Notes: generated by a model from the sequence alone, not told the origin. Shown: positions 1 to 64,000, counted from the first letter of the stretch. The stretch: DNA of 64,000 bases from Tepidiformaceae bacterium (GCA_051003295.1 JBPCLM010000135.1:1053-65052), one strand, 5' to 3'. Program-made: numbers and translations.

Positions 1-303
1 GGGCGGGCAAGATGTTTTTCTTCGATGCCCAGCACGGCGGCAACTTCGAAATTATGAGGCTGCGTACGGACCGGCCCCGGTTCTCATCGGACTTTCCCTC
101 CGGGCGGTTCAAGGCCGGGACGGTGGCCGGGCGCCCAGCAGCGATCGGGCCGCCCATCGTCCCGCGGGCTGGGGCATGGTCGAGGTGTGGATCTGGGATG
201 AGGCGACCGGAGTGCTCACGGCCATCCGCGGGAGCGCCCTTGGGATTGCTGACCTCCTCGCGCTCGCGGAGGGCTTGTTCACCGACGGTGCCGGACCCTC
301 CAC

Positions 304-320
304 AATCGTGAATCGTGAAT
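304..320. repeat. heptanucleotide tandem array, AATCGTG family, about 2.4 units
   Basis: aatcgtgaatcgtgaat read directly, just downstream of the ADH stop codon. Same unit as the arrays at 3253, 7504 and 57524. Confidence 0.7.
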
Positions 321-329
321 AGCCTTGGC

Positions 330-1412
330 TCAGTCAAACATCAACACGGTGCGCGCTACTTCGCCCGCCTTCATCGCACGGAATGCTTCATTCACATCTT
401 CCAATCGGCCGCGGCGGGTGATCATCTCATCCAGCTTTAGCCGGCCCTGCATGTAGAAGTCGATGTAGCGCGGCATATCGACGCGGAAACGGTTCGAGCC
501 CATTGTGCAGCCCTGGATCTTCTTCTGGCGCAGGAATGTACTGCCTTCCAGTTCAAGCTTCTGGCCCACGGGAATCATGCCCACGATTGTCGCTGTGCCG
601 CCGTCGCGGATGCATTCGAAGGCCTGCTCGGCGGCGCGCTTGAGCCCGATGCATTCGAAGGAGTAGTCCGCGCCACCACCGGTCAGGTCCTTGATCGCCT
701 GCACGGGGTCATGGGAAGAGGCGTCGACCACGTGCGTGGCGCCGAGTTCCTTCGCGCGCGCGAGTTTGTCTTCGTAGATATCGACGGCGATGATCATGCG
801 CGCCCCGCCGATGCGCGCGCCCTGGATGGCGGCCAGTCCGACGCCCCCGGTGCCGTACACGGCCACGGTCGAGCCAGGCTTGACCTCGGCGGTGTTGAGC
901 GCCGCGCCCACGCCCGTCGTGACGCCGCAGCCGATGAGCGCGGCCGCATCGAAGGGCATGTCGTTGCGCATCTTCACGAGCGCGTTCTGGTGCACGAGCA
1001 TCTGCTCAGCGTAGGTCGAGAGGTTGGCGAACTGGGCGACCGGCGCCCCATTCCAGGTGTACTTCGGCGGGTCCCCCTGGCCGCGGCGCACCTCGGGGTT
1101 GCGGCAAAGGTACGGCTCGCCTGTCAGGCAGCGTTCGCAGTGCCCGCAGAACACGCTCAGGCAGAGGATGACGTGGTCGCCGGGCTGCACGTAGGTGACC
1201 TGCTCACCCACGGCTTCGACGATGCCCGACCCCTCGTGGCCGAGGATGCTCGGCGGCTGCATGGGGTAGAAGCCATCGACGAAGTGCAGGTCGCTGTGGC
1301 AGACGCCGCTGGCCATGGTGCGCACCAGCACCTCCTGCGCCATGGGCTTATCGACTTCGACGTCTTCGATGGTGAGGGGCTGCTGCGCGCCGTGGAAGAT
1401 GGCTGCCTTCAT
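330..1412 (-). CDS. Zn-dependent alcohol dehydrogenase (MDR superfamily)
   Basis: ORF 330..1532 trimmed to the ATG at 1412 (MKAAIFHG), with a purine-rich RBS upstream. Motifs: GVCHSDLH and GHEGSG, structural Zn cluster CGHCERC-x7-C, and GTGGVG Rossmann motif. Confidence 0.9.
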   Translation of the reverse strand: MKAAIFHGAQQPLTIEDVEVDKPMAQEVLVRTMASGVCHSDLHFVDGFYPMQPPSILGHEGSGIVEAVGEQVTYVQPGDHVILCLSVFCGHCERCLTGEPYLCRNPEVRRGQGDPPKYTWNGAPVAQFANLSTYAEQMLVHQNALVKMRNDMPFDAAALIGCGVTTGVGAALNTAEVKPGSTVAVYGTGGVGLAAIQGARIGGARMIIAVDIYEDKLARAKELGATHVVDASSHDPVQAIKDLTGGGADYSFECIGLKRAAEQAFECIRDGGTATIVGMIPVGQKLELEGSTFLRQKKIQGCTMGSNRFRVDMPRYIDFYMQGRLKLDEMITRRGRLEDVNEAFRAMKAGEVARTVLMFD

Positions 1413-1527
1413 TTGGGTGGTCTCCTTGCGTTCGGTGACAGATTCGAGGGCGATGGCCGCGATGATACTCCCTGCGCCGGGCCGCCACCATGCCGCCCGC
1501 GCCGGGTGACCGGAGCCTGGCCGGCGG

Positions 1528-1533
1528 TACAAT
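1528..1533 (+). promoter_or_regulatory. candidate -10 box (TACAAT) of a leaderless transcript
   Basis: TACAAT, then 7 nt, then GTG at 1541. No Shine-Dalgarno between them. Confidence 0.4.
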
Positions 1534-1540
1534 CGCCCCC

Positions 1541-2337
1541 GTGAAGATGCTCGTGCTGGGCAACAGTGGCACCACCGGGAAGTGGGTCGGCTCGGACGCG
1601 CCGCCCTGGCCGGAGATCGTGCGGGCGGCCCTCGAAGTACGCCTGGGCGAGCCGGTCGAATGCGAAAACATGAGTTCGTCCCCTCCGGGCACCGGGCCGT
1701 CCAGTACGCTGCGGACCAGGTTGCGGCGGCGAACCCCGACGTGGTCGTCCTGCCGCTTTCGGCCTACACCTTCGGCGTGGGCTTCGTGGCGCTGCGCGTG
1801 CGTGAACGCTGGGGCGAACGGGCGTGGCGCTGGTACCTGCGCATCGGCGGGCGTGTGGACGCGGGCCTCGCGGGGCAAAGCGGGCTTCGGCTCAAAGCAA
1901 GGGAAGCTGCCCAGGGAATCGCGCGCAAGCTGATTGGGACGGCCAGCCACGCTCCCGCCGCCGAGGTCACGGCCGTGTACGCCGAAGTCATCCGGCAGCT
2001 CGCGCGCGGCGAGGGGGCGCAGGTCCTCGTGGTGGCGGAAAGTCGCTTCGGCAGGCGCATCCAGGAACTGAACCCGGGCCTCGTCCCCGCCATCGAAGCG
2101 TTCCAATCGGAGCTGCGCCCACTCGCGCAGGAGCACCGCCTGCCATGGGTGGATGCTGAGCTCGCGGTCGCCGCGGGGGGTGATCGCGAACGGGCCATGG
2201 CCCCCGATGGCGTGCACCACAGCGCCTACGGCCACCGCCTCTACGCTGCCATGGTGCTGGACGCCCTTGTGGCAGCGCTCGCTCCCGCGGCAGCTGCCGG
2301 CCGCGAGCCGCTTACGGCGCGCCCTCTATCGACGTAG
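1541..2337 (+). pseudogene. SGNH/GDSL-type hydrolase interrupted by a frameshift
   Basis: The frame of ORF 1490..1933 encodes block I (VKMLVLGNSGT). The frame of ORF 1582..2337 encodes the rest, including block V (PDGVHHSAYGH). The frames switch near 1670-1685. Confidence 0.6.
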
Positions 2338-2380
2338 ACTGCGCCCACAAAACGCTTTCCATCTCACAGGAGGCAACCCA

Positions 2381-3160
2381 ATGGACCGGCCCGTTGCGGT
2401 CATCACCGGCGCAAGCCGCGGCATCGGCAAGCAGTTGTGCATCGACCTGGCGGCGGCAGGCTACGACATCGTTGCCGCTGCGCGTTCCAGCGAAGCCAGC
2501 CCCAACAAGGTTCTCCCCGGCACCATCGACGAGGCGGTGGCGCTGGCGAAGGAAGCCGGCGGCGCCCAGTGCAGGGCCGTCGCGCACCCCCTGGACGTGC
2601 GCGATGAAGACGGCGTGGCGCGCATGGCGGACCGGGTCTTCAGCGAATTCGGCCGCTGCGACCTGGTCGTGAACAACGCCGCCATCGCGCCCCCGGGGCC
2701 GACCCTGCAGGCGCCGACGGCGCTCTGGCGCAAGGCGATGGACATCAACGTGCACGGGCCGCTCTACCTGATGTACTACTTCTGCCCGCGCATGCAGCCC
2801 GGCGAAGGACGCGTCGTGAACATCTCTTCGAACGCCTCGCAAGCGCCGGACTTCGGGCGCATCAGCTACACGACCACCAAGCGCGCGCTCGAAGCGCTGA
2901 CAGAAGGCATGTCGTTCGAACTCGCCGGCAACGTGGCGGTGAACTGCATCCGCCTCGAGCTGAGCGTGTGGAGCGAGGGCTACACCTCCACGCTGCCCGA
3001 ACAGGATTTCTCAGACTTCGAAGACCCCGTGATCATGTCCGACGCGGTGCTCTGGCTGGCGCGCCAGCCCATCAGTTACACCGGCCACGTGCTCACCATC
3101 ACGGACATGCGCAAGCTGGGCGCCGTGCGCGCCGTGACACGCATCGGCGACCGCGCGTAA
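2381..3160 (+). CDS. SDR family oxidoreductase
   Basis: ATG at 2381 preceded by AGGAGG (2368-2373). TGASRGIG cofactor motif, NNAA motif, and a YxxxK-like YTTTK. Confidence 0.9.
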   Translation: MDRPVAVITGASRGIGKQLCIDLAAAGYDIVAAARSSEASPNKVLPGTIDEAVALAKEAGGAQCRAVAHPLDVRDEDGVARMADRVFSEFGRCDLVVNNAAIAPPGPTLQAPTALWRKAMDINVHGPLYLMYYFCPRMQPGEGRVVNISSNASQAPDFGRISYTTTKRALEALTEGMSFELAGNVAVNCIRLELSVWSEGYTSTLPEQDFSDFEDPVIMSDAVLWLARQPISYTGHVLTITDMRKLGAVRAVTRIGDRA

Positions 3161-3201
3161 GGGCGGGCGGGCTGACGCGCGAAACCGGTGGTGTGCCGGA
3201 C

Positions 3202-3233
3202 TATCCGCTTGGTCACGCGCGCGGTTCTGTTGG
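3202..3233. repeat. 30-nt dispersed repeat (AACAGAACCGCGCGCGTRASCAAGCGGAT family), inverted copy
   Basis: tatccgcttggtcacgcgcgcggttctgttgg is the reverse complement of the unit seen at 16864 and 16926, with a few mismatches. Confidence 0.6.
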
Positions 3234-3608
3234 GCGTGGGGGCCGCGCAGCGCAATCGTCAATCGTGACTCGTAGATCGTGAATCGAATAGCGCCAGCGC
3301 ACGCGCCCGATGATCAGTGCGGGCGGGACCGGGCCGAACGTGCGACTGTCGGTGCTGGCCGCGGCATTATCGCCCGTCAGCCACACGCCGCCGTGGAGGT
3401 CGATTCGCCCCACGCGCTTCACAATGAGGCGCGCCGGGGAGCGTGGGTCGCGCGCGAGCACGATCGCGCCCGGTAGCGGCAGCCGCCGCCCGAAGCCACG
3501 GGTATCGATGATCACGAAGTCGCCGGGTCGTAGCACCGGGAGCATGCTTTCGCCGCGGATCTCGAAGCGCTGGAAGCGTCGCGCGCACGCCATGGCGAGG
3601 ACCGCCAC
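3213..3608 (-). CDS. sodX: S26 signal-peptidase-like protease, NiSOD maturation peptidase SodX-like
   Basis: Motifs GESMLP (Ser nucleophile), KRV, GDN and STDSR. Lies immediately downstream of sodN on the same strand. GTG start at 3608 (an ATG at 3593 is also possible). The last ~25 codons run through repeats. Confidence 0.75.
   Translation of the reverse strand: MAVLAMACARRFQRFEIRGESMLPVLRPGDFVIIDTRGFGRRLPLPGAIVLARDPRSPARLIVKRVGRIDLHGGVWLTGDNAAASTDSRTFGPVPPALIIGRVRWRYSIHDLRVTIDDCAARPPRPTEPRA
3253..3287. repeat. heptanucleotide tandem array, CAATCGT family, 5 units
   Basis: caatcgt caatcgt gactcgt agatcgt gaatcga. Lies inside the 3' tail of the sodX ORF. Confidence 0.8.
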
Positions 3609-3706
3609 AACCGCCGCGCAGCACAGCCCGAAGGCGAACGCCCGGGCCCGCGCGTAGGCGGCACGCCCGGGCTCGCGCTTGAGCGGCCTAGTACGTCCTG
3701 AAATTT

Positions 3707-3835
3707 GGCGCCGGTTCAGAAACGAGCACGGGTGTATTGCTCCCCTCGCCCACCGCAGTGGGAGAGGGGTTGGGGGTGAGGGCCCGAGGCCGCGGACTGC
3801 ACGCGTAGCGTCTCAATTGAGTACTAACTGGCGCG
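3707..3835. mobile_element. MITE-like palindromic element, copy 1 (REP hairpin core CCCCTCGCCC..GGGAGAGGGG)
   Basis: About 115-130 bp, similar to 42207..42320 with an identical 41-nt core. Terminal inverted GGCGCCRGTT / AACTGGCGCG. Sits between sodN and sodX and overlaps the last codons of sodN. Confidence 0.55.
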
Positions 3836-4267
3836 ATAGAAGGGGACGTCGCGTCCCTTGCTCGCCCAGAACATGGTGTGGATCTCCTCGATCGCGCTGA
3901 GGAGCGCCTCGCCGTTTTCAGGGTTCGATTCGACCTTGTTCTTGGAACAGAGCTTGGCCGCATTCCAGAAGACATCGTGCAGGTTTGGGTACTTCGCCAG
4001 GTGCTCCGGCTTGAAGTAGTCGTGCCAGAGCACAGCGATTTCGTGCTTGGCGAGTTCGGCCTGCGATTCCTTGATGTCGATGTAGCGCGTGCGCGTGTTC
4101 TCCGTCGCCAGGTCGTGCGCGTCGCCGAGGGCCGCCAGCTTCTTTTCCAGCGAGAGCACGGCTTCGGCGGCGATGCGTGCGGAAGCCGGGTCGTACACGC
4201 CGCAGGGGGCGTCGCAGTGGGCGTGGGCCACGCGTGATGGGCGGAGGATGCGGGTCAGAAGGCTCAT
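3824..4267 (-). CDS. sodN: nickel superoxide dismutase precursor
   Basis: ATG at 4267 with an AAGGAG RBS. A 16-aa propeptide (MSLLTRILRPSRVAHA) is followed by the Ni-hook HCDAPCGVY (consensus H-C-x-x-P-C-G-x-Y). Confidence 0.9.
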   Translation of the reverse strand: MSLLTRILRPSRVAHAHCDAPCGVYDPASARIAAEAVLSLEKKLAALGDAHDLATENTRTRYIDIKESQAELAKHEIAVLWHDYFKPEHLAKYPNLHDVFWNAAKLCSKNKVESNPENGEALLSAIEEIHTMFWASKGRDVPFYRAS

Positions 4268-4467
4268 GGGGTGCGATGCTCCTTGTGGTTGGGTGGACGC
4301 GGTAGGCGACAGGCGCGCCAGGTGCCCTGCGTTCAGCCTGCGCAGTATACGGCGGCCGGCGGCACGCGCGCGAGGAACGGGTCCCCCCGGTGGCTGGTGT
4401 TCGAAGATCACGCTGGGTGATGCGCTATTGTCGGGCCGGCCGACATTTGAGGCTTACCAGCATCTTG

Positions 4468-4779
4468 CTAGAGCAGATCCTGTACCAGAGAGCGCGACAC
4501 CAACGTTCGGGTCCCGTCCGCACGATTGGCCTTCGCCTCGAACTCCTGCCATTGGCGGTCAGCACTCCGGGCCTGCATGAAGGCCGCATACGCAGCCATG
4601 TCGTCGAACTCAAGCGTGGCCACCATCTGACCGGTGTTGGGGCCGCCCACGACCATCTCGCCCAAACGGAACCGGCCCCCGAGACGAGTCAGATGCTCCT
4701 TGGCCTGGGCCGTTTCCTTCAGAAACTCCTCGCGCTTGCCGTCGCGGGGTTGAAAAATAGTCACAGCACGAACTGCCAT
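4468..4779 (-). CDS. hypothetical small protein (103 aa)
   Basis: ATG at 4779 preceded by AGGAGG. High GC3. No family recognised with confidence. Confidence 0.65.
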   Translation of the reverse strand: MAVRAVTIFQPRDGKREEFLKETAQAKEHLTRLGGRFRLGEMVVGGPNTGQMVATLEFDDMAAYAAFMQARSADRQWQEFEAKANRADGTRTLVSRSLVQDLL

Positions 4780-4910
4780 TTCGACGCCTCCTGAGTGGCG
4801 ATCGCAAGGATACGTAATCGTAGATACGCTGGCAACCTTGTTGACCCAGGCTGCCATGTGGGGCACAGAGCAGGTGGCTCGCGGCACGCGCCCTGACTGG
4901 TGACGACGGC

Positions 4911-6473
4911 TCAGGCTCCGATGCGCACCGTTCCGCGCTCACCGTCCACCGTGATCATCGCGCCATCTGGGATTGCCGACGTGCCGATCATCGTCCCGAC
5001 GACGCAGGGGATGGTGTATTCGCGCGCACAGATGGCGGAGTGGGAGAGGACGCCCCCGGTGTCCGTGACCACTCCCCCGGCGATCGCGAAGAGCGGTGTC
5101 CAGGGCGGCGCCGTCATCGTGCAGACGAGGATGTCGCCGGGTTCAAGCCGGTCGGCGTCCGCCAGGTCCCGGATGACCCGGGCGCGGCCGCTGACAACGC
5201 CCTTGCTCGCGGGGTTTCCGGCAATGACCGCCGCGTCCTTGGAAGGCTCGACTCCCAGGCCGAAGAACCGCTTGAAGACGGATTGGACCTCCGGCGGAAC
5301 CTCGTCCATGGCCGGCGGCTGGCCGAGGAAGGGCGGGGGCGTGAGCGTCTTCGCGTGCTGGAGCTCGCGCTTGCGCTGTTCGACGAGCGCGAGCGTTGCC
5401 GAGGACGGGACGGTGGCGGCCTGCTTCAGCTCGACTGCATCAAGGAAGAACGCGTCGTTGGGGTCCGCGAGCGCTCCCGCCGCCTGCAGCTTTCGGCCGA
5501 GGGCAATCACAGGGACGCGAAGGCTGCCGACGATGGTCAGCTGCCAGCGGGCCCGCCCTTCGCTCATTGCGACGTGTGGCCGGGCGACCGCAACCATCCC
5601 CAGGAGCTGCTCGAGCACCTCACCGCTCAGCCGCGAACGGACGTCCTGCTCAGCGGTCTCGCGCAGCTCGGCCGAGCGCCCGATCGAAGCGCCGGGCGAA
5701 TGCTCCCCGCCATCGAGGAAGGCGGCGATGAGCTTGAGCGGCGCCGGCGCGTTCTCCGCCCAGGTTGGATGGTGCATCAGCGCCCAGTCGTCCACTCGCC
5801 AGCCGTAGTCCCGGAGGAAGGCCTCGAAACGTTCCAGGAACTCGGTTCCGCCAGCCACCGTCCCGAGCTCATCGAAGCGGCCGTCACGCAGCGCGCGGGC
5901 GACCTCCGGCAGCGTGCGCGCGAGATCGGTCAGCTCGCCGAGGCCGGAGCCCGCGGCGGATGTCTCGTTGGCGTATCCCTGGAGCATCGAGGAGACCAGC
6001 AATGGTCCATCCGGGCCGAGCGCCTGCTCGCTGAACTCGATCAGGCCAAGTGTCGGACCCATGAACGGCAGGATCACGACCATCGTGCAGCGGTACATCT
6101 CGCCCGCCTCCCGGAACAGCTCCGGCACCCGGCCCGCGAGGTCCGCCGCCGGGAGCGACTCGTAGTCCGCGGAGCGGACGGCCTCGCAGAAGGCGGCGAT
6201 ACGCGGGACGAACTCGTCCTCCCAGATGCGGACCGCGCCTTTTTCCAGCACTTCGGGGGTGGGCGGGGGCGGCCCATAGTCCTTCATGAAGGGGTAGCCG
6301 TTGACGAACGCTGTCTCGACCTGGAAGGCGCCGGTCATGATCGACCGCACGATGTCCTGGCTCAGCGGAGGCAGCGGCTGGGGCCAGTGCATGGGGTCGT
6401 ACATCCACGTGAACGCCCTGTCCGGGGCGTTCGGGAGCTCAAAGCCAGTGTCGGGGGCGGGTACGGTTGTCAT
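4911..6473 (-). CDS. PEP-utilizing enzyme mobile-domain protein (no ATP-grasp domain)
   Basis: ATG at 6473 with a GGAGGA RBS. The C-terminal swivel domain carries GGVLSHSAICAREYTIPCVVG (phospho-His motif). Confidence 0.85.
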   Translation of the reverse strand: MTTVPAPDTGFELPNAPDRAFTWMYDPMHWPQPLPPLSQDIVRSIMTGAFQVETAFVNGYPFMKDYGPPPPTPEVLEKGAVRIWEDEFVPRIAAFCEAVRSADYESLPAADLAGRVPELFREAGEMYRCTMVVILPFMGPTLGLIEFSEQALGPDGPLLVSSMLQGYANETSAAGSGLGELTDLARTLPEVARALRDGRFDELGTVAGGTEFLERFEAFLRDYGWRVDDWALMHHPTWAENAPAPLKLIAAFLDGGEHSPGASIGRSAELRETAEQDVRSRLSGEVLEQLLGMVAVARPHVAMSEGRARWQLTIVGSLRVPVIALGRKLQAAGALADPNDAFFLDAVELKQAATVPSSATLALVEQRKRELQHAKTLTPPPFLGQPPAMDEVPPEVQSVFKRFFGLGVEPSKDAAVIAGNPASKGVVSGRARVIRDLADADRLEPGDILVCTMTAPPWTPLFAIAGGVVTDTGGVLSHSAICAREYTIPCVVGTMIGTSAIPDGAMITVDGERGTVRIGA

Positions 6474-6727
6474 TGCTTCCTCCTGATGGATCCAGCGCCT
6501 CCTAGTGGCGGTCGGAACGATACGTGATCATACCTGCGGCGGCAACGTTGCTGACCACGGGTAGCGTCCCTACAGGGGTCGGGATGTTGAGCCCCCAGCG
6601 CTGGGTGGGCCGCCCAGGAGCCCGTCCCAGGGGGGCTCACCTCTTACCTTCACTGATGGTGCCTCCTCCCCCCATGCCACTCTGTGGCTCTCGGGGCCAT
6701 CCAATCTCTAAACCGTGTCCGGGTCTA

Positions 6728-6733
6728 TACAAT
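6728..6733 (+). promoter_or_regulatory. candidate -10 box (TATACAAT) upstream of rpsT
   Basis: tcTATACAATtatcc, about 150 nt upstream of the rpsT ATG. No convincing -35. Confidence 0.35.
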
Positions 6734-6882
6734 TATCCGGCTGTCCGGCGCTCCCGGGTGTCCCGGAGGTCTTCGGGCCTGAATCAGGGAACGGTGCCCC
6801 GGCAGCTTTGCCTCTTCGCGGGCCCGCCGCTATCCTTGGAGTCCGACCCTTCCCGCCCTCACCACAACAGACCGGAAGAACC

Positions 6883-7143
6883 ATGGCGAACAGCAAATCC
6901 GCGATAAAGCGCTGGCACCAGTCCCTCAAGCGGCGCGACCGCAACCGCGCCACGCGCACGCTCGCGCGTTCGGCCGTGCGCTCGCTGCGCGAAACGGCGG
7001 CCGCAGGCGATGAAGCGGCCACGGCAACGGCGCTTAGCGCGGCCTACTCCGCGCTCGATAGGGCGGCCAAGAAGGGCGCCTTCCACACGGGCCGGGCAGA
7101 CCGCGCGAAGCGGCGCCTGGCGGCCCTCGCCGCGAAGAGCTAG
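6883..7143 (+). CDS. rpsT: 30S ribosomal protein S20
   Basis: MANSKSAIKRWHQSLKRRDRNRA... is a typical S20 N-terminus. ATG at 6883 inside ORF 6715..7143. Confidence 0.95.
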   Translation: MANSKSAIKRWHQSLKRRDRNRATRTLARSAVRSLRETAAAGDEAATATALSAAYSALDRAAKKGAFHTGRADRAKRRLAALAAKS

Positions 7144-7224
7144 GCTTCCTCCCTCTCTCGGGCCTGTAAGCGCCGCTATCACGGCTCGCTGGAACGCCAG
7201 CCGCCGATACCGCACACTCGAACC

Positions 7225-7503
7225 ATGTCTGCACTGGACCTGCTCATGGCGATCGGCTTCCCGATCCTGCTGGTTGTCGGCACGATTGCCGCCTGGCGCA
7301 TCAGCAAGCGCGAGAACAGCATCGAGGTGGAGAAGCCAACCTGGCGGGATACTTCGCTCGACGACTGGACGCGCGAGCGAGACGAGGCCGCCGAACAGGA
7401 ACGCCTTTCCCGCGCCGCCAACCCCGTCGAGCGCACGGGTGAACGCACCGGCAACGAAGAGCAACAGGAAACCCAGACCACACACCATCGACTGGGCGGC
7501 TAG
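7225..7503 (+). CDS. hypothetical small membrane protein
   Basis: ATG at 7225. One N-terminal TM helix (LLMAIGFPILLVVGTIAAW) followed by an acidic tail. GC3-rich codons. Confidence 0.5.
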   Translation: MSALDLLMAIGFPILLVVGTIAAWRISKRENSIEVEKPTWRDTSLDDWTRERDEAAEQERLSRAANPVERTGERTGNEEQQETQTTHHRLGG

Positions 7504-7540
7504 CGATTGACGATCGACGATTCGTCGATTGTCGATTGAC
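7504..7540. repeat. heptanucleotide tandem array, ACGATTG (= CAATCGT reverse complement) family, about 5 units
   Basis: cgattga cgatcga cgattcg tcgattg tcgattg, directly after the stop at 7503. Confidence 0.75.
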
Positions 7541-7609
7541 CCGCCCGTGCCGTCGCCCGCGGGCGTGTGTATGCTCCGCGCGAGGCCGGGTTGCGGCCAC
7601 GGAGGCGGC

Positions 7610-8461
7610 ATGGAAACGTTCCGGGACCGTGTAGCGGTCGTCACCGGCGGCGCGAGCGGCATCGGGCTGGCGCTCGCGCACCGCTTCGCCGATGAGGGCA
7701 TGAAAGTTGTCATCGGCGATATCGAAGCGGAGCCGCTGGCGATGGCGGAAGCGGCCCTCGGCGCGAAGTCGCCCGTGCTCGCGCAACGCGTCGATGTGTC
7801 CCAGCCGGAGCAACTGGAAGCGCTCGCGGAGGCGGCCTACCGGCGCTTCGGGGCCGTGCACATCCTCTGCAATAACGCCGGCGTGGGTGGTTCCCCCGGC
7901 GCTTCCTGGGAGCTCTCCCTCGATGACTGGCGCTGGGTCATCGATGTCGACCTCTGGAGCGTCGTGCACGGCATTCGCGCGTTCATCCCGCGGATGATCG
8001 CCGCTGGCGAAGAAGGCCACATCGTCAACACTGCTTCCGTCGCCGGGCTGCTTTCGGGGGCGGTCGGTACGCCTTACACGGTCGCCAAGTTCGGCGTCGT
8101 GGCCCTGTCGGAGTCGCTGCACTACGAACTCGAGCGCGTCAACGCGAAGCTGGGCGTGTCCGTGCTCTGCCCCGGCTTCGTGAACACGAACATCTACGAT
8201 TCCGCGCGCAACCGCCAGGCCGGTTACGGCGAAGCGAGCCTGCAACCGACGCCCGAAGGCGAGCAGATGCGCGTCGCGCTCGATGAGTTCCGGCCAGCGA
8301 TGGCGCAGCCCGACGAGGTCGCCGCGCAGGTGTTCGAAGCTATCCGCGAACGCAGCCTGTACGTGGTGCCCGCCCCGGACAACCTGCGCGCGGCCGTGAG
8401 CAAGCGCCACGCCAACATCGACACGCTCAAGAACCCGGAGGGGCCGCCGGCGCTGTTCTAA
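7610..8461 (+). CDS. SDR family oxidoreductase
   Basis: ATG at 7610 with GGAGG at 7601-7605. TGGASGIG and NNAG motifs, and a YxxxK motif (YTVAK). Confidence 0.9.
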   Translation: METFRDRVAVVTGGASGIGLALAHRFADEGMKVVIGDIEAEPLAMAEAALGAKSPVLAQRVDVSQPEQLEALAEAAYRRFGAVHILCNNAGVGGSPGASWELSLDDWRWVIDVDLWSVVHGIRAFIPRMIAAGEEGHIVNTASVAGLLSGAVGTPYTVAKFGVVALSESLHYELERVNAKLGVSVLCPGFVNTNIYDSARNRQAGYGEASLQPTPEGEQMRVALDEFRPAMAQPDEVAAQVFEAIRERSLYVVPAPDNLRAAVSKRHANIDTLKNPEGPPALF

Positions 8462-8505
8462 TCGATCGAGCTTCGTCCCAAACCCCACAGCAGGAGGCAG
8501 AACCG

Positions 8506-9288
8506 ATGCGCGAGAACACGGCGAAAACGAAGTGGGCCGCGGGCGAGGTGACGTACGGAGCATGGCTTTCCGTGCCCACTTCCTTTTCCGCGGAAGTGAT
8601 GGCGCACCAGGGCTTCGACTGGGTCTGCATCGATATGCAGCACGGCCTGACGGACTACCAGGTGGCCCTCACCATGCTCCAGGTCATCGGCTCCACGCCC
8701 ACGATCCCGTTCGTGCGCGTGCCCTGGAACGAATTCGGGATCATCGGGCGCATGCTCGATGCAGGCGCGCTCGGCGTCATCATCCCGATGGTGAACAGCG
8801 TCGCCGAGGCGGAAGCAGCCGTGGCCGCCTGCCGCTACTTTCCCGCCGGTTCGCGCAGTTTCGGCCCGACCCGCGCCGCCTACTACGCCGGCGCCGACTA
8901 CTTCGCTCACGCAAACGAGCAGGTCGCGTGCATCCCCATGATCGAGACCGCCGGGGCAGTCGAGCGCATCGACGAAATCCTCTCCGTGCCGGGGATAGAC
9001 GCCGTCTACGTTGGCCCCGCGGACCTCAGCATCACGCTCGGGCAGCCGCCCGCGATGGACAACGGCGGCGCCTTCGAAGAGGCGCGCGTCGCCATCGCGC
9101 AGGCCTGTGCCCGGCACGGCGTGACGCCGGGGATCCACGCCAACGCCGGGCTCGCGGCGAAGCACTCGGCCGCCGGCTACCGCATGATCACGATCAGCGG
9201 CGATGTAGGCGCGATGGCCTCCGGGGCGGCGCGCGACCTGCGCTCCGTGCGCGAAGCCGCCGCCAGCGGGCAGCCGGTCTACCAGTAG
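8506..9288 (+). CDS. HpcH/HpaI family aldolase
   Basis: AGGAGG RBS and ATG at 8506. Class II aldolase pattern (WLSVPTSFSAEVMAHQGFDWVCIDMQHG, IPMIETAGAV, VGPADLS). Confidence 0.88.
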   Translation: MRENTAKTKWAAGEVTYGAWLSVPTSFSAEVMAHQGFDWVCIDMQHGLTDYQVALTMLQVIGSTPTIPFVRVPWNEFGIIGRMLDAGALGVIIPMVNSVAEAEAAVAACRYFPAGSRSFGPTRAAYYAGADYFAHANEQVACIPMIETAGAVERIDEILSVPGIDAVYVGPADLSITLGQPPAMDNGGAFEEARVAIAQACARHGVTPGIHANAGLAAKHSAAGYRMITISGDVGAMASGAARDLRSVREAAASGQPVYQ

Positions 9289-9324
9289 CACCGCCACCGG
9301 GCGGCCACCCGGGAAAAGGAATGC

Positions 9325-9879
9325 TTGGAGACGCTCTACTGGCTCGTGATCGATGTAGCGGGGTCACTGGCGTTGCTCGGCTGCGGAGTGCTGGGGGTGT
9401 GGACCTGGCGGCGGGCAGGGGCGCGCTTCGATGGCTCGCTCTACTGGGTGCTGGCCGGCGCCGGGCTCATCTACCTGGCCGTCGATGAGCGGCTGAGCCT
9501 GCACGAACGGCTGGGCAGGCGCCTCGATCGCGCCGGCTTCGATGCGCCGGGGACCAACCACGCCGACGACGCCGTCCTGCTGGCGTTCGCGCTCGCGGGG
9601 CTGTGCGTTTCGCTGGCGTTCGTGCGCGAACTGATGCGGCACCGCGCTGTGCTCGCGCCGCTGCTGGTGGGCGGCATGGTGACGGCCCTGGCACTTGCCA
9701 TAGACGCGCTCGCGCCGGTCGAAGGGTGGGCGCCCGTCATCGAAGAGCACCTGGAACTGGCGGGCTGCGCGCTCTTCCTGCTGGCGTTCGTGCGCCGCTA
9801 CCGCGTGGCTGCGCGGACCGCGGGGCAGGGCTCGGGACGCGCCGTCGCAGCCGCCCCGGCGCCGATTAGCACTCTGTGA
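9325..9879 (+). CDS. hypothetical membrane protein
   Basis: TTG start after AAAAGGA. 4-5 TM helices and high GC3. The stop codon lies inside the left arm/spacer of the groEL CIRCE. Confidence 0.65.
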   Translation: METLYWLVIDVAGSLALLGCGVLGVWTWRRAGARFDGSLYWVLAGAGLIYLAVDERLSLHERLGRRLDRAGFDAPGTNHADDAVLLAFALAGLCVSLAFVRELMRHRAVLAPLLVGGMVTALALAIDALAPVEGWAPVIEEHLELAGCALFLLAFVRRYRVAARTAGQGSGRAVAAAPAPISTL

Positions 9880-9892
9880 CCGGGAGTGCTAA
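9866..9892. promoter_or_regulatory. CIRCE operator (HrcA binding site), perfect consensus
   Basis: TTAGCACTC-tgtgaccgg-GAGTGCTAA matches TTAGCACTC-N9-GAGTGCTAA exactly, 46 nt upstream of groEL. Confidence 0.92.
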
Positions 9893-9895
9893 GAT
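9866..9895 (+). promoter_or_regulatory. candidate groEL promoter embedded in CIRCE (-35 TTAGCA, 18-nt spacer, -10 TAAGAT)
   Basis: The first 6 nt of the left arm resemble a -35. The -10 (TAAGAT) begins with the last 3 nt of the right arm. Confidence 0.45.
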
Positions 9896-9928
9896 CGCCG
9901 GTGCACATCCTATAAAACCCCGAGGTAA

Positions 9929-11551
<1,623 letters not shown>

Positions 11552-11589
11552 GCCAACGCCCACGGGCGCAATCTGCCGCGAAAGCGGCA

Positions 11590-11630
11590 CACAAGAGGGC
11601 GTATCACCGATGCGCCCTCTTGTGATCTTC
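11590..11630 (+). terminator. intrinsic terminator-like hairpin after groEL
   Basis: Perfect 12-bp stem CACAAGAGGGCG / CGCCCTCTTGTG with an 11-nt loop, followed by atcttc. Confidence 0.6.
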
Positions 11631-11690
11631 GCCGAAAGTGAAACCATGGAATGGCACGGCGGGACACGGCAACCGAGAGAGGCATGACCG

Positions 11691-12137
11691 ATGCGCAGTG
11701 AGAATGGACTGGAAGTAGACTTGGCGGCACTCGATGAGGTGCTCGCCCGCGCCGATGTGCTCACCGTCGGCTTTACGCTCTTTCCCGAACGCCTCCTCAT
11801 CGATGTGCGCACAAAAGGCGAGGAAGGGCCGCTGGTGGCCATCGTCGGGCCCGTGCAGACCGTGCAGGAGCGCTACCTGTGGCTCGGCCAGCACCGCGGC
11901 AACTTCGGGGCGCCGGAAGCGTTTTCGTTCTTCGTCTGGCCCAAGATGGTGCGCACGCTCGTGGAGGAAGGACGCCTCGGGCGCATGAGCGAACGGCTGG
12001 GGGAGGTCTCCCCGCGCGGCCCCCAGGTCCTCGACCGCGTGCTACAGAAGCTCGTCGTGCGCGAATCCGAGGCCATGGCCTCAGCTGTGCGCGGTGACGA
12101 GCCGTGGCGCTCCGTCTGGCACGCCGCGGTCACCTGA
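11691..12137 (+). CDS. hypothetical protein
   Basis: ATG at 11691 after GAGAGAGG. High GC3. No recognisable family. Confidence 0.55.
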   Translation: MRSENGLEVDLAALDEVLARADVLTVGFTLFPERLLIDVRTKGEEGPLVAIVGPVQTVQERYLWLGQHRGNFGAPEAFSFFVWPKMVRTLVEEGRLGRMSERLGEVSPRGPQVLDRVLQKLVVRESEAMASAVRGDEPWRSVWHAAVT

Positions 12138-12243
12138 CAGCTATTCGCCGCGCCCATTGGCCGCTCCGCGCAGGACCGCGCGCGTGCCGTCCGGCGCCGG
12201 TTCCCTCGCTGTTTGCCGCCCAATAGCCCCCGACAGAAGGCTT

Positions 12244-12252
12244 TGGTAGACT
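12244..12252 (+). promoter_or_regulatory. candidate extended -10 (TGgTAGACT)
   Basis: TGGTAGACT, 22 nt upstream of the ATG at 12275. A GGGAGGG RBS lies between them. Confidence 0.4.
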
Positions 12253-12274
12253 CCGCGGCCTACGGGAGGGTGCC

Positions 12275-13324
12275 ATGGAAGAGCAGTTGCAGGCGTTCCT
12301 CAGCCGGCAGTGGCCTGATGCTGACGAGATTGCGGTAGAGGGCTTCGCCGTCATTGCGGGCGGATATTCGTGCGAGACGTACCGCTTCGACGCGCACGTC
12401 GAGCGCGCCGGAGCACGCACCACCTACCCGCTCATCCTGCGCAAGGACCCGCCCGCCGCCTCGGACATCCTCCCCACAAGCCGTGCGCGCGAGCACGACT
12501 TGCTCTGCCTCGTGCGCCGGCACACCTCTATCCCCGTTTCCGAAAGCTACTTCGTGGAGACTGACCGTGCCACCTTCGGTGAGGCCGCGATGATCGTGGA
12601 ACGCATGCGCGGCAGCGGCGAAGTTTCGGCCCTCTTCCACGGCGGCCGCAACGCCGGCCAGGCCGAAACCATCGCCACCCAACTGTGCGAACTGGTGGCG
12701 CAACTGCACCTGACCGACCCGAAGTTCCTCAACCCCGCGGGCGCGCTCGATGACCCCCGCGGCGAAGGCATCGATGCGTCCTCCTGGGACAGCTACATGG
12801 ACACGACCTTCGAGTACTACGTCAACGGCTACGCCCGCGGCGAATACGAACCCGTCCCCGCGCTGCTCGATGCCTACCTCACGCTGCGGCGCAAGCGCCC
12901 CGCGCCCTTGCGCCTTTCCGTGGTGCACGGCGACTTCAACCCCGCGAACTTCCTCTACGAAGACGGCCAGGTCACGGCGATCATCGACTGGGAGAACTGC
13001 CACATCGGCGACCCGCGCGAAGACCTCGGCTGGCTCAAACAGATGGACGAGCTGAGCAACACCGAGATCTTCGGGGCGGTGAAGACGGATGGCGGCTTCC
13101 TCGGCCACTACAACAGGCTCACCGGCTTCAACGTGACCCCCGAAGAGGTGGACTACTTCAAGCTGTTCGCGACGGCCAATATCGCCATCCCCGTGGCCGC
13201 GTCGCTGCGCCGCCGCGCCGATGGCGAGCACAGCGAACTGCTCCACGTCTACATCTTCCAGCCCTCCGTCGCGGCCTTCCTTGGCTTCGGGATGATGCTG
13301 GGCTACCCAATTGGAGGGGAGTGA
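12275..13324 (+). CDS. phosphotransferase (APH/choline-kinase-like) family protein
   Basis: HGDFNPANFL catalytic loop and the IIDWENCHIGDPREDL motif. Confidence 0.85.
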   Translation: MEEQLQAFLSRQWPDADEIAVEGFAVIAGGYSCETYRFDAHVERAGARTTYPLILRKDPPAASDILPTSRAREHDLLCLVRRHTSIPVSESYFVETDRATFGEAAMIVERMRGSGEVSALFHGGRNAGQAETIATQLCELVAQLHLTDPKFLNPAGALDDPRGEGIDASSWDSYMDTTFEYYVNGYARGEYEPVPALLDAYLTLRRKRPAPLRLSVVHGDFNPANFLYEDGQVTAIIDWENCHIGDPREDLGWLKQMDELSNTEIFGAVKTDGGFLGHYNRLTGFNVTPEEVDYFKLFATANIAIPVAASLRRRADGEHSELLHVYIFQPSVAAFLGFGMMLGYPIGGE

Positions 13325-13830
13325 TGTTCACGAAGATGAGCGCGGATTTCTTGCTCGAAGGCGTCATCATCTCGCTCACGAATGACATCATGCCCGAGCT
13401 GCAGTCGCAGCGCGCGCAGGTCGTCGTCGCCATGATGCAGGGCATCCTCCAGACCGTCCGCCAGCGTCTGCCCGTGGAGCAGCAGATCATGGCCGCCGAG
13501 CACAACGAAATGACGGCGATGTACCGCGAGGTCGCCGCTATCCTCGGCGATGCCACCGGGGGCGCAGCGGGACGCGTCCGTGAACGGGCGGCCGCGCTGG
13601 GCGCCCGCGACGACATGGCGCCCGTGCCCGCCTTCGAGGCCATCACCGGCCCCTACCACGAACTGAGCGAAGGCATCATCTCGTCCTTGTTCGATCTCGA
13701 CGAGCTGATCCGCGATGGGGACGAACGCGGGGAGAAGGCGCTGCTGCGTGTGCGCCGGTACCTCGGGCCGCGCTACACCCGCGACTACGGCACGATGGTG
13801 GCCGCCGCCGGCATGGTCGGCCGCGGCTGA
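13324..13830 (+). CDS. hypothetical helical protein, translationally coupled to the phosphotransferase
   Basis: GTGATG overlaps the upstream stop (GTG at 13321, ATG at 13324). High GC3. Confidence 0.6.
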   Translation: MFTKMSADFLLEGVIISLTNDIMPELQSQRAQVVVAMMQGILQTVRQRLPVEQQIMAAEHNEMTAMYREVAAILGDATGGAAGRVRERAAALGARDDMAPVPAFEAITGPYHELSEGIISSLFDLDELIRDGDERGEKALLRVRRYLGPRYTRDYGTMVAAAGMVGRG

Positions 13831-13846
13831 GCGGCCGTCCGCTACA

Positions 13847-13888
13847 CCCCTCTCCCGCCACGTCGGGAGAGGGGTGGGGGGTGAGGGC
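13847..13888. repeat. REP hairpin core (CCCCTCTCCC-N8-GGGAGAGGGG + TGGGGGGTGAGGGC)
   Basis: Same core as in the MITE-like copies at 3707 and 42207, and at 15769. Confidence 0.7.
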
Positions 13889-14022
13889 GCGACGCCGTAA
13901 AGCGCCGTTTCGTTTCCGCAACGGAACCCGGTGTTATCCTCGGTGTGCACTCACGAAGACCGGCATCCCTGCAGGCCCCGCCGCTTTTCCCACGAAAAAA
14001 CACACCAGGAAACACGCCGCCC

Positions 14023-14952
14023 ATGTCCAACCGCCAGGCCCGCCGCGAACAGTCGCGCCAATCCGGCAAGGGCCGCCCGCAGCGCCCGCCCGTGCGCCCT
14101 TCCCGCCCCGCTCCCGGCCGCGGTCCCTCCCGCCCGAGCGGCGGCCCCGACTTCCTTTCGCGGCCCTATCTGCTCGCGGTCGCCGGCGTCATCATCCTGC
14201 TCGGCGTGATCGCGGCCGTCGTGCTTACGCGCGGCGGTGGCGATGCTGACGCGGTCGAGAAGCTGGAATCGGCCCACAAGGCCTTCCCCGGCGAAATGGC
14301 CGACGGCCTCTCCGTGGGCAGCGATGATGCACCCATCAAGCTCACCGCATTCGAAGACTTCCAGTGCCCCTTCTGCCTGCGCTACACCGTCGAGGACGAA
14401 CCCACGCTCATCGCAGAGTACGTGAAGACCGGCAAGATGCAGATAACCTTCCAGCACCTGCCGCTGCTCGGCATCGAATCCGTCAAAGCCGCGCAGGCGG
14501 GCCAGTGCGCCGCCGACCAGAACAAGTTCTGGGACTACCAAAACAAGCTCTTCGCCGTGCAGGCGGCGGCCGGCCAGGGCAAGAACGAAGAGCTCAACGT
14601 TGGCCGCTTCAGCGATGCGAAGCTGAAGGAGTACGCCTCCGAATTCAACCTCGACCGGGCGAAGTTCGACCAGTGCTTCGATTCCAACCAGCACCTGGCC
14701 GCGGTCCAGGAACAGCAGCGCACCGCGCAGTCCTTCGGCATCCGCGGGACGCCCGGCTTTCTCATCAACGGCACGCCCATTGGCAGTGGCGCGCCCTCAA
14801 CCCTGGAACAATGGCGCCGCCTGCTCGATGACGTGTACCAGCGCCTCACTGCCTCGCCCACGGCGGCCCCTTCCGGCACGGGCACTCCGCAAGCCAGCGG
14901 CACCGCGCAACCCTCGGCCACCGCCCAGCCTTCAGCCACAGCCACGCCGTAG
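14023..14952 (+). CDS. DsbA-family thiol:disulfide oxidoreductase, membrane anchored
   Basis: ATG at 14023. One TM helix, CPFC active site, and a Thr/Ala/Pro/Ser/Gln-rich low-complexity tail. Confidence 0.85.
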   Translation: MSNRQARREQSRQSGKGRPQRPPVRPSRPAPGRGPSRPSGGPDFLSRPYLLAVAGVIILLGVIAAVVLTRGGGDADAVEKLESAHKAFPGEMADGLSVGSDDAPIKLTAFEDFQCPFCLRYTVEDEPTLIAEYVKTGKMQITFQHLPLLGIESVKAAQAGQCAADQNKFWDYQNKLFAVQAAAGQGKNEELNVGRFSDAKLKEYASEFNLDRAKFDQCFDSNQHLAAVQEQQRTAQSFGIRGTPGFLINGTPIGSGAPSTLEQWRRLLDDVYQRLTASPTAAPSGTGTPQASGTAQPSATAQPSATATP

Positions 14953-14953
14953 C

Positions 14954-15682
14954 ATGACCGCTGAACCCCCCGGTGACCGTGAACAATGGGACGGCTGGCT
15001 GGCCCCTCGCCAGTGGGGGCCGCTCGTCGCTCTCCTCCTGGCCGCTCTCGCCATCGCCGGGGTGCTGCTCGCCGTCCGCTGGGATTCCGGTGACGGCCAG
15101 GCATCGGCCTCCGATGCCTGCAGGGGTCGCGAGGGCCAGCCCGGCTGCGAGCTCCGCCAGCCGGTGCACTGGCATGCCGATTTCGCCCTTTTCGTCCGCG
15201 GCCAGCGCTTCGACTTTTCCGGCCCTCAGTTCGTATCAACCGAAGACCGCCACCTGAGCGAGAACGTGCACATCCACGAACCCCGCTACAGCGTCGTCCA
15301 CGTCCACACCGAGCAAACCACCTGGGATGAATTCCTGCGATCGCTCGGGTTCGAACTGACCGATCCCTCTTTCGCGGGCACCACGGCCGCCAGCACCTGC
15401 CTGCAGCTGCCATCGCGCGAACGGCTCTGCGGCGGCGGCCCGGAGACCTTCAAGTTCTACGCCAACGGCGTGCGCGTCGATGGCATCGCCAACGTGGATG
15501 TCTCCGACCTCGACCGCGTGCTCATCAGCTACGGCCCCGAAACCCCCGAGCAGGTGCTGCGCGACCAGTTGCCCCAGCTCTCCGACCAGGCCTGCATCCC
15601 CTCCGAACTGTGCCTCGACCGGCTGCCCCCCGGCGGTATCGAAAAGGAGCCCTGTTCCAAATCCGGCACCACCTGCAACTGA
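14954..15682 (+). CDS. membrane-anchored hypothetical protein with three HxH motifs and 8 Cys
   Basis: ATG 1 nt after the dsbA stop. One TM helix. Motifs HWH, HIH and HVH. Paired Cys in the C-terminal half. Confidence 0.7.
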   Translation: MTAEPPGDREQWDGWLAPRQWGPLVALLLAALAIAGVLLAVRWDSGDGQASASDACRGREGQPGCELRQPVHWHADFALFVRGQRFDFSGPQFVSTEDRHLSENVHIHEPRYSVVHVHTEQTTWDEFLRSLGFELTDPSFAGTTAASTCLQLPSRERLCGGGPETFKFYANGVRVDGIANVDVSDLDRVLISYGPETPEQVLRDQLPQLSDQACIPSELCLDRLPPGGIEKEPCSKSGTTCN

Positions 15683-15768
15683 CCCCCACTCCCGGGCCAC
15701 CGCTCTCTCCGGCGCGCCTCGAACCAGGTGTGAAGCCAGCGGTTGCCCTCGCGGCAGCGATTGGTGCT

Positions 15769-15813
15769 CCCCCTCTCCCGCGAAGTCGGGAGAGGGGGCC
15801 GGGGGGTGAGGGC
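15769..15813. repeat. REP hairpin core (CCCCCTCTCCC-N8-GGGAGAGGGGG + CCGGGGGGTGAGGGC)
   Basis: Lies between convergent genes ending at 15682 (+) and 15814 (-). Confidence 0.7.
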
Positions 15814-16086
15814 CTACCGCTGGTGCTTCGTCCCGCGCGCCAACCACCACCCCGCCGCCGCCAGTTGCCGCTCTGCGCGCAGCCCCTGCAGCTCCACCAG
15901 GAGGCGGTCGCGCTCCGCCCGCAAGTCGCCGATGTGGTCCCGCAGCGCGGCGACCAGCAGGTCCGTTTCCGTGACGCGGGCGCGCGCCTCTGCCCGCACG
16001 GCCGCCAGCTCTCCCCGCAGCCCCTCGCTCGCGACTGCCGGGAGCACGACGAGGCGGCGGGCGTCCTCCGCGTCTTCCGCTAGCAC
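15814..16086 (-). CDS. hypothetical coiled-coil protein
   Basis: GTG start overlapping the upstream stop (GTGCTAG). Heptad-like Leu/Arg/Glu pattern. High GC3. Confidence 0.45.
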   Translation of the reverse strand: MLAEDAEDARRLVVLPAVASEGLRGELAAVRAEARARVTETDLLVAALRDHIGDLRAERDRLLVELQGLRAERQLAAAGWWLARGTKHQR

Positions 16087-16760
16087 TCGTCCCCTTCGCT
16101 GCCGCTGGCCAGGGCGCGCCGCGCCGCCGGCGCACCGAGCCCCGGCGCCGCCTGGCGGCTGAAGCGCAAGTCTTCCAGGTTCGCGTGCAGCGCCGCCGCC
16201 ACCTGCGCGAACGTCTCCGTGCGCGCCCGCAGAGCCGCACGCTCTTCGCGTAATTCGTGTACTTGCGCTTCCCAGGCGTCGGCCGCCGCCTTCGCCCTGC
16301 CCAGCGCCGCCGCCATCTCGTCAAGCTCTTCGGCGGCCCGCACCAGCGTGCGCACAAGCAGCCACGGCGGGAGCGTTGCCGCCGTAGCCGGGTCGGCGAT
16401 GACCGCCTCCACATCCGCCGTGCTCATCTCGTGCTGTCCCGCCTGCAGTCCATCCAGGAGCGCGCGCAAGCGGTCCACGTCCGCGCGCACCTGCTGGATC
16501 AGCCGCTCCGCGCGCAAGTCGGCCTGCGTGGCCTGGGCCTTCATGGCAGCCTGGGGGATGGCTCCCGCGGGCGCGACGAGCGGGCCGGGAGAGCGCCCGT
16601 TGCCCCCGGGAGCAGCGCTGGCGCCGTTCGCGCCGGCGGCGTTTGCCCCCTCCGCGGGCCGCTCCGGCTCAATGATCGTGGCCACCACGGCCTCCCCCGC
16701 GCCAGAAGCGCTCTCGAGGTTGCTGGCTACGGGGGCGCGTCGGCGAAAACGCAAGCGCAC
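16080..16760 (-). CDS. hypothetical coiled-coil protein with low-complexity N-terminus
   Basis: High GC3 in this frame. The start is uncertain (an internal ATG MKAQATQ is also possible). Confidence 0.5.
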   Translation of the reverse strand: MRLRFRRRAPVASNLESASGAGEAVVATIIEPERPAEGANAAGANGASAAPGGNGRSPGPLVAPAGAIPQAAMKAQATQADLRAERLIQQVRADVDRLRALLDGLQAGQHEMSTADVEAVIADPATAATLPPWLLVRTLVRAAEELDEMAAALGRAKAAADAWEAQVHELREERAALRARTETFAQVAAALHANLEDLRFSRQAAPGLGAPAARRALASGSEGDEC

Positions 16761-16863
16761 GGAAATACCACCCTCCCGGCAAATTCCGGACGCCTCACTC
16801 TACGCTCCCGCTACCCTCGATGGGAACCGCACTACTCTCACTGTCGGCACCAGGCGCGCCACC

Positions 16864-16895
16864 AAAACAGAACCGCGCGCGTAAGCAAGCGGATT
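16864..16895. repeat. 30-nt dispersed repeat, direct copy A
   Basis: aaaacagaaccgcgcgcgtaagcaagcggatt. Confidence 0.75.
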
Positions 16896-16925
16896 GCCCC
16901 GCCACCAGCCTCGCCCGCCAGCGGC

Positions 16926-16957
16926 AAAACAGAACCGCGCGCGTAAGCAAGCGGATT
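16926..16957. repeat. 30-nt dispersed repeat, direct copy B
   Basis: Identical 32-mer, 62 bp after copy A. Confidence 0.75.
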
Positions 16958-16988
16958 CGCTCCCGACCACCTCCCCCTCGCGCGACTC

Positions 16989-16994
16989 TATACT
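16989..16994 (+). promoter_or_regulatory. candidate -10 (TATACT) for the Uma2 gene
   Basis: TATACT, 21 nt upstream of the ATG at 17016, with GGAG between them. Confidence 0.35.
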
Positions 16995-17015
16995 GGGGGC
17001 ACGGAGCATCCCGCC

Positions 17016-17570
17016 ATGTCTGTTAGCGAAGACACGTTCCAGCGCGTCGCCCTCGAGGATCTCGAAGGCCACTGGGAACTCACGCCCTGCGGCGACTTGC
17101 GGAGGAAGCCCGGCATGGTCATGGAGCACAACGACGCCGCCCGCCTCCTCGCTTTCCTCCTCCAGCAACAGCTGCCCATCGAGACTTTCACCGTGGCCTT
17201 CAACAGTGCGCGGCTGGCGCTGCCGGGCGGCGGCAGCTTCATCCCGGATGTCGTCGTCGTGCCCACGGCAGTCGTGGCATCGGCCCGCGGGCGCACCAGC
17301 GTCGAAAGCTACGACGAGCCGATGCCCCTGGTCGTAGAGGTCTGGTCCCCATCCACCGGAGAATACGATGTCACCGACAAGCTGGAGGGCTACCGCCAGC
17401 GCGGGGACAGCGAAATCTGGCTCCTCCACCCCGTCGAGCGGTCACTGACGGCGTGGACGCACGCCCCCGGGGGCAGCTACACAGAGGCTGGCCACACCAC
17501 CGGCGAAGTGCGCCCCACATCGCTTTTCCCCGTTGTCATCCGTCTCGCCTCGCTCTTCCGCTTTCCCTGA
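17016..17570 (+). CDS. Uma2 (DUF820) family putative endonuclease
   Basis: PDVVVV and PLVVEVWSPSTGEYDVTDKLEGYRQRGDSEIWLLHP, a PD-(D/E)xK-like core typical of Uma2. Confidence 0.85.
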   Translation: MSVSEDTFQRVALEDLEGHWELTPCGDLRRKPGMVMEHNDAARLLAFLLQQQLPIETFTVAFNSARLALPGGGSFIPDVVVVPTAVVASARGRTSVESYDEPMPLVVEVWSPSTGEYDVTDKLEGYRQRGDSEIWLLHPVERSLTAWTHAPGGSYTEAGHTTGEVRPTSLFPVVIRLASLFRFP

Positions 17571-17658
17571 TAGAGGCCGCGTCTTCGTACGTCATCGAGC
17601 GGCAGGGCCCGCCGCTGCAGCGTAGAGGTGGTCGCGGTGCGAGGCCCCATCCACCTCA

Positions 17659-17688
17659 AATCCGCTTGCTTACGCGCGCGGTTCCGTT
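17659..17688. repeat. 30-nt dispersed repeat, inverted copy C
   Basis: aatccgcttgcttacgcgcgcggttccgtt is the reverse complement of copies A/B with 1-2 mismatches. Confidence 0.7.
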
Positions 17689-17746
17689 GAAGGCGGCCAG
17701 CCGCAAGGTCCCGCGCCCCACTTTGCGCCTTTCGGCGCCCCGCCCC

Positions 17747-17931
17747 TACACTGGGTGCGACAGTCGAATAGCCGGAGACCGCAGGTCCCAGTGCGACACC
17801 CGCAAGGGTGGGGATAAGCCGCGAGGCGCCTGCCGAGGCAGAACGTGGACGCCCACCAGCGGCGCGTCCCTTACGTCCCTGCCCCGCATGGCAGGGATTT
17901 CTGCTTTTCCGGCCCACACGGAGGAAGCCTC
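17747..17931 (+). promoter_or_regulatory. rplJ promoter (-10 TACACT) plus structured L10 leader
   Basis: TTGCGC-N18-TACACT, then a ~170-nt GC-rich leader ending in an attenuator hairpin just before the GGAGGA RBS. Confidence 0.45.
17877..17908 (+). terminator. attenuator-like hairpin plus U-rich tract in the rplJ leader
   Basis: CCCTGCC-ccgcat-GGCAGGG followed by atttctgcttttcc. Confidence 0.45.
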
Positions 17932-18459
17932 ATGCCAACCCCGCGGAAGGTCGCGATGCTGGCCCAGATCAAGGACCGCATGCAGCGCGCCTCGATCGCC
18001 ATCAGCGCCGACTATCGTGGCCTCACCGTCGCCCAGCTCACCGACTTGCGCCGTGCCCTGCGCCCGGCCCAGGTCGAAGTGAACATCGTTAAGAACACGC
18101 TCGCCACGATGGCCGCTGAACAGGCCGGCCGCCCGGAGATGAGCCAGCTCCTCGACGGCCCCACCGCCCTCGCGATCGGCTTCGGCGACCCTATCGCCCC
18201 CGTCAAGGCGCTCACCGAACACCTGCGCGCCCGCCGCATGCAGCTGACCATCCACGGCGGCTGGCTCGAAGGCAAGCTGCTTTCCCGGGCCGAAGTCGAA
18301 AGCCTCGCCACGATGCCTTCGAAAGAACAGCTCATCGCCGATGTCGTCGGCAAGCTGCAGAGCCCGCTGTACAACTTCGCCGGCCTGTTGCAGGCCAGCA
18401 TCCGCAATTTCGCCGGCCTCATCGAATCCCGCGCGAACCAGCTCGAAGGGGCCGTCTAG
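17932..18459 (+). CDS. rplJ: 50S ribosomal protein L10
   Basis: ATG at 17932 after GGAGGA. Typical L10 sequence, followed by rplL. Confidence 0.95.
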
Positions 18460-18494
18460 CTCCGGCCCCACACCATCACCACAGGAGAACGTCC

Positions 18495-18890
<396 letters not shown>

Positions 18891-18914
18891 CACGCCCTCC
18901 CGCGGCCAGCAAAG

Positions 18915-18937
18915 AGGGCCGGCGAACCGTCGGCCCT
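18915..18937 (+). terminator. weak terminator-like hairpin after rplL
   Basis: AGGGCCG-N9-CGGCCCT. Only a poor T tract follows. Confidence 0.3.
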
Positions 18938-18968
18938 GTCCCTTGGTGTCTGCCTGTTTCTGAAGCAC

Positions 18969-19193
18969 CTACCCCGGCGCCGACCCGTCCGCCGCCTGGG
19001 TGATGCCCTTGGGCGGCTCGTCCTGGAGCACCGTGTCCGGGTCCACTTCCGGGTCCGCTTCTTGCGATGGGTCCTGCCGGTTGCGGTGGTGCGAATCGCG
19101 TTCGCGGCCAGCCTGCTGTTGCGTCCCCGGCCCGCTGGGGCGATGCGCTTCGTCGCTCTGCTGTCTTCCACTGTCGTGCTTGTCGCCGGGCAT
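18969..19193 (-). CDS. hypothetical small hydrophilic protein (74 aa)
   Basis: ATG at 19193 after GGAAGG. Charged, low-complexity sequence. Short, so uncertain. Confidence 0.4.
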   Translation of the reverse strand: MPGDKHDSGRQQSDEAHRPSGPGTQQQAGRERDSHHRNRQDPSQEADPEVDPDTVLQDEPPKGITQAADGSAPG

Positions 19194-19291
19194 GGTGCAT
19201 CCTTCCCGCCAACTGGAGCATAGCGACGGCCCCGCTACACCGGCGCCACGCCGCCGCGTCCCGCCCTTGCAGCCCTGTTGCGGCGCGCCCT

Positions 19292-19732
19292 TCAGCGCGG
19301 GTAGAGCAGCAACTGCGTGCAGCGGAAGAGCGCGATCGGTTTGCCCGTCGCCTCTTCCGTCACCACCGCATCCCACACCTGGGTGGTCCGCCCGCCGTGC
19401 GCGAGCGTCGCCGTGCACAATACGGCGCCTTCGCGCACCGTGCTCAGGTGGTTGCTCTTGAGCTCGGCGGTCGCGAACCCCGTCGCCCCTTCCGGCAACG
19501 ACGCCGTGCAGCCGTAGCCGCAGAGGGTGTCCGCCAACGCCACCACGCTGGCGGCGTGCAGCATGCCGTTCGGCGCCCATAACTCCGGGCGCACCGCCAG
19601 CCGGCCAGTGATGCGCCGCCCATGCTCGAGCTCCTTCGCTTCGATCCCGATCAAGCCCGGCAGGTGCCCCTTCGCGCGTTCGTTGAGAAAGGCGATCGTG
19701 ATCTCTTGCGGCGGCGGAAATGGTTCAGTCAT
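19292..19732 (-). CDS. PaaI/4HBT-type hotdog-fold thioesterase
   Basis: ATG at 19732 inside ORF 19292..20683. NGMLHAASVVALADT and a hotdog pattern. Confidence 0.85.
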   Translation of the reverse strand: MTEPFPPPQEITIAFLNERAKGHLPGLIGIEAKELEHGRRITGRLAVRPELWAPNGMLHAASVVALADTLCGYGCTASLPEGATGFATAELKSNHLSTVREGAVLCTATLAHGGRTTQVWDAVVTEEATGKPIALFRCTQLLLYPR

Positions 19733-19843
19733 AGCGGTCAGCTTCGTGCCGCGACGCTCCGGCCGCAACCTGCCGCCCCCTCCCGATGCTAAGATCCACC
19801 GTGAGGGATTGCGCGGCCACGACGCATCCCCGTGGCCCGCCGC

Positions 19844-20692
19844 ATGACGCTTTTCGACGCCCACACGCATATCTTCCCGCCCTCCCAGGCGGCTGCCCGC
19901 GCCACGATCGCGGCGCGCGATGCTGGCTTCGCCGCCATCTATGCCAATCCCGCGGCGAAGATGGCGGACGTACGCGGCCTGCTCGCCGCGCTGGATGAGG
20001 CCGGCCTCGAGCGCGCCCTCGCCGCCGGCTTCGCCTTCAAGCACCAGTGCGACGTGGATGAACAGGACGAGTATCTCCTCGCAGCTGCGCGGCAAAGCGC
20101 GGGACGCATCATCCCGCTGGCCACCGTGAACCCGGCGCTCCCGGGCTGGCGCCCCGCCGCCGAGGACGCCCTGAGCCGCGGTGCGCGCGGGTTCGGCGAA
20201 CTGCGCCCGGCGGATCAGGGGTGGGACCCGGGTGGCCCGGTCGCCCACGCCCTTTGCTCCCTCGCCGCCGATGCGGGCGCCGTCCTCCTCTGGCACGTCA
20301 GCGAACCCCTCGGCCACGCCTACGCGGGCAAGCAGGGCGGCATCTCCCCCGCCGAATTGTGGGCGATCAGTTCCGCCTTTCCCACCGTACCAATGATCGC
20401 CGCCCACCTCGGCGGGGGCCTCTCCTTCTACCTGCAAATGCCCGAAGTGCGCGTCGCTGTGCCCAACCTTTATTTCGATACGGCCACTGCCCCATTGCTG
20501 TACGATGATGAAAGTGTTGCGCGCCTGGTCGATCTCGCCGGTCACCATCGCGTGCTCTTCGGCTCGGATTACCCGCTGCTTTCGCCCCGGCGCCAGCTCC
20601 AACTCCTCCAGGCGCGCTTGCCCGCCGATGTCGCGCTCGCAGTGTGTGGCGGCAACGCCGATAGCCTGTTTTCGGATAGACACGACTCATGA
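19844..20692 (+). CDS. amidohydrolase-family (TIM-barrel metal-dependent hydrolase) protein
   Basis: FDAHTHIF (HxH metal motif) and GSDYPL near the C-terminus. ATG at 19844 (GTG at 19832 is also possible). Confidence 0.8.
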   Translation: MTLFDAHTHIFPPSQAAARATIAARDAGFAAIYANPAAKMADVRGLLAALDEAGLERALAAGFAFKHQCDVDEQDEYLLAAARQSAGRIIPLATVNPALPGWRPAAEDALSRGARGFGELRPADQGWDPGGPVAHALCSLAADAGAVLLWHVSEPLGHAYAGKQGGISPAELWAISSAFPTVPMIAAHLGGGLSFYLQMPEVRVAVPNLYFDTATAPLLYDDESVARLVDLAGHHRVLFGSDYPLLSPRRQLQLLQARLPADVALAVCGGNADSLFSDRHDS

Positions 20693-21324
20693 CTGATGCC
20701 CCCGACCACGTCAGGCTGTTCGTTGCTTGTGAAGTACCCGGTGACATAAGGGACATCGTTGGCACGGTCATCGAAACGCTGCGCGCGCGCAGCAGCGCCG
20801 ACGTGCGCTGGATCCGTCCCGAAGGCGTGCACGTCACCCTCAAGTTCCTCGGCGAAGTGCCGGTGAAGAAGCTCCCCGCGGTCAAGCTCGCTGTCCAGGA
20901 GGCCGTGGTCGGCCACGCCCCCTTCGAACTCGAATTCTCCAACATCGGCACCTTTGGCGGACGCGAAGGCCTGCGCATGATGTGGGTCGGCATCGCTGGC
21001 GACGTGCTCCGCCTGGAAGCGCTCGTACGCGCCGTCAACCGCGCCTTCGCCGTGGTGGGATTCGAACCGGAGCGCCGCCCCTTCCGCCCCCACCTCACCC
21101 TCGCTCGCGTGCGCGATGAAGTGCCCACCCGGCGCCGCGCGGAGATCGAAGTGGCCGTAGGCAAGATGGCGGTGCCCACCAACGGCTGGCGCACCACCCA
21201 GGTCTCCCTGATGCGCAGCCGCCTGACCGCGCAGGGCGCGCAGTACGAGGTGATCGCAAGCTTCCCGCTGCGGGTGTCGACCGGGCACGACGGGATGACC
21301 GAGCACTCCAGGGCGACGAGGTAA
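20689..21324 (+). CDS. thpR: RNA 2',3'-cyclic phosphodiesterase (2H family)
   Basis: ATGA overlap with the upstream stop. Two HxT motifs (HVTLKFLG and HLTLAR). Confidence 0.85.
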   Translation: MTDAPDHVRLFVACEVPGDIRDIVGTVIETLRARSSADVRWIRPEGVHVTLKFLGEVPVKKLPAVKLAVQEAVVGHAPFELEFSNIGTFGGREGLRMMWVGIAGDVLRLEALVRAVNRAFAVVGFEPERRPFRPHLTLARVRDEVPTRRRAEIEVAVGKMAVPTNGWRTTQVSLMRSRLTAQGAQYEVIASFPLRVSTGHDGMTEHSRATR

Positions 21325-21353
21325 TCGCTAGCTTCCCGTTGCGTGTGTCGACC
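21245..21353. repeat. 38-bp direct duplication of the thpR 3' end (21245-21282 and 21316-21353), separated by 33 bp
   Basis: acgaggtgatcgcaagcttcccgctgcgggtgtcgacc versus acgaggtaatcgctagcttcccgttgcgtgtgtcgacc (4 mismatches). Confidence 0.7.
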
Positions 21354-21393
21354 TCCGCCATACATTAGCCGCCGCCGGCTGCCGGCGGGCTGG

Positions 21394-21399
21394 TACCCT
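21394..21399 (+). promoter_or_regulatory. candidate -10 (TGgTACCCT) of a leaderless transcript
   Basis: GGCTGGTACCCT, then 6 nt, then the ATG at 21406. The identical 12-mer recurs at 40343-40354. Confidence 0.45.
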
Positions 21400-21405
21400 C
21401 CGCGC

Positions 21406-22548
21406 ATGCACGATGTCGCCATCGCCGGTGGCAGCCTCGCGGGCGCCGCCACCGCCATCCACCTGGCGGCCGCGGGCCACTCCGTCGTCATCCTCGAACG
21501 CGCTTCCTTCCCCCGGCGTAAGCCCTGCGGCGAAGGGCTCTTCCCCGCTGGCGTGCGCGAACTGTGCGCCCTCGGCCTCGGTTCGCTGGTGACGCGCGGC
21601 GTGGCGCTCGAAGCCGTGCGCTTCATAGCCGGCGATGCCTGCGTCACTGCCGGGCTCGCGGATCCCGGCCTCGGCATCGAACGCGCCTTGCTCGATGGGG
21701 CCCTGCTCGAACGCGCCGTCGCCGCCGGGGTCGATGTGCGCACCGGCGTCACCGTGCGCGGCTTCGTCAGCGAAGGCGGCCGCGCCACGGGCCTCGTCAC
21801 TTCCGCGGGGCTCGTGCCCGCGCGCGCCGTCGTCGCCGCTGATGGCCTCCATTCGCGCCTCCGCCGCCAGGCCGGCCTCGAGCGCGCGGGCAACGGCGCC
21901 CGCTTCGGCGTGAGCGCGCACGTTGCCTTCGCCTACCCCCTGCCGGCGCGTGTGGATGTGCATTTCGGACGCGGCCGCGAACTCTACGTCACGCCCGTCG
22001 CGGCGGGTGTCGCGAACGTGGCCCTGCTTACGCGGCGCGCGGGCATGCGTGTCTTCGCGGGGGCCCGGCGTCCGGCGTTCGAGTCGCTCCTGGCCACCCA
22101 TCCGCGTTTTGCCGGCGGCTTCGAGTTGCTCGATGAACCGCTCGCTGCCGGCCCCTTCTGGCGGCACTGCAGCCGCCCCTCGCGGGCCAACTTCCTTCTT
22201 GTGGGCGATGCCGCCGGCTTCCACGATGGCATCTCCGGCGAAGGCATGTCCGCCGCCCTCCTCTCCGCCCGTGCCGCCGCAAGCGCGCTCGATTCCTACC
22301 TCGCCAGCGGCAGCTTCGAGCCCTTTCGGCGCTACGACGCCCGCCGCCTCGCCATCACCCGCAACTCCAACCTGCTCGCACGCCTCTCGCTCTTCCTTGG
22401 CCGCGACCCGCGCCTGGCGCGCCTCGCCATCGCCAACCTCGCCCGCCAGCCGCATACCTTCGCCCGCCTCCTGGCAGTCAACGCCGGCGAAGCCCCGCTC
22501 TCTTCGCTCCGCCTCCGTGACGCGCTCGCCCTCGCCACCGGCCTCTGA
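21406..22548 (+). CDS. FAD-dependent oxidoreductase (geranylgeranyl-reductase-like)
   Basis: VAIAGGSLAGAATAIHLAAAGHSVVILE dinucleotide-binding motif, and GDAAGFHDGISGEGM. Confidence 0.85.
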   Translation: MHDVAIAGGSLAGAATAIHLAAAGHSVVILERASFPRRKPCGEGLFPAGVRELCALGLGSLVTRGVALEAVRFIAGDACVTAGLADPGLGIERALLDGALLERAVAAGVDVRTGVTVRGFVSEGGRATGLVTSAGLVPARAVVAADGLHSRLRRQAGLERAGNGARFGVSAHVAFAYPLPARVDVHFGRGRELYVTPVAAGVANVALLTRRAGMRVFAGARRPAFESLLATHPRFAGGFELLDEPLAAGPFWRHCSRPSRANFLLVGDAAGFHDGISGEGMSAALLSARAAASALDSYLASGSFEPFRRYDARRLAITRNSNLLARLSLFLGRDPRLARLAIANLARQPHTFARLLAVNAGEAPLSSLRLRDALALATGL

Positions 22549-22633
22549 CGCGCGCGCCGTTGGTTCCTTCCCCGGACGCGGCCTACACTCAGTGCCACCG
22601 GCCCGCTTCGGCCCCGCGGATGCCGTCACCGCA

Positions 22634-23281
22634 ATGTCATTCGCACAGACTTTCACCCGCTATCGGCGCGCCGCCATGTACCGCCTCCTGTTGCTCAACT
22701 ACGGGCGCGCCCGGCGCTGGTACTGGGAATTGCGCACGCCGGACCTGCACGAGCGCTGGAACGGGGAGAACGCCGATTTCCCCGTGCTGAGCGAAGTCAT
22801 CCGTGCTCACCAGGCCGAAAGCGTGCTCGATCTCGGCTGCGGGAGTGGCCGGCTCTTCCCCGTGTACGAAGGGGCGGCCCTGCGCGAAGTCCTGGGCGTA
22901 GATATCGCCGCGCGCGCGCTCTCGCTCGCCGCGAAGCTCCACCCCACCATCCCCACCCTCCGCTCGCGCGCCGAAGACCTGCCCCTCGATCGTCCGTTCG
23001 ACCTGATCGTCGTACACCGCGTGCTCCAACACCTGCCCCCGCAAACGCTGCCCGCTGTGCTCGACCGCGTATGCCGCATCGCCCGCAAGGCCATCTACAT
23101 CAACGAAATCGGCGCGAGCGACCACGCCAACCTCAGCGGGGCGCGCTACATGTTCGAACACGACTACGCCTCGCTCTTCAGCGCCCGTGGCTGGGAGCGC
23201 GCCGAAAGCGGGCTGGTACCGGGCACGCGCCAGACGTACGTGGTCTACGCGCCGGCCGCCAGCGGCGGGGCTACCGCCTGA
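22634..23281 (+). CDS. class I SAM-dependent methyltransferase
   Basis: ATG at 22634. VLDLGCGSGR motif I. Confidence 0.8.
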   Translation: MSFAQTFTRYRRAAMYRLLLLNYGRARRWYWELRTPDLHERWNGENADFPVLSEVIRAHQAESVLDLGCGSGRLFPVYEGAALREVLGVDIAARALSLAAKLHPTIPTLRSRAEDLPLDRPFDLIVVHRVLQHLPPQTLPAVLDRVCRIARKAIYINEIGASDHANLSGARYMFEHDYASLFSARGWERAESGLVPGTRQTYVVYAPAASGGATA

Positions 23282-24642
23282 TGGAGTCCCGGCGCCCGCT
23301 GACGGGCGTGGATCTCGCTCGCGGCAGCCTCCTGGCGCTGGTCTACCGGCTCTCCGGCATGTGCTTTTGGGTGCTCATCGGCATCGTCACCGCCCGCACC
23401 CTCTCTGTCAGTGAACTCGGCGTTTACGTCTCCACTGTGATCCTGGTGCAGGCCGTGGGCAGCATCGCCGCCAGCTTCGCCTCTGCCTCAGGCTTTTTCG
23501 TAACCAATCGCCACCGTCCGCCGGCCGAAGTCTCTGGCAACGGCATGGTCCTCGCTGTGCTGGCCGGCGGCTTCCTCTTCGTCGCCTGCCTCGCGGGCTG
23601 GCTCCTCTATCACGGCGACCACCGCGAAGTCGCGCTCCTGGCCGGCATCGCTCTCTTCCCCATCATCGCGCGCCACGCCCTCGGAGGAGTCTTTCTCGGG
23701 ACCAACTCACTCTGGCGCTACAACTTCAGCATCCACGGGCCCGCCTACGCCACGGTTGCCTTCCTGCTCATCTGGGTCGTCATCCTTGGCCAACGCAGTA
23801 CCGCCGATGCGCTCGGCTGCTGGATTGGGGGCCAATACCTGTCGCTGGTCGTCCTCGCCTCCTTCGACGGCGGTTGGTGGCGCTGGGCCTCCACCCACCG
23901 CCCCGATTGGCGGCTGATGCGCGGCATCATGGGCTTCGGTGCGGTCATGGGCCTCGCCGGCTTCATCAGCTTTTTCAACTACCGCGTGGACCAGCTCCTC
24001 GTGGCCGCCCTCGATGGCAGCGAAGGCGCGGGCATCTATTCACGCGCCGTTTCTATCGCCGAAGCGCTCTGGCTCTTCTCCACTTCCATTGCCGTCGCCT
24101 CCTACGCGAGCGTTGGCTCCCTCAACCGGCGCGAAGCCGCCGCGCTCACCAGCCGCAGCGTCCGCCACACGCTCTACATCGTCGTGGCCGGCGCGATCGC
24201 CGTCTTCATCCTCGCTCCCTACCTGCTCAGCATCGCCTTCGGTGGCCGCTACGAAGAAGCCACCCTCTCCCTGCGCATCCTCTGCGTGGGCACAGCGCTC
24301 TTCGCGCCCCAGTCCTTGCTCGCCAACTACTTCACGGTGCAGATGGGCCGCCCCTGGATCCCGCTGCTGATCGCCTCCACATCCTGCATCATCAACATCG
24401 GCGTCAGCCTCATTCTCATCCCCCGCGTCGGCTACGTTGGCGGCGCCTGGGGGACGACGATCGGCTACAGCTCGGTCGCCGGGCTCTCTGTCGCGGTCTT
24501 CCTGGCCACCTCCGATGCCCGCTTCAATGACCTCTGGCGCCTGCGCCGCGATGACATCGCCACGTACTGGCGCTTCGCGGGCCGGCTGTGGGCGAGCACC
24601 CCTGCCGCGCGCCTCCGCGGCTCCCACGGACGGGGCGCGTGA
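23281..24642 (+). CDS. polysaccharide flippase (Wzx/MOP superfamily)
   Basis: TGATG start-stop overlap. About 12-14 TM helices, with the typical layout of a polysaccharide biosynthesis protein. Confidence 0.8.
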   Translation: MESRRPLTGVDLARGSLLALVYRLSGMCFWVLIGIVTARTLSVSELGVYVSTVILVQAVGSIAASFASASGFFVTNRHRPPAEVSGNGMVLAVLAGGFLFVACLAGWLLYHGDHREVALLAGIALFPIIARHALGGVFLGTNSLWRYNFSIHGPAYATVAFLLIWVVILGQRSTADALGCWIGGQYLSLVVLASFDGGWWRWASTHRPDWRLMRGIMGFGAVMGLAGFISFFNYRVDQLLVAALDGSEGAGIYSRAVSIAEALWLFSTSIAVASYASVGSLNRREAAALTSRSVRHTLYIVVAGAIAVFILAPYLLSIAFGGRYEEATLSLRILCVGTALFAPQSLLANYFTVQMGRPWIPLLIASTSCIINIGVSLILIPRVGYVGGAWGTTIGYSSVAGLSVAVFLATSDARFNDLWRLRRDDIATYWRFAGRLWASTPAARLRGSHGRGA

Positions 24643-25544
24643 GCAGGCGCATCGCGGTGGTCGGCCTGCCCTTCTTCGCCTCCAGGGTGGCTGCTTCACT
24701 GCACGAAATGGGTTACGACGCCCGCTTCCTCCCCCGCCCCGGCCGCAGCCCCGCCGCCTGGGCGACCCTCGCGCGCGAGCTCGTCCGCGCACGTCTCGTC
24801 TACGCCATCGGCAGCAGCGCCGTCCGCAACGGCCCGCTGGACCTGATCGCCCGCCTGCGCCGTCCCATCCTCATGCACTGGGTCGGCTCCGATGTGCGCC
24901 ACGCCCTCGCCGCGCAATCGGCGGGCCGGGCCAGTGCGCGCCTCCTTCGCCACGCCGCGCACTGGGCGGATGCGCCATGGCTCGCCGAGGAGCTCGCCCC
25001 GCTCGGCATCGCCCCCGCCGTCCATCCCCTGCCCGTGCCCGTCGCGGTGGGCACGTCCCTGCCGCTGCCGGCCGAATTTCGTGTACTCGTGTATCTACCC
25101 GCTTCGCCCCACGCCTTCTACGATGTGGCTGGCATCCTCGCGACCGTCGCTGCCCTCCCGGAGGTGCCCTTCACCCTGGCCGGTGGCTTTACGCCCCCCG
25201 AACGACCGCCCAACCTCGAGTTGGCGGGCTATGTCAAGGACCTGCGCCCCTTCTATGAAGCCTCGACCGCCCTCCTCCGCCTCGTGCACCACGACGGCAT
25301 GTCGCACTCCGTCGTCGAAGCGCTCAGCTTCGGCCGCCACGTCCTCTGGAGTTACCCTTTCCCCGGGGCCACCCGCGTCGCTGGCGCTGATGTGGCGATT
25401 GCAGCCATCCGCGTCCTCCAGCGGGCCGCACACGCGGGCACGCTCGAGGTCAACGAAACCGGCGCCCGTGAAGTGACCCAACGGTATCGCTGGGATAACC
25501 TCCAGTCCGAAATCCGTACCGGGATCGACCAGCTTCTATCGTGA
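24639..25544 (+). CDS. GT-B fold glycosyltransferase-like protein
   Basis: GTGA overlap with wzx. C-terminal region resembles glycos_transf_1 (GMSHSVVEALSFGRHVL). Confidence 0.65.
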   Translation: MSRRIAVVGLPFFASRVAASLHEMGYDARFLPRPGRSPAAWATLARELVRARLVYAIGSSAVRNGPLDLIARLRRPILMHWVGSDVRHALAAQSAGRASARLLRHAAHWADAPWLAEELAPLGIAPAVHPLPVPVAVGTSLPLPAEFRVLVYLPASPHAFYDVAGILATVAALPEVPFTLAGGFTPPERPPNLELAGYVKDLRPFYEASTALLRLVHHDGMSHSVVEALSFGRHVLWSYPFPGATRVAGADVAIAAIRVLQRAAHAGTLEVNETGAREVTQRYRWDNLQSEIRTGIDQLLS

Positions 25545-27781
25545 TCGACTTCCTCCGCCAGAACCTCTTGGACTTCCAGTACCCCGCCGCACGACGCACG
25601 GCGCTCATCGCCATGCTCGTCACCGCCTTCCTTTCGCCCGATATCGGGCCGTCCGCGCCCTTTCCCGCTATCCGCCTGGAACAGCTGTTCCTGGCCGCCC
25701 TGCTCCCCTCGCTTTTCCTCTTCTATCGTGCCCACCCGGCCTTGCGGCGGCCCATGTTCACCGACTACGCCTTCCTCGCCCTCGCCGCCGCCATCACCCT
25801 CAGCGCGGCCATCGCGCCGCTCATCGTCAGCCAGTCCACGTACTCCCTGCGCGACCCTTTCGAGCCCGCGCGCGTCATCGAATACTGGCTCTTGTTCCGC
25901 CTCGCCTTCATAGCACCGCCCGATACCCTCAGCGGACGACGCGTGATAACCCTCCTCGGGGTTGCCGCCGTCGCCCTCGGCCTCTTCGGCGTCGTGCAGT
26001 ACCTGAATCTCGGGTCGTTCAACAGCATCGTCACCGATATTTGGGCCGATGAGCACAACCTCGAGGGCGTCACGAGGCGCAGCCGCGTTGTCGGCTTCAC
26101 TGGCAACGCCAACTACTTCGGCATCCTCAGCGCCCTGCTCATGGTCACCCTGCTATCGCTCGTCCTGCTGCGCGCGCCGCTCTCCGCGCGTGCCCGCTGG
26201 CTCGTGGTCGCGGCAGTCTTCTTCGCCACGCTATCCGTCGTAATGTCCCAATCGCGCACCGCCGTCTTCGCCATCCTCGGCGCCATGTTCCTGGGCATCC
26301 TCTTAGTCGCTGTCACCTGGCGCGGGCGCGCCGACTACCTGCGCACCATCGGTCTCTTCGTGGCGGCGGTCACGATCTCCGTCACCTTCGTGGAACTCGT
26401 GCCCCCCGAGTTCGGCACCTTCCATGACCGCTTTAGCCCGCAAACGCTCAGCAGCGACGATTCCGTCGGCATCCGCTTTTCGCGGTGGCGCGCGCTCCTC
26501 GCCGGCTTCTTCGATGACCCGCCCGGCTATTGCGAGGGCAACAACCTCGACGACAAGATCGGAAAAGGCCACGCCCCCTCCGGCGATGTCGGCGCCCCCG
26601 CCGCTGCCAGCGACGCTCTCGCCCGCGACGCCCAGCGCAAGCGTGATGTCCGCGCTCTCAGCCGCGGAGTGCTCGACTACTTCTGCGAAACCGACCGCTG
26701 GCCGTACGTCGAGCCATCCCTCGCCGCCGCCCTCGTCCCCGCGTTCATGGATGCCATCCCCACGGACCCCGCCACGGGTGCGCCGTACGAATCCTTCGTT
26801 TACCGCAGCGGATTCATCGTTGGCGCGGCACTGGAAAATCCCGATGATTCGGAAGGTCCCACCTTCGCCCTCGGTACGGTGCCCAACCTGGTATTGAATC
26901 CCAGCTTCGACGACCGTGCGGGCACGCCGGGGAGCTGGAGCACCAGCGGCCGCGAAGGCCGCCGCCCCACGGCGCGCATAGAGACCGCCGACGATGGCCT
27001 CTTCGGCTCGCGCTCGGCACACGTGCACCTCGGCCCCGAGGAGGCCGTCTATCAGAGCGTCGTCTATGACTTCCCCCGCGGCGAGGGATGGACCGCTTCG
27101 CTCTGGGCGAAGTCCACATCCGGCAACGAGGAAACGCTCAAGCTCTATCTCATCGCCCTCCTCGTCGAAGGTGGCGAAATCGATCCCCTTGCCTCCCGGG
27201 ATGTCACCCTCCCGGCGAACGGCGAGTGGGTGCCCGTCTCGCTCGGTTTCACAACCACCGAAAGCAGCCGCACCTTCGTGATGCAGTACACGGTGCGCCC
27301 AGCCACGCTCGGAGCGAGCCTCGATATCGCCCTCGACGCGGCCACCCTCAACCCCGGCACCTTCGTGCCATCCTTTCCCTGGGTCACCGATGTCGACCCC
27401 GCCAGGCTGAGGCTCACGGATGCGCCCACCTTCGCCGATTCGCCCATCGTCGGCGTGGGCCCACGCAAGGAATTCCCCACCGGTTCCTTCGATAACGAAT
27501 ACGCGCTCATGCTCCATCGCTACGGCACGGTCGGCCTCCTCGCTTACATGGCCCTCTTCGGCTCGGCCTTCGTCATCGCGTGGCGGGCGCGGGCGAGCGC
27601 GCTCTGGCCCATCGTTGTGCTCAGCTTTGTGCTGATGGTGTTCGTCACCGCGCTCTGGGCCTTCAACATCGCCGCCGGCAGCTACTATCACTTCCAGATA
27701 ATGGCGATCTACTGGATGTTGCTCGGCCTCCTCGCCCGCGCCCGCCCCCAGCCCGGCGCCGCCGCCCCCGAGCCCGCCTGA
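25541..27781 (+). CDS. O-antigen polymerase/ligase-like (Wzy_C) membrane protein with a large periplasmic insert
   Basis: GTGA overlap. Multi-TM. SQSRTAVFAILG and DNEYALMLHRYGTVGL resemble Wzy_C motifs. A ~315-aa insert spans residues 325-640. Confidence 0.8.
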   Translation: MIDFLRQNLLDFQYPAARRTALIAMLVTAFLSPDIGPSAPFPAIRLEQLFLAALLPSLFLFYRAHPALRRPMFTDYAFLALAAAITLSAAIAPLIVSQSTYSLRDPFEPARVIEYWLLFRLAFIAPPDTLSGRRVITLLGVAAVALGLFGVVQYLNLGSFNSIVTDIWADEHNLEGVTRRSRVVGFTGNANYFGILSALLMVTLLSLVLLRAPLSARARWLVVAAVFFATLSVVMSQSRTAVFAILGAMFLGILLVAVTWRGRADYLRTIGLFVAAVTISVTFVELVPPEFGTFHDRFSPQTLSSDDSVGIRFSRWRALLAGFFDDPPGYCEGNNLDDKIGKGHAPSGDVGAPAAASDALARDAQRKRDVRALSRGVLDYFCETDRWPYVEPSLAAALVPAFMDAIPTDPATGAPYESFVYRSGFIVGAALENPDDSEGPTFALGTVPNLVLNPSFDDRAGTPGSWSTSGREGRRPTARIETADDGLFGSRSAHVHLGPEEAVYQSVVYDFPRGEGWTASLWAKSTSGNEETLKLYLIALLVEGGEIDPLASRDVTLPANGEWVPVSLGFTTTESSRTFVMQYTVRPATLGASLDIALDAATLNPGTFVPSFPWVTDVDPARLRLTDAPTFADSPIVGVGPRKEFPTGSFDNEYALMLHRYGTVGLLAYMALFGSAFVIAWRARASALWPIVVLSFVLMVFVTALWAFNIAAGSYYHFQIMAIYWMLLGLLARARPQPGAAAPEPA

Positions 27782-28938
27782 TGCCGCCTCCGACTCACCG
27801 TGCCCCCCGGGTCTGCGTGCTCACCTCCGTCCACCCTCCCCTCGATCCACGCATCTTTCACCGCCAGGCGAAGTCGATGGCCGCCGCCGGGTTCGATATC
27901 CTCCTCATCGCGCCCGCCGCTCCGCGCGGCCCGATCGATGGCGTCCGCCTGGCGAGCCTCCCTTCCTGGGGCGGGCGCGCGGGGCGCCCCTTCCGCTGGC
28001 CTCTGCTCTTCTGGAAGGCCCTCCGCACGCGCGCGAACATTTACCACTTCCACGACCCCGAGTTGCTGCCCTGGGGCGTGCTCCTCCACTGGGTCACGCG
28101 CAAGCCCGTCATCTACGATTCGCATGAATACCTCCGGGAAAGCATCCTCAGCAAGCAGTGGGTGCCCCGCGCCATCCGCCGCCCCGTGGCCGCCATCGCT
28201 GGGACCATCGAAAAGTGGAGTGCCCGCCGCCTCAGCGCCGTGGTCGCGGTCACCGACGATATGGCCGCCCGTTTCGCCCGCGTACAGCGGCGCACGATCA
28301 CGGTGAAGAACCTGCCGCCCGCTTCGGCCGTCCCGGTCGAGGCCCGCGCGAGGAAGCCGGTCGTGGCCTACGCAGGGCTCATGAGCGCCGAACGGGGCCT
28401 CGATATCCTCCACGAAACGGCGCGGCTGGTTCGCGAAAAGGTGCCTGACGCCGAATTCCACATCCTCGGGACCATCTTCTGGGAAGGCGTCCCGGATCAG
28501 GAGAGGCCCGCTTCATGGTGGGAGGCCGCGGGGGTGCGTTTCCTCGGCACCGTGCCCCAGCCGGAAGTGGCGTCCTTCCTCGCAGAGGCAAGCGTCGGGT
28601 GGCTTCCGCGCAACCCGGACGTCCCGAACAACCTCCTCGCCTGGCCCACCAAGCTCGTCGAGTACATGGCCGCCGGGCTGCCGATCGTGGTCTCGGACCT
28701 CCCCGTGCAGGCTGCCGTCGTCGCGGAGGCGCGCTGCGGGATGGTCGTCGAAGCGCTTTCGGCGCAGGCACACGCGGCCGCGGTCGTGGCGTTGTTGACC
28801 AACCCCGCCCTCGCCCGCGAACTCGGCGAAAACGGCAGGCTGGCCGCCCGCCAGTACACGTGGGAGGCCGAGGCGGCGAAGCTCGAGGGCCTCTACCGGC
28901 AACTCGTGGCCGAACGCCGCCCCAAGGCCCGGTCGTAG
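27781..28938 (+). CDS. glycosyltransferase family 4
   Basis: TGATG overlap. The N-terminus looks like a glycosyltransferase. C-terminal EYMAAGLPIVVSD. Confidence 0.85.
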   Translation: MPPPTHRAPRVCVLTSVHPPLDPRIFHRQAKSMAAAGFDILLIAPAAPRGPIDGVRLASLPSWGGRAGRPFRWPLLFWKALRTRANIYHFHDPELLPWGVLLHWVTRKPVIYDSHEYLRESILSKQWVPRAIRRPVAAIAGTIEKWSARRLSAVVAVTDDMAARFARVQRRTITVKNLPPASAVPVEARARKPVVAYAGLMSAERGLDILHETARLVREKVPDAEFHILGTIFWEGVPDQERPASWWEAAGVRFLGTVPQPEVASFLAEASVGWLPRNPDVPNNLLAWPTKLVEYMAAGLPIVVSDLPVQAAVVAEARCGMVVEALSAQAHAAAVVALLTNPALARELGENGRLAARQYTWEAEAAKLEGLYRQLVAERRPKARS

Positions 28939-29082
28939 TTTCGTTGTCCGGCGAACGCGGCCGAGAGGCTGCGCTCCGCCTCTGTTCCACCGGAAGCGGA
29001 AGCCGAAAATTACAGACGCTTTACAAGGAACTTGCCCGCCTTTCCCCCCACGCGTTGACCTAAGATCACCCTGATTCCTACC

Positions 29083-30714
29083 ATGCAGGACAGCCCTCAC
29101 GGGCGGGAGGCTCTTTTGGTGCACAGGCTGTTGAGCAAAACACGCATTCTTATCGCGGGGGTGGCCGCCCTCGTTGCGCTCACTGCCGCGTTCCCGCTCG
29201 TCGCGGCGCCCGGCATTCTTGGCGGTGTGGCCATGCCCTCCGGCGCGGAGAACACCGTCATCAACGTCCAGAACGTGGGCACCGCGAACGCTCTCATCGC
29301 CGTTGAGTACTACAACCCCGATGGCTCCCTCGTCTGTAGCAAGACCGTGACGGACGTCCCGCCGGGCAGCATCCGCAGCTTCTACCAGGCCACCGAGGCC
29401 TGCCTCGCCCCCGGCTTCCGCGGCGTGGGCGTGGTCTCTTCCGACCAGCCGATCGTCGCCCTCGAAGAGCGCGATATCCTCAACAGCGCCGACGACAAGA
29501 GCTACTCGATCGCGAACGCCGCCGCCACCGGCGGCTATAAGCTCGCCGTGCCCATCGCCCTCAACGAACTGGTGACCCACGACTGGAACAGCCGCATCGC
29601 CATCGTCAACGCCGGCACCGTGATGGCCTGCGTAAGGGCCACCCACTACCTGCAGCCCGATGTGGGCGGCACGCAGGTCGGTACCGTTGGCACTGTGGTC
29701 GACAGCCCTGCCGGGCTGCCCGGTTGCCCCGGTGGCGGACATCCCATCCCGGCCGGCGGCCAGCTCACCTATGGACGCGTCGGCTCTGGCGTGACGCAGT
29801 TCCCCGCGGCCACGAACAACAACGAAATGGCCATTCTCCTCGAGGTCCTGAACCCCGGCGATAACAGGATCGCCGCCAACGTCGACATCTACCGCAGCGA
29901 TGGCAACCGCCTCCTCGCTTCCTACACCGCCAGCGTCATCAACGACGCCGCCCCCGCCACCGACGATGTTGGCACCGACATCATCGTGCCCTTTGCCCTC
30001 AAGAGCGTCAGCGGCCATTACACGGAGATCGGCGCGATGGTGGTCGCCGGCGGACCTGCCGATGTGAACATCCAGTACATCGGCGTTGTCGAAGGCAGCG
30101 GCGTGCCCGTCAACCACACCGTCACCCTGCCCGGCGTCGCGAGCGTTGGCATCCACAGCATTTACGCAGCCAACGAATCGCAGATCCCGGTCGGCTTCAT
30201 CGGCTACGCGCGCATCACGTCGGCCGCCACCGTCGCCAGCCTCGTCATCCGCGGCAAGCAGACCTCGTTCCGCAGCGGTATCGATGAGGCCACCTACGCC
30301 GCCGCGAGTGGCGTGCCCGCCGACCAGGCGGGGACCAAGTGGAGCGTGCCGGCGGTCTTCCGCCGCTTCGCCGGGGGCGGCGTGTACGTCGGCTACAACA
30401 GCGAGATCCAGGTGCAGGTCGCCGATGGCTCCACGGCCAGCGTCACCATCACGATGCTCGGCGATCCGGCGAACGGTTGTTTTCCGATTGGGCCATTCAC
30501 CACCACCTACACCGTCGTCGGCAGCCAGAACTTCTACACGAACCTTGAGAGTGCCGCCGGTCCCAACGGATTTGGCAACAGCGCCCCCGACTGCTTCTTC
30601 GGCGGCGCCAGCATCACCGCGAACAAGCCGGTCATCGTCATCAGCAACATGACCAGCGATAAATTCCCCACCGGTGATACCGACGCCATGTTCAACGGCT
30701 TCAAGACGCAGTAG
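29083..30714 (+). CDS. secreted protein with ~4 internal beta-rich repeats, unknown family
   Basis: N-terminal signal-like helix (ILIAGVAALVALTAAFPLVAAP). Recurring pattern x-I-x-V-x-N-x-G...A-x-V...Y/G. Preceded by an AT-richer spacer with TAAGAT. Confidence 0.8.
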   Translation: MQDSPHGREALLVHRLLSKTRILIAGVAALVALTAAFPLVAAPGILGGVAMPSGAENTVINVQNVGTANALIAVEYYNPDGSLVCSKTVTDVPPGSIRSFYQATEACLAPGFRGVGVVSSDQPIVALEERDILNSADDKSYSIANAAATGGYKLAVPIALNELVTHDWNSRIAIVNAGTVMACVRATHYLQPDVGGTQVGTVGTVVDSPAGLPGCPGGGHPIPAGGQLTYGRVGSGVTQFPAATNNNEMAILLEVLNPGDNRIAANVDIYRSDGNRLLASYTASVINDAAPATDDVGTDIIVPFALKSVSGHYTEIGAMVVAGGPADVNIQYIGVVEGSGVPVNHTVTLPGVASVGIHSIYAANESQIPVGFIGYARITSAATVASLVIRGKQTSFRSGIDEATYAAASGVPADQAGTKWSVPAVFRRFAGGGVYVGYNSEIQVQVADGSTASVTITMLGDPANGCFPIGPFTTTYTVVGSQNFYTNLESAAGPNGFGNSAPDCFFGGASITANKPVIVISNMTSDKFPTGDTDAMFNGFKTQ

Positions 30715-30724
30715 CCTGCGTCCC

Positions 30725-32860
30725 ATGCAACCCCGGCGAACCAGCGCGGAGCGGGGGGGGCTTGCATCGCTCCCCCCGTTGCCGTCCCAGCCCTCCGTCT
30801 CTGTGGTCATCCCTGCCCTCAACGAAGGGCGCTACATCGGCGCCCTGCTCGAATCGCTCGAGGCCCAGACCTATCCCCCGCAGTCCCTGGACGTCATCGT
30901 CGCTGATGGCGGCAGCACCGATGACACGCGCGCCATCGTCGCCGCCGCCGCCACCCGCTGGCGCGCCTCCTTGCGCCTCGTCGAAAACCCTGTGCGCCGC
31001 ACGCCCGAAGGCCTCAACGCCGGCGTCGCCGCCGCGCACGGCGATGTCATCATCATCCTCGGTGGCCATTCGCTCGTAGATCCCGGCTTCATCCAGGAGA
31101 GTGTCAACGCGCTGCACGAAACGGGCGCTTGCGCCGCCGGTGGCGTCATCGAAGCGCGCGGCGAAGGACGCCTCGGCGGCGCCATCGCGGCGGCGCTCTC
31201 CCACCCCTTCGGCGTCGGCGATGCGCGCTTCCGCTACGCCACCGAGCCGGGCTACGTCGATACCATCGCCTTCGCCGCCTATCGCCGCGAATGCTTCGAA
31301 CTCCTCGGCGGCTTCGATACCGACCGTCACCTCGCCGTGGACGACTTCTTCAACTTCCGCGTCCGCGCCGCCGGCGGCCGCCTCTACCTCACTCCCGCCG
31401 TCAAGAGCGTGTACTTTTCGCGTTCCGGGCTGCGGCCCCTGGTAGGCCAGTATTTCGGCTACGGCCGCGCCAAGGGCATCTCTTCGGTGGAAGTGCCCGC
31501 TTCCATCCAGCCCCGCCACCTGGTCCCCGCGGCGACCGTCGTTGCCGGGGCTGTGGTCGGCGCGGCGGCCTTTCGTTCGCGCTTCGCTCGCATGGTGCTG
31601 GTGGTGGGGGTCGCCGCCTACGCCGTCCTCGCCGCCACCTCCGCCCGCCGCGGCGCAGCCCGCCGCGGCGACCCCTCCCTCGCCCCCCTCATCGCCGCCA
31701 CCTTCCCCGTCGTCCACGCCAGCTACGGTGCTGGCACGCTCGTGGGCACGACCAGGGCAGTCCTGCGGCGCCCACAGCGCCGGCCGGTCTCCGTCCTCCC
31801 CGCATCCGACCGTGCGGACGGTCTCCACAAAGGGCTCGCCTGGTTGCCGCAGCTGCCCCCGCAACCGCTCGTCTCCATCGTCATCCCCGCCTTCAACGAA
31901 GGGCGTCACATCGACGCGCTGTTGGAATCCCTCGAAGCCCAGACCTACCCGGCCGAATCCTTCGAAGCGATCGTCGCCGATGGCGGCAGCACCGATGGCA
32001 CACGCGCCATTGTGACCGCTGCCGCCGCCCGCTGGAGCGCCCCGCTCCGCCTGGTCGATAACCCCGGCCGGCGCACGCCCGAAGGCCTCAACGCGGGCAT
32101 CGCCGCCGCGAAGGGCGATGTCATCGTCATCCTCGGGGGCCACTCGCTCGTAGACCCGGGGTTCATCGTCGAGAGCGTGAACGCCCTCCGCGAAACCGGC
32201 GCCTGCGCCGCCGGCGGCGTCATCGAAGCGCGCGGCGAAGGCCGCCTCGGCAGCGCCATCGCCGCCGCCCTCTCCCACCCCTTCGGTGTCGGCGATGCCC
32301 GCTTCCGCTACGCCACCCACGCGGGTTACGTCGATACCATCGCCTTTGCTGCCTACCGCCGCGAATGCTTCGAGACCCTCGGCGGCTTCGATATCGACCG
32401 GCAGCAAGCGGAAGACGACTTCTTCAACTTCCGCATCCGCCAGGCCGGCGGCCGCCTCTACCTCACGCCTGCCGTTAGGAGCGTGTACTACGCGCGCGCC
32501 GGGCTGCGGTCGCTCGCCCGCCAGTACTTCGGCTATGGGCGCGCCAAGGGCCGCGTCTCCGTCGAGGTCCCGGCCTCCATCCAGCCGCGCCACCTCGTGC
32601 CCGCCGCCACCGTGGTTGCAGGACTCTTCCTGGCCACGGCCGGCACGCGTTCGTCGTTCGCACGCCGGGCGCTGTTCGCCGGCGGTGCCGCGTACGCTGC
32701 CCTCGCCGCAACCTCAGCGCGCCGCGCCTCCGCCCGCCGCCACGACCCGTCTCTCGCCCCACTCATCGCCGTCGCCTTCCCCGTCGTGCACACCAGCTAT
32801 GGCCTGGGCACGCTCGTGGGGGGGGTGCGCACGCTCTGGGCGGCCCGCCGCGGGCACTGA
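30725..32860 (+). CDS. tandem-duplicated, fused family 2 glycosyltransferase (two complete GT2 + TM modules)
   Basis: VSVVIPALNEG...DGGSTD and VSIVIPAFNEG...DGGSTD lie 1074 nt (358 codons) apart. The two halves are about 80% identical by eye. Confidence 0.85.
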   Translation: MQPRRTSAERGGLASLPPLPSQPSVSVVIPALNEGRYIGALLESLEAQTYPPQSLDVIVADGGSTDDTRAIVAAAATRWRASLRLVENPVRRTPEGLNAGVAAAHGDVIIILGGHSLVDPGFIQESVNALHETGACAAGGVIEARGEGRLGGAIAAALSHPFGVGDARFRYATEPGYVDTIAFAAYRRECFELLGGFDTDRHLAVDDFFNFRVRAAGGRLYLTPAVKSVYFSRSGLRPLVGQYFGYGRAKGISSVEVPASIQPRHLVPAATVVAGAVVGAAAFRSRFARMVLVVGVAAYAVLAATSARRGAARRGDPSLAPLIAATFPVVHASYGAGTLVGTTRAVLRRPQRRPVSVLPASDRADGLHKGLAWLPQLPPQPLVSIVIPAFNEGRHIDALLESLEAQTYPAESFEAIVADGGSTDGTRAIVTAAAARWSAPLRLVDNPGRRTPEGLNAGIAAAKGDVIVILGGHSLVDPGFIVESVNALRETGACAAGGVIEARGEGRLGSAIAAALSHPFGVGDARFRYATHAGYVDTIAFAAYRRECFETLGGFDIDRQQAEDDFFNFRIRQAGGRLYLTPAVRSVYYARAGLRSLARQYFGYGRAKGRVSVEVPASIQPRHLVPAATVVAGLFLATAGTRSSFARRALFAGGAAYAALAATSARRASARRHDPSLAPLIAVAFPVVHTSYGLGTLVGGVRTLWAARRGH

Positions 32861-32935
32861 GCGGCCCTCCCGCGGGACACGGCTCGCGGACACCCGCAGG
32901 CGCCGCTCACCGCACTCCCCCGACGGACCACCCAC

Positions 32936-33994
32936 CTACCCCAACTTCTCTATCGCCGTGACGATGCGCTCCGCCGCGTGGCCGTCCCCGTACACAGGCG
33001 GATGGGCTGCCCCGCGCGGTGGGTGCGCGATCGCCGCATGGATGGCTTCCGTCCCCGCGCCCACGAGCACGTTCCAGCCCAGTTCCAGAGTCTCCGTCCA
33101 TTCCGTGTTATCGCGCAGCGTGACGCAGGGTGTCTCCAGCAAGTAGGCCTCTTTCTGGAGCCCCCCGGAGTCCGTGATCACTGCTGTTGCCCCCCGTGCA
33201 AGCGAGACTGTATCGAGGTACCCCAGCGGCTCCACGGCGTGGACGTTGGGGGGTAGCAACACGCTGTCCGCGGCCATCGCGGCTCGTGTCCGCGGGTGCA
33301 CGGCGAAGACGGTGGTCCCGGCGGCGCTGAGCCCGGCCAGGATCGCCCGCAGCCGTGCGGCGTCGCCCGTGTTCGCCGCCCGGTGGACGGTGAGAAGGAA
33401 GTATGGCCCCGGCGCCACGCCGAGGCTCTCGAGCACCTCCGCCGCCGGGCGGGCACGTTCGCGGGCGCTGTAAAGCGCGTCGACCATGATGTCGCCTGTC
33501 ACCAGCGCCTTCGCTCCGAGCCCCTCCACTTCGAGGTTTCGCCGCCCGCTTTCAGTGGGTGAAAGGAGCAGGTCACAGCAGTGGTCCGCGACCACGCGAT
33601 TGATTTCCTCGGGCATGGTGCGGTCGAAGCTGCGCAGGCCCGCCTCCACGTGAGCGGAGCGTACGCCCAGCTTCGCGGCGGCCAATGCCCCCGCCAGCGT
33701 CGAATTCGTGTCGCCGAAGACCACCACCACATCCGGCTTGCGGCGGAGGATCTCGGCTTCGATGCCTTCAAGTGCGCGCGCGGTCATGGCCCCGTGCGCG
33801 CCCGACCCCACATGCAGGTTCACATCAGGTTCGGCGATGCCCAGCTCGTCGAAGAAGCGGGCGGACATGCCTTCGTCGTAGTGCTGACCGGTGTGGAGGA
33901 TGGTTTCGCGGTGGCCCCGGCGGCGCGCTTCCGCGGAGAACGGCGCTAGCTTGATGAATTGCGGCCGGGCGCCCACGACGGTGAGCAGATGCAT
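32936..33994 (-). CDS. wecB: UDP-N-acetylglucosamine 2-epimerase (non-hydrolysing)
   Basis: VVGARPQFIKLAP, HVEAGLRSFD, and a DSGGLQKEA-type motif. Confidence 0.92.
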   Translation of the reverse strand: MHLLTVVGARPQFIKLAPFSAEARRRGHRETILHTGQHYDEGMSARFFDELGIAEPDVNLHVGSGAHGAMTARALEGIEAEILRRKPDVVVVFGDTNSTLAGALAAAKLGVRSAHVEAGLRSFDRTMPEEINRVVADHCCDLLLSPTESGRRNLEVEGLGAKALVTGDIMVDALYSARERARPAAEVLESLGVAPGPYFLLTVHRAANTGDAARLRAILAGLSAAGTTVFAVHPRTRAAMAADSVLLPPNVHAVEPLGYLDTVSLARGATAVITDSGGLQKEAYLLETPCVTLRDNTEWTETLELGWNVLVGAGTEAIHAAIAHPPRGAAHPPVYGDGHAAERIVTAIEKLG

Positions 33995-34057
33995 GCCCTG
34001 AGGTTACCCGCGCGCCCGTTGCGGGCCATCAATCGGGGCCCGATCCGGCGCGGGGCC

Positions 34058-34119
34058 TGCACACCAGCTATGGCCTGGGCACGCTCATTGGGGCGGTCCG
34101 CACGCTCCTCCACCGCTGA
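34058..34119 (+). pseudogene. remnant of a GT2 3' end (third partial copy)
   Basis: tgcacaccagctatggcctgggcacgctc... encodes HTSYGLGTLIGAVRTLLHR-stop. Compare HTSYGLGTLVGGVRTLWAARRGH-stop at 32787-32860. Confidence 0.6.
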
Positions 34120-34256
34120 CTGCGCGCCGTCCCGCCCGTGCGTTACAATGGCGGCATCCCACCGCAGGATGTGCCGCCCCCGGTGCAGCGCCGCTCGCTC
34201 CCGCCTCCACGGCTTGGCGCCACGCTCACGAATCTCCGCGCGCACGCCTGTTACCC

Positions 34257-34907
34257 ATGACGAATCCTGACCGGCAGCCCCTCGCCACCCCCATGACCGT
34301 GGGCGTGCTTGCCCTCCAGGGCGACTTTCGCGAACACCGCGAAATGCTCGAAGCGATGGGCCAGAACGTCTGCGAAGTGCGCAAGCCCGCGCAGCTCGCG
34401 GGCCTCGATGCCCTCATCATCCCCGGCGGCGAAAGCACCACCATCGCCCGCCTCATCCTCAGTAACGGCTTCCAGCAGCCCCTGCGCGACTTCTGCGCGA
34501 GCGGCCGTCCCGTCTGGGGCACGTGCGCCGGAGCCATCCTCCTCGCCCGCTCCGTTGATCTCCTCGACCGCCCCGGGATAGAGATGATGGACATCGCTGT
34601 GCGCCGCAACGCCTTCGGCCGCCAGGCCGAAAGCTTCGAAGCCGCCCTCGATGTGCACGGGCTCGAAGGGCCCCCGTTCCACGCCGTCTTCATCCGCGCC
34701 CCTCTCATCGATTCTGTCAGCTCCCCTGCCGAGGCCATAGCCACCCTCCCCGATGGCACCATCGTCGCCGCCCGCCAGGGCAACCTCCTCGCGACCTCCT
34801 TCCACCCCGAACTCACCGGGGATTCGCGGCTGCACGCCTACTTCCTGCGCATGGCCGCCCGCGCGCCCGCGCAGCGCGCCGCCGCCGGCGCCGACCGATC
34901 GCCATGA
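34257..34907 (+). CDS. pdxT: pyridoxal 5'-phosphate synthase glutaminase subunit
   Basis: VGVLALQGDF, PGGESTT, GTCAG (Cys nucleophile) and FHPE. The start may instead be the internal ATG at 34293. Confidence 0.9.
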   Translation: MTNPDRQPLATPMTVGVLALQGDFREHREMLEAMGQNVCEVRKPAQLAGLDALIIPGGESTTIARLILSNGFQQPLRDFCASGRPVWGTCAGAILLARSVDLLDRPGIEMMDIAVRRNAFGRQAESFEAALDVHGLEGPPFHAVFIRAPLIDSVSSPAEAIATLPDGTIVAARQGNLLATSFHPELTGDSRLHAYFLRMAARAPAQRAAAGADRSP

Positions 34908-35833
34908 CCGAACTGCGCGCTGAATCCCTCAGCCCCATCGATGCCGCCACACTCTGGCCGCAACTGCGCCGCCTGGATACGGAGGTTATCGCCACGCGCG
35001 CGGGTGAAAACCTGCTGGTCTCTTCGGGGCTGGCAGCCACCGGTCTCACGCACCTGCCGCGCATGCCGCGCACCGCCGTTCTCGGCGTCAGGCGGGGCCT
35101 CCGCTACCGCGGCGTGCTCGTGGTGCGCGAACTTTCCGGCGGCGCCGCCTGGGAGGCCGCCTCCCTGCGCATCGCCCGCGAAAAGGATGACGAAGCCGTC
35201 CGCTCCCTCCTCGGCGCCGCCGGCATGGAAGTCGCGCGCCGCGGCGGGCGTTCGGTCTTCCTCCGTTACGCCGAAGGCTCCCCCCACGCTCCCGCCGTCC
35301 GCCAGGGCGGGTTCATGGCCTACTCCTTCGAACACCTCCACGCGCTCCCGGCGCAGCCCCAGCGTTCCCGCGAAACAGCCTTCCGCCCCGCCGCCCGCAG
35401 CGATAGGGCCGGTCTCTTCCGGCTCTACTGCAGCACCGTGCCCCAGAACGTTCGCCGCGAAGAAGCCACCATCCTCCAGGAATGGCGCGCCGTCCTCGAT
35501 TCCTACGACTGCCAGCGCCACTTCGTCCTCGAACAACAGGGCGCCCTCACCGCCTGGGTGGGCATCGGTGAACGCGAAGCCCACCTGCTCGCCGAGCCCG
35601 CCATCGAAGGCGCCGTCGATGCCGCCCTGGACCTCACCGAAGCCTACCTCGATGCGCGCGGCGTTGTCGTCATCAACGCCTTCCAGGGCGACATCGAACG
35701 CAACGCCCTCGTGCGGGGGTACACTGCGCTGGGGACCCGGCTGCTCTGCGTGCGGCGCCTTGCCGCCCTCAACCCGATCCCCGCCAAGGAGGTGGTCGCG
35801 GTCCCGGCCGATATGCCGCTGGCACCGCAATAA
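34904..35833 (+). CDS. hypothetical protein, GNAT-like (tentative)
   Basis: ATGA overlap with pdxT. High GC3. Weak acetyltransferase-like segments. Confidence 0.6.
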
Positions 35834-35835
35834 CC

Positions 35836-37533
35836 GTGACCGATAGCAATCCCCTCGATACCGTTCCCGCCGAGCAGATCGTCACCGACGACCTCGACTT
35901 GCTCCTTGAGGCCCTTCCTTCCCACCTCTGCGAAGTCTTCCAGGAACCCGCCCGCCGCGAAGGGCTCCTCGAAGTCGTGATGGACCTCGGCCGCCTCCCG
36001 GAAGCCCGCTACCCCGGGCGCGAAGTCATCCTCAGCCGCGCCGAAGTCACCGAAGACGAACTCCAGTACGTCATCGAACGCGTCGGCGAATTCGGGCTCG
36101 ATAACCGCGCCGGCATCGAACGCACCCTCCACCGCATCTCCTGCATCCGCAACCGCAAGGGCAAGATCATCGGCCTCACCTGCCGCGTTGGCCGCGCCGT
36201 CTACGGCACCATCCGCGTCATCGAAGACCTCGTGCTCGGCGGCAAGAGCATCCTCCTCCTTGGCCGCCCCGGCGTCGGCAAGACCACCATGCTGCGCGAA
36301 GTCGCCCGCGTCCTCGCCGATGATGCCAACAAACGCGTTGTCATCGTCGATACCTCGAACGAAATCGGCGGCGATGGCGATATCCCCCACCCCGCCATCG
36401 GCGGCGCCCGCCGTATGCAGGTCGCCACGCCCCCCATGCAGCACGCCGTCATGATCGAAGCCGTCGAAAACCACATGCCCGAAGTGATCGTTATCGACGA
36501 AATCGGCACGGAGCTCGAAGCCGGCGCCGCCCGCACCATCGCCGAACGCGGCGTCCAGCTCGTTGGTACCGCTCACGGCACTTCGCTCGAAAACCTGATG
36601 GTGAACCCAACCCTCGCCGACCTCATCGGCGGCATCCAGTCGGTCACCCTCGGCGACGATGAAGCGCGCCGCCGCGGAACGCAGAAGTCCATCCTCGAAC
36701 GCAAAGCCCCGCCAACCTTCGATGTCATCGTGGAAATCCAGTCCTGGCAGAGAGTCGCCCTCCACGCCGATGTCGCGGCCACCGTCGATGCCCTCCTGCG
36801 TGGCTATCCCGCCCCCCCGGAAGTGCGCCAGCTCGGCCGCGGCGGCCGCATCGAAGTGATCGAAGACGACCGCGACGACGAGAGCGCCCCGCGCAGCATC
36901 CGCGGCGGCCGCCGCACGGGTCCCATGGCCACGCTCGAACTCGGGCTCGCCGCCCCCCGCCGCAACGGCCGCGACTACGCGCCCTACCCCGACGGCGGCG
37001 ATGGCATGGAGCGCATGCCCACGCGCCTGCGCGCCACCAGCGCCGATACCGCCGTCAAGCTCTACCCGTTCGGCCTTTCGCGCGCCCGCCTCGAACAGGC
37101 GATGCGCAGTACCGGCGTCCCCGTCGACCTCGTCACCGATATTCGCGAAGCCGACGCCCTCGTTACCCTGCGCAGCTACTACCGGCGCAAGCCACCAGCG
37201 GTGCGCGATGCCGAAGAGCGCTCCATCCCCATCTACGTGGTCAAGAGCAACACCGCCTACCAGATGGAACAGGTGCTGCTGCAATTTCGCGCCGGCGAAC
37301 ACGGCGGCCGCCGGGACCCCATGACCGAAGTGTTCAAGGAAACCGAGGATGCCATCGCGCGCGTCATGGATGAAGGCCGCGCCATCGAACTGCCCCCCGC
37401 GAACAGCTACGTCCGCCGCGTTCAGCACCAGATAGCGGGCCGCTTCAACCTCGAAAGCCAGAGCGCCGGGAAGGAACCCTACCGCCGCGTCACCATCCTC
37501 CCCTTCGCCCCCGGCAACTCCTCCCAGCGATGA
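35836..37533 (+). CDS. R3H-domain AAA ATPase (SpoIIIAA/Ycf45-like)
   Basis: Walker [10 protein letters not shown] and Walker [10 protein letters not shown]-terminal R3H-like [28 protein letters not shown]. Confidence 0.85.
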
Positions 37534-37548
37534 CGAGGAGGCCAGCCC

Positions 37549-38235
37549 GTGGCCAACGCTGACCCGCCCCACGGCGCTGCTGCGCTGACGCCCATGGAGC
37601 ATCGCTTCATCGTCTTCGAAGGCGGCGAAGGCTCCGGCAAGAGCACGCTCGCGGCCGCCATCGCCCGCCGCCTCGAAGAAGCGGGCCACGATGTCGTGCT
37701 CACGCGCGAACCGGGCGGCACCACGGCCGGCGAACGCGTGCGCGAACTCCTCCACGAACCACTCACCCCCTGGGCCGAGGCCTTCGCCTTCCTCGCCGCC
37801 CGCGCCCAGATCGTGCACGAAGTCATCCGCCCCGCCCTCGAACGCGGCGCCATCGTCCTCTGCGACCGCTTTTCCGCCAGCACCTACGCCTACCAGGGCT
37901 ACGGCCGCGGCCTCGACCTGGCGACCCTCCGCGCCGCCAACGCCGCCGCCACCGGCGGCCTCGAACCCGACCTCGTGGTCTACCTCGATATCGACCCCGC
38001 CTCCGGCCTGCGCCGCCAGCGCGGCGAACCCGACCCCATCCGCACGGGCATCGAAGCGCTCGAATTCCACCGCCGCGTGTGGGCTGGCTACCGCTCGCTG
38101 ATGGCAGCCGCCACACCCGGCGCCTGGGTCACCGTCGATGCCACTCTCCCCCCCACGCGCGTGGAAGATTACCTCTGGGCCCTCCTCACCGAAGCCCCCG
38201 CCCTCCCCGCCTCGCAGCCCCCTCTGGTATCCTGA
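37549..38235 (+). CDS. tmk: thymidylate kinase
   Basis: GTG at 37549 after GAGGAGG. FEGGEGSGKST P-loop, REPGGT and DRF motifs. Confidence 0.9.
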   Translation: MANADPPHGAAALTPMEHRFIVFEGGEGSGKSTLAAAIARRLEEAGHDVVLTREPGGTTAGERVRELLHEPLTPWAEAFAFLAARAQIVHEVIRPALERGAIVLCDRFSASTYAYQGYGRGLDLATLRAANAAATGGLEPDLVVYLDIDPASGLRRQRGEPDPIRTGIEALEFHRRVWAGYRSLMAAATPGAWVTVDATLPPTRVEDYLWALLTEAPALPASQPPLVS

Positions 38236-38252
38236 CCCACCGGGGAGGCGGC

Positions 38253-39218
38253 ATGCGCTACATCATCTATGGGGCGGGCGCGGTCGGTGGCGTCATCGGC
38301 GGGCGTCTGGCGCAGTACGGCCACGATGTCGTCCTCATCGCCCGCGGCGCGCACCTCGAAGCCATTCGCGCCAATGGCCTCGTCCTCGAATCGCCCCTTG
38401 ATACTGTCACGCTGCCCGTGCCCGCCGCCGCGAATCCCGCCGAAGTCGATTTCCAGCCGGGCGATGCCGTCGTCCTCGCCATGAAGACGCAGGACACGCC
38501 CGCCGCCCTCCAGGAACTTGCTGCCGCCGCCGGGCCCGGCATCCCCGTCATCTGCGCCCAGAACGGCGTCGAAAACGAACGCCTCGCCCTGCGTTGCTTC
38601 GAACGCGTCTATGCCACCGCCGTCATGCTCCCGGCCACACACCTGGAGCCGGGCGTCGTGCAGGCCAACTCCGCCCCCACCAGCGGCATCCTCGATACCG
38701 GCCGCTACCCCTCCGGCAGCGATTCGTTCATCGAACGCTGGACCGCCGACCTCGAGACCGCCAGCTTCAGCGCGACGCCGGAACCGCGCATCATGCGCCG
38801 CAAGTACACCAAGCTCCTGATGAACCTGGGCAACGCCCTCCAGGCGATCTGCGGGGCCGAGGCCGACGGGCGCGATATCCTGCGCCGCGCCCGCGATGAA
38901 GCGATCACCTGCTATCGCGCCGCCGGCATCGATTGGGCCAGCGACGACGAGGACCGCCAGCGTCGCGCCGGCATGCTCAAGATAGCGCCCATCCGTGGCG
39001 CCACGCGCGGCGGTGGCTCGTCCTGGCAGAGCCTCGCGCGCGGCCGCACCACCATCGAAGCCGACTACCTCAACGGCGAAATCTGCTACCTGGGGCGCCT
39101 CCACGGTGTGCCCACGCCCGTCAACTCCCTGCTCCAGCACGAAGCCAACCGTGCCGCCCGCGAAGGCCGCCAGCCCGGCAGCACCACCGTGACGGAACTG
39201 CTCGCGAAGCTGGGTTAG
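38253..39218 (+). CDS. 2-dehydropantoate 2-reductase family (PanE/ApbA-like) oxidoreductase
   Basis: ATG at 38253 after GGGGAGG. IYGAGAVGGVIGGRLA Rossmann motif. Confidence 0.85.
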   Translation: MRYIIYGAGAVGGVIGGRLAQYGHDVVLIARGAHLEAIRANGLVLESPLDTVTLPVPAAANPAEVDFQPGDAVVLAMKTQDTPAALQELAAAAGPGIPVICAQNGVENERLALRCFERVYATAVMLPATHLEPGVVQANSAPTSGILDTGRYPSGSDSFIERWTADLETASFSATPEPRIMRRKYTKLLMNLGNALQAICGAEADGRDILRRARDEAITCYRAAGIDWASDDEDRQRRAGMLKIAPIRGATRGGGSSWQSLARGRTTIEADYLNGEICYLGRLHGVPTPVNSLLQHEANRAAREGRQPGSTTVTELLAKLG

Positions 39219-39223
39219 CCCGC

Positions 39224-40243
39224 CTAGCGCCGGACGAGCCCCCGGCGCGCCGCCTCTTCCAGGATCTGCACCACGTTCGTGGCCGCCCCCTTGCGGATGC
39301 TGTCCGCCACTGTCCAGAACGTGATCGCGCCCGCCAACGATGAGTCCGCGCGGATGCGGCCAACGAGCGCGTCGTCCCGCCCGGCCGCATCCATGGGCGT
39401 CGGGTACTGTTCGCTCGCGGGGTCGTCCATCAGCGTGAGGCCGGGCGCCGCTGCCATCAGGTCGCGCGCCTCCGCCGCTTCGATGGGCCGCTCGAACTCT
39501 GCCCATACCGACATCGCGTGCCCAAAGAACGTGGGGATGCGCACGCACGTCGCGCTGATCGCGATCTCCGGCGCATGCAGGATCTTGCGCGTCTCGTTCG
39601 CCATCTTGGTCTCTTCCCTGGTGTAGCCGTCTTCGGCGAAGAGGTCGATTTGGGGCACGGCATTGAACGCAATCTCACGCTTCTGCGTGCCCGAAGGCTC
39701 GTGACGCCCTTCCAGCGCCGCGCGCGATTCCGCCGCGAGCCCTTCCACGGCCGCGGAGCCTGCCCCCGCCACCGCCTGGTAGGTGCTCACGATCAACCGC
39801 CGTAGCGGGTTCACGCGGTGGATCGGCGCCAACGCCAGTACCATCGGCGTCGTCGTGCAGTTCGGCTGGCTGACGATTCCCCGGTGCCATTCGAGGTCTT
39901 CGGCGTTGATCTCGGGGATGACCAGCGGCACCTCCGGGTCCATGCGATACGCGCTCGAATCGTCGATCACGAAGCTCCCATGCGCGCGTGCAATCGGCGC
40001 GTACAGCTTCGAAGCTGCCCCCGAAGCGGAAAGGAACACCACTTCATCGGCCGCGCTGAAGCTCTGCTCCGCCGCCGCCTCGACCGTTACCTTCGCCCCC
40101 CGGAACTCCATCACCTTGCCCGCCGAGCGCGCTGTCGCAAGCAGGCGCAACCGCCCCACGGGGACGCCGCGGCTATCGAGCAGCTTCAGGAACTCGCGGC
40201 CGACGATGCCGGCCCCAACCACCGTGATGTTGTAGGCGTCCAA
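39224..40243 (-). CDS. asd: aspartate-semialdehyde dehydrogenase
   Basis: VVGAGIVGREF and SQPNCTT (active-site Cys). TTG start after GGAG. Confidence 0.92.
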   Translation of the reverse strand: MDAYNITVVGAGIVGREFLKLLDSRGVPVGRLRLLATARSAGKVMEFRGAKVTVEAAAEQSFSAADEVVFLSASGAASKLYAPIARAHGSFVIDDSSAYRMDPEVPLVIPEINAEDLEWHRGIVSQPNCTTTPMVLALAPIHRVNPLRRLIVSTYQAVAGAGSAAVEGLAAESRAALEGRHEPSGTQKREIAFNAVPQIDLFAEDGYTREETKMANETRKILHAPEIAISATCVRIPTFFGHAMSVWAEFERPIEAAEARDLMAAAPGLTLMDDPASEQYPTPMDAAGRDDALVGRIRADSSLAGAITFWTVADSIRKGAATNVVQILEEAARRGLVRR

Positions 40244-40348
40244 CCAGGGCTCCGGGGAGAGGGTTTCCTTATGGTAGCCCCCCGCAGGGCACGGGTCACG
40301 ATTTTCCGGGGTCCGGGAATCGCGTCACGATCTGTCGCGGTGGGCTGG

Positions 40349-40354
40349 TACCCT
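40349..40354 (+). promoter_or_regulatory. candidate -10 (TGgTACCCT) of a leaderless transcript
   Basis: GGCTGGTACCCT, then 6 nt, then the ATG at 40361. Same 12-mer as at 21388. Confidence 0.45.
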
Positions 40355-40360
40355 GCGCTC

Positions 40361-42184
40361 ATGCCAATCGAAGCTCTCACGCACAACGACAGCGGCGCCC
40401 TCATCTGCCCCGTCTCCGATGCCGAGTGGGACAGCTGGGTCTCCGCGAGCAAGGTACGCAACTTCTGCCGCCCCGACCCCCTCCTCGATTGGCTCGACCG
40501 CCACGGCACGGACCGCGGCTACCAGCGCGATGGCGACCTGCCCGGGTTCGACCCCCGCACCAGCTTCGGCGATTTCATCATGGCGAAGGGCCAGGCCTTC
40601 GAAGAGGCCGTCCTGCGCCACCTCGAAACCCTCGTCCCCATCGTCCACATCTCCTCCGGCTGGCAAGAGCGCCGCTCGCTCGATCGCGCCTTCGAAACGT
40701 TCGCGGCCATGGAGGAAGGCGTGCCCGTCATCGCCCAGGGCGTGCTGCGCAATCCCGAGCGCCGCACGTTCGGCGGCCTCGACCTTCTCGTCCGCAGCGA
40801 TGTCCTTGCCTGCCTCTTCCCGGGGACGCTGAGCGAAGAAGAAGCGGCCATCGCCGCGCCCGCCTTCGGCCACGGCTATCACTATCGCGTAATCGATATC
40901 AAATACTCGAACCTCGCGCTCCTGGCCGATGGCCACGCGAGCAAGGACAAGCTCGGCTTCATGGCCCAAACGTGGCTCTACAACGAAGCCCTCGGCCGCG
41001 TGCAGGAATTCGAACCACCGGCCTCCTACCTCCTCGGCCGGGGCTGGAAGCAGGGCAATGACCGCGGCCTCAGCTGCATGGAGCGGCTCGCTCGCGTGGA
41101 CCAATGGCTCCCCGAGAACCCCCGCCGGGGCTTGCTCGCGGTGGCGGACTACGCCCGCTCCTCCGTCGAATGGGTGCGGCGCGTGCGCGAACAGGGCGCC
41201 GCCTGGGAGGTCGAGACAGGCCCTTCCGTGCACAAACTTCGCGCCAACCTCAAGAACTCCCAGGATTACCCCTGGCATGCGGCCAAGCAGGCCATCGCCG
41301 AGGCGCAGCAGGACCTGACGAAGATCTGGTGGGTGCCGCCGCACCGCCGCGATGCCGCCATCGCCAACGGCATCAGCCGCTGGGACGACGTGGCCTGCTG
41401 CGGCGCCAACCTCGGCCTGCCCACCGACAAGGCTGTCATTGTCGATGCCATCCTCGACGTGAACCGCGACCCCGGCGGCCCAGCCGTCCGCCCCGCCGTC
41501 GTACGTTCGGGCGAAGATACCTGGCGTCTCCCCTCGGCGCTCGAGTTTTACGTCGATTTCGAATGGGTGAACAACCTCAACGACGACTTCTCCCGCATAC
41601 CCCTCCAGGCCGGCGAAGAGTCGATCTTCATGATCGGCTGCGGCCACGTCGAGGCGGGCGAATGGCGTTTCTCCTGTTTCGTCGCCGAGGACCTTTCCCG
41701 CTGCGCCGAGGCCACCGTCATCGATGACTGGTTCGCGCACATGGGCGCCGTCACTGGGCGCCTCGCCCCCGGCACGGAGCCGCTCGTTTTCCACTGGTCC
41801 CCCGCCGAACTGAGCGCCCTCGATACGAAGTACAATGCCGCCCGCACCCGCCATCCCGGCCGCCAGTGGCCCGCTGTGAACTGGTACGACTTGCTGACGC
41901 GGGTGGTGCGCGCCGAACCGGTGGTCGTGCGCGGCGCCTTCAACTTCGGCCTCAAGAGCGTCGCCCGCGCCCTCCACAGCCACGGCCTCATCGAAACGCA
42001 GTGGGCCGATGGCCCGGCCGATGGCCTCGGCGCCATGGCCGCCGCCTGGGCCTGCGCCGCCGAATGCGCGGGCGACGGCTCGCGCCTCCCCGCCCATCCC
42101 CTCATGCGCGAAGTCGCCGCCTACAACGAAGTCGATTGCCGCGTGATGATGGAGACGCTGCGCTACCTGCGAGAGAGCCATTAG
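40361..42184 (+). CDS. RecB/Cas4-like PD-(D/E)xK nuclease fused to an RNase H-like 3'-5' exonuclease domain (TM0106-like)
   Basis: N-terminal half: GGLDLLVRSD...YRVIDIKYS. C-terminal half: FYVDFEWV, HWSPAE and YNEVDCRVM, which are DEDD-like motifs. Confidence 0.8.
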   Translation: MPIEALTHNDSGALICPVSDAEWDSWVSASKVRNFCRPDPLLDWLDRHGTDRGYQRDGDLPGFDPRTSFGDFIMAKGQAFEEAVLRHLETLVPIVHISSGWQERRSLDRAFETFAAMEEGVPVIAQGVLRNPERRTFGGLDLLVRSDVLACLFPGTLSEEEAAIAAPAFGHGYHYRVIDIKYSNLALLADGHASKDKLGFMAQTWLYNEALGRVQEFEPPASYLLGRGWKQGNDRGLSCMERLARVDQWLPENPRRGLLAVADYARSSVEWVRRVREQGAAWEVETGPSVHKLRANLKNSQDYPWHAAKQAIAEAQQDLTKIWWVPPHRRDAAIANGISRWDDVACCGANLGLPTDKAVIVDAILDVNRDPGGPAVRPAVVRSGEDTWRLPSALEFYVDFEWVNNLNDDFSRIPLQAGEESIFMIGCGHVEAGEWRFSCFVAEDLSRCAEATVIDDWFAHMGAVTGRLAPGTEPLVFHWSPAELSALDTKYNAARTRHPGRQWPAVNWYDLLTRVVRAEPVVVRGAFNFGLKSVARALHSHGLIETQWADGPADGLGAMAAAWACAAECAGDGSRLPAHPLMREVAAYNEVDCRVMMETLRYLRESH

Positions 42185-42206
42185 CCGGTACTTTGTGAAC
42201 AAATTT

Positions 42207-42320
42207 GGCGCCAGTTCGAAACGAGCCGGGTCTATTCCTCCCCTCGCCCACCGCAGTGGGAGAGGGGTTGGGGGTGAGGCCCGAGCGGGCAGACTGAACC
42301 CGTAGCTCTGAACTGCGCGC
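42207..42320. mobile_element. MITE-like palindromic element, copy 2
   Basis: GGCGCCAGTT...AACTGCGCGC termini. Core tcccctcgcccaccgcagtgggagaggggttgggggtgagg is identical to the copy at 3741. Confidence 0.55.
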
Positions 42321-42455
42321 GGTCCTCCCGTTGGCGGTGAGCCAGTTCGAAGCCATGCTCCCCGCACTCGCGAAGTAAGCACCAGGCGGCGGTTGCGCGC
42401 CCGTCGGCGCCACATCCGGTATGCTCCGGGGGACATATCGCTCCCAGAGGCTCCT

Positions 42456-43331
42456 GTGTCCAGCCACATCGCCGCCTCCCTCGCCCTGCTCCTTGCCGCC
42501 CTCCCCCTGGTCGCCGCCTGCGGTGGGGGTGGCGACGCGCCCCCGATGGCCACCCGGATCGGCGGCTCCATGATCCTCGCCACCACCACCAGCACCCAGG
42601 ATAGCGGCCTCCTCGATCTCCTCGAACCGCTCTTCGAAGCGCAGACCGGCATCGACCTCAAGGTCATCGCCGTCGGCAGCGGTGCCGCGCTGGAGATGGC
42701 CGCCCGCGGCGATGCCGACGCCGTCCTCGCCCATTCCCCCGCGGCCGAGTCCGCCAGGGTCGCCAGCGGCGACCTCAGCGAAGGCCGCCTGGTCATGCAC
42801 AACGACGTCGTGCTCGTCGGGCCGCCCGCCGACCCGGCGCGCGCGAAAGGCTCCCCCAGCCTCGATGCAGCCATGTCCGCGGTCGCTGCGCGCGGTCCCT
42901 TCATCTCGCGCGGCGATGACTCCGGCACCCACAAGAAGGAACTGGACCTCTGGCGCACCGCCGCCATCGACCCCGCCAGCGTGAAACAACGCGAAGAGAC
43001 CGGCCAGGGCATGGGCGCCACCCTCAACATCGCCAGCCAGAAGCGCGCCTACACCCTCACCGACCGCGCGACCTACCTCGCTCTTCGCCCATCGCTGGAG
43101 CTGGAAGTCGTCTTCGAAGGCGCGCTCGCGCTGCTCAACATCTACCACGTCTACATCGTTAACCCTGCGAAGCACCCGGGCGTCAAGTCAGCACAGGCGC
43201 GCGCCTGGGCGGCCTTCATGGTCGCCCCCGAAACACAGCGCGCCATCGCCAGCTTCGGCATCGACAAGTACGGCGAACCACTCTTCGTGGCCGATGGCGG
43301 CAAGGCCGAAGCCTCGCTGAGAGAGCCCTGA
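42456..43331 (+). CDS. tupA: tungstate/oxoanion ABC transporter substrate-binding lipoprotein (TupA-like)
   Basis: GTG at 42456 after AGAGG. Lipobox LVAAC. TTTSTQDSGLLD and RGDDSGTHKKE motifs. Confidence 0.78.
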   Translation: MSSHIAASLALLLAALPLVAACGGGGDAPPMATRIGGSMILATTTSTQDSGLLDLLEPLFEAQTGIDLKVIAVGSGAALEMAARGDADAVLAHSPAAESARVASGDLSEGRLVMHNDVVLVGPPADPARAKGSPSLDAAMSAVAARGPFISRGDDSGTHKKELDLWRTAAIDPASVKQREETGQGMGATLNIASQKRAYTLTDRATYLALRPSLELEVVFEGALALLNIYHVYIVNPAKHPGVKSAQARAWAAFMVAPETQRAIASFGIDKYGEPLFVADGGKAEASLREP

Positions 43332-44026
43332 TGGAGGCCCTCTGGGACGGCTTTCGCGAAGCCCTGCGGCTGATCGCCAGCGGCGACGCCTCCCTGCGCG
43401 AAATCGCCCTGCGCACGGTGCTCGTTTCCGGCGCCGCCACGCTCCTCGCGATGGCCGCCGGCGTCCCCGCTGGATACGCACTGGCGCGCGGGCGCTTCCC
43501 CGGCCGCACCGTCCTCCTCGCCGGCGTCAACACGGGCATGGGCATGCCCCCGGTTGTCATCGGTCTGGTCGTCTGGCTCTTCCTTGTGCGCAGCGGTCCC
43601 CTCGGCGGCCTCGAACTGGTGTACACCAAGCGCGCCATGGTGCTCGCACAATTCCTCATCGCCACGCCCCTCGTCGCAGGCTTCACGGCTGCCGCCGTCC
43701 AGTCCCTCCCCCGCGACCTGCCCGACCTCCTCGCCACGCTGGGGGCGGGCCGCCTGCGCACCCTCTGGCTCGTGGTGCGCGAAGCCAACCTCGGCCTGCT
43801 CGCCGCCGTTATGGCCGGCTTCGGCGCCGTCGTCTCCGAAGTCGGCGCATCCATGACCGTGGGTGGCAACCTCCCCGATAGCACGCGCGTGCTCACCACT
43901 GCGATCGTCACCGAAACCAGCCGCGGCCAGTACGACCGCTCGATAGCGCTCGGCCTCGTGCTCCTGGGGATGGCTTTTGCCGTGAACCTGGTGCTCACCT
44001 TCGTGCAGCAGCGGCGCGCCCGCTGA
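43331..44026 (+). CDS. tupB: ABC transporter permease (TupB-like)
   Basis: TGATG overlap. Multi-TM protein with an EAA-like loop. Confidence 0.8.
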   Translation: MEALWDGFREALRLIASGDASLREIALRTVLVSGAATLLAMAAGVPAGYALARGRFPGRTVLLAGVNTGMGMPPVVIGLVVWLFLVRSGPLGGLELVYTKRAMVLAQFLIATPLVAGFTAAAVQSLPRDLPDLLATLGAGRLRTLWLVVREANLGLLAAVMAGFGAVVSEVGASMTVGGNLPDSTRVLTTAIVTETSRGQYDRSIALGLVLLGMAFAVNLVLTFVQQRRAR

Positions 44027-45033
44027 TGGAGGTGCGCTTTCACGATGTCCGCGTAGCGCGCGCCGGCCGCGACGTGCTCGCGGTGCCCGGCCTCACATTC
44101 AGCAGCGGACGCGTCACGGCCATCCTGGGCCCGAACGGCTCCGGCAAATCCACGCTGCTGCGAACCGTCGCCGCCCTCGAACGCCCCCGCGCCGGCGGCG
44201 TAACCATCGGCGGCCAGCCCGCCCACCGCAACCGCCGCACGCGCGAGGCGGTCGCCTTCGCCTTCCAGTCCGCCATCTTCGTCTCCGGCACCCTCGGTGC
44301 GAACCTGCACCTGGCGCTTCGCCTGCGCGGCCTCCCCCGCCCGGAACGCGAAGCACGCATCGCCGAAGTCACCGCCGCGTGTGGAATCACCCACCTGCTC
44401 CCGCGCGATGCCCACCGCCTTTCCGGTGGCGAAGCGCAGCGCGCCAACCTCGCCCGCGCCCTTGCTCTGCGCGCGCCCATTACCCTCCTCGATGAGCCCC
44501 TCAGCGGCCTCGACGGCCCCGCCCGCCGCCAGCTCCTCTTCGACCTGCCCGGGCTCCTGCGCGATTTCGCCGCCACCACCCTGCTCGTCACCCACGAACG
44601 CGACGAAGCCCTGCGCCTAGCCGCCGACCTGGTCGTCCTCCTCGATGGACGCGTGCGCGCCGCCGGCCCGAAGTCCGAGGTCCTCCGGCGCCCGCCCGAT
44701 GCGGAGGTCGCCGCCTTCCTCGGTTACACCCTGCTTCCATGCGATACCGGGTTGCTCGCTATCGCCCCCGGCGCCGTTCGCCCCGGCGATTCAGGCGTCA
44801 CCTTCGAAATGATTGTCGCCGCTGTCGTGGACATGGGCACGCACCGCGAGGCCACGGGCTTCATCGGCGAAGTCCCCGTCGCCGTCCCCGTCACGGGCGC
44901 GCCCCCCGTCCCCGGCGCCATCCTCGCGCTCTGCGCCGACCCCGCCTCCGTGGTCGCCTATCCTGCGGCGCCATGCCCGTCCTCGGGTTCGTCCGTGCGC
45001 GGAGAGTGGAGCGAACTCGCGCCAGGGGCTTGA
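44026..45033 (+). CDS. tupC: ABC transporter ATP-binding protein (TupC-like) with C-terminal extension
   Basis: TGATG overlap. GPNGSGKST, LSGGEAQR and LLDEP motifs. Confidence 0.82.
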   Translation: MEVRFHDVRVARAGRDVLAVPGLTFSSGRVTAILGPNGSGKSTLLRTVAALERPRAGGVTIGGQPAHRNRRTREAVAFAFQSAIFVSGTLGANLHLALRLRGLPRPEREARIAEVTAACGITHLLPRDAHRLSGGEAQRANLARALALRAPITLLDEPLSGLDGPARRQLLFDLPGLLRDFAATTLLVTHERDEALRLAADLVVLLDGRVRAAGPKSEVLRRPPDAEVAAFLGYTLLPCDTGLLAIAPGAVRPGDSGVTFEMIVAAVVDMGTHREATGFIGEVPVAVPVTGAPPVPGAILALCADPASVVAYPAAPCPSSGSSVRGEWSELAPGA

Positions 45034-45227
45034 ACGGCGGCCCCCCTCCACGCAGACACGGGCCTCGGCGGGCGCCCGTGTAGTCGCGACGCCTCGGTTG
45101 CAAACCGGTAATTCGGCACGGTACCCCCCGCGGTCGCCGCGCTCGGCCTCGCCGCGATGATGACCTCGGCGCCCGCAGCCGCGGCACGCCTGGCGCTCAA
45201 ACGCAGGCCGCCTCCGCCCCCGCGCCC

Positions 45228-45255
45228 TTGACCGGGCCACCCCACTCGCTAGGCT
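45228..45255 (+). promoter_or_regulatory. candidate sigma-70-type promoter (TTGACC-N16-TAGGCT)
   Basis: Read directly. 27 nt upstream of the ATG at 45283, with an AAGGA RBS. Confidence 0.45.
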
Positions 45256-45282
45256 GACGGTTCACCCCCCAAGGACACCAGC

Positions 45283-46053
45283 ATGCCCGAACCCGGCATC
45301 ACCGAGCCCGTCCAGCGCCAGTTCGGCGCCGTCGCCGCCGCCTACGCGGTTAGTCCGGTCCACGTCGGAGGGCCAGACCTGGACGCGCTGGTTGCCGCTG
45401 CCGGCCTCAACGGCGATGGTGATGCGCTCGATCTCGGCTGCGGCGCAGGACACACCGCCCTCGCCCTCGCCCCACGCGCCGCCCACGTAACCGCCCTCGA
45501 CCTGACCCCCGAGATGCTCGAGGTGGCCGCCGCGCTCGCGCGCGACCGCGGCATCACCAACATCTCCTTCCGCCAGGCCGATGTCAGCAACCTCCCTTTC
45601 CCCGATGAGTCCTTCGCTGTCGTTGCCAGCCGTTACAGCGCCCACCACTACCCGGACCCTGCGCTCGCCGTGCGCGAAGCCTTCCGCGTCCTGCGCCCGG
45701 GCGGCCGCCTCTGTCTCGTGGACACGGTCGCGCCGGAGGACCCCGCCCTCGACACGTTCTGCAACGCCTTCGAACTCCTGCGCGACGCCTCCCACGTGCG
45801 CAACTCCCGCGTATCCGAATGGCTCACGATGTCCCGCGCCGCCGGCTTCGCTGCGGAGGCCGCCTTCCGCATGGACCTCGAGATCCTGACCGCCTCCTGG
45901 CTCGAACGCGCGCAGACACCGCCCGACCGGGCCGCCGCCGTACGCGCCCTCTTCGCCGCCGCGACCCCCGCCGCCCGCCAGCGCTTCGCTCTGCGCGCGG
46001 AGCCGGAAGCGTTCATCATCCCCGTCGCGCTCGTCGTGGGCCACAAGCCGTAG
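45283..46053 (+). CDS. class I SAM-dependent methyltransferase (type 11)
   Basis: ALDLGCGAGH motif I and LRPGGRL. Confidence 0.85.
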   Translation: MPEPGITEPVQRQFGAVAAAYAVSPVHVGGPDLDALVAAAGLNGDGDALDLGCGAGHTALALAPRAAHVTALDLTPEMLEVAAALARDRGITNISFRQADVSNLPFPDESFAVVASRYSAHHYPDPALAVREAFRVLRPGGRLCLVDTVAPEDPALDTFCNAFELLRDASHVRNSRVSEWLTMSRAAGFAAEAAFRMDLEILTASWLERAQTPPDRAAAVRALFAAATPAARQRFALRAEPEAFIIPVALVVGHKP

Positions 46054-46217
46054 GCTGGCCCCGCAGATCGCCCGCCCGCCGGCAAGGCCTCGTAGTCCGT
46101 GGCCCGACCGATAGGGAGGGCGTCGGTCCCGGCAGCGACCCCGCATCCCGCAGCGGCCACCGCACATTCCGCGCCCGACCGATAGCGAAAGTTCCGCGCC
46201 GGCGGGCTGTGCGTCTC

Positions 46218-46595
46218 CTACGACACGCGCAGCGCCATTTCGCCCGAAGGCAACTCCCGCTCCTCGTGCTCTTGCAACCCCGTGCCCGCCAGCGCCTCGC
46301 GCAGTTCGTCTACGGTCACGCCATCTTCCTCCCCGGGATCGATGATGAGCCACGCCTCACCCCGCCCGGCCTGCAACATCCAGCGCAGCCGGCTCAGCGA
46401 AGCCGGGTCCAGGAAGCGCCGCTCGGGCCACCAGGCCATCCGCGCTGCCGGTTCCGCCACCTGCAACGTGCTCGCGATCGACGGCCGCGGCTGCAGCCGT
46501 CCCGCCTCCGCCAACACCGCATCCGGCGGCGCTATCAGGATCAGCCCCGCGCCAGTGCCCGTGAGCCCGAGATCGGCAAGTGTGGCGATCACCAC
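46218..46595 (-). CDS. hypothetical protein
   Basis: GTG start. High GC3. No family recognised. Confidence 0.5.
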   Translation of the reverse strand: MVIATLADLGLTGTGAGLILIAPPDAVLAEAGRLQPRPSIASTLQVAEPAARMAWWPERRFLDPASLSRLRWMLQAGRGEAWLIIDPGEEDGVTVDELREALAGTGLQEHEERELPSGEMALRVS

Positions 46596-46681
46596 ACTAT
46601 CAAGAAGATAGTGGGTTGCATTGCGCTACGGATGGGATACGCTGTACGTGCGAACACAAACTCAGGAGGCCTGAAAACTCC

Positions 46682-46819
46682 ATGATCGCCACCAATCGTA
46701 TCGCCTGGTTGCTCCATCGCTGCAAGCACCGCTGGTCCGAACCCGCCCGCACGGGCACCGCCATCGCCGAATGGACCTGCCTCGACTGTCACAGCCGCCG
46801 CCGCTCGCTCGTCATCTAG
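46682..46819 (+). CDS. possible small zinc-ribbon-like protein (45 aa)
   Basis: ATG at 46682. HRCKHRW...CLDCH pattern. Followed by a perfect 14-bp hairpin. Short, so tentative. Confidence 0.35.
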   Translation: MIATNRIAWLLHRCKHRWSEPARTGTAIAEWTCLDCHSRRRSLVI

Positions 46820-46843
46820 TCCACCACCTTCGCCGCCCCCGCC

Positions 46844-46875
46844 CGAAGCCGCCGCTCGCAAGAGCGGCGGCTTCG
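46844..46875. terminator. perfect 14-bp stem with GCAA tetraloop between convergent genes
   Basis: CGAAGCCGCCGCTC-gcaa-GAGCGGCGGCTTCG. No T tract. Confidence 0.5.
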
Positions 46876-46955
46876 CTGGTCCTGCCGACGGCTGGGCACC
46901 GCCGGGTAACACAAGTTCCTCCCGACGGGATTTCCAGTACCGGCCCTCAATCTCT

Positions 46956-47567
46956 CTACGCCAGCGCCGCCAGCACCCGCGCCCGGTCCCCCGCAAGCAA
47001 CGCGCCCACATCCAGCCGCAGCCTCGCGAACGTCTCGCTCTCGATGATCCCATCGCCGCCCGGGTCGCGCCGCACGTACGCGCCCTCCCGCAGCTGGAAC
47101 CAGTCGATCGCCTTGTCGCGCGTCCGCCAGACGATGTACTCCAGCACGCCGTTGCGCTCGTAGGCCCGCTTCTTCTGGTGCACGTCGCGCGAAACCGAAC
47201 TGGAGGCGCTCTCCACGATCAGTTCGGGCGCGCCCAGCACGTAGTCATCCTCGAAGCGGTCCGGTGTCAGCCGGTAGAGCATCGCGTCAGGCTCGGGCTC
47301 GTTCTCGTCGTCGAGCAGCACCGTCGCCGGGGGGCTCCACTCCACGCCCGGCTGCGCGGCCGCGTAGGCTGCAAGCCACTCCATCATGAGGGTTTGTTCG
47401 TGAGCATGCCCCAGGACCTTGATCGGCGACGGCATGTAGACCACTCCTTCTATCAGCTCCACCCGGTGCAGCTCCTCACACTGGCCATACCGCCGGTGGA
47501 ACTCCTCGCGCGACATCACGTCGCCGTTCTCCAGCCCTATCGCCGCAGCCTCGTGTACAACTCCCAT
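46956..47567 (-). CDS. Uma2 (DUF820) family putative endonuclease
   Basis: ELIEGVVYMPSP, PEPDAMLY, and PELIVESASSSVSRDVHQKKRAYERNGVLEYIVW. Confidence 0.85.
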   Translation of the reverse strand: MGVVHEAAAIGLENGDVMSREEFHRRYGQCEELHRVELIEGVVYMPSPIKVLGHAHEQTLMMEWLAAYAAAQPGVEWSPPATVLLDDENEPEPDAMLYRLTPDRFEDDYVLGAPELIVESASSSVSRDVHQKKRAYERNGVLEYIVWRTRDKAIDWFQLREGAYVRRDPGGDGIIESETFARLRLDVGALLAGDRARVLAALA

Positions 47568-47586
47568 GCCGCCTCCACCGTCAATC

Positions 47587-48210
47587 TTACTGGTTTCGGC
47601 CCTGTTCGCCGCCTCGAAGTTCGTGCGCGCGCCGCATGGCCTCCTCGTGCCTGTGCGCCTGGTTGTCGCTCATCCACTCGCCCCGGATACCGTGGCCGTA
47701 GGTCGATATGTGGTTCTCCTCGACCTCCTCGGTGTACTCCCACGCTTCGCCTCGGGCGATCGACAGCAGCATGTTCAGCTCACCCGCGTGGTACACCACG
47801 TGCTGCGAAACCAGCAGGACGATGTCCGAGAGCGGCGCCGTCGCTCCCCAGTGCACGGGATGGGGACGGTCGAGGGCGCCGGGCCCCACTGCGGCCAGCG
47901 CGTCGTCCCAGAGCCGGAGCCCGTCATCTACCCAGGCGACAACCTCATGGAGGTACTCCTGCGAAGGGTCGATGGTGTCTCGCAGTCCGCGCGGCCACGC
48001 AGTGTCCGCCCAGTGTCGTGGTTCGCGGTCGAAGGCGTACGACCGGTACACGTGCGCCCAGCCGCCGGTGTGCTTCAGCACCCCAAGAATCGAGCGGTAA
48101 CCTCCCGCCGCCGACAGCGCTTCCTCCAGCGTCAGCGTCCGCACATTCTCCCCAAACATCCGCCGCGCCCCTGCCAGCACCTCCCGCGCAAACTCAACCG
48201 GCCCCGCCAT
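47587..48210 (-). CDS. DinB-family protein
   Basis: ATG at 48210 after GGGAGGGAGG. Four-helix DinB-like His pattern (LKHTGGWAHVY ... VYHAGE). Confidence 0.8.
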   Translation of the reverse strand: MAGPVEFAREVLAGARRMFGENVRTLTLEEALSAAGGYRSILGVLKHTGGWAHVYRSYAFDREPRHWADTAWPRGLRDTIDPSQEYLHEVVAWVDDGLRLWDDALAAVGPGALDRPHPVHWGATAPLSDIVLLVSQHVVYHAGELNMLLSIARGEAWEYTEEVEENHISTYGHGIRGEWMSDNQAHRHEEAMRRAHELRGGEQGRNQ

Positions 48211-48324
48211 GGCGACCTCCCTCCCGCGCACGACGTCACGTCGTGCATCGACGGGATACTACGCCTCCTCGCGATACCTCCCGCCGACTTCGCGCTTCAA
48301 CCCGATCGCGGCCCGCGACTCTTA

Positions 48325-48359
48325 CCTCATGCCTCATGCCTCACGCCTCACGCCTCGAT
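48325..48359. repeat. heptanucleotide tandem array, CCTCAYG family, 5 units
   Basis: cctcatg cctcatg cctcacg cctcacg cctcgat. Abuts the candidate vapBC -10 element. Confidence 0.8.
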
Positions 48360-48364
48360 ACACA

Positions 48365-48373
48365 TGATATGCT
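48365..48373 (+). promoter_or_regulatory. candidate extended -10 (TGaTATGCT) of vapBC
   Basis: AAGGAG RBS at 48388-48393 and ATG at 48401. Confidence 0.4.
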
Positions 48374-48400
48374 TGATCCGGTACACAAAGGAGCGTCGCC

Positions 48401-48619
48401 ATGCGCACCAACATCGAAATCGACGACGCCCTCATGACCAGGGCACTCGAAGCGTCGGGCCTTCCGACGAAGCGAGCCGTGGTTGAGGAGGCGCTCCGCC
48501 TGCTCATCCGCATCGAAGCGGGGCGGCACTTGATCGACCTCGCTGGCAAGGTGGAATTCTTCGAAGACTATGACCCCGAGGAGGGTGACCCCCCGCCCGT
48601 CGAGTGGGATGCTCGCTGA
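48401..48619 (+). CDS. vapB: type II antitoxin VapB (ribbon-helix-helix type)
   Basis: MRTNIEIDDALMTRALEASGLPTKRAVVEEALRLL. Overlaps the PIN gene by 11 nt. Confidence 0.85.
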   Translation: MRTNIEIDDALMTRALEASGLPTKRAVVEEALRLLIRIEAGRHLIDLAGKVEFFEDYDPEEGDPPPVEWDAR

Positions 48620-48998
48620 CAGCTCGGTTTGGATCGACCTGCTGCGCGGCCGCGCCACCGCGCAAGTCGCGGCGCTTAGAGATGGCTTGGAGACCGCATC
48701 CATCGCGATGGGAGACCTGATCGCGATGGAAATCCTGCGTGGGTTGCGTCAGGATACCGGCTCGCGAATCCGCAGCCGGCTGTTGCTGCTCGAAATGCAC
48801 GAAATGGGCGGCCTCTCCGTCTGCCTTGGCGCCGCTGAGTTCTACCGCCTCCTGCGCGGTCGCGGCATCACCGTCCGCTCCACCATCGATTGTCTCATCG
48901 CCACCTACTGCATCCAGGGAGGCCACACCCTCCTCCACTCCGACCGCGACTTCGACCCCTTCGAACAACACCTCGGCCTCCAGGTCCTCCACCTGTAA
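48609..48998 (+). CDS. vapC: type II toxin VapC (PIN domain ribonuclease)
   Basis: MLADSSVWIDLL (first acidic residue) and DCLIATYCI...HSDRDF. Confidence 0.85.
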   Translation: MLADSSVWIDLLRGRATAQVAALRDGLETASIAMGDLIAMEILRGLRQDTGSRIRSRLLLLEMHEMGGLSVCLGAAEFYRLLRGRGITVRSTIDCLIATYCIQGGHTLLHSDRDFDPFEQHLGLQVLHL

Positions 48999-49102
48999 CC
49001 CCCGGGGCCTCACCGTCGCCATGCCCTTGCCCCTCCTCGCTGCGCCCCGGCCGGAGTGTCCTGCCGAACGTGCGCACCCGCAGCGATGGCGCCGAACCCC
49101 TG

Positions 49103-49837
49103 CTACGAACCTGGCCGCGCGTCCTCGCCCACGGCCGTCCCCTTCCACCCGGACGCGACCACCGCATACGGGACTCGTCCGGCCACGCGCACCGTGCCGA
49201 GCGCGCTCACGTTCACACTTTCGAATCCGGCCGCGCGAAACATGTCGCCAACTGGCTCGACGCTGGTCAGCGCCATGATCGGCAGTTCGAGGCGCACGTT
49301 CTTCGTGTAATGCTGTTCGAACAGGCCGGGCGCATCCTCTCCCTCGGCCTCGGCCGCGCTCTCGCCGGAGAACCACAAGCCATCGACCGCGATAGCGCGA
49401 CCCCCTGCGCGCAGCAGGCGACCCCAGTTCTCGAACGCCTTCGTAGGCTCCCGCAGGGTCCAGAGAAGGTGGCGGCTCACGACTGCGTCGAAGCTCGCAT
49501 CCGCGAAGGGCGGCGCCACCGCGTCCCCCTCCCGGAAATCCACGTCCACGCCCTGGCTCCGGGCTGCGGAGCGCGCCGCCCCGAGCATGCCTTCAGCCAG
49601 GTCGATGCCGGTCACGCGGTGGCCGAGCCCGGCCGCGATGCGTGCCGCGAAGCCCGTCCCGGTCCCGACATCGAGGACATCGGCGGGGGCGGGCGGTAAC
49701 AGCGTGCGCAGGGCCTCTACCCAGGCGGCGAACTCTTCGCTGCCCTCCGTGGCTACGTTGTCCTTGTGCGCCTCGTAGTCCAGTGCCGTCGTGCTCCAGA
49801 AGCGCGAGATTGGGGCCTGCGCGGACCTTTCGTCCAT
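49103..49837 (-). CDS. class I SAM-dependent methyltransferase
   Basis: ATG at 49837 after GGAGGGGA. VLDVGTGTGF motif I. Confidence 0.8.
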   Translation of the reverse strand: MDERSAQAPISRFWSTTALDYEAHKDNVATEGSEEFAAWVEALRTLLPPAPADVLDVGTGTGFAARIAAGLGHRVTGIDLAEGMLGAARSAARSQGVDVDFREGDAVAPPFADASFDAVVSRHLLWTLREPTKAFENWGRLLRAGGRAIAVDGLWFSGESAAEAEGEDAPGLFEQHYTKNVRLELPIMALTSVEPVGDMFRAAGFESVNVSALGTVRVAGRVPYAVVASGWKGTAVGEDARPGS

Positions 49838-49944
49838 AGGTTCCCCTCCGGGATCGCCGCGATGGGCCCAGAGTAGCCCCGCCGCCCCCGCGGACGCTAG
49901 CGAGCGAGCCCGCTTACCCATCTTCTGGGCACCCTGGTCGTTCG

Positions 49945-49979
49945 CGCGAGAAGAAGGGGCCGGTGTTTTTCACCGGCCC
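49945..49979 (-). terminator. intrinsic terminator of dnaK
   Basis: GGGCCGGTG-aaaaa-CACCGGCCC on the minus strand, followed by cttcttctc. Confidence 0.6.
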
Positions 49980-49997
49980 TGCCTATCCGGGGAGGTA

Positions 49998-51884
49998 CTA
50001 CACCTCCCGGAATTCGCCCTCCACGGTGCCTTCCTCGGCCGCGCCCTCCGGCGCTTCCCCATTGCCCTCCGGCGCCGCCCCTTGCTGGCCGTATACCGCC
50101 TCGCCGATGCGCTGCATCGACTGGCTCAACTCCTCCAGCGCCGCCCGGATCTGCTCCGTGTCTTCGGTCTCGTTGGCGTCGCGTACCGCCTTCACCTTCT
50201 CTTCGACATCCGTCTTGAGCGCCGCCTCGATCTTGTCCGCGTTCTCGCGCAGCGTCTTCTCCGCCTGGTAGGCGGTGCTGTCCGCCATGTTGCGCATCTC
50301 GATGAGTTCGCGCCGCTTGCTGTCTTCATCCGCGTGCAATTCGGCTTCGCGCTGCATGCGGTCGATCTCGTCCTTACTCAGCCCGCTCGATGCCTGGATC
50401 GTGATTTTCTGCTCGCGGCCCGTGCCCTTGTCCTTCGCCGACACGTTCACGATGCCGTTCGCGTCGATATCGAACGCCACTTCGATCTGTGGCAGCCCGC
50501 GTGGCGCCGGAAGCAGCCCATCGAGGATGAAACGGCCCAGCGGCTTGTTGTCCGTCGCCATCGGCCGTTCGCCCTGGAGGACGCTTATCTCCACGCTCGG
50601 CTGGTTGTCCGCCGCCGTGCTGAACACCTGGCTCTTCGATGTCGGGATGGTCGTGTTGCGCGGGATGATCGCCGTCGCCACGCCGCCCAGCGTCTCGATC
50701 CCGAGCGTCAGCGGCGTCACATCGAGCAGCAGCACGTCCTTGACGTCGCCCTTGAGCACGCCCGCCTGGATGGCAGCGCCGATAGCCACCACTTCGTCCG
50801 GGTTCACGCCCTTGTGCGGCTCTTTCCCGAAGAAGTCGGCCACCAGTTTCTGCACGGATGGCATGCGCGTCTGGCCGCCCACGAGCACGATTTCGTCTAC
50901 GTCGCCCGGCTTCTTCGTCGCGTCGTCGAGCGCCTTCTTCACGGGCTCGAGCGTGCCCGTGAGCAGGTCGCCCACCAGCTGCTCCAGCTTCGAACGGCTC
51001 AGCGTCACGTTCAGGTGCTTCGGTCCGGTTGCGTCCGCCGTGATGAACGGCAGGTTCACGTCCGTCTGCTGTGCGCTCGAAAGCTCGATCTTCGCCTTCT
51101 CCGCTTCCGCCTTGAGGCGCTGCAACGCCTGCCGGTCCTGCCGCAGGTCGATCCCCTCGGCCTTCTTGAATTCGTCGATCAGCCAGCCGATCACGCGCTG
51201 GTCGAAGTCATCGCCCCCGAGGTGCGTGTCGCCGTTCGTGCTCAGCACTTCGAACGTGCCTTCGCCCAGCTCGAGGATCGAAATGTCGAACGTCCCCCCG
51301 CCGAGGTCGTAGACGGCGATCAGCTCGTCCGCCTTCTTGTCCAGCCCGTACGCCAGCGCAGCCGCCGTGGGCTCGTTGATGATGCGCAGCACATCGAGCC
51401 CGGCGATGCGCCCCGCGTCCTTCGTTGCCTGGCGCTGGGCGTCGTTGAAGTACGCCGGCACCGTGATCACCGCTTCCGTTACCGGCTCCCCGAGGTACGC
51501 CTCCGCATCCGCCTTGAGCTTCTGCAGGATCATCGCGCTCACTTCGGGGGGGCTCAGCTGCTTGTCGCCCATCTTCACCTGCACGTCGCCGTTCTTGGCC
51601 GCGCTGACGCCATAGGGCATCAGTTTCACGTCGCGCTGCACCTCCGGGTCCTTCAGCTTGCGCCCCATGAAGCGCTTGATGCTGAACACCGTATTGTCCG
51701 GGTTCGTCACCGCCTGGCGCTTCGCCACCTGGCCCACGAGGCGCTCGCCGCCCTTCGTGATTGCCACCACCGAAGGTGTCGTGCGCGCCCCTTCGGCGTT
51801 GGGGATGACGACCGGCTCGCCGCCTTCCATCACCGCCATGCACGAATTCGTCGTCCCAAGGTCGATCCCGATTACCTTTGCCAT
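49998..51884 (-). CDS. dnaK: molecular chaperone DnaK (Hsp70)
   Basis: [14 protein letters not shown] and [11 protein letters not shown] at 51884 after GAAGGAG. 628 aa. Confidence 0.98.
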
Positions 51885-51910
51885 TTGTAGCTCCTTCGTC
51901 GCTGCTATTA

Positions 51911-51931
51911 GCTGTTGGCCATTGGCCCCCA
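51911..51931. repeat. heptanucleotide units GCTGTTG/GCCATTG (reverse complement of the CAACGGC family)
   Basis: gctgttg gccattg gccccca, inverted relative to the array at 51989. Confidence 0.55.
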
Positions 51932-51988
51932 GCCTCGATTCGTTGATTGGTTCTAATTTCCTGTGTACTGCTCTCCCGGAATGGTCTT

Positions 51989-52016
51989 GCCAACGGCCAA
52001 CAGCCAACGGCCAACG
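51989..52016. repeat. heptanucleotide tandem array, GCCAACG family, 4 units
   Basis: gccaacg gccaaca gccaacg gccaacg, abutting the grpE stop codon. Confidence 0.8.
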
Positions 52017-52017
52017 G

Positions 52018-52608
52018 CTATTCCCCCGCGCCCACGATCACCATCGCCGGACGGACCACCCGCTCCCCGAGCTGGTACCCCTTTTGCACCACGTGCAGCA
52101 CCTTGTTGTCCTCGCCCGGCTGCCGCCCGACCGCTTCGTGCAGCGCAGGGTCGAATGGTTCGCCCGCGGCGGCGATCTCTCGCACCTGCATCGCTTCCAT
52201 CAGCTGCGCGAACTTGCGCTGGATGGCGACGATGCCCTGCACCCAGTTCAGGCCCGCCAGGTTCGCGTCCACGGTCGCCACCGCCCGGTCCAGGTCGTCG
52301 AAGATGGGCAGCAGGTTGATGACGAGCGCCGCTTGCGCCAGGCGCGCCGTTTCGCCGCGCTCCATCTCCACGCGCCGCTTGTAATTGATGAAGTCAGCCG
52401 CGCTGCGCTGCCAGTTCTTGTAGTTCGTCTCCGCCCGCGCAAGCGCCTCTGCGAGCTCGCTCGCGCCGCCCGCCGCCGCCTGCTCCGCCGCCGGAGCCGG
52501 CTGCGCTTCGCCGCCCGCCTCGCGCGCGTGGTCGACCGGTGGCCCGCCTTCATCGGTCATGCGCGATGCCGCTCGCTTGTCCAGGATGCGATCTTCGTTC
52601 GCTGTCAT
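52018..52608 (-). CDS. grpE: nucleotide exchange factor GrpE
   Basis: ATG at 52608 after [23 protein letters not shown] and FDPALHEAV motifs. Confidence 0.92.
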
Positions 52609-52698
52609 AGAGCCTCCACTGTACTTCCCGCTCCATTCCATCCGTGCCGCCGCCACCCGCCGGCGCCGTTGCAGTCAACCTTCACAAACGCGGCCACG

Positions 52699-53733
52699 CT
52701 ATTCGGCCTCGCCCCGGTACTTTCGCAGCAGTTCCGTCAGCACGTCCGCCACGTAGCGCACGTGCGCGACGCTATCGCCGTATGCCATGCGCGTCGGCCC
52801 CAGCACGCCCAGCATGCCGCCCGCGCCGCCCTTCGCCCCGTAGCGCGCGAGCACGAAGCTCATGTCCTTGTACGGCCCCTCGGTGTTCTCGTCGCCGATC
52901 ACGATCGCCACGTCCCCTTCTTCCACAGCACCCGCGGGGATGGCGCGTGTCAACCGCCGTTCGTCCACCGCTTCGAGCATGTCGAGCATGCGGTCGCTAT
53001 CGCCGAACTCCGGCTGGCGCAGCATTTCGCGCACGCCTTCGACCACGGGCGCTTCCGCCACCGCCGCCTGTTCGCGCAGCAACACCTCCGCCACCGCCGC
53101 CACAACGATGCTTTCGACCGCGCCCTGCGGCTCCGGGCCTTCCTTCACGGGCAGGTCCGCCGCCATCTTGCCCGCGAAGTCGGCGTTCAGCCGCGCCGCG
53201 ATGCGCCCCAGTTGCTCCTGGTTCGCCGCCACCGGGAACTCCAGCGTCTGCTGGTGCACGGATGTGTCCGAAGTCACGACCACGAGCAGCGCGCGGTTGT
53301 CCGCCAGCTCCACCAGTTGCAGTTGCTTGAGACGCACTTCGCGCACGCGCGGCTGCGTCACGAGGGCCACGTTGTGCAGCGAATTCGCGAGCACGCTCGC
53401 CGCCAGCCCCACCCATTCCTCCATCTGCCGCGTGCTCTGGTGGAACTGGTGCAGGATGGCGATCTCCTCCTGCCGCGAAAGGCCCCGCTCGGGCATCAGC
53501 GAGCTCACGTAGTAGCGATAGCCGCGGTGCGAAGGGATGCGCCCCGCGGATGTGTGCGGGTGCGTGATCATGCCCTCGTCTTCGAGCGCCGCCATTTCGT
53601 TGCGCACGGTCGCGCTGGAAAGCCCGAGGGCATGGCGTGCCACCAGCGCCTGCGATCCCACCGGCGCCGCGCTGTCCACGTAGTCATCCACAATAAAAGC
53701 GAGGATTCGCGCCCTACGCTCTGACAACGACAT
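52699..53733 (-). CDS. hrcA: heat-inducible transcription repressor HrcA
   Basis: ATG at 53733 after [29 protein letters not shown]... and ATVRNEMAALEDEGMITHPHTSAGRIP. Confidence 0.93.
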   Translation of the reverse strand: MSLSERRARILAFIVDDYVDSAAPVGSQALVARHALGLSSATVRNEMAALEDEGMITHPHTSAGRIPSHRGYRYYVSSLMPERGLSRQEEIAILHQFHQSTRQMEEWVGLAASVLANSLHNVALVTQPRVREVRLKQLQLVELADNRALLVVVTSDTSVHQQTLEFPVAANQEQLGRIAARLNADFAGKMAADLPVKEGPEPQGAVESIVVAAVAEVLLREQAAVAEAPVVEGVREMLRQPEFGDSDRMLDMLEAVDERRLTRAIPAGAVEEGDVAIVIGDENTEGPYKDMSFVLARYGAKGGAGGMLGVLGPTRMAYGDSVAHVRYVADVLTELLRKYRGEAE

Positions 53734-53750
53734 TATCAACCCCTCCCGCC

Positions 53751-53780
53751 ATTCTAGCACTCAGCCCCCGAGAGTGCCAG
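53751..53780 (-). promoter_or_regulatory. CIRCE-like operator (CTGGCACTC-N9-GAGTGCTAG) overlapping the candidate hrcA promoter (-10 TAGAAT)
   Basis: 3 mismatches to the CIRCE consensus. The -10 starts with the last 3 nt of the right arm, exactly as at groEL. Confidence 0.75.
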
Positions 53781-53913
53781 AGGGGCGGGAGCAGCGTTCG
53801 CATCGGCGCGCTTCGTGAGCACGCCAGTTTGGATGTATCCTGGGCGGCGGCGCGGAGCATCGCAGTACCGAAGCTCCAGTTGAGACAGCGATAAACAGCC
53901 TCTGGAGGGGTCA

Positions 53914-55680
53914 TTGGCAGGGAGCAACGAGCCAACCACGATCAACGACCTGCTGAAGCGAGACGTGATTCTCGAGGCGCCCGTCTTCCAGCGCAGATTC
54001 GCTTGGCAGGAAAAACAACTGGCTGACTTCTGGGAAGACTTCAACGGTGCGCGCGACCATGACTCCGACACGGTCTTCTTGGGCGCGGTGATACTACGCC
54101 CGGAGTCACCCAGTACGGCTAGCACGGCAGAGCGCTGGCTGATTATCGATGGGCAGCAGCGCCTGACCGCGCTCTCGCTCCTCGTCGCCGCGATCTGTCT
54201 GGAAGCGATTGCAACGCAAGGAACCGGTGACACCGCTACGCAGGAGTTTGTAACCAACCAAGTGCGACGCTATCTGCTTCCACAGTCGCATGGGAATCTC
54301 AAAAACCTTGAAACGAAGGTGATGGTGACGACTCCGGATCTTGATGACTACCGGGCAGCGATTGGCTTGGTGGGAATCGACGAAGTGCTGCCCCTTAAAC
54401 GGAAAGCAAACATGAATTCCAAGATACATCGAGCCCTCGAATTTCATCGCGAACAGGTTAAGGATCGCGTCGGCGCGGCAGCGAAACTGGAAAACTACAC
54501 CGCCCTTCTGGAGGAGTTGGTTTCGAAGGTGGAGCTGATCGAGATCCATCTTGCCGAGCGCCACGACCCGAACGAAGTATTCAACCGGCTGAACACCAAG
54601 GGCGCGGAGCTGACGTTGGGGGACCTGGTCCGGAATGAGGCCTTCGGCCGCTTCTCGACCGATCGGGAGGGAGCGAATCGGGCCTTTCAATCCCATTGGA
54701 GGCAGTTCGAGGATCGCTTCCCGACAGATGATAGCCGCGAAGCATACTACTGGCCCTTTACACTCGCGGCCGAGCCCACTGCGACGAAAGGCAAGGCGTT
54801 CTCCCTCTTGAGGAAGCGGTGGCTTGGATTGAGCGACGCTCAGAAGGGCGAAGACGCCGAAGCCGCTATCAAGCTCATCGTGGAAGACTTGGGGCGGTAC
54901 GTCGATGCGTTCTGCCTCCTTCACGACGGGCGCAGATTCGAAGGCCTGACTGGTCAGGTTACGGGGGCTGCGCTCCGCTTGCAGCGGATGAAGCTTCCGT
55001 CGGTCACCTATTCATTTCTGCTACAGGTGTTGGATGCGGCGAGGACAAAGGATCTCGCCTCAGGGGATGCGGCGACCACCCTCGGCATCGTAGAATCATT
55101 CCTCGTTCGCCGTGCTTTGATTGGGCTCGAACCAACGGGCCTGCATGCTGTGTTCAAGCGGCTGTGGGGAAAGTCTCGGGGCCAGCCGGGAGCAGTCAGA
55201 ACCGGCCTTGTGACCTCGACGATCGCGTTTCCCAGTGACGATGACATCCTCAGAGAGCTGCCAACGGTGAACATGTACAGGCGCCGTCTCGCGCCCTACA
55301 TTCTCGGCGAGTATGAGCGCGCCCACACGAAAGGCGATCCCCTGTCAGAAGATCAATTGACCAAGTTCACCATTGATCACGCGGCGCCCCAGTCCTTTGA
55401 GTCGCGATGGATCCGTGAGTACGGCCTGGTCAGGGATGCAATCTCTGCGTTGCTGAACTCGTGGGGGAATCTCGTGCCGCTTTCCGCCATTGCAAACTCA
55501 ACGAAAGGCGCGTCTGACTGGGTAGAAGCGCGCGGTACACTCGGCAACGAAACGGTCTATAAGACGACCAAAGACCTCTTAGATGACTATGCGGACTGGA
55601 CGCCTAGGGAGATCCGGGCGCGAACGAATCACCTGACAGAGTGGGCCATTTCCCGGTGGCCGGATTATTCGGCATCGTAA
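53914..55680 (+). CDS. DUF262 + DUF1524 (GmrSD-like) nuclease, putative type IV restriction/defence protein
   Basis: IIDGQQRLTAL (DGQQR at 54148-54162). C-terminal FTIDHAAPQS...WGNLVPLSAIANSTKG (His-Me finger-like). TTG start after GGAGGGG. Visibly lower GC. Confidence 0.85.
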   Translation: MAGSNEPTTINDLLKRDVILEAPVFQRRFAWQEKQLADFWEDFNGARDHDSDTVFLGAVILRPESPSTASTAERWLIIDGQQRLTALSLLVAAICLEAIATQGTGDTATQEFVTNQVRRYLLPQSHGNLKNLETKVMVTTPDLDDYRAAIGLVGIDEVLPLKRKANMNSKIHRALEFHREQVKDRVGAAAKLENYTALLEELVSKVELIEIHLAERHDPNEVFNRLNTKGAELTLGDLVRNEAFGRFSTDREGANRAFQSHWRQFEDRFPTDDSREAYYWPFTLAAEPTATKGKAFSLLRKRWLGLSDAQKGEDAEAAIKLIVEDLGRYVDAFCLLHDGRRFEGLTGQVTGAALRLQRMKLPSVTYSFLLQVLDAARTKDLASGDAATTLGIVESFLVRRALIGLEPTGLHAVFKRLWGKSRGQPGAVRTGLVTSTIAFPSDDDILRELPTVNMYRRRLAPYILGEYERAHTKGDPLSEDQLTKFTIDHAAPQSFESRWIREYGLVRDAISALLNSWGNLVPLSAIANSTKGASDWVEARGTLGNETVYKTTKDLLDDYADWTPREIRARTNHLTEWAISRWPDYSAS

Positions 55681-55841
55681 CCTTCTGGCCTGTGTCCGGC
55701 GTTGGCGACAACGGGCACCGCCGCCTGATGAATGCCACTTCCCTTGCCAGATCCCATGCTGCATATGCGACCATGCCCTCGCCGACACTCCGGTCACCTC
55801 TCCGGTAGCGCTCGGCGAACTCTCGGGGGAGCTCGGAGAAG

Positions 55842-56471
55842 TCAAGTCTCGCCGGTTTCGCCGATATAGTTCAGAAGCCACTCGCGCTCCTCAGTCGCGA
55901 GCCGCTTGTCGAACGGCAGATGTGGGCACCAGCCCCGGAACAGCCGAAGCTCGCCAGCGATGTCGTTCCCCCAGAAATGGACGAGCCCCTCGGTGAGAGA
56001 CCGATCGCCTTGGACATACCGATCAACGAATCCCGCCACCGCTGCCTCCGCCCCGGCGCAGTGTCCACAGTGCTGCCAATGGCCCCGACATCGGGCACAC
56101 CACCTGTCCCTCCGGGCGTGGTCCCAATCGCCGTTGGGGCCGAATGCCCTGTGCGTGTTGTCTGCCATCAAGCGCGCTTCCGCAGGTGTCATCGTCGCGA
56201 GGTAGCGGAGGTTCACGTCCGTGACGACGGCCTGCCCGCAAACGTCGGGCAAGCGGTCGTGGCGGCGGCCGCCGTGGTCGATTCTGCACCCGCCGACATA
56301 CCGTTCTTCGGAGATCGCGTCGAGGCTGGACCACTCGCACTCCCAATTTGGACAGCCGTCGTCTTCGAAATGCCCGCATCCGTTCCGCTCTAGCGCGCAG
56401 AACACATCCTCGCTCCCGGCGTGTGATGGCCAAGGTATACTGCGCCGCATGGCATCAGGGCAAGCCCTCAT
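55842..56471 (-). CDS. Cys/His-rich hypothetical protein, unknown family
   Basis: Coding-like frame with 11 Cys (CGHFEDDGCPNWEC and WCARCRGHWQHCGHC). The start is ambiguous: TTG 56483, ATG 56471 or ATG 56450. Confidence 0.6.
   Translation of the reverse strand: MRACPDAMRRSIPWPSHAGSEDVFCALERNGCGHFEDDGCPNWECEWSSLDAISEERYVGGCRIDHGGRRHDRLPDVCGQAVVTDVNLRYLATMTPAEARLMADNTHRAFGPNGDWDHARRDRWCARCRGHWQHCGHCAGAEAAVAGFVDRYVQGDRSLTEGLVHFWGNDIAGELRLFRGWCPHLPFDKRLATEEREWLLNYIGETGET
56436..56441 (+). promoter_or_regulatory. candidate -10 (TATACT) of a leaderless transcript
   Basis: TATACT, then 7 nt, then the ATG at 56449. Lies inside the 5' end of the divergent Cys-rich ORF. Confidence 0.4.
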
Positions 56472-56703
56472 CGACCTCTGCAAGCGCCACGTCGTCGAGA
56501 CGTTGGAGTCTCTGCCTGAGTGCGCCCCGACCGGCCCCGGCCTCGGCCAGAAGGCAATCGAAGACGCCGCCGGTTTCGCCCTCGCCCTCCCCGAGTACGA
56601 CGGCTACTTCACGTGGTCGCTCCTTGTCGCGCTCACAATCGATGGCAAAGTCGAGGCGACCCAGCCCGGCAAGCGCAACAAGAAGTACCGGCTCGCCCTC
56701 TAG
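56449..56703 (+). CDS. hypothetical small protein (84 aa), possibly winged-helix-like
   Basis: ATG at 56449. High GC3. Ends with a basic tail (KRNKKYRLAL). Confidence 0.55.
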   Translation: MASGQALIDLCKRHVVETLESLPECAPTGPGLGQKAIEDAAGFALALPEYDGYFTWSLLVALTIDGKVEATQPGKRNKKYRLAL

Positions 56704-56880
56704 CCCCTCCCCTTCGGCGTGCTCGGCGGGACGTTCGACCCGCCGGATAGCGGGCACCTCGCGCTGGCCGAGTGCGCGCGCGTGCAGTTCGCGCTCGGAC
56801 GCGTGCTCTTCGTGCCCGCGGGCGACCCCTGGCGCAAGACGGGGTCAGGCCCGGGGCCCGAGGCCCGGGGTCCGGGCCCA
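56704..56880 (+). pseudogene. truncated, degenerate copy of the nadD 5' region
   Basis: About 93% identical by eye to 57158-57334. Lacks the start codon. HSGH is changed to DSGH (gat at 56746-56748). Diverges after the heptamer array. Confidence 0.75.
56845..56879. repeat. heptanucleotide tandem array, CSRGGCC family, 5 units
   Basis: tcaggcc cggggcc cgaggcc cggggtc cgggccc. Confidence 0.75.
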
Positions 56881-56894
56881 CCGGGCGGCTGTGC

Positions 56895-56900
56895 TAATCT
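56895..56900 (+). promoter_or_regulatory. candidate extended -10 (TGcTAATCT) of a leaderless transcript
   Basis: TAATCT, then 6 nt, then the ATG at 56907. Confidence 0.45.
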
Positions 56901-56906
56901 TGGTGC

Positions 56907-57122
56907 ATGTCATCGTCCGTCGTATCGCCCGCTGAGGCCTCGGCTGACTTGCCTGCACTGCTCGCCCGTGTCGAACGAGGGGAGGAGATCGTGATTGCGC
57001 GCGATGGCGCGCCTGTCGCCCGCATCGTGCCAGCGGGATCCTCCGGCCGCCCTCCGCGGCCCTTCGGCACCGCCATCGGGCTTATCGAACTGCTGCCCGG
57101 TTGGGACGACGACCCCTCCTAA
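56907..57122 (+). CDS. Phd/YefM-type type II antitoxin, no cognate toxin adjacent
   Basis: [39 protein letters not shown] is a typical Phd/YefM N-terminal fold sequence. The next gene is nadD. Confidence 0.8.
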
Positions 57123-57136
57123 CACCCCCACCCCCG

Positions 57137-57142
57137 TACACT
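57137..57142 (+). promoter_or_regulatory. candidate -10 (TACACT) of a leaderless nadD transcript
   Basis: TACACT, then 6 nt, then the ATG at 57149. Confidence 0.45.
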
Positions 57143-57148
57143 GCCCCC

Positions 57149-57829
57149 ATGCCCTACCCCCTCCCCTTCGGCGTCCTTGGCGGGACGTTTGACCCGCCGC
57201 ATAGCGGGCACCTGGCGCTGGCCGAGTGCGCGCGCGTGCAGTTCGCGCTCGGACGCGTCCTCTTCGTGCCCGCCGGCGACCCCTGGCGCAAGACGGGGTC
57301 AGGCCCGAGGCCCGAGGCCCGGGGCCCGAGCCCATCACCAACCGCGGCCCCAACCGAAAGTGGACAGGCGCGCGACATCTCCCCCGCCGCCCACCGCCTC
57401 GCGATGGTGCGGCTCGCCATCGCCGGCAACCCCGCCTTCGCCGTCGATGAGCGCGAGCTGCGCCGCCCCGGCCCCTCCTACACCGTCGACACCCTCGAAG
57501 AACTCCGCGCCGAACTGGGCGCCGAATCGTCAATCGTCAATCGTCAGTCGTCGATCGTCCTCGTGCTCGGCGCCGACGCCCTCGACGACCTGCCCCACTG
57601 GAAGGATCCCGCGCGCATCTTCGAGCTCGCCCGCGTCGCCGTCGCCCCCCGCCCGGGCCACCCAGCCCCCACCGCCGGGCCGTCAGCGCTGACGGTGGAG
57701 ATGCCCCCGCTCGCCATCACCTCCAGCGATATCCGCGCGCGCCTGGCCGCCGGCAAGCCCATCCGCTACCTCGTCCCCGACGCCGTCGCCGCCTACATCG
57801 CCGAACACGGCCTCTACCGCCCGGGGTAG
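57149..57829 (+). CDS. nadD: nicotinate-nucleotide adenylyltransferase
   Basis: [29 protein letters not shown] and ISSSDIR-like TSSDIRARL. Contains two in-frame heptamer arrays. Confidence 0.88.
   Translation: MPYPLPFGVLGGTFDPPHSGHLALAECARVQFALGRVLFVPAGDPWRKTGSGPRPEARGPSPSPTAAPTESGQARDISPAAHRLAMVRLAIAGNPAFAVDERELRRPGPSYTVDTLEELRAELGAESSIVNRQSSIVLVLGADALDDLPHWKDPARIFELARVAVAPRPGHPAPTAGPSALTVEMPPLAITSSDIRARLAAGKPIRYLVPDAVAAYIAEHGLYRPG
57300..57334. repeat. heptanucleotide tandem array, CGAGGCC family, 5 units, inside nadD
   Basis: tcaggcc cgaggcc cgaggcc cggggcc cgagccc encodes SGPRPEARGPSP. Confidence 0.8.
57524..57565. repeat. heptanucleotide tandem array, CAATCGT family, 6 units (42 nt, in frame), inside nadD
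   Basis: gaatcgt caatcgt caatcgt cagtcgt cgatcgt cctcgtg encodes ESSIVNRQSSIVLV. Confidence 0.8.
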
Positions 57830-57840
57830 CACCCCCGGAC

Positions 57841-57917
57841 TCAGGCCTCAGGACTCACGACTCATGCCTCATCCCTCATGCCTCATCCCTCATGCCGCAT
57901 CCCTCATCCCTCATCCC
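57841..57917. repeat. heptanucleotide tandem array, TCATSCC family, 11 units
   Basis: tcaggcc tcaggac tcacgac tcatgcc tcatccc tcatgcc tcatccc tcatgcc gcatccc tcatccc tcatccc, between convergent nadD and a CoA-transferase gene. Confidence 0.85.
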
Positions 57918-59131
57918 TACCCAATCACTCCCGCCGTCGCCAGCCGGTCCAGTTCCTCCCCTTCGATGCCCATCTCCGCCAGCACCTCGAAGGTGTGCTC
58001 CCCCAGGTCCGGCGCCGGGCCGCGCGCGCCCGTGTCCGTGCCGTAGAGCTTGAAGGGCGTGTCCAGCGTCTCGAACGATCCGAACTGAGGGTGCTCGATG
58101 GTCGCGAACCAGCCCATTTCGTGCACCTGCGGGTCCTCGATCATGTCCGTCATCGTGGCCACAGGCGCCCAGATGAGGCCCGCCTCGTCCATCTTCGCCC
58201 CCCAGTAGTCGCGCGGGTGCTCCGCCATGATGCCCTCGATCTCCTCCGTCAGCGCCGTCGTCTGCGCGCGCAGCTTGGGGATGTCGTTGTAGCGTTCGTC
58301 AGTCGCCCACTCGGGCCGCCCCGCCGCCGCGCAGAACGCCGGCCAGTGCCGCGGGAACGGCACCGGGTTCACCAGCAGCAACCAGAGCCCATCGCCGCAC
58401 TGGTACGAATTCCAGATCGGGTTCACCGGCGCCTTGCGGCTGATGCGCGGCGGGTTCTGCTTCGAAACCAACCCCGCCGCGAAATCGCCCGCGATCGTCC
58501 ACATGCCCGTCGCCTGCAGCGTCAGCTCCACGTGCTGGCCCTCGTCCGTCTTGTCGCGCATGCGGAGGGCGGCGAGCGTGGCCGCGAGCACATTCAGCGC
58601 CGTCGTGTGGTCGCCCTGCCCCCCGCGGCAGAGCGGCGGCGGCGCGTCCGGCTCCGCCAGCAGGCCCATGATCCCAGAACGCGCCCAGAACGCCGCGAAG
58701 TCGAACCCCGGCCGGTCTTCATCCGGACCGCGTGTGCCGTAGCCGCTGAAGGAGACGTAGATCGCCTTCTCGTTCACCGCGCGCACGTCATCGAACGTCA
58801 GCCCGTAACGTACGCGCCGCCGCTGCACCAGGTTCGTCAGGAAGATGTCGCACGACTCCGCCATCTTGCGCACCAGCTCCGGCCCGCCCGCCTTCTCCAG
58901 GTCGACCGTCACCGAACGCTTGCCGCGGTTGTCGAGCTGGAACGCGTAGTTCGTGGCGAAGTCGTGGTCGTAGCCCATCGAACGCAGGATGAAGTGCCGG
59001 TAGATGTCGCCCGATGGCGGCTCGATTTTGATGACGTCGGCGCCCATATCGGCCATGAGAGCCGTGGCGGCGGGCGCTGCCAGCCAGTTCGCGACCTCCA
59101 GCACACGGATGCCATCGAGTGGTGCGGCCAT
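57917..59131 (-). CDS. CoA-transferase family III (CaiB/BaiF) protein
   Basis: GIRVLEVANWLAAPAATALMADMGADVIKIEPP is a typical N-terminal motif. Confidence 0.9.
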   Translation of the reverse strand: MAAPLDGIRVLEVANWLAAPAATALMADMGADVIKIEPPSGDIYRHFILRSMGYDHDFATNYAFQLDNRGKRSVTVDLEKAGGPELVRKMAESCDIFLTNLVQRRRVRYGLTFDDVRAVNEKAIYVSFSGYGTRGPDEDRPGFDFAAFWARSGIMGLLAEPDAPPPLCRGGQGDHTTALNVLAATLAALRMRDKTDEGQHVELTLQATGMWTIAGDFAAGLVSKQNPPRISRKAPVNPIWNSYQCGDGLWLLLVNPVPFPRHWPAFCAAAGRPEWATDERYNDIPKLRAQTTALTEEIEGIMAEHPRDYWGAKMDEAGLIWAPVATMTDMIEDPQVHEMGWFATIEHPQFGSFETLDTPFKLYGTDTGARGPAPDLGEHTFEVLAEMGIEGEELDRLATAGVIG

Positions 59132-59224
59132 GGGGGATCCCTCCAGCGGTGCGCTGCGTGGCGGCGCCTGGGCCGCCCGCGCGGTGCCCGATTCTACCAG
59201 CCGCCGGGAGAGAAGCGGGCGAAC

Positions 59225-61465
59225 CTACCCCGGGATCTCGCCGATGACCGCCTCCTCGCGCAGGGCCGCGATCTCCCCCGCGCTGAGGCCGAGCCCGGCC
59301 AACACTTCCTCGTTGTGTTCGCCCAGCAGCGGCGCCGGGCGGCTCGACCGTGGCCGCACCCCATCGCGCACGATCGGCAGCGAAGGGTACAGGTGGTACC
59401 CCACGTGCGCGCGCTCGCTCCCCTCCCAGAACCCCGCCGATGCGAACGGCTCCGCGCCGAGTACGTCGGTGTCGCTGTGCATGGGGGCCGCCGCCACGCC
59501 CGCCGCCTGCAGTTCGGCCGCCAGGTCGTCGCGGTCGCGGTTGGCCGTCCATTCCGCCAGTCGAGCCGAGAGTAGCCCGCGATGGGCCGCGCGCCCTTCC
59601 GCCGTCGCGAAACGTGCCTCAGCAGCCCACGGGCTGACGATGAGCGCGCTCAGCGCCGCCCACTCGGCATCCGTGGCCACCTCGATCGCGACCCAGCGGT
59701 CGTCGCCAGCGCAGGGGAACAGGCCGGAGGGCTCGCTACCGGCGCGCCGGTTCCCCTGCCGTGAGGGGATAGCCCCCTCGCGCTGGTAGCGGATGAGCGC
59801 GTCCGTTACGAGCGGCAGGAACCCCTCCAGTTGCGCCGCCTCGATGCAGCGCCCGCGGCCGTCCCTCGCCCGCGCGGCCAACCCCGCCACCACCGCAACC
59901 GTGCCCGTGAGGCCGCTGATGGGGTCGCCAAGGGCGTTGCTCAGCATGCACGGCGGCCCGTCCTCATACCCCATCAGTGCCGTCAGCCCTGACATGCCCT
60001 CGATCGTGTTCCCGAACGCCTGGTAGCTCGCCTCGGGGCCGTCGCTTCCGAAGCCGGGCTGGCGCAGCAAGATGAGCCCCGGGTTCTCCGCACTGAGGAC
60101 GTCGTACGACAGCCCGAGCTTTTCCAGCACTCCCGCCGCGAAGTTCTCGATCACCACGTCTGCGCTGCCGATGAGCTGCCGCGCGACTTCCTTCCCGAGT
60201 GCCGTCGCCAGGTCGAGCGTCAACCCGCGCTTCCCCCGGTTGGTGGCGTTGAACACGTGGCTGTGTTCGTGGAGGGCGTTCGTCGGGTCGTCGCCGGGTG
60301 GGCGCGAACCCCGCCACCAGTCGAAGTGGCGGTGGCTCTCGACCTTGATCACGTCCGCGCCGTAGCAGGCGAGGATGTGTCCCACAAGCGGCCCTGCCCA
60401 CCCCATCGAAAGGTCCACGACGCGCACGCGTCCGGGCGCCCACGGCCCGTCCGGGTGCTCCCCCTGCCCTGCCGCCAGCGATTCTTCCCGCACCCTTGCC
60501 GGCGCGCCCGCGACCCGCAATTGCCGACCCGCCGCCGTCGCGACGGTATGCCACGCCCCGCGCGCTCGAAGCTGCGGCGAATCGAGCACCTCGGCCACGT
60601 CCGGGTGCGCGGAGCAGGGGATGCGCGCCGCCTGCAGCGTGTGGAACACCTCGAAGCGCGTGCGCTCCGCGAGCCACGGGAGCAGGTAGCCATCCAGCGC
60701 CTCCATGTTCTGGGCCCGCACGACGGAGTCCGCAAAGCGCGCGTCCGACGGCAGCTCCGGGTGCCCGATGACTTCGCAGAGCCGCAGCCACTGCGGGTGC
60801 AGCGCTACGTGCAGCCCGATCCAGCCATCCTTGCAGGGCAGCGTCGCGAGCGTCGCCTGTGCCCCGCTGAAGCGATTCCCCGCCCGCTCGCGGTGGATGC
60901 CGTGGTACTGGAAGCCGACCGGGTCGTAGATCATCGTCGCGAGCACCGCCTCGGCCATCGAGACGCCGCTGAGCCCTGGCGCCGTTGGAGCCAGACCGGC
61001 GAGCGACATCGTGGCCTCGATAGCCGCAAACAACCCCGCCGTGAACTGGCCCTGCGCGCCCGGCGGCCCCAGCGGCTCCCGCCCCGGTTCGCCCACGGCC
61101 GACATCCAGCCGCCCGCCGCGTGCAGCCCGAGGTCCGTCGCGCGCCGCCCGCTCCAGGGGCCCTCGAAGCCCCATGGCGTCAGCCATACGACCTGCCGCC
61201 GCCGCGCTTCCGTAGCGAGGGACGTGCGGTTCGCTGCGGTCACTGGCGCGTCGGTGATGAGCGTGCCCGCGCCGTCAAAGCCGGGTTCGCCGTCAAAGCG
61301 CGTGCCCTCGCCCAGGAAGGCCCCGAGGCCCTCCGGGTCCAGCGCGGTCGTTTGCTCCACCTCGGCGCCGAACTGGCGCAGCAGCCAGCCTGCGTACGCC
61401 GCCGCCACCCCGTAGGAAGCGACCGTGAAGCGCGCGCCGGGCAGCAATTCCATGCGCGCCATCAT
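59225..61465 (-). CDS. fused double CoA-transferase family III protein (degenerate N-terminal module plus canonical C-terminal module)
   Basis: Second module: VRVVDLSMGWAGPLVGHILACYGADVIKVE. The first module has the same fold pattern without the canonical motif. Start among ATGs at 61465, 61462 and 61453. Confidence 0.8.
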   Translation of the reverse strand: MMARMELLPGARFTVASYGVAAAYAGWLLRQFGAEVEQTTALDPEGLGAFLGEGTRFDGEPGFDGAGTLITDAPVTAANRTSLATEARRRQVVWLTPWGFEGPWSGRRATDLGLHAAGGWMSAVGEPGREPLGPPGAQGQFTAGLFAAIEATMSLAGLAPTAPGLSGVSMAEAVLATMIYDPVGFQYHGIHRERAGNRFSGAQATLATLPCKDGWIGLHVALHPQWLRLCEVIGHPELPSDARFADSVVRAQNMEALDGYLLPWLAERTRFEVFHTLQAARIPCSAHPDVAEVLDSPQLRARGAWHTVATAAGRQLRVAGAPARVREESLAAGQGEHPDGPWAPGRVRVVDLSMGWAGPLVGHILACYGADVIKVESHRHFDWWRGSRPPGDDPTNALHEHSHVFNATNRGKRGLTLDLATALGKEVARQLIGSADVVIENFAAGVLEKLGLSYDVLSAENPGLILLRQPGFGSDGPEASYQAFGNTIEGMSGLTALMGYEDGPPCMLSNALGDPISGLTGTVAVVAGLAARARDGRGRCIEAAQLEGFLPLVTDALIRYQREGAIPSRQGNRRAGSEPSGLFPCAGDDRWVAIEVATDAEWAALSALIVSPWAAEARFATAEGRAAHRGLLSARLAEWTANRDRDDLAAELQAAGVAAAPMHSDTDVLGAEPFASAGFWEGSERAHVGYHLYPSLPIVRDGVRPRSSRPAPLLGEHNEEVLAGLGLSAGEIAALREEAVIGEIPG

Positions 61466-61516
61466 ACCGGCATGGCACGCACCGCCGCCCCGTTCGACAG
61501 CCATCGCGAGGCTCCC

Positions 61517-61522
61517 CACAAT
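61517..61522 (+). promoter_or_regulatory. candidate -10-like (CACAAT) of a leaderless transcript
   Basis: CACAAT, then 7 nt, then the ATG at 61530. The first base is non-consensus. Confidence 0.3.
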
Positions 61523-61529
61523 CGGCGCC

Positions 61530-62567
61530 ATGGACCCCATCGCGGCGCTGCAGCGCATCGCCTTCCTGCTCGAACGTGCGGGTGAGCCGGGCTACCGCGT
61601 GCAGGCATTTCGCCGCGCCGCCGCCACCCTCGGGGCCCTCCCCGAAGGTGAGCTCGCCGCACGCGCTCGCGCCGGCACGCTGCGGACGCTCCCCGGAATC
61701 GGCGAGTCGACCGCGCGCGTCGTCGCCGAGGCGGCCGGCGGCGCCATCCCCGCCTACCTTCAGCGCCTGGAGGCGGCCGCCGCCTCCGCTCCTGCGCCGG
61801 TCGAAGGGTCCGCGGCCGTCATCCGCGCCGCTCTCCGCGGCGATTGCCACACCCATTCCGAGTGGTCCGATGGCGGCAGCCCCATCGATGTCATGGCCGA
61901 AACCGCCCGCGCTCTCGGCCACGACTACATCGTCCTCACGGACCACTCACCGCGCCTCACGGTGGCGCGCGGCCTCAGCCCCGAGCGTCTGCGTCAACAG
62001 CTCGACGTCGTCGCCGCCCTCAACGAACGCCTCGCGCCCTTCCGCATCCTCACGGGCATCGAAGTCGACATCCTCGATGACGGTGCCCTCGACCAGGAGG
62101 ATGAGCTGCTCGCTCGCCTCGAGGTGGTGGTCGCCAGCGTGCACAGCAAGCTGCGCATGGAGCGCGCGCCCATGACGCGCCGCCTGCTCGCGGCCATCGC
62201 CAACCCGCACATGGACATCCTCGGGCACTGCACGGGCCGCATGAAGACCACCAACAAAGACCGCCCCGAATCAGAATTCGATGCTGCGCTCGTGTTCGCC
62301 GCTTGCGTGCGCTTCGACAAGGCCGTGGAGATTAACTGCCGCCCCGAACGGCGCGACCCACCGCGCCGGCTGCTGCGCCTCGCCGTGGAGGCCGGCTGCC
62401 GCTTCGCCATCGATACGGACGCGCACGCGCCCGGGCAACTGGATTGGCTCGGCAACGGCACGGCACGCGCCGCCGAATGCGGAGTGCCCGTAGAGCGCAT
62501 CGTCAATACGTTCGAAGCAGACGCTCTTGTTGCGTGGGCGAGAAGCCACGCAGACGAATCTTCGTGA
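61530..62567 (+). CDS. PHP-domain phosphoesterase with N-terminal PolX-like helix-hairpin-helix domain
   Basis: LPGIGESTA (HhH) and DCHTHSEWSDG (PHP HxH motif). No nucleotidyltransferase core between them. Confidence 0.85.
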   Translation: MDPIAALQRIAFLLERAGEPGYRVQAFRRAAATLGALPEGELAARARAGTLRTLPGIGESTARVVAEAAGGAIPAYLQRLEAAAASAPAPVEGSAAVIRAALRGDCHTHSEWSDGGSPIDVMAETARALGHDYIVLTDHSPRLTVARGLSPERLRQQLDVVAALNERLAPFRILTGIEVDILDDGALDQEDELLARLEVVVASVHSKLRMERAPMTRRLLAAIANPHMDILGHCTGRMKTTNKDRPESEFDAALVFAACVRFDKAVEINCRPERRDPPRRLLRLAVEAGCRFAIDTDAHAPGQLDWLGNGTARAAECGVPVERIVNTFEADALVAWARSHADESS

Positions 62568-62570
62568 CGG

Positions 62571-62589
62571 GGACCAGCCCGGCTGGTCC
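62571..62589. terminator. short hairpin between convergent genes
   Basis: GGACCAGCC-c-GGCTGGTCC. No T tract. Confidence 0.3.
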
Positions 62590-62595
62590 GGACGC

Positions 62596-63066
62596 CTAGC
62601 GGGGGCTGCCAGCCGCGTGGGCGCGCTCGATTATGGGGAAGTACTCCGCCCGCAGCCTCTCCGGCTCTGACGGGACTCCCTCCCGGGCGATGTCGGCGAC
62701 TTCGGGTTCATCGACGGTGCAGAAGAACACGAGGTCGCCGGGCGCGGGCCGCCGTGCCGGCCGGTCCAGCCCACCGAGCCACGTGCGCTCGCCGTCATCG
62801 CGGGCAAGCGGTTTGCCGGCGGCGTTGCTGCGCGTCACCGCTACGCGGTCACCCGCAACTTCCTCCACCGTCCCCGTCATCCACCGCCAGACGACCTCAG
62901 GCGCCTGCGGGGCGCGGTCGATGGCCACGAGCTGGCCCGGCCGCACTTTGATCCTGTCCTGGACGGCCGCGCCGTAGCGCACCTCCAGGGGTTCATGACT
63001 TTCGAGCGAGCGCACGCGGCAACCCGCGTCCCCGCACGAAAGCACCAGTGCGAGTTCCAAATCCAA
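62596..63066 (-). CDS. hypothetical protein
   Basis: The C-terminal ~155 aa of ORF 62596..63474 look coding. TTG at 63066 lies 9 nt after AGGAG. The upstream part of the ORF is Arg/Gly junk. Confidence 0.45.
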   Translation of the reverse strand: MDLELALVLSCGDAGCRVRSLESHEPLEVRYGAAVQDRIKVRPGQLVAIDRAPQAPEVVWRWMTGTVEEVAGDRVAVTRSNAAGKPLARDDGERTWLGGLDRPARRPAPGDLVFFCTVDEPEVADIAREGVPSEPERLRAEYFPIIERAHAAGSPR

Positions 63067-63446
63067 TGACGTTTTCTCCTGGGTTTCCAGCGCCCGGCAA
63101 ATCGCCGGGCAGGGGGCGAACCCGGCCGCGCCGCGACCCGCCAGGGGTCGTTTGGGTGCCGCCCCTACGGGCGCGAGCGCGCCTGAGGAGACGGCATCCC
63201 GGGCGTTGCCGGGGAGAGCTGTTGTACGAATGCCGTTTGCATAGCCGCCTCCTTCCCGCTCGCGCCAATCGTCGCCCCGAGCGCCGCGGACGTCAACCTC
63301 CGACCGCCGGCCGCGTCCCGGCCTACACCCGGCTCTTGCATTCGCCCTGCGACGCCTGCGGGAACCTTCTGCGCCCCCCCGGCGTTTGGCTATTTGATGG
63401 CCGCGCGCACCTCGCTGATACTGGACACGCCCCGGGGAACGACGCC

Positions 63447-64000
63447 TTGGCCCATCAACAACGCTTCTGCCCACTATGCAACCGCGCCTTCAACGAAGGC
63501 GAAGCTGTGCTTCGCTGCGAAGGCTGCGAAGTCCTCCACCACCCCGGCTGCTGGGTCAAGAACGGTGGCTGCGCGACGCCCTCGGAACATCGCGTCGCTC
63601 CCATCGCACTCGCCTACCAACAGAATGCCGCCCCCATCGCCCCAACCAGCAGCGGCGCGCCCGACCTTTCCGACGCCACGGATGCAGACGATCCGGCCCC
63701 TGCCCTCGCGGCGGGCGTGGCCGTCATCGGCGCCGGCGCGACCGGCCGGCCCCCGCCGGCGGGCGGCGATGTCCTCGCTTCGGGACGCGTCATCCACCGT
63801 GGCGAGCCACTCCCCACGCACGTGGACCCGCCCACGCCGCCGCGGCGCTACGTCCCCGCGCCACCCGGCCCGGCCTCCGGCGCTCGCCCGATGCCTCGTA
63901 TCTACCGGCGGAACCGGCTGCTCGGATACTGGTACTTCCCGGCGGCCGCCCTCCTCGCCGTTGGCATCGCCTTCGGCGTCATCTGGCTGTTCGACCGCAT
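63447..64000 (+). CDS. zinc-ribbon (4-Cys) membrane protein, 3'-truncated by the window end
   Basis: Not in the ORF track because there is no stop in the window. Reads (TTG)AHQQRFCPLCNRAFNEGEAVLRCEGCEVLHHPGCW, then a Pro-rich linker, then a TM helix (AAALLAVGIAFGVIWLF). Confidence 0.5.
   Translation, partial: MAHQQRFCPLCNRAFNEGEAVLRCEGCEVLHHPGCWVKNGGCATPSEHRVAPIALAYQQNAAPIAPTSSGAPDLSDATDADDPAPALAAGVAVIGAGATGRPPPAGGDVLASGRVIHRGEPLPTHVDPPTPPRRYVPAPPGPASGARPMPRIYRRNRLLGYWYFPAAALLAVGIAFGVIWLFDR

Follow-up and report, generated by a model that had tools for sequence, protein, structure and literature searches.

The interval between hrcA and nadD in an uncultured Tepidiformaceae bacterium (Chloroflexota) is probably a recombination-prone defence slot, anchored by a pair of unannotated genes and holding a stand-alone GmrSD cassette rather than a three-gene system. 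The resident, conserved part of the interval would be the divergently transcribed pair, which encodes a protein of the RGWCP family (here of its Cys-rich subfamily) and an 84-aa protein. The gap between the pair and the hrcA promoter and CIRCE-like operator would be filled by the single defence cassette that the lineage last acquired. The window (the whole stretch of DNA analysed) is 64,000 nt long; the features of the interval are listed by coordinates, strand, identity and basis.

53751-53780, minus strand: hrcA promoter-like site overlapping a CIRCE-like operator (promoter scan and sequence reading)
53780-55841, no strand: variable defence cassette, low-GC, without nucleotide homology to the same interval of the closest relative, L001
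53914-55680, plus strand: GmrSD-family type IV restriction enzyme, 588 aa (TTG start with GGAGGGG ahead of it; Pfam, PADLOC, motifs)
55694-55825, minus strand: relic of a second RGWCP-family gene of foreign origin, reduced to ~44 C-terminal codons (family-profile hmmsearch, E 1e-10)
55842-56405, minus strand: RGWCP-family protein, Cys-rich subfamily, 187 aa (homologues, alignments; no named family)
56430-56448, no strand: conserved CCAAGGTATACT box that precedes the small-gene ATG by 7 nt
56449-56703, plus strand: small conserved protein, 84 aa, pI 5.7 (homologue clusters, alignment; no named family)
56700-56880, plus strand: direct-repeat copy 1, a dead nadD 5' fragment (repeat search, Pfam CTP_transf_like, alignment)
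56907-57122, plus strand: Phd/YefM-type antitoxin-like gene, 71 aa (PF02604, 33.3 bits vs 29.8; TIGR01552, 27.2 bits vs 20.8)
57149-57829, plus strand: intact nadD (Pfam CTP_transf_like, E 1.1e-19; repeat copy 2 at 57154-57334; synteny with L001 and L045)

On its left, the variable cassette is bounded by the hrcA promoter/CIRCE-like site. The operator, CTAGCACTC-N9-GAGTGCCAG, lies at 53754-53780 upstream of hrcA, whose start is likely the ATG at 53733, and nucleotide homology between the window and L001 stops at 53779, at the promoter-like site (blastn). The GC content over 53780-55873 is 0.592. The GmrSD cassette is the lowest-GC gene-sized stretch across the window: the gene has a GC of 0.585 and a GC3 of 0.70, the mean of the window is 0.684 (sd 0.025 for segments of 1767 nt), and no other segment of that length is as low. 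The GmrSD gene is compositionally foreign and probably horizontally acquired. The Cys-rich gene (GC 0.649, GC3 0.77) and the 84-aa gene (GC 0.655, GC3 0.86) are near host values, and the right edge (56704-57153) reaches 0.727. A preliminary description of this DNA had treated 53781-57148 as one low-GC island with three genes. Its hand counts of 31, 29 and 50 G+C for the 60-nt lines at 54301, 54361 and 52441 are exact on recount, and its three ORFs are real genes, each with homologues. The dip at the GmrSD gene is also real, but because it is confined to 53780-55841, with the pair near host GC and the right edge high, the interval is not a single low-GC island. Overall, that description is partly confirmed, with corrections, and its interpretation is partly supported.

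Judged by its domains and motifs, the 588-aa protein is the GmrSD-family enzyme that had been proposed, and it is very likely a defence gene. Both of its Pfam domains exceed the curated cut-offs: the N-terminal DUF262/GmrSD_N domain (ParB/Srx-like; PF03235, E 3.2e-27, 96.4 bits vs a cut-off of 33.2) spans residues 10-243, and the C-terminal DUF1524/GmrSD_C domain (PF07510, E 1.6e-12, 47.9 bits vs a cut-off of 23) spans residues 439-577. The N-terminal motif is IIDGQQRLTALSLL, with DGQQR at aa 79. The nuclease motif IDHAAPQ lies at aa 487 and GNLVPL..AN at aa 518-528, within WGNLVPLSAIAN at aa 517-528, where the spacing exceeds the consensus by one residue. These positions agree with the family definition of (I/V)(I/V)DGQQRLTT(I/L/V)xLL, in which DGQQR is near-invariant, and of the HNH-type E/D-H-N-N motifs (I/L/V)(E/D)H(I/L/V)xPQ and L(G/A)NLxLLxxxN of GmrSD_C (PMC4619093). 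About 195 residues (244-438) separate the two Pfam envelopes, the family criterion being an alpha-helical linker of 200-400 residues. In PADLOC the protein matches Orf5, HEC-06 and mREase_IV, all single-gene type IV models; SspE models match weakly, in the N-terminal part. A PDB sequence search returned one relative, the DUF262 protein 9jfl_B, which covers the N-terminal domain alone.

By analogy, this single-chain type IV enzyme most likely works alone: its ParB-like DUF262 domain (DGQQR) would bind and hydrolyse NTP, and its His-Me/HNH DUF1524 domain would cut modified phage DNA. The closest known counterpart, Eco94GmrSD, is presented as a single chain that is active alone (PMC4437046). As described there and in PMC4619093, it resembles the window enzyme in its DUF262-linker-DUF1524 order, motifs, length (~590 aa) and location in a variable defence region; the window enzyme differs in its origin from an uncultured Tepidiformaceae bacterium and in having no close characterised relative. 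BrxU (PMC8565348) and SspE are proteins of the same two-domain family that belong to multi-gene defence loci, whereas the window has no BREX or Ssp genes, and what adjoins the enzyme is two small genes without annotation.

The gene convergent with GmrSD is real and coding, with conserved homologues, but it does not match its earlier description as a 200-aa Cys/His-rich protein in every respect. The protein is 187 aa long, the GTG at 56405 being the codon that lines up with the initiating ATG of its homologues. It contains 11 Cys and 10 His; alignments indicate that most of the cysteines are specific to the subfamily and missing from the wider RGWCP family. Its conserved motifs are NLxYLATMTxxE, LTEG and DIAGELRLFRGWCP. 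The family is very rare (nine close homologues; ~18 clusters at 50% identity among 1.84 billion representatives). An AlphaFold2 model (pLDDT 70) is usable and has an all-helical core, for which Foldseek found no match to any known fold. Searches of Pfam, NCBIfam, PHROGs and PADLOC were empty too. The small protein, with 86 homologue clusters at 57-100% identity, likewise has no family match in these four collections and no match in the PDB. Searches of both proteins against HTH and zinc-finger models gave no match at E-values up to 5, and no domain for DNA binding, enzymatic activity or recombination was detected in either. To judge from these searches, the two are families new to Pfam, NCBIfam, PHROGs and PADLOC.

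The small gene is the constant divergent partner of the RGWCP gene and the invariable border gene of the slot. The two start codons are 43 nt apart in the window, and the divergent intergenic region measures 19-43 nt where both starts could be mapped and 115 nt in L012. The sequence CC(A/T)GGTATA(C/G/T)T, followed by 6-7 nt and then ATG, is present in 16 of 19 distinct loci, and the GTATAC core of the CCAAGGTATACT box is palindromic. The box may be a -10-like element, which would imply a leaderless mRNA for the small gene. The small protein is 71% identical to the L001 copy and 84-87% identical to copies of more distant genomes; by these comparisons its similarities are out of step with host relatedness. 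Where hotspot flanks are expected to be vertically inherited core genes, hrcA fits; the pair occupies several neighbourhoods, and its small-gene identities are incongruent with host relatedness.

The pair is found at 16 or more distinct loci of uncultured Chloroflexota; many of the related contexts are short metagenomic contigs, on which ORFs were called greedily. The slot usually contains a single cargo gene. The 16 distinct pair-linked cargos, a set with no random-locus comparison, are dominated by defence genes: nine GmrSD-family genes, two HATPase (GHKL ATPase) genes, one AbiU/AIPR, one HEPN, one Dcm (methylase) and at least two without a family, the unassigned cargos including proteins of 790, 533 and 198 aa. 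Cargo GC is 3-12 points under that of the locus in all nine loci examined (the window and eight others). The pair occupies several genomic neighbourhoods, of which the hrcA site is one and the gap from SUI1/purH to an acyl-CoA dehydrogenase gene another. It is not a housekeeping anchor, and this counts against the slot reading, as do the unbroken linkage of the Cys-rich subfamily to GmrSD (below) and the incongruence of the small gene.

Related genomes have the same flanks and different cargo, as in a defence hotspot. The order hrcA, cargo, RGWCP gene, small gene is common to the window, L001, L012, L020, L045 and L046, with cargos of GmrSD lineages A, B, C, A and C and, in L046, a HATPase_c_3 protein. 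L001 keeps hrcA (81% nucleotide identity to the window) and the pair (79%), but its GmrSD is a different one, 34% identical and inverted, and the cargos are non-homologous at the nucleotide level; blastn homology is limited to hrcA (52718-53779) and the RGWCP and small genes (55874-56697). Outside the slot, L010 and L011/L009 share 92-99% identity, and their small proteins are identical; the cargo is a GmrSD_N gene in L010, an intact HATPase_c gene in L011 and, in L009, a version of the L011 cassette, possibly decayed, that yielded no gene call. L049 and L050 have the small protein in common and cargos of 198 and 790 aa. Recombination in or near the flanking genes would account for this exchange.

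Relics of flanking genes accompany the cargo. The 161 nt between the stop codons of the GmrSD and Cys-rich genes are not plain spacer: they contain the RGWCP relic, in which the motifs have decayed (LTEG to VGEG, RGWCP to RRRCP) and which is 58% identical to P0102, a protein of another subfamily, vs 44% to the resident gene. The position of this relic beside GmrSD indicates that the cassette arrived with part of its donor flank. The cassette was probably transferred horizontally from a locus of like design, bringing a piece of the donor RGWCP gene that would now be decaying beside the intact resident copy. Junction relics elsewhere include a 55-nt hrcA' copy in L020 and a small-gene relic in L006. 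At the right edge, a 181-nt direct repeat (56700-56880 and 57154-57334, 94% identical) encloses just a 273-nt insert that carries the Phd/YefM-like gene. The first copy is a nadD fragment without a start codon, which spans codons 4 to ~62 and starts where the small gene ends, at its stop codon; the first His of the nadD nucleotidyltransferase signature is replaced by Asp, where the intact copy reads GGTFDPPHSGH. No toxin ORF lies beside the Phd/YefM-like gene, the next gene being nadD, and the gene is an orphan or remnant rather than part of a toxin-antitoxin module.

The integration-like duplication noted earlier is therefore real as a repeat, but it does not flank the island and forms no attachment-site pair. 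It is highly improbable that all of 53781-57148 is an integrated mobile element that entered at the 5' end of nadD with the repeats as attachment sites. The long direct repeat of the nadD 5' end, the toxin-antitoxin-type gene and the foreign GC of the GmrSD gene speak for such an element. Both repeats, however, lie at the right edge and enclose the Phd-like gene alone, and only the GmrSD cassette deviates in composition. L001 and L045 keep the pair and the hrcA...nadD synteny without the duplication. Searches found no integrase or transposase ORF in the window or any annotated related context, and no tRNA, tmRNA, Rfam element or terminal inverted repeat in the window; with the repeats misplaced and a recombinase and bracketing repeats or tRNA missing, an integrated island was rejected. 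More plausible, though still unlikely, is the undescribed multi-gene GmrSD variant first suggested, in which the Cys-rich (putatively Zn-binding) and 84-aa proteins are obligate partners or modulators of the nuclease. A GmrSD-family gene adjoins the Cys-rich subfamily in five of five distinct contexts (lineages A, A, B, C1 and C2), vs four of 11 for other RGWCP subfamilies (hypergeometric ~0.03, phylogeny ignored), which leaves room for a specific link. The relic, moreover, places an RGWCP gene in the donor locus too, likewise convergent with this GmrSD, and two-gene DUF262 + DUF1524 type IV systems are described, for example in V. cholerae (PMC11014532). Against this, the other subfamilies and the small gene also adjoin HATPase_c, AbiU/AIPR, HEPN, Dcm and unassigned genes, and the cysteine clusters are not kept across the family. 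The pair-adjacent GmrSD genes represent at least four lineages, mutually 23-34% identical or not alignable, and are convergent in the window, L007 and L006 and co-directional in L001; four or more lineages in both orientations leave no conserved operon. Single-chain enzymes of the Eco94GmrSD type, as that report presents them, need no partner (PMC4437046).

A more serious rival, although a tentative one, is that the pair works as a general accessory module of the slot, with GmrSD as one client among others, dedicated to defining and servicing single-gene defence slots across Chloroflexota through cargo expression or through capture and exchange. In one version the small protein regulates via the compact shared promoter, the RGWCP protein acts as sensor or partner, and the adjoining defence gene is controlled or licensed; in another, the pair is a dedicated device for capturing or anchoring single-gene cassettes. 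Recognisable defence or restriction genes adjoin the pair or the small gene in most distinct contexts: small genes without an RGWCP gene also adjoin restriction-modification systems (XamI, NaeI and NotI), a STAND ATPase and further genes, and distant homologues (38-52% identical) in unrelated neighbourhoods also lie at the edge of defence cargo. Such homologues would fit a functional role in defence as well. In several loci (e.g., beside XamI, NaeI and CBS-domain genes) the small gene follows the cargo by 7-47 nt on the same strand, and the strong conservation of the promoter box, the compact divergent region and a small gene that is highly conserved yet phylogenetically incongruent point the same way. 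Conversely, the orientation of cargo to pair varies, with no consistent operon; the distant homologue L028 lies among Fe-S, NAD-binding and hydrogenase-like genes; neither protein offers a domain suited to such tasks; and many contexts are one vertically inherited hotspot, which makes the association less independent than the counts suggest. Under the preferred reading of a slot with exchangeable cargo, the pair would be an anchor, perhaps regulatory via its shared compact promoter, rather than a GmrSD subunit.

The slot resembles the cDHS of P. aeruginosa (PMC10250203) and the defence islands of E. coli (PMC10121019) in its fixed flanks, strain-variable cargo of deviant composition and lack of need for mobility genes inside. 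It differs from them in that the flank is an unannotated pair rather than a housekeeping gene, and in that this pair borders slots in several different lineages and neighbourhoods and seems itself to be exchanged.

Among regulator modules, BrxR/CapW and CapH-CapP occur alongside many kinds of defence system. Like them, the pair consists of small conserved genes adjoining diverse, unrelated defence cargo; unlike them, it has no detectable WYL, HTH or metallopeptidase domain or HExxH motif, and its orientation to the cargo is not fixed. To our knowledge, Chloroflexota have barely been surveyed for defence systems, and almost no experimental phage biology exists for them.

The GmrSD gene alone is routine, and the useful result is the slot. 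A rare RGWCP family and a conserved 84-aa protein mark a site of repeated single-defence-gene exchange in uncultured Chloroflexota, and the relics of flanking genes (RGWCP', nadD', hrcA' and small') record that exchange with no recombinase in sight. The pair offers a guilt-by-association handle, or bait, for new defence genes, and several slot cargos already belong to no known family. If the pair were a dedicated module, it would represent a novel type of defence-island organiser, which raises the question of whether some defence hotspots have organiser genes of their own rather than neutral core flanks.

The interval between hrcA and nadD is probably best understood as a stand-alone GmrSD cassette lodged in a defence slot. 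The slot would be anchored by a divergent gene pair, one gene encoding a Cys-rich 187-aa protein of the RGWCP family and the other an 84-aa protein (the small protein), and its variable gene, or cargo, lies here between the pair and hrcA. The window's own proteins carry the source name of an uncultured Tepidiformaceae bacterium (Chloroflexota). The features of the interval are as follows.

Left part, minus strand: dnaK, grpE and hrcA, with the likely hrcA start at the ATG at 53733
53751-53780, upstream of hrcA: promoter-like site and CIRCE-like operator (promoter scan, sequence read)
53914-55680, plus strand: GmrSD ORF, 588 aa (Pfam, PADLOC, motifs)
55842-56405, minus strand: Cys/His-rich ORF, RGWCP family (homologues)
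56449-56703, plus strand: small ORF, 84 aa (homologues)
56700-56880: dead nadD 5' fragment, first copy of a direct repeat (alignment)
56907-57122, plus strand: Phd/YefM-like ORF
57149-57829, plus strand: intact nadD

The preliminary description saw a low-GC island at 53781-57148, and its three hand counts of G+C are exact on recount. A dip does exist, over a shorter length than described: no other 1767-nt stretch of the window (mean 0.684, sd 0.025) is as low as the GmrSD gene (GC 0.585, GC3 0.70), whereas the Cys-rich gene (GC 0.649) and the small gene (GC 0.655, GC3 0.86) are near host values and the right edge is GC-rich (0.727). Scans of this region for Rfam families, tRNA genes and terminators gave nothing relevant. 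A canonical CIRCE (TTAGCACTC-N9-GAGTGCTAA) is located away from hrcA, at 9866-9892, and the copy before hrcA differs from it at three positions. Two heptamer repeats are also present: about 11 tandem copies of CTCATGC/CTCATCC in the gap where nadD and a CoA-transferase gene converge (57840-57918), and five in-frame copies of AATCGTC within nadD (57525-57559).

The identification of a GmrSD-type nuclease is borne out by Pfam domains, motifs and single-gene PADLOC models alike. The 588-aa protein has the domain and motif characters of a GmrSD enzyme; each of the two Pfam domains scores above its cut-off, and its motifs (IIDGQQRLTALSLL at aa 77-90, IDHAAPQ at aa 487, GNLVPL..AN at aa 518-528) correspond to those defined by Machnicka et al. 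(PMC4619093). Its best PADLOC matches are full-length and to single-gene type IV models (Orf5, HEC-06, mREase_IV). Translation starts at a TTG, preceded by the Shine-Dalgarno sequence GGAGGGG, that aligns with the ATG of the homologue in L007 (L-numbers denote other loci, from relatives and metagenomic contigs, with homologues of either anchor gene).

The divergent pair is present in the window, L001 (the closest relative), L006, L007, L009-L012, L016, L018-L020, L024, L025, L031 and L045-L052, and, in its Cys-rich form, also in L053-L055. Where both were mapped, the start codons of the pair are 19-43 nt apart (115 nt in L012). Of 19 distinct loci, 16 have the box CC(A/T)GGTATA(C/G/T)T 6-7 nt upstream of the ATG of the small gene; it may be the -10 element of a leaderless mRNA, and its palindromic GTATAC core might allow transcription both ways. 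The cargo beside the pair, on the RGWCP side, is diverse, with at least four lineages of GmrSD-family genes, in contexts that are mostly short metagenomic contigs (part of the ORF calls there are our own) and many of which represent one hotspot inherited vertically. Cargo GC lies 3-12 points under locus GC in all nine loci examined.

Cargo by locus
GmrSD lineage A: window, L007, L020 (69-75% identical)
GmrSD lineage B: L001 (34% to A)
GmrSD lineage C: L010/L006/L055, L012, L045/L053
GmrSD lineage D: L041 (adjoins the small gene alone, without an RGWCP gene)
HATPase_c: L011, L019, L046
AIPR/AbiU: L047, L048
HEPN protein: L016
Dcm methylase: L018
Unknown proteins: L049, L050-L052, L024, L031

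Cargo swapping is recent. Outside the slot, L009, L010 and L011 share 92-99% identity, and their small proteins are identical; the GmrSD_N gene of L010 occupies the place of the HATPase gene of L011, with one breakpoint downstream of SUI1 and the other within RGWCP, 25 nt from its 3' end. The break in conservation after RGWCP in these loci was rejected as a recombination site, since it is mostly the protein end, where many family members naturally stop. L049 and L050 have the pair in common and differ in cargo. In L001, whose proteins are 88% (dnaK), 84% (hrcA) and 81% (RGWCP) identical to those of the window, the order is the same (nadD, two small genes, small protein, RGWCP, cargo, hrcA), and the cargo is a different GmrSD gene that shares 34% identity with the window's and lies on the other strand. 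Nucleotide homology with L001 bounds the window cassette at 53780-55873. At 8102-9754 in L001, nadD contains a long poly-proline, low-complexity insert, and the small gene is followed after 1 nt by a 63-aa ORF, putatively DNA-binding from weak, sub-threshold model matches, with a YgiT/MqsA-type zinc-finger ORF behind it; the nadD-facing side of the slot is thus also variable.

Traces of transfer are found at the slot borders. Within the 161 nt separating the GmrSD and RGWCP stop codons, 20 nt from the resident gene, is what remains of a second RGWCP gene, its final ~44 codons in decayed form (55694-55825, minus strand; profile E 1e-10). This relic has lost the family's invariant residues and is 58% identical to P0102, an RGWCP protein of a different subfamily, versus 44% to the resident gene. 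The GmrSD cassette thus derives from a donor locus built in the same way, where GmrSD and RGWCP were convergent as they are in L020, and it brought part of the donor flank along. Other junctions have similar flank fragments. In the window, the nadD fragment adjoins the insert with the Phd-like gene. In L020, a gene for a 708-aa Ser/Thr protein kinase (3275-5562) is inserted between hrcA and the GmrSD cargo, and beyond it lie 55 nt that duplicate the hrcA 5' end, with half a CIRCE, a flank-duplication signature as in the window. In L006, the insert (53-1068) comprises the HicA toxin gene and an upstream ORF; the intact small gene lies on one side of it and a relic of that gene's C-terminus (…QPGKRNKKCRLA) on the other.

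The right-edge duplication had been taken for an integration-type feature of the island. The direct repeat (181 nt, 94% identical copies, spanning 56700-57334) is real and duplicates the nadD 5' end, but both copies lie at the right edge, enclosing only 273 nt with an orphan Phd/YefM-like gene, and they are not its attachment sites. Copy 1 is a nadD fragment without a start codon that begins exactly at the small gene's stop codon, in frame; its nadD signature, which reads GGTFDPPHSGH in the intact copy, has Asp for the first His. The duplication resembles a scar left by Campbell-type or one-sided recombination more than it does a pair of attachment sites. Inverted repeats of 56-60 nt, G-rich, bracket cargo, RGWCP and small gene in L010 (4629-4684/7262-7317) and L011 (4500-4559/7258-7316), in intergenic regions where a CCCCCTCTCCC…GAGGGGG element occurs several times. 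Neither the window nor L012 or L020 has such repeats, which were rejected as a general slot feature; they are probably a lineage-specific REP-like element, less probably a mobilisable unit. The window and the other slot loci show no integrase or transposase and no tRNA or Rfam element. A mobile-element origin was rejected because the small protein matches nothing in phage or plasmid collections. Following uptake of DNA, exchange would proceed by recombination within the conserved flanks or close to them.

The Cys-rich ORF is a real gene that belongs to no named family. It has nine close homologues (58-99% identity), and an exhaustive search of 1.84 billion representatives with a protein profile places it in a family of only ~18 clusters with the core NLxYLATMTxxE ... 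LTEG ... DLAGELRxxRGWCP; its two cysteine clusters are limited to its own subfamily. This subfamily is very rare, since its alignment matched only L001's genome among GTDB representatives and nothing in JGI metagenomes. AlphaFold2 gave an unusable model from 9 sequences (pLDDT 42) and, from 26 (pLDDT 70), a usable all-helical core (75-97 over residues 60-160). Fold assignment was dropped, as Foldseek against PDB and BFVD found no similar fold (best E 0.48) and profile searches of PDB sequences were empty, for the small protein as well. An Anti-TRAP match (E 0.0038, below cut-off), lying in the long ORF's non-coding N-terminal extension, was dismissed. The small protein is highly conserved (86 homologue clusters). 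No member of either family matches Pfam, PADLOC, NCBIfam or PHROGs at E up to 5, and "Zn-binding" for the Cys-rich protein and "DNA-binding" for the 84-aa protein are plausible guesses, no "zinc finger" or "winged helix" model having matched.

The proposal that the three genes form one GmrSD system is weakened. Within the Cys-rich subfamily it draws support from a GmrSD-family neighbour, of varied lineage, in 5 of 5 distinct contexts, against 4 of 11 in other subfamilies (hypergeometric ~0.03, a statistic that ignores relatedness). The wider pair, however, also stands beside HATPase_c, AIPR/AbiU, HEPN and Dcm cargos, cargo orientation is variable, and single-chain GmrSD enzymes are known to be autonomous (PMC4437046). 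It seems rather unlikely that the pair is a functional module, regulating or organising whichever cargo is present, although it is not housekeeping and recurs at slot borders in different neighbourhoods. The identities of the small gene, out of step with host relatedness, fit such a module: the window protein is 71% identical to the L001 copy versus 84-87% to those of L010, L016, L018 and L045, from genomes with far more distant hrcA or RGWCP. This discordance suggests that the anchor genes are themselves exchanged or mosaic.

In loci without RGWCP the small gene still adjoins defence genes, with one exception.

Genes adjoining the small gene in loci without RGWCP
Vsr, Dcm, XamI: L013-L015
NaeI, HhH-GPD, HNH: L039, L040
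Dcm, NotI: L043, L044
STAND ATPase, CBS-domain protein: L033
AAA_21/DUF3696 ATPase: L042
DUF4928: L021
HNH: L036
Barstar: L034
Fe-S and hydrogenase-like genes (the exception): L028

In a distant small-gene branch the other constant flank is a convergent ~1140-aa protein with RNase_H_2 and SF1-helicase (AAA_11/AAA_12) domains (L039 8668-12081, L041 2799-4979, L042 8388-11831); the upstream cargos differ, being NaeI restriction-modification, GmrSD_N and an AAA_21/DUF3696 ATPase, respectively. Five further proteins have no PADLOC match: the slot cargos beside the pair in L050 (3186-5558, 790 aa) and L049 (675-1271, 198 aa), which have no precomputed Pfam match on record, and large ORFs in L022 (1732-3333, 533 aa; two genes upstream of the small gene), L030 (32-1513, 493 aa; near it) and L025 (1218-2723, 501 aa; on its opposite, non-cargo side), the three on which Pfam was run, without a match. 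By position, all five are candidate unknown defence genes.
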